Part shown: one piece after another, positions 1-209 of the stretch | How positions within the stretch are numbered: the stretch's first letter is position 1 | Layout of the letters: each line of letters begins with the position of its first letter | Assembly: GCF_003334315.1 (NCBI RefSeq) | Contig: NZ_QOWR01000144.1 | Reading direction: 5' to 3' (one strand) | Length of the DNA stretch: 209 nucleotides | Source: Escherichia coli | Lineage (GTDB): Bacteria; Pseudomonadota; Gammaproteobacteria; Enterobacterales; Enterobacteriaceae | Position numbers and translations under genes: made by a program | The notes under the pieces: model-generated | The model's database searches: none | The model's input: the letters and a program-made list of their open reading frames with translations, nothing else | What the model was told of the DNA's origin: nothing

Positions 1-209
1 AATGGCAGTCACGCATCCAGTTAATAAAGCACTCGTGAAATTTTGCAGGACTGATACAGGATACAACTCTGGCAATGATATCGTGAACAGGAATACCATT
101 TTCAAAATCACCATATCACTTCAAAACATCGGGATGTGTTTCCCCAAAATCCTCTATATCTTCCCAACCTTCTGCACCAGAAATAACGGCACAAATAGTC
201 AACAGTAGA
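1..209 (-). pseudogene. ISAs1-family transposase (H-repeat-associated protein family), internal N-terminal-region fragment, interrupted by an in-frame TGA; partial at both window edges
   Basis: Seen in sequence: minus-strand translation in the frame of + coordinates 2..208 gives [30 protein letters not shown] (+ 119..208), then TGA (+ 116..118), then [38 protein letters not shown] (+ 2..115). Established knowledge, recalled from memory and not searched: E. coli H-repeat-associated proteins such as YhhI carry an N-terminal stretch of roughly ...[69 protein letters not shown].... That leaves only about 3 substitutions plus the stop over 68 codons. No start or natural stop of the gene lies in the window. 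Confidence 0.72.
1..209 (-). mobile_element. Internal fragment of an ISAs1-family insertion sequence (H-repeat element); element ends and inverted repeats lie outside the window
   Basis: Inference from the transposase homology above. ISAs1-family elements are about 1.2-1.4 kb with a single transposase ORF, so a 209-bp window inside the ORF cannot show the termini. The 40% GC (84 of 209 bases) fits a horizontally acquired element if the host is an enterobacterium, but the host is unknown. Confidence 0.6.
116..118 (-). other. In-frame premature stop codon (TGA) within the transposase reading frame
   Basis: Seen in sequence: + strand 116..118 is tca, which reads TGA on the minus strand, in the same frame as the conserved peptide on both sides. 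From memory, intact homologues have a sense codon here (Gln, or possibly Arg; a CGA to TGA change would be a single transition). Confidence 0.7.

Follow-up and report, generated by a model that had tools for sequence, protein, structure and literature searches.

The closest known counterparts among H-repeat (ISEc1, ISAs1 family) transposase genes are those of Escherichia coli K-12, where YhhI (b3484) and YdcC (b1460) are intact 378-aa ORFs attached to RhsB and RhsE. The gene analysed here, entered through a 209-nucleotide stretch of E. coli DNA (the window), resembles that of K-12 YhhI in its rhsB-yhhH-...-yhhI-yhhJ locus, its length of 1137 nt, its 1291-bp repeat unit and its CAGGG... ends, but differs from it by having TGA instead of CAA at codon 60, in addition to P55, V57 and I73. 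A nonsense codon within an otherwise full-length 1137-nt ORF that is annotated as a pseudogene is also found in the paralogous K-12 H-repeat ybfL (b0705), although in ybfL the affected position is codon 18 rather than codon 60 and the change from CAA to TAA involves a single base.

Two further groups of genes invite comparison. In the -1 frameshifting systems of IS3 and IS1, as here, the N-terminal DNA-binding part and the catalytic part are split by a translational barrier, and an IS3 copy annotated with a 'programmed frameshift' was present in one of the surveyed loci (L015). In contrast to IS3 and IS1, however, both parts of the present gene lie in one frame with a stop between them, rather than in two overlapping frames joined at a slippery site. 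Most family members lack the barrier (Gln in 104 of 116), and decay follows it in many of the TGA copies; it is a mutation and not a family trait. The E. coli selenoprotein genes fdhF, fdnG and fdoG carry an in-frame UGA accompanied by a SECIS hairpin. Like them, the present gene has a UGA within an E. coli reading frame, but it shows neither a SECIS match nor significant structure, and its homologues have Gln, not Cys, at this position. Our analysis confirmed that the stop codon is real and that it is an ordinary mutation which inactivates an E. coli transposase gene of the H-repeat (ISAs1/ISEc1) type.

Identity of the interrupted gene

A megablast search with the 209-mer against 5,426 complete E. 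coli genomes returned matches in 5,214 of them at 90–100% identity, with a median of five copies per genome. The best 30 matches were all 100% identical to the window, each lying in a gene labelled 'yhhI: ISAs1 family transposase', and the identical yhhI copies came from no fewer than 30 complete chromosomes, those of ATCC 8739 and E2865 among them. At the loci of ATCC 8739 (L001) and E2865 (L002) rhsB-yhhH lies on one side of the gene and yhhJ-rbbA on the other, and PGAP annotated the gene in both strains as a pseudogene with an 'internal stop'. The T found in the window at codon position 43.3 is that of the yhhI/RhsB version. The window covers codons 30–98 of yhhI, the H-repeat transposase gene adjoining rhsB, and its features are as follows (window coordinates).

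2..115, minus strand: codons 61–98, frame kept; 37/38 residues identical to K-12 YhhI
14..16, minus strand: Met94 ATG, the first in-frame start past the stop, heading a 285-aa ORF (L001 4194–5051)
77..79, minus strand: codon 73 ATC (Ile), ACC/ACT (Thr) in relatives; part of the longer TGA haplotype, yet separable from it
116..118, minus strand: in-frame TGA, codon 60 of yhhI (H-repeat, ISEc1/ISAs1 transposase); CAA in sense relatives
119..208, minus strand: codons 30–59, the end of the 59-aa N-terminal fragment, within DDE_Tnp_1_assoc (translation and Pfam)
125..127, minus strand: codon 57 GTT (Val), TTT (Phe) in all sense relatives; strictly linked to TGA-60 (one decayed exception is described below)

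A sequence-only reading of the window had placed a premature in-frame TGA at positions 116–118 and had assigned the transposase to the ISAs1 family, among the YhhI, YdcC and YbfD proteins, and on both points it was borne out. The plus-strand 'tca' at 116–118 is TGA on the minus strand, where translation of window positions 1–208 runs in one frame throughout with this single stop, the remaining two minus-strand frames being broken. In the full gene of ATCC 8739 (L001 3915–5051), which has 379 codons in 1137 nt and a conceptual protein of 378 aa, the TGA is codon 60 and the sole internal stop. The conceptual translation, searched with X at residue 60, scored 409.1 bits against the NCBIfam ISAs1 transposase model NF033564 (cut-off 70) and covered 314/314 model positions.

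The same reading had described transposase similarity on both sides of the stop in the absence of a frameshift. This was found to be correct, as 28/30 residues upstream and 37/38 downstream were identical to K-12 YhhI with no indels, so that the flanking similarity is not a product of chance. Truncation, previously estimated at roughly 60 residues, occurs after exactly 59, and the anticipated loss of the DDE domain follows from the position of the stop inside DDE_Tnp_1_assoc (Pfam PF13808; residues 8–94, E = 2e-31) and ahead of the catalytic domain DDE_Tnp_1 (PF01609; residues 102–343, E = 5e-30). The 285-aa ORF headed by Met94 includes the entire DDE domain without the N-terminal domain. An active copy is recognised by an uninterrupted transposase ORF, which here is broken by the TGA at codon 60; the copy is a member of the ISAs1/H-repeat family by descent, but a defective one. 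A PDB sequence search with the window peptide yielded chance matches only (all with E of at least 0.09).

Comparison with sense relatives

K-12 yhhI (L003 6379–7515) has the same length as the interrupted gene and is 98.1% identical to it at the DNA level, with no indels, 21 differing codons and CAA (Gln) at codon 60. All five K-12 H-repeat copies (yhhI, ydcC, ybfL, ybfD and ybfQ) possess CAA at this codon, as do copies from E. albertii and Escherichia sp. MOD1-EC7003 recovered in a scan of species representatives, with the exception of one E. albertii copy that has CAC. Position 60 in 116 protein cluster representatives was occupied by Gln in 104, Glu in three, Leu in three, Lys in two and Val, Arg, Thr and Trp in one each, while Cys occurred in none of the 116. 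The residue aligned to the stop in ISAs1 relatives, which had been proposed as a check on the sequence-only reading, is Gln (CAA). The stop thus replaces a conserved Gln by a change of two adjacent bases (CAA to TGA); where a point nonsense mutation had been suggested, its nonsense character stands but a single-base origin does not.

Differences from K-12 yhhI within codons 1–120 number four, all of them non-synonymous and clustered at codons 55–73 (window 77–133, minus strand), where the window allele has P55 versus Leu, V57 versus Phe, the stop at codon 60 versus Gln and I73 versus Thr. From codon 121 onward the differences are mostly synonymous, with a block of them across codons 121–225. 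An informal inspection by eye for a quasi-repeat or template behind the clustered G...TG changes gave no convincing candidate.

Frequency and spread of the TGA allele

An exact 36-mer spanning the TGA was found in 1,053 of the 5,426 complete genomes, at 1,249 places that were all chromosomal. The frequency of the TGA-60 allele is therefore 19% of sequenced E. coli genomes, or about one in five. Labels in a 60-row spread of these matches were ydcC (37), yhhI (7), 'transposase family protein' (4) and unnamed ISAs1/ISEc1 (12). The TGA was located at the RhsE-linked ydcC locus adjoining pptA in strain W and in O157:H7, at other Rhs loci in S42 and CFS3313, and in ybfL-type and ybfQ-type copies on metagenome contigs (six metagenome matches). 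A comparison with other copies of the element had been recommended alongside the earlier reading; several paralogous loci share the TGA, and an uninterrupted copy is present in E2865.

Among the copies examined, codon 57 was GTT in all those from E. coli genomes that had TGA-60, and TTT in every sense copy. The six metagenome matches also all had GTT57, for which they had been chosen. The exception to this linkage was a decayed copy (L032/L033) combining ATT57 with TGA60. An intact ancestral haplotype with GTT57 and CAA60 was found in 0 of the 5,426 genomes and in none of the six metagenome matches. Codon 73 can be separated from the stop, as four TGA-60 copies (L010, L012, L013 and L016) have Thr73. 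Variable-site tables showed locus-specific flanks around a shared GTT57...TGA60 block, for example at codon 19 (A or G), at codon 43 (T or C) and at the ybfL-specific sites of codons 13–43, and the downstream extent of the shared haplotype differed between TGA copies. These mosaic backgrounds indicate that the block, which is present in at least four paralogous H-repeat loci, was passed from one paralogue to another through gene conversion or recombination and did not arise by independent mutation. TGA-60 is, on these comparisons, a common and seemingly old allele and not a lesion private to the window's copy.

Other substitutions at codon 60 were much rarer. TAA was present in 7 of the 5,426 genomes on three different TTT57 backgrounds, as listed here.

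L028 1330–2466, L029 1330–2466 and L030 1330–2314: TAA-60 copies; backgrounds K-12-like yhhI, K-12-like ydcC and a decayed galF-linked copy

The K-12-like yhhI copy with TAA-60 is one base from K-12, and CGA-60 was found in a single genome, again with TTT57. TAA-60 and CGA-60, each one step from CAA and from TGA, occur only on TTT57 backgrounds, and either of the two bases may have changed first. As controls, a nonsense variant TAA-273 occurred in one genome and TGA-311 in two, indicating that TAA-60 is only slightly commoner than the sporadic nonsense background. Nonsense mutations of a sporadic kind are common in H-repeats, the TAA-18 of K-12 ybfL being another example, and TGA-60 stands out among them by its frequency only.

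The allele is already known, in that RefSeq flags the pseudogene and both halves have database entries. Public databases list the 59-aa peptide for at least 999 contigs, under the names 'transposase family protein' and 'H repeat-containing Rhs element protein', and the 285-aa Met94 product for 349 contigs, under 'H repeat-associated protein'.

Decay and constraint in TGA copies

About ten full-length TGA copies were compared, of which five (ATCC 8739, E2865, W, CFS3313 and L011) had no second lesion. Among the remainder, the O157:H7 PV15-279 and FORC_044 copies contained an expanded 8-bp AGCAGAAC repeat together with 1-nt indels, the S42 copy a 1-nt insertion, the L008 copy a 312-nt deletion with two indels, and a ybfL-type metagenome copy (L012) both TGA-60 and the ybfL stop at codon 18. 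The L032/L033 copy was heavily mutated, with dN/dS values of 0.26–0.6 relative to the TGA allele followed by a frameshift. Further lesions in about half of the TGA copies examined fit decay.

In the ydcC pseudogene of PV15-279 (L005 5651–5699) the AGCAGAAC unit forms a perfect 8-bp tandem repeat of 6.1 copies, a 40-nt insertion, and at the same site in FORC_044 (L014), near codon 270 of the gene, the insertion is 24 nt; the repeat is absent from the ATCC 8739 locus. This array looks like a variable-number tandem repeat inside a dead gene.

The dN/dS values of the window allele against intact K-12 copies were 0.13–0.17, compared with 0.19 for an intact paralogue pair, but these ratios cannot reveal constraint after the stop because most of the divergence predates it or was imported from intact copies. 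Several observations count against a neutral pseudogene. Five of the TGA copies are free of a second lesion, and the dN/dS of the window allele is no higher than that of the intact pair. The window's copy thus has no detectable decay beyond the stop, which is expected if the stop is recent in comparison to the divergence or if gene conversion refreshes the copies, and this copy may also retain residual function. A frequency of 19% at several loci is, in addition, high for a purely neutral null allele.

Recoding and readthrough

Translation in E. coli follows table 11, and UGA is read as selenocysteine only beside a SECIS element. An Rfam search of the window at E<=10 detected no SECIS and returned only three chance snoRNA matches. 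The downstream fold, calculated over 76 nt from 6 nt upstream of the UGA, had an energy of -17.1 kcal/mol (z = -1.5), which is not significant as 15 of 200 shuffles folded equally well, and CAA alleles hold the same hairpin bases. In K-12 reporters, UGA readthrough by tRNA-Trp was approximately 2% at 37 °C and 4% at 25 °C (PMC10570021). Unprogrammed readthrough at such levels may produce a trickle of full-length Q60W protein, and nothing marks the site as programmed.

One metagenome protein (P0128) with Trp at position 60 was considered as a possible case of sense decoding and rejected. Its contigs (L032 526–1110; L033 99–683) carry the decayed H-repeat with ATT57, TGA60 and ATC73, where TGA is a stop under table 11. 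Since the DNA has TGA and table 11 gives no such translation, the 'W' is a gene-calling product of a non-standard code.

The H-repeat element and its mobility

Homology between loci is bounded at L001 3771–5061, which delimits a repeat unit of 1291 bp. This unit is the H-repeat known from Rhs loci, also called H-rpt or ISEc1 and belonging to the ISAs1 family. The ends of the element are intact and consist of imperfect terminal inverted repeats, CAGGGAAAGATCA and CAGGGCAAGATTA, that match at 11/13 positions; they were located through the homology boundaries between loci, as a generic inverted-repeat search did not report them. By eye, no matching direct repeat that could represent a target-site duplication was seen in the flanks of five loci (L001, L004, L006, L015 and L034), but this is weak evidence, as old insertions that recombination has reshuffled would be expected to lack one.

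It had been suggested that the copy is probably immobile unless complemented in trans, which is plausible. Complementation is formally possible on account of the intact element ends and of E2865, a strain with a 100% window match, in which a different Rhs locus carries an ISEc1 transposase gene that is not interrupted. Transposition of H-repeats has reportedly never been observed (PMC3032704), which makes the question of complementation moot.

Interpretation of the TGA allele

The TGA is very probably a common null allele of the yhhI H-repeat transposase gene, an old one that has spread between paralogues and acts as a neutral pseudogenising change. Gln60 (CAA) has become TGA, and standard E. 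coli translation ends after 59 residues and before the DDE domain. According to this interpretation the lesion would be old and heritable and would have been passed on vertically, and the GTT57...TGA60 block would have been copied among paralogous H-repeats by gene conversion or recombination. TGA-60 would then behave as a neutral mutation in an element that has never been seen transposing, with UGA presumably read by tRNA-Trp in a few percent of ribosomes at most, the ordinary unprogrammed level.

The alternative with the most in its favour, though we consider it improbable, is that selection keeps a split or leaky gene, either because the UGA attenuates expression, with Q60W readthrough, or because the 59-aa product, the 285-aa product or both have been domesticated or serve in regulation. 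The presence of the allele in 19% of genomes and at least four loci, the intact state of both sub-ORFs in many strains, the UGA readthrough of K-12 reporters (~2% at 37 °C, ~4% at 25 °C; PMC10570021) and a dN/dS that is not raised would all be compatible with such a role. The low dN/dS, however, is confounded by gene conversion from intact copies, many TGA copies have acquired extra downstream frameshifts or deletions with one lineage badly decayed, and a non-leaky TAA arose at codon 60 in other copies. The 59-aa peptide moreover ends in mid-domain, and there is no in-frame start before Met94, so that the whole N-terminal domain is deleted from the downstream product. A stronger form of this idea, which we regard as a long shot, is that TGA-60 is favoured and not neutral, making the H-repeat transposase gene self-attenuating through a leaky UGA and/or the 59-aa and 285-aa products. 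If true, it would account for how TGA-60 came to be copied to four or more paralogous loci and to reach about 19% of E. coli genomes, and the two products would act on Rhs-linked H-repeats.

It is very unlikely that the real gene is instead the 68-aa ORF on the plus strand (2–208), to which the transposase similarity would be secondary. The window does match this ORF to within one base at either end, but the ORF is the codon-aligned antisense frame of a conserved transposase gene. Such a frame meets stops only opposite TTA, CTA or TCA and can be expected to stay open over long distances. A collection of 15 billion proteins has no exact copy of the 68-aa protein, and RefSeq records of the locus do not annotate it. 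Stop-codon recoding, raised in the sequence-only reading as an alternative, would require UGA to be read as selenocysteine or, under an alternative code (such as table 4 or 25), as Trp. This reading is extremely unlikely and in effect refuted. Trp at position 60 of P0128 and a weak hairpin that can be drawn downstream of the stop could be cited for it, but the former is a TGA that was read with a non-standard table in a decayed copy, and the latter has a fold z of -1.5 and bases also found in CAA alleles. The host is E. coli, a table-11 organism, the window being 100% identical to E. coli chromosomes; apart from the chance matches given above, Rfam gave nothing at E<=10, SECIS included, and the homologues have Gln and never Cys. 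The other alternative that had been raised, an error of sequencing or assembly, has nothing beyond its prior probability to recommend it and is refuted by recurrence in independent assemblies, given the identical 209-mer in at least 30 complete chromosomes from independent projects, the TGA 36-mer in 1,053 of 5,426 complete E. coli genomes and on six metagenome contigs, and the 59-aa product on at least 999 contigs.

For a neutral null allele of this kind the general significance is small, as it is an ordinary annotated pseudogene; mildly notable is that one null allele has spread among paralogues and reached around a fifth of strains. As a true allele and not an error, it indicates that annotation pipelines are right to keep the pseudogene call. 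The shared stop also illustrates how gene conversion may homogenise even null alleles among Rhs-linked H-repeats. TGA-60 could be used as a lineage marker, with the exact window sequence representing the yhhI/RhsB version. A false 'Trp' may result from TGA-60 where a metagenome gene caller changes genetic code, which calls for caution with homology-based recoding calls.

Other open reading frames and minor observations

The 68-aa antisense ORF is ATG-initiated and occupies window positions 2–208 on the plus strand (L001 4002–4208, minus strand), the window reaching one base beyond it at either end; the ORF is probably a side effect of the sense frame. Another ATG, one base past the TGA (window 112–114, minus strand onward; L001 4096–4398, plus strand), opens a 100-aa ORF in a different frame, which is unlinked to the stop because the same ATG is found in CAA alleles.

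A terminator-like hairpin, TTGGGGAAACACATCCCGA, with a T-rich tail is situated just upstream of the stop (window 129–147, minus strand; L001 4063–4081, plus strand). Its tail reads TTTTTT in CAA alleles, a T run that is broken in the TGA haplotype by the T-to-G change at codon 57. In a promoter and terminator scan, counts equalled shuffle expectation, and the overall number of terminator-like sites was not above it.

Short contigs from species-representative metagenome-assembled genomes labelled Candidatus Nanosynbacter, Streptococcus and Bacillota (L020, L021 and L027) contained an H-repeat with 97–99% identity to that of K-12, which is most likely mis-binned E. coli DNA.

Follow-up and report, generated by a model that had tools for sequence, protein, structure and literature searches.

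The DNA considered here, referred to throughout as the window, is a stretch of 209 nt from Escherichia coli with a G+C content of 40% that lies in the interior of a 1,291-bp H-repeat (ISEc1) element of the ISAs1 family. It is read on its minus strand by the transposase gene of that element, and its positions 1–209 correspond to nt 87–295 of a 1,137-nt yhhI pseudogene, an assignment based on 100% identity to annotated yhhI pseudogenes. Codons 30–59 of the transposase, which form the end of a 59-aa N-terminal fragment and fall within the DDE_Tnp_1_assoc domain, occupy positions 119–208. They are followed by a premature TGA at codon 60 (positions 116–118), the inactivating lesion of the gene, and then by codons 61–98 (positions 2–115), which cover the rest of the DDE_Tnp_1_assoc domain. 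Within this last segment the ATG of Met94 (positions 14–16, minus strand) is the first start codon of a 285-aa downstream ORF (L001 3159–4016) that gene callers emit as the C-terminal half of the protein. On the plus strand, positions 2–208 carry a 68-codon antisense ORF that is in register with the transposase frame and that we regard, from the ORF listing, homology searches and codon resampling described below, as a shadow ORF and not a gene.

The plus-strand ORF, running from an ATG at positions 2–4 to a TAG at positions 206–208 and encoding 68 aa, is the only one of at least 60 aa in the window, just as the initial annotation had described it. That annotation had also proposed that both ends of this ORF mirror codons of a transposase frame on the other strand, and the translations bear this out: the plus-strand ORF and the minus frame read from position 208 to position 2 share exactly the same codon boundaries. 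CTA, the first codon of the minus frame in the window (positions 208–206, Leu30), is the reverse complement of the plus-strand TAG, and CAT, the last (positions 4–2, His98), is that of the plus-strand ATG. The six-frame translation shows a single stop in this minus frame, the TGA at positions 118–116. The frame is open at both ends of the window, and in the full locus the gene continues on both sides, with a further 86 nt upstream and 842 nt downstream, so that the description of a minus-strand gene broken by a TGA and open at both ends is accurate.

The identity of the minus-strand product is clear from family searches. The translated peptide matches the ISAs1 family transposase model of NCBIfam (NF033564) with an E-value of 9.3e-24 and 84.2 bits against a curated cut-off of 70, and it matches Pfam PF13808 (DDE_Tnp_1_assoc) with an E-value of 1.5e-22 over model positions 24–88 of 88, the stop interrupting the match. 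Once this stop is masked, the full conceptual product scores 412.1 bits against NF033564 and covers model positions 1–314 of 314; the catalytic domain of the transposase lies beyond the limits of the window. This homology is far beyond chance, and a strong hit to these two families is what had been forecast from the letters of the sequence. A nucleotide search with the window against 5,426 complete E. coli genomes gave matches at 23,640 places in 5,214 of them, with a median of five copies per genome, and many of these matches are 100% identical to it. Around the identical matches the gene order is rbbA–yhhJ, yhhI, and then a HEAT-repeat remnant (yrhC), yhhH and rhsB. The window is thus almost certainly codons 30–98 of yhhI, the ISEc1 H-repeat transposase gene just downstream of the RhsB toxin locus, inactivated by a nonsense mutation and carrying an incidental antisense ORF.

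The limits of the surrounding element were mapped by an alignment of the copies at yhhI and at ydcC (next to pptA) with one that adjoins a truncated dkgB and one that neighbours nrfB. In these four contexts the homology breaks off at identical left and right boundary bases, which defines an element of 1,291 bp (L001 3149–4439) with the window at L001 4001–4209. This element is the H-repeat (H-rpt) of Rhs elements, listed under the name ISEc1. The element has a G+C content of 40%, against 53% in its flanks, and is bounded by a short terminal inverted repeat, CAGGG[A/C]AAGAT, the ends being CAGGGAAAGAT and the reverse complement of CAGGGCAAGAT with 10 of 11 positions matching. These terminal repeats were missed by an inverted-repeat search using 8-nt seeds, and the copy alignment was used instead. 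The four aligned junction pairs showed no consistent target-site duplication, the most that could be found being a 4-nt ATGG at the dkgB copy, and scanning the complete element against Rfam with a permissive threshold returned no RNA family.

Several features of the neighbourhood of these elements may be recorded here. Strain S10 has an ISEc1 copy whose transposase is intact (L008 478–1795) and which abuts a truncated dkgB, unlike the usual Rhs-tip contexts. This hints at an insertion or an IS-associated deletion, although the H-rpt, while annotated as an IS, has not been observed to transpose (E. coli W genome paper, PMC3032704). The HEAT-repeat-domain pseudogene beside yhhI (L001 4436–4786; yrhC in K-12, L003 5888–6133) ends no more than 3 nt from the left end of the H-repeat (L001 4439), and it seems that the H-repeat either truncated a HEAT-repeat ORF associated with the Rhs tip or arrived together with that ORF. 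Some strains with this yhhI allele also have a disrupted copy of the adjoining rhsB toxin gene, a pseudogene through a frameshift in E2865 and an internal stop in CP53; in ATCC 8739 the gene is intact (rhsB coordinates L001 5246–8209, L016 2746–3209 and L002 5246–8209).

The nature of the lesion is best appreciated by comparison with other copies of the gene. Codon 60 is TGA in the window, whereas it is CAA (Gln) in K-12 and in four further copies whose frame continues past it; K-12, L008 and L011, which make up three of these five, are annotated as intact genes, and the yhhI gene of K-12 MG1655 (b3484) encodes an intact protein of 378 aa. Over the whole gene the window allele differs from K-12 yhhI at 23 of 1,137 nt without any indels, and these differences comprise 14 synonymous changes, eight amino-acid changes and the stop. 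All five of the differences that fall within the window are non-synonymous. The yhhI copy has no frameshift and no lesion of any kind besides the TGA. As the ORF is otherwise preserved and its divergence from K-12 is mostly synonymous, it is either a young pseudogene or one that has been kept similar to intact copies by recombination.

The start of yhhI is preceded by a consensus Shine–Dalgarno sequence, AAGGAG, with a 7-nt spacer, and no Shine–Dalgarno sequence is present upstream of Met94, where the 285-aa ORF begins. Translation from the canonical start would be expected to stop after 59 residues, inside the N-terminal DDE_Tnp_1-associated domain, and the TGA allele would then yield no full-length DDE transposase, as is typical of a nonsense pseudogene. 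We infer that neither strand of the window gives rise to a functional product. The coding sequence also contains, a short way upstream of the TGA, a terminator-like stem–loop followed by a T-rich run (positions 129–147, minus strand; L001 4147–4129). This is a consensus match only, in a region with three such sites against 1.4 ± 1.4 in shuffled sequences, and is probably due to chance.

The distribution of the nonsense allele was followed in complete E. coli genomes with 36-nt probes, for which every 28-nt seed was forced to contain both allele-specific bases. The TGA probe was found at 1,629 places in 1,422 of 5,426 genomes and the CAA probe at 18,465 places in 4,305 genomes. Two further states of codon 60 are rare: CGA (Arg) occurs at one place in one genome, and the stop codon TAA at seven places in as many genomes, in yhhI, ydcC and other copies. 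These could be either intermediates on the route from CAA to TGA or independent events, their rarity and indistinguishable backgrounds being compatible with both.

The TGA allele is found at three or more non-orthologous loci. These include yhhI beside RhsB (L001 4116–4118), the ydcC locus of O157:H7, which has pptA and an RHS core gene as neighbours (L004/L005, about 1616–1618), and, in IHE3034 and strains related to it, a copy located downstream of the gene for a PAAR-like toxin (L017, within 2441–3205). Overall, the yhhI allele of the window is 98.3% identical to K-12 yhhI compared with 95.4% to O157 ydcC, yet it has in common with ydcC the haplotype 164C/169G/178T/179G/218T around the stop. 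A copy that is K-12-like overall with a ydcC-like patch at the stop is a mosaic, which suggests that H-repeat copies have recombined or undergone gene conversion with one another. The presence of one nonsense haplotype in H-repeat copies at several Rhs-associated loci points to the same process of copy-to-copy recombination.

The broad occurrence of the TGA allele is a reason to consider whether the interrupted gene might be a functional split. The 59-aa N-terminal fragment, which belongs to the putative DNA-binding domain, could act in trans as an inhibitor or regulator of other H-repeat copies, the 285-aa catalytic portion could be produced by a restart at Met94, or the TGA could be read through at a low level. 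The allele is both common and old, being found at 1,629 places and at three or more non-orthologous loci, and in the yhhI copy the frame is otherwise uninterrupted and the native Shine–Dalgarno sequence and start are intact. There are parallels in other IS families, where truncated N-terminal transposase products such as InsA of IS1, OrfA of IS911 and Inh of Tn5 inhibit transposition. Several observations nevertheless argue against any such split. The stop lies inside the Pfam domain and leaves only about half of it, Met94 lacks a Shine–Dalgarno sequence, and the five window differences from K-12 are without exception non-synonymous. Moreover, the sister TGA copies have decayed further, as expected for a pseudogene. 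In O157 ydcC, a 40-nt insertion made up of five tandem 8-nt AGCAGAAC units (gene nt 809 of the alignment, inside the L005 pseudogene 618–1795) and a separate 1-nt insertion both shift the frame on top of the nonsense mutation, and the IHE3034-type copy has suffered a 312-nt deletion and frameshifts. We therefore regard a functional split as very unlikely. Much the same low probability attaches to the more specific proposal that the TGA allele, which about a quarter of complete E. coli genomes carry and which occupies several loci, is being maintained with the 59-aa peptide as a trans-acting inhibitor or regulator of intact ISEc1 copies at Rhs toxin loci; if it were true, such a regulator could influence Rhs tip rearrangement.

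On the opposite strand, the plus-strand ORF appears to be a consequence of the codons used by the transposase. In this register antisense stops arise only from the sense codons CTA, TTA and TCA. The stretch between the two ends contains three Leu and three Ser codons, none of which is CTA, TTA or TCA, and for this reason the opposite strand stays open, running as it would from a reverse-complemented His codon that reads as ATG to a reverse-complemented Leu codon that reads as TAG. When the YhhI protein was held fixed and synonymous codons were drawn from the usage of the gene itself, 56% of 2,000 resamplings gave an antisense ORF that starts with ATG and reaches 68 aa or more, and a longer antisense ORF of 79 aa exists elsewhere in the same yhhI gene. 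The length of the plus-strand ORF is within chance expectation.

Homology searches with the plus-strand peptide agree with this view, the initial annotation having anticipated that it would have no credible homologues. No family in Pfam or NCBIfam matches it, and neither the exact 68-aa sequence nor its O157 and K-12 variants are present among approximately 15 billion predicted proteins. The only homologues fall into six clusters, all named 'hypothetical protein' and found in E. coli and one Pseudocitrobacter genome, and at 77–94% identity to the peptide of the window all six are close variants of the same antisense ORF. The genomic context was read for two of the clusters, and in each the ORF is antisense to an ISAs1 fragment that adjoins a gene for an Rhs or PAAR toxin. 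Thus the minus-strand translation has significant family matches and no homology independent of ISAs1 elements was found for the plus-strand peptide.

The other way of reading the 68-aa ORF is as a genuine antisense overlapping gene for a small protein. There are published reports of such genes from E. coli O157:H7 (PMC9927249, PMC7103648), which provide a precedent, and the ORF is open in all 11 aligned copies, two of them (L010 and L012) having an indel and a different or shortened C-terminal sequence. This apparent conservation, however, only mirrors the 94–100% nucleotide identity of a young repeat family. Among the copies that keep CAA at codon 60, the window has 11 variable sites, of which nine are non-synonymous in the plus frame and two in the minus frame, and a count of 16 variable sites includes 13 that are non-synonymous in the plus frame, which argues against a protein-coding role on that strand. 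The ORF also lacks a Shine–Dalgarno sequence before its ATG, and scanning for promoter and terminator consensus sequences revealed no promoter-like site in the approximately 480 nt upstream, the numbers of sites matching those expected from shuffled sequences; together with the missing family match and a length reached in over half of the resampled genes, these results count against the proposal. No report of an EHEC antisense overlapping gene at this locus emerged from a literature search, and PMC9927249 does not mention the locus. We consider an antisense gene here to be extremely improbable, and the shadow ORF remains the preferred explanation of the plus strand. A last suggestion, that the TGA is a sequencing or assembly error in an intact gene, has nothing in its favour and is refuted by the identical 36-nt TGA context in 1,422 independently assembled complete genomes.

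In practice the locus is handled well by current annotation. The initial annotation had expected automated pipelines to emit the 68-aa ORF and to miss the pseudogene, and this did not hold: RefSeq/PGAP labels the 100%-identical loci as yhhI, ISAs1 (ISEc1) family transposase, a pseudogene with an 'internal stop', and the 68-aa peptide is the one absent from the roughly 15 billion proteins searched. Only a handful of submissions hold miscalls related to the plus-strand peptide. The sense-strand fragments are encountered more often. The 59-aa N-terminal fragment appears as a 'transposase family protein' (WP_000420876.1) in some O157:H7 records and is found on at least 999 contigs in a large protein collection, and the 285-aa downstream product starting at Met94 is present on 123 contigs, with names that include 'H repeat-associated protein yhhI'. 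The general point is that when a short window yields a single called ORF, this may be the antisense shadow of a disrupted gene, a situation with which standard pipelines here cope correctly. All of this is established knowledge that public annotation already captures, from the locus and the element family to the status of the gene as a pseudogene and the phenomenon of shadow ORFs, and a long-known, routinely annotated IS pseudogene with a textbook shadow ORF carries little biological weight.

Set against known systems, the plus-strand ORF resembles shadow ORFs, that is long antisense ORFs in register with a real gene, both in its register and in a length within the range of chance. It differs from the validated antisense overlapping genes of EHEC (PMC9927249) in having no Shine–Dalgarno sequence, promoter or sign of constraint. 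The closest relative of the minus-strand gene is K-12 yhhI (b3484), the H-rpt/ISEc1 transposase linked to RhsB, which is the same 1,137-nt gene at the same locus, with about 98% nucleotide identity and no indels; the K-12 gene differs in having CAA (Gln) at codon 60 and an intact product of 378 aa, the window allele having the TGA and, nearby, the changes L55P, F57V and T73I. As a member of the ISAs1 family (NF033564; PF13808 and DDE_Tnp_1) the element is typical in its full model coverage, single ORF, 1.3-kb size and short terminal inverted repeats, but this copy cannot encode a full-length transposase. The H-repeat pseudogene ydcC of O157:H7 shares both the codon-60 TGA and the L55P/F57V/T73I haplotype, and is 99.5% identical across the window. 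It is distinguished from the window copy by its different chromosomal locus and by its 40-nt and 1-nt insertions, and in some cases PGAP divides it into a 'transposase family protein' of 59 aa and a partial pseudogene.

Follow-up and report, generated by a model that had tools for sequence, protein, structure and literature searches.

Results

The yhhI locus and the structure of the H-repeat

The window analysed in the present study is a stretch of 209 nucleotides from Escherichia coli, and its minus strand carries a transposase reading frame at positions 1-208, with 68 protein letters around one in-frame stop. Positions 2-208 (minus strand) were assigned to codons 30-98 of yhhI, encoding an ISAs1-family (H-repeat) transposase, using the translation, the family model NF033564, the identity to annotated yhhI and the Pfam domains. 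NF033564, the curated NCBIfam model of ISAs1-family transposases, gave a score of 84.2 bits against a cut-off of 70 with the 69 window residues alone. In the conceptual full-length product, in which the stop was replaced with Gln, PF13808 (DDE_Tnp_1_assoc) was matched at residues 8-94 (E=7e-32) and PF01609 (DDE_Tnp_1, the catalytic domain) at residues 102-343 (E=5e-30), downstream of the window, and codons 30-98 fall within the N-terminal DDE_Tnp_1_assoc domain. Using Megablast, the window was matched in 5,214 of the 5,426 complete E. coli genomes, at 23,640 places and with a median of 5 per genome; the 44 matches listed at 100% identity, from many strains, were all annotated as yhhI.

The gene order in strains ATCC 8739 and E2865 was nikR - rhsB - yhhH - (HEAT-repeat pseudogene) - yhhI - yhhJ, the same as that in K-12 MG1655, and PGAP labels yhhI in both strains as a pseudogene with an 'internal stop'. 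Because the RhsB-yhhH-yhhI-yhhJ locus is orthologous and its flanks are identical to those of K-12, the window is an allele of yhhI itself, the RhsB-linked H-repeat transposase gene, and not the diverged paralogue proposed in the original prediction. A silent marker at codon 43 (GGT; position 167, minus strand) also assigns the window to the yhhI locus, as copies at that locus have T at this base, whereas those sampled at the ydcC locus with the same haplotype have C. A dead copy of yhhI is already known and has been flagged as a pseudogene across hundreds of RefSeq genomes. Other damaged genes were observed in the same neighbourhood: the pseudogene between yhhH and the H-repeat, which is yrhC in K-12, is interrupted by an internal stop, is annotated as a 'HEAT repeat domain-containing protein' and occupies positions 5424-5774 of the ATCC 8739 locus (L001) and 7888-8133 of the K-12 locus (L003), and rhsB carries a frameshift in both E2865 (L002) and strain L73 (L009).

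The yhhI gene of the window allele is a full-length frame of 378 codons with one in-frame stop, within an H-repeat of approximately 1,291 bp, the paralogous loci ceasing to align at positions 5771 and 7061 of L001. The element ends, CAGGGAAAGAT and CAGGGCAAGAT, are 11-bp terminal inverted repeats that agree with each other at 10 of 11 positions and do not differ from those of K-12, and neither a frameshift nor a truncation was found at the yhhI locus in the alignment with K-12; the additional frameshifts, truncation and loss of inverted repeats for which a search had been suggested are thus absent from this locus. At the junctions, which read ...CAACGGC before the element and AATACAGG... after it, no direct repeat was apparent on inspection by eye only. 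The family model, the two-domain architecture and a size in the range of ~1.2-1.4 kb with short inverted repeats all agree with the ISAs1 family; the uninterrupted transposase frame of an autonomous element is missing because of the TGA at codon 60, and the element is a defective ISAs1-family (H-repeat/ISEc1-like) member, a pseudogene. In work on the Rhs elements, descriptions of H-repeats, defective ones included, go back to the early 1990s. A literature search on ISAs1 H-repeat transposases returned nothing, and a search on ISEc1 as an ISAs1 element returned incidental mentions only.

Several other features were read in the window. The first in-frame ATG past the stop is that of Met94 (positions 14-16, minus strand), which opens a predicted 285-codon ORF holding the whole DDE domain. 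An antisense ATG ORF of 68 codons (positions 2-208, plus strand) was rejected as a gene and judged to be a chance ORF, as antisense ORFs of 52-79 codons recur along the element and the sole protein-family match of the window lies on the opposite strand. An Rfam search of the window yielded no family match (best E=4.6), and a promoter scan of the window revealed no promoter-like site. A weak terminator-like hairpin of 6 pairs (3 G-C) followed by TGTTTTG, found at positions 147-129 (minus strand) within the coding frame, is a consensus match only; its 3' arm takes in the CCC of Pro55.

Differences between the window allele and K-12 YhhI

A base-by-base alignment over 1.9 kb was made with K-12 MG1655 as the reference and ATCC 8739 as a carrier of the window allele. 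Over this length there were 25 substitutions and no indels, with 22 substitutions in the coding sequence, five of them inside the window; both frames measure 1,137 nt, and the coding sequences are 98.1% identical. The original prediction had quoted two differences from the YhhI-type protein, THPDVLK versus THLDFLK and HDIIARVV versus HDTIARVV, and the strings proved correct. The substitutions in the window change four codons (minus strand). Codon 55 (positions 131-133) is CCC instead of CTC (L55P), a normal variation that is also present in intact ydcC and ybfD. Codon 57 (positions 125-127) is GTT instead of TTT (F57V), with Phe in all intact copies and Val seen only with the TGA. Codon 60 (positions 116-118) is TGA instead of CAA (Q60stop, two base changes), which is the sole disabling lesion of the allele and the 'internal stop' of the PGAP label; the earlier reading of the copy as inactivated by a nonsense codon is supported. 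Codon 73 (positions 77-79), in the invariant HDTIAR motif, is ATC instead of ACC (T73I) and is tied to the TGA on three haplotype backgrounds. Outside the window, the replacements are I140L, L162M, D190N, T198N and I225M. A full-length transposase cannot come from a copy with Pro55, Val57 and TGA60 (the P-V-TGA haplotype), in which the stop lies within the DDE_Tnp_1_assoc domain.

All five changes in the window are replacements, whereas 5 of the 17 in the remaining gene are replacements and 12 are silent (Fisher one-sided P=0.0096). Four changes lie within 16 bp, a clustering that is only weakly unusual (P=0.04 for the whole gene and P=0.13 within the diverged patch described below). Over the entire gene, 10 replacement and 12 silent changes separate the window allele from K-12 yhhI, and 10 and 11, respectively, separate yhhI from ydcC in K-12, where both ORFs are intact. 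Relaxed constraint across the whole gene is therefore unsupported, and the evidence for it is local, because the gene-wide ratio is no higher than that between intact copies; constraint seems to be similarly weak on all E. coli H-repeats.

The K-12 reference (L003 8379-9515) is itself unusual. Its Thr198 stands against Asn in 61 of 61 full-length family representatives and in the window allele, and its Ile140 stands against Leu in 53 of the 61, so that at codons 140 and 198 the departure from the family consensus is that of K-12 and the window allele is closer to the consensus. The reference copy of yhhI in K-12 may itself be functionally compromised, judging from these residues, and K-12 YhhI, which departs from the family at conserved sites (T198, I140), is ill suited as a standard against which to measure decay.

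Distribution of the haplotypes

The haplotypes were counted in the 5,426 complete genomes using 39-mer diagnostics spanning codons 55-60, with spacers between them; the longest shared word was 27 bases, and no seed of 28 bases remains when any variable base differs. These diagnostics score exact haplotypes only, and copies with an extra nearby mismatch are missed. Of the 5,426 genomes, 1,053 carry the exact P-V-TGA haplotype, which occupies 1,249 places; it lies at yhhI, at ydcC or, in some genomes, at both loci. Val57 was never observed without the TGA, as 14 alternative haplotypes (P-V with CAA, CAG, CGA, AGA, GGA, TAA, TCA, TTA, TGC, TGG, TGT or TAG, and L-V with CAA or TGA) gave 0 matches among copies otherwise identical over the 39 bp. 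The P-F-CAA haplotype, on the other hand, was common, with 2,953 places, or roughly 2,600 after the subtraction of up to ~370 stop-bearing places. Pro55 together with Phe57, Gln60 and Thr73 is the state of the intact 378-codon ydcC in K-12 and CP53, and Pro55 is also present in ybfD; it is an ordinary, older family polymorphism common to intact copies. Using a 39-mer centred on codon 73, Ile73 was found at 1,562 places in 1,366 genomes, which is no excess over the stop-bearing copies (1,249 plus up to 370). Among sequenced examples, Ile73 was present in 8 of 8 copies with the TGA, and Thr73 was present in every copy that lacks the TGA, among them the L73 allele with TAA; the link between Ile73 and the stop rests on these counts and on the eight sequenced stop-bearing copies.

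The family comparison comprised 120 cluster representatives, 61 of them full length, down to 66% identity. Among the 61, position 57 is Phe in 54, Trp in 5 and Leu in 2, and position 73, inside the invariant HDTIAR motif, is Thr in 60; Val57 and Ile73 were found in 0 of the 61. Position 60 in relatives is Gln, Leu, Glu, Gly or Lys, and the stop is therefore derived. Val57 and Ile73 are thus replacements at strongly conserved positions that are found only in dead copies, a pattern that fits change after inactivation. The only cluster representative with Pro55 (THPDFLKQ...HDTI) was P0010 (ENA, 462 aa), a fused or extended protein that also has a PF01863 match.

These results divide the differences that had been read together as decay. 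For Val57 and Ile73, the reading is upheld, as Val57 occurs only with the TGA, Ile73 shows no excess over the stop-bearing copies and both sites are nearly invariant. For Pro55 it fails, since Pro55 is normal in intact ydcC and thus represents the normal state in a well-populated group with intact copies, which the original prediction had itself named as the mark of lineage variation.

Relationship to known H-repeats

The closest counterpart is yhhI of K-12 (b3484; RhsB-linked H-rptB, ISAs1-like ISEc1), which resembles the window allele in chromosomal position and element ends. The 678 bp upstream and the 437 bp downstream of a diverged patch are identical in the two, and 22 substitutions lie in the central patch of 740 bp; the K-12 frame is open, whereas that of the window allele is closed. 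The ydcC-locus (RhsE-linked) pseudogenes of O157:H7, O55:H7, O103, E. coli W and others share Pro55, Val57, TGA60 and Ile73 and differ from the window allele by one silent base (codon 43) in the window region, although they lie at another locus, beside pptA and with an IS1 fragment upstream. This 99-bp fragment of an IS1 transposase gene lies immediately before the RhsE-linked H-repeat in CV261 (L004 4442-4540), in 600468 and CEC12044 (L005/L006 4429-4527) and in CP53 (L012 1923-2021). Unlike the window allele at yhhI, several ydcC-locus carriers have gained additional changes: a 9-bp in-frame insertion (...AEQQNKRKSQKMT...) in CV261 (L004 4915-6060), a +1 frameshift near codon 285 in 600468 (L005 4915-6052), and V70F and other replacements in CEC12044. 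The intact ydcC (b1460) of K-12 and CP53, annotated as 'ISAs1-like element ISEc5 family transposase', shares with the window allele Pro55 and most of the 3' states (N198, M225 and silent sites at codons 292-301), but differs in having Phe57, Gln60, Thr73 and an open frame of 378 codons; in CP53, this intact ydcC is kept beside a dead yhhI. A third relative, the T6SS-linked H-repeat remnant beside yafV in B2 strains (UTI89, S88 and NC101), has TGA60 and Ile73 as in the window but L-F or P-F at codons 55/57; it is 92-94% identical and, with a 314-bp deletion and a frameshift, far more decayed than the window allele. In strain L73, yhhI (L009 3849-4985) carries a separate and recent single-step change of CAA to TAA at codon 60, in an allele that is 99.9% identical to that of K-12.

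TGA60 with Ile73 is therefore present on three codon-55/57 backgrounds (L-F, P-F and P-V) and at three kinds of locus, namely RhsB-linked yhhI, RhsE-linked ydcC (L004-L006, from position 4915) and the T6SS-linked remnant (L007 and L008, 3849-4672). The L-F and P-F backgrounds with TGA60 and Ile73 account for ~357 further genomes, and the two sequenced examples (UTI89 and NC101) are the T6SS-linked remnant. All 22 coding differences between ATCC 8739 and K-12 yhhI lie in the 740-bp patch (L001 6078-6817, L003 8542-9281), and the 1,115 bp flanking it contain none (P=1e-9). In CV261 (L004), ydcC is a mosaic whose 5' region is of the window type and whose centre is of the K-12 type. K-12 and ATCC 8739 share an orthologous yhhI insertion, the junctions of which are identical.

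Discussion

In the present study, the window was found to be an interior segment of yhhI, in a nonsense allele that is widespread, and we consider it very probable that this allele is a dead relic haplotype that has spread by gene conversion and recombination. As the change from CAA to TGA takes two substitutions, an independent recurrence of TGA60 is unlikely, and a single origin followed by spread would be the most economical reading of the haplotypes. We propose that the stop had a single origin in one H-repeat lineage, with T73I or just before it, and that F57V might have been added later, on a Pro55 background that was already dead, as the nesting of the haplotypes suggests. The dead haplotype would then have passed among RhsB-, RhsE- and T6SS-linked H-repeats, and likewise between strains, by gene conversion and homologous recombination, transposition probably not being the route. 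The orthologous insertion with identical junctions, the diverged patch of 740 bp and the mosaic in CV261 favour such an exchange over transposition. The occurrence of both Leu and Pro at codon 55 on stop and non-stop backgrounds requires either recombination within 14 bp or recurrent mutation. The copy would now be a fixed relic, whose sole remaining role may be to provide homology for recombination. As the transposition of H-rpt elements has never been observed (PMC3032704), the contrast with a recently active element that the original prediction had drawn is moot.

The substitutions might instead be regarded as the lineage variation of an intact and active subfamily, with the stop as an accident of one strain or a sequencing error. 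Pro55, which is normal in intact ydcC and ybfD, behaves in this manner, and the window allele is nearer than K-12 YhhI to the family consensus at codons 140 and 198. However, 1,053 complete genomes, each assembled independently, carry the same TGA at a total of 1,249 places, no other codon 60 accompanied Val57 among the 14 alternatives sought in 5,426 genomes, and both Val57 and Ile73 are absent from the 61 full-length family representatives. Lineage variation is therefore ruled out for Val57, Ile73 and the stop and holds only for Pro55, and as an account of all four differences it is scarcely credible. A different way of sparing the gene would be a recoded TGA, by selenocysteine insertion or programmed read-through, giving a functional full-length transposase. 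In favour of recoding, the allele is common, otherwise full length and intact at its ends, and a hairpin of -17.1 kcal/mol is predicted in the RNA that follows the TGA. This fold, however, is no different from that of shuffled sequence (z=-1.67; 10 of 200 shuffles were as good), and the region has no Rfam match (best E=4.6). Relatives have ordinary residues (Q, L, E, G or K) at position 60, the stop is accompanied by replacements at nearly invariant residues, and copies elsewhere with this TGA have acquired a 9-bp insertion, a 314-bp deletion or frameshifts, as a dead gene would. We therefore give recoding virtually no chance.

It might also be argued that the split gene is kept for a useful fragment, either the N-terminal peptide of 59 residues or the DDE-only protein of 285 residues starting at Met94, which would regulate or inhibit the intact H-repeat transposases in the cell. 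Inhibition of transposition by shortened forms of the transposase is known from IS1, IS911 and Tn5, and the haplotype is common and occupies several loci; moreover, the 285-codon ORF with the whole DDE domain is intact in the yhhI-locus copies, and genomes with a dead yhhI can retain an intact ydcC. However, the 59-residue piece stops midway through the N-terminal domain of 87 residues, and the downstream ORF has been lost in other carriers through a frameshift or deletion. In addition, there is no known H-repeat transposition to inhibit (PMC3032704), and a regulatory fragment seems highly improbable to us. The dead allele, at a frequency of ~20-25% and at three kinds of locus, could have some retained use. 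We hold it to be a long shot that TGA60 with Ile73, which about one complete E. coli genome in four carries, has been retained for a fragment acting on intact transposases, or that it belongs to a dead element moved in trans via its intact ends; if either were true, the allele would be more than a passive relic.

On the preferred reading, that of a dead haplotype spread by conversion and recombination, the overall significance of the finding is small, as the copy is an insertion-sequence pseudogene of an ordinary kind. The combination of Pro55, Val57, TGA60 and Ile73 could be used as a simple lineage marker, as could the silent base in codon 43. Moreover, the presence of the nonsense haplotype at different Rhs and T6SS loci would be an example of gene conversion homogenising dispersed repeats in E. 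coli, dead alleles included.

Follow-up and report, generated by a model that had tools for sequence, protein, structure and literature searches.

The RhsB element of Escherichia coli has been described since the 1990s, and a paper from the Hill laboratory reportedly gave the H-repeat a length of 1,291 bp, which agrees with the length measured in this work. Insertion sequences of the ISAs1 family are about 1.2-1.5 kb in size, and their target-site duplications comprise roughly 8-10 bp. The H-repeat resembles members of this family, such as ISAs1 of Aeromonas salmonicida and ISArsp11, in that it consists of one ORF with a DDE_Tnp_1_assoc and a DDE_Tnp_1 domain, has a length of approximately 1.3 kb, and is bordered by CAGGG ends (PMC6305408). 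There are also differences. ISArsp11 possesses CAGGGCTGATGC... inverted repeats and a direct repeat of 10 bp (PMC6305408), whereas no such repeat was found at the RhsB-linked H-repeat, and in contrast to the active members of the ISAs1 family, no transposition of an H-repeat has ever been seen (PMC3032704). The site between nikR and yhhJ is Rhs locus 9 of Jackson et al. (PMC2935791), and the RHS region b3481-b3485 is occupied in the strains K-12, B, and Crooks (ATCC 8739) and empty in strain W (PMC3032704). Arrays of orphan toxin and immunity genes have been reported 3' of rhs and cdiA genes (PMC3150448, PMC2935791). The one paper retrieved for yhhI lists sequence variants, and the papers retrieved for ISEc1 concerned only names that begin with the same letters (ISEc10, ISEc12, and mouse iSEC1).

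The closest relative of the sequence studied here is H-rptB (yhhI) of the K-12 RhsB element, termed ISEc1 by PGAP, which occupies the same position between yrhC/yibA' and yhhJ, has the same length of 1,291 bp and the same ends, and is 98.3% identical over the whole element. It differs in that its yhhI gene is intact, whereas the allele of this study contains a TGA at codon 60 as well as four linked missense changes. This allele is present in about 354 of the approximately 1,820 genomes that have an H-repeat at the RhsB site. The arrangement of RhsB and H-repeat is thus already known and fits the published biology of Rhs elements and H-repeats. What is added here is a deletion footprint at the end of an insertion sequence and a nonsense block shared by two loci; these two findings agree with the known roles of IS copies as recombination substrates and leave the current understanding of H-repeat/Rhs elements unchanged.

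Identity of the window

The window, namely, the whole stretch of DNA that was analyzed, comprises 209 bases and has a GC content of 40%. Its six-frame translation yielded a stretch of 69 residues in the second frame of the minus strand, which matched the NCBIfam profile NF033564 (ISAs1 family transposase) with an E value of 9.3e-24 and a score of 84.2 bits, the curated cutoff of this profile being 70 bits. Using megablast, the window was found in 5,214 of 5,426 complete E. coli genomes, at a median of 5 places per genome, and many of these matches were 100% identical and annotated as "yhhI: ISAs1 family transposase." None of the Rfam families matched the window at permissive E values. Within the 1,291-bp H-repeat, the window corresponds to positions 231-439. 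Pfam domains of K-12 YhhI are DDE_Tnp_1_assoc (PF13808), spanning residues 8-94, and DDE_Tnp_1 (PF01609), spanning residues 102-343; the window codes for most of the former domain and lies upstream of the DDE catalytic domain. The single ORF with two domains that characterizes the ISAs1 family is recognizable, as the allele of the window is the 378-codon frame of K-12 yhhI, interrupted at codon 60.

The window is an internal fragment of an ISAs1-family H-repeat (ISEc1-like), and this H-repeat is very probably H-rptB, which forms the distal end of the E. coli RhsB element. The initial annotation had proposed that the window is ISAs1/H-repeat sequence and that it carries no cargo itself. The first statement is borne out by the NF033564 profile and the yhhI-annotated megablast matches, and the second agrees with the finding that the window contains only sequence of the yhhI transposase gene. 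The coordinates of this and further features are provided in Table 1.

Table 1. Features of the window and of the loci with which it was compared. Coordinates with the prefix L refer to the nikR-yhhJ site of ATCC 8739 (L001), E2865 (L002), EC69 (L006), and DETEC-P649 (L007), to the RhsE-type locus beside pptA of O157:H7 PV15-279 (L008), VG1046-3E9 (L009), and ATCC 8739 (L011), and to the RhsA locus of E62 (L012).
Feature	Position	Strand	Details
yhhI codons 30-98 (gene nt 87-295)	window 1..209	(-)	Six-frame translation, NF033564, megablast
Antisense 68-codon ORF, ATG to TAG	window 2..208	(+)	From ORF list; judged spurious
Stop block	window 78..132	(-)	Five substitutions relative to K-12 yhhI, at 78, 117, 118, 127, and 132
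In-frame TGA, yhhI codon 60	window 116..118	(-)	Plus strand reads tca; CAA (Gln) in K-12 yhhI
Locus marker	window 167..167		A in window and K-12 RhsB copy; G in K-12 RhsE copy, one K-12 RhsC copy (ybfD), and stop-block RhsE copies
Motif on core side of H-repeat right flank	L001 11061-11081
67-nt segment abutting H-repeat right end	L001 11082-11148		Absent from Rhs-free EC69
H-repeat, 1,291 bp	L001 11149-12439		Homology edges among five paralogous copies
yibA-like "HEAT repeat" gene (K-12 yrhC)	L001 12436-12786	minus	Cut at codon 116, exactly at H-repeat left terminus
rhsB, RHS core protein	L001 13249-17481	minus	NF041261 RHS_core, 2,645 bits; also TIGR01643, TIGR03696
rhsB, frameshifted	L002 13246-17468
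GntR/PTS/FGGY-kinase/HPr/class II aldolase island	L006 12435-18355
H-repeat with internal deletion	L007 12501-13078
Segment missing from L001, 2,174 bp	L007 13079-15252
Full-length yibA, 280 codons	L007 14764-15606
RhsE-linked H-repeat with TGA block	L008 8723-10369
H-repeat at yncG/pptA locus	L009 10272-11025
VgrG-Rhs element between two H-repeat copies	L011 10691-23285		yncH/pptA locus
rhsB-type tip and yhhH at RhsA locus	L012 5910-14049		yibF/yibH locus

A second ORF, of 68 codons and antisense to yhhI, covers almost the entire plus strand of the window. It is open, with an ATG and a stop codon, in all H-repeat copies compared, as would be the case for a real small gene of the element, but these copies are 94-98% identical, so that little can be learned from the frame being open. 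Almost every substitution that distinguishes the copies alters a residue of this ORF, whereas several are silent in the transposase frame, and PGAP did not annotate the ORF in either ATCC 8739 or E2865. The ORF was rejected on these grounds, and it appears extremely unlikely that it corresponds to a gene.

The RhsB neighborhood

The flanking sequences were inspected in two strains in which the window was found at 100% identity, ATCC 8739 and the bovine strain E2865. In both, the order of genes is nikABCDE-nikR, rhsB, yhhH, a "HEAT repeat" pseudogene, the H-repeat (yhhI), and yhhJ-rbbA-yhiI. The H-repeat is therefore bordered by the Rhs element on one side and by the core genome (yhhJ-rbbA-yhiI) on the other. 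Strain K-12 shows the same layout as ATCC 8739, with an intact yhhI gene and with the yibA-like pseudogene named yrhC.

The features that define RhsB are all found here. The rhsB gene encodes a large RHS core protein, in which both YD repeats and the RHS-associated core end are recognizable, followed by a C-terminal tip that matches DUF4329 (E=1.6e-39), and the small gene yhhH, which overlaps and lies downstream of rhsB, encodes an NTF2-fold immunity protein of the Imm-NTF2-2 family (E=3.4e-26). The tip and YhhH are a predicted toxin/immunity pair. The element is located at the known nikR/yhhJ site, where its presence varies among strains, and its composition is heterogeneous: the GC content is 58-67% in the Rhs core, 33-36% in the tip and immunity genes, 36-44% in the H-repeat, and 52-57% in the neighboring core genes, which is the classical profile of an Rhs composite.

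The initial annotation had anticipated that the flanks of the H-repeat contain either Rhs or O-antigen genes and that anything unusual would sit in this adjacent sequence. The Rhs part of this expectation was confirmed, as Rhs toxin/immunity cargo is present on one side. However, the context of an O-antigen or other surface-polysaccharide cluster was discarded, as no glycosyltransferase, wzx, wzy, or nucleotide-sugar genes were detected within 12 kb on either side of the H-repeat in ATCC 8739 or E2865. Nor is the adjacent sequence unusual, since it contains only a classical RhsB element; the in-frame TGA, which had not been mentioned previously, is a feature of the window itself.

In strain E2865, which harbors a 100% identical window, rhsB is frameshifted. 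Together with the stop codon in yhhI, this implies that the toxin gene and the transposase gene are both pseudogenes in this lineage.

Assignment to one of several H-repeat copies

The yhhI gene of ATCC 8739 differs from that of K-12 at 22 of 1,137 positions. Within the window, five substitutions relative to K-12 form what is referred to here as the stop block, which gives rise to I73, the stop at codon 60, V57, and P55. These substitutions are transmitted together. The exact stop block, taken as a 71-nt sequence, was retrieved from 970 records, and it is also present in ydcC, the H-repeat gene next to pptA at the RhsE/VgrG-Rhs locus, as exemplified by O157:H7 PV15-279 and VG1046-3E9. This second copy, H-rptE, is a paralogous H-repeat that is likewise situated at the distal end of an Rhs element, namely, between yncH and pptA, but it occupies a different locus and has a G instead of an A at the position corresponding to window position 167; the O157:H7 copy furthermore contains a 40-bp insertion and a frameshift.

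The occurrence of an identical 71-nt block in ydcC-labeled copies of O157:H7 and other strains, along with the median of 5 H-repeat copies per genome, leads to the question of whether the window might derive from the RhsE-linked ydcC beside pptA or from a copy elsewhere, in which case it would be flanked by a VgrG-Rhs (type VI secretion) element or by some other island. However, both RhsE-linked copies that were sequence-checked show the mismatch at position 167 (G versus A) and are 99.5% and not 100% identical to the window, and every 100% match that was inspected adjoins yhhJ. In addition, a 71-nt query that combined the TGA with 167A was found exactly in 354 records, and all three of the three records sampled were labeled yhhI, whereas the class with one mismatch was mostly labeled ydcC. 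Because of the inspected 100% matches and the position-167 marker, the window can, by sequence identity, be assigned with high confidence to the RhsB-linked copy between yhhJ and yibA'/yhhH/rhsB, and an origin from another H-repeat copy is improbable. Even if the RhsE-linked copy were the source, the flank of the window would still be an Rhs element.

Predicted loss of transposase function

The TGA at codon 60 truncates YhhI inside its N-terminal domain, before the DDE catalytic domain, and PGAP classified yhhI as a pseudogene with an internal stop in the two genomes ATCC 8739 and E2865. A functional transposase, as is typical of the ISAs1 family, is hence predicted to be missing, as judged from the TGA and the pseudogene call. 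A copy with this TGA is predicted to be unable to make its own complete transposase. Its only present role would be that of a portable 1.3-kb homologous segment that can recombine or undergo gene conversion with the other H-repeat copies, of which each genome has roughly 5. For annotation purposes, the window should be labeled as a yhhI pseudogene in the RhsB-linked H-repeat. Except for the TGA, this allele has an intact ORF of 378 codons, and because of this, the inactivation may be recent or the copy may have been kept homogenized by conversion.

The intact ORF 3' of the TGA may also be read differently. If the TGA were not inactivating, low-level readthrough or bypass could throttle the synthesis of the transposase, or the 59-residue N-terminal peptide could inhibit transposition; either effect would explain the persistence and spread of the TGA allele, which is common, with its block in 970 records, and present at two loci. 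Several observations argue against this scenario, which we regard as very unlikely. The sequence showed neither a recoding signal nor a structured RNA (no Rfam match), and of DDE_Tnp_1_assoc, a domain with 88 positions, the peptide would include only some 52 residues. All five changes of the stop block are either non-synonymous or nonsense, as predicted for relaxed constraint, and even intact H-repeat copies have never been seen to transpose (PMC3032704). Moreover, gene conversion and clonal descent account for the spread of the allele in a simpler manner than a regulatory role of the stop codon does.

The stop block at two Rhs loci

A tabulation of variable sites revealed mosaic patterns among the H-repeat copies. 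The presence of the same nonsense block in two Rhs-linked copies hints at gene conversion, which is of relevance for studies on IS decay and Rhs evolution. In the mechanism that we propose, a short tract with the nonsense block would have been passed between the RhsB- and RhsE-linked H-repeats by gene conversion and would then have spread by descent and recombination. Gene conversion between H-repeat paralogues appears to be the simplest reading of the shared stop block. In ATCC 8739, both H-repeat copies at the RhsE locus carry the non-stop allele, and conversion inside that strain is therefore not evident.

A more far-reaching proposal would be that the nonsense block is not a dead end and that ectopic gene conversion actively spreads this allele among the Rhs-linked H-repeats of different chromosomal loci, where it may be favored because it silences the transposase or generates a short N-terminal inhibitor peptide. 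We consider this very unlikely; if it were true, recombination between Rhs elements could be measured in natural populations of E. coli with H-repeats as the reporter.

The RhsE-type loci show several further particularities. The pptA gene beside the H-repeat of O157:H7 PV15-279 has an internal stop. The yncG/pptA locus of VG1046-3E9 lacks an Rhs element; an IS1 is found there in place of the first 98 nt of the H-repeat, and yncG is interrupted by a stop codon. At the yncH/pptA locus of ATCC 8739, the VgrG-Rhs element is located between two H-repeat copies, one being an intact ydcC upstream of vgrG and the other a 3'-truncated copy beside pptA. The truncated copy is adjoined by ltrA, which encodes a group II intron reverse transcriptase, and an IS1 is located directly downstream of the RHS core gene, before an N-terminally truncated RHS fragment.

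Ends of the element and a probable deletion footprint

The ends of the H-repeat were determined by aligning the K-12 RhsB-, RhsC-, and RhsE-linked copies with the copy of ATCC 8739, and the edges of homology among these five paralogous copies delimit the element of 1,291 bp. Its termini, CAGGGAAAGATCA and CAGGGCAAGATTA, match at 11 of 13 positions and represent imperfect inverted repeats that start with CAGGG; both the size and these ends correspond to those of the ISAs1 family. With only 11 of 13 positions matching, the terminal inverted repeats were not picked out by an automated repeat search of the locus. Inverted repeats and direct target-site duplications had both been named in the initial annotation as signs to look for, and while the former were found, the latter were not: the H-repeat of ATCC 8739 is flanked by ...GTCAACGGC on one side and by AATACAGGA... 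on the other. The best candidate for a duplication is weak, with 6-7 of 9 positions matching between the left flank of DETEC-P649, AATAAAGGG, and the right flank of either ATCC 8739, AATACAGGA, or DETEC-P649, AATACCGGA.

Two short segments on the yhhJ side were also noted in ATCC 8739. The 67 nt that abut the right end of the H-repeat are absent from the Rhs-free strain EC69 and are therefore part of the Rhs element and not of the core genome. The core side of this flank contains the motif GGCCGGATAAGGCGTTTA, which we take to be REP-like.

A comparison of the left end with strain DETEC-P649 is informative. The truncated yibA-like gene of ATCC 8739 retains 116 codons and has an internal stop at codon 82, whereas DETEC-P649 has a full-length yibA. 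As in the published orphan arrays, a leftover immunity-type gene, here yibA', comes after the main rhs gene, its tip, and the associated immunity gene, and DETEC-P649 keeps the full array (yibA, rhs-CT fragment, and sel1 immunity gene); in contrast to these arrays, the array of ATCC 8739 is cut short by the H-repeat, leaving yibA' with its 116 codons and internal stop. Relative to DETEC-P649, ATCC 8739 lacks 2,174 bp, and this missing segment starts exactly at the left terminus of the H-repeat and ends inside yibA. The intact yibA reads ...ATCGAGTCAACGGC/TCAGCG at this point, and the ATCC 8739 type reads ...ATCGAGTCAACGGC/CAGGGAAAG. The right junction, on the yhhJ side, is common to both strains.

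The loss of 2.17 kb at the left terminus of the H-repeat would be explained by an IS-mediated adjacent deletion, a process recognizable by deletions that start precisely at the end of an IS, and a deletion that starts at the left end would also account for the lack of a target-site duplication. Alternatively, a second H-repeat may have inserted into yibA, followed by recombination between the two H-repeats. This route predicts that the reciprocal junction, consisting of the H-repeat right end and the distal half of yibA, exists in some genome. Such a junction was found in none of the 5,426 genomes when a query coverage of at least 80% was required at a single place, although its absence is not proof. 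A one-step adjacent deletion thus appears to be the simpler reading of the left-end footprint than insertion plus recombination. Either route would imply that the H-repeat was once mobile, and for research on IS decay and Rhs evolution, the footprint at the IS end hints at past transposition of the H-repeat.

Variation of the nikR/yhhJ site among strains

The junction between the H-repeat and yhhJ on the right is present in 1,823 of the 5,426 complete genomes, and that between yibA' and the H-repeat on the left in 1,807, indicating that about one-third of the genomes share the RhsB/H-repeat arrangement. Other strains have different sequences at this site. The cerebrospinal fluid (CSF) isolate EC69 has no Rhs element but an island with genes for a GntR regulator, PTS components, an FGGY kinase, and an aldolase between nikR and yhhJ, and its homology to the ATCC 8739 locus stops at position 11081 of the latter and resumes at 17686. 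DETEC-P649 possesses a longer array, consisting of an RHS core gene, several immunity genes, the 280-codon yibA, an orphan rhs-CT fragment, a sel1-repeat immunity gene, an IS630 fragment, and an H-repeat. The nikR/yhhJ site is thus polymorphic, with an accessory content that differs by strain. The initial annotation had stated that an isolated IS remnant in an identical arrangement across related genomes would speak against an accessory context. Comparison with genomes without the insertion revealed a different picture, since the content of the nikR/yhhJ site varies (Rhs element, orphan array, or PTS/aldolase island).

Further details of these strains were recorded. In the island of EC69, the PTS genes are disrupted by an IS1, which is flanked by the truncated fragments of IIC and IIA. 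The H-repeat of DETEC-P649 has an internal deletion of 713 bp, so that 47 nt remain at its right end and 531 nt in its left part; next to it come the IS630 fragment, the sel1-repeat immunity gene, and the orphan rhs-CT fragment. In strain E62, an rhsB-type tip and yhhH are found at the RhsA locus, with yibA, an orphan fragment of rhs, and yibG downstream of them. The RhsA locus of E62 is an example of tips that have been reshuffled between Rhs loci.
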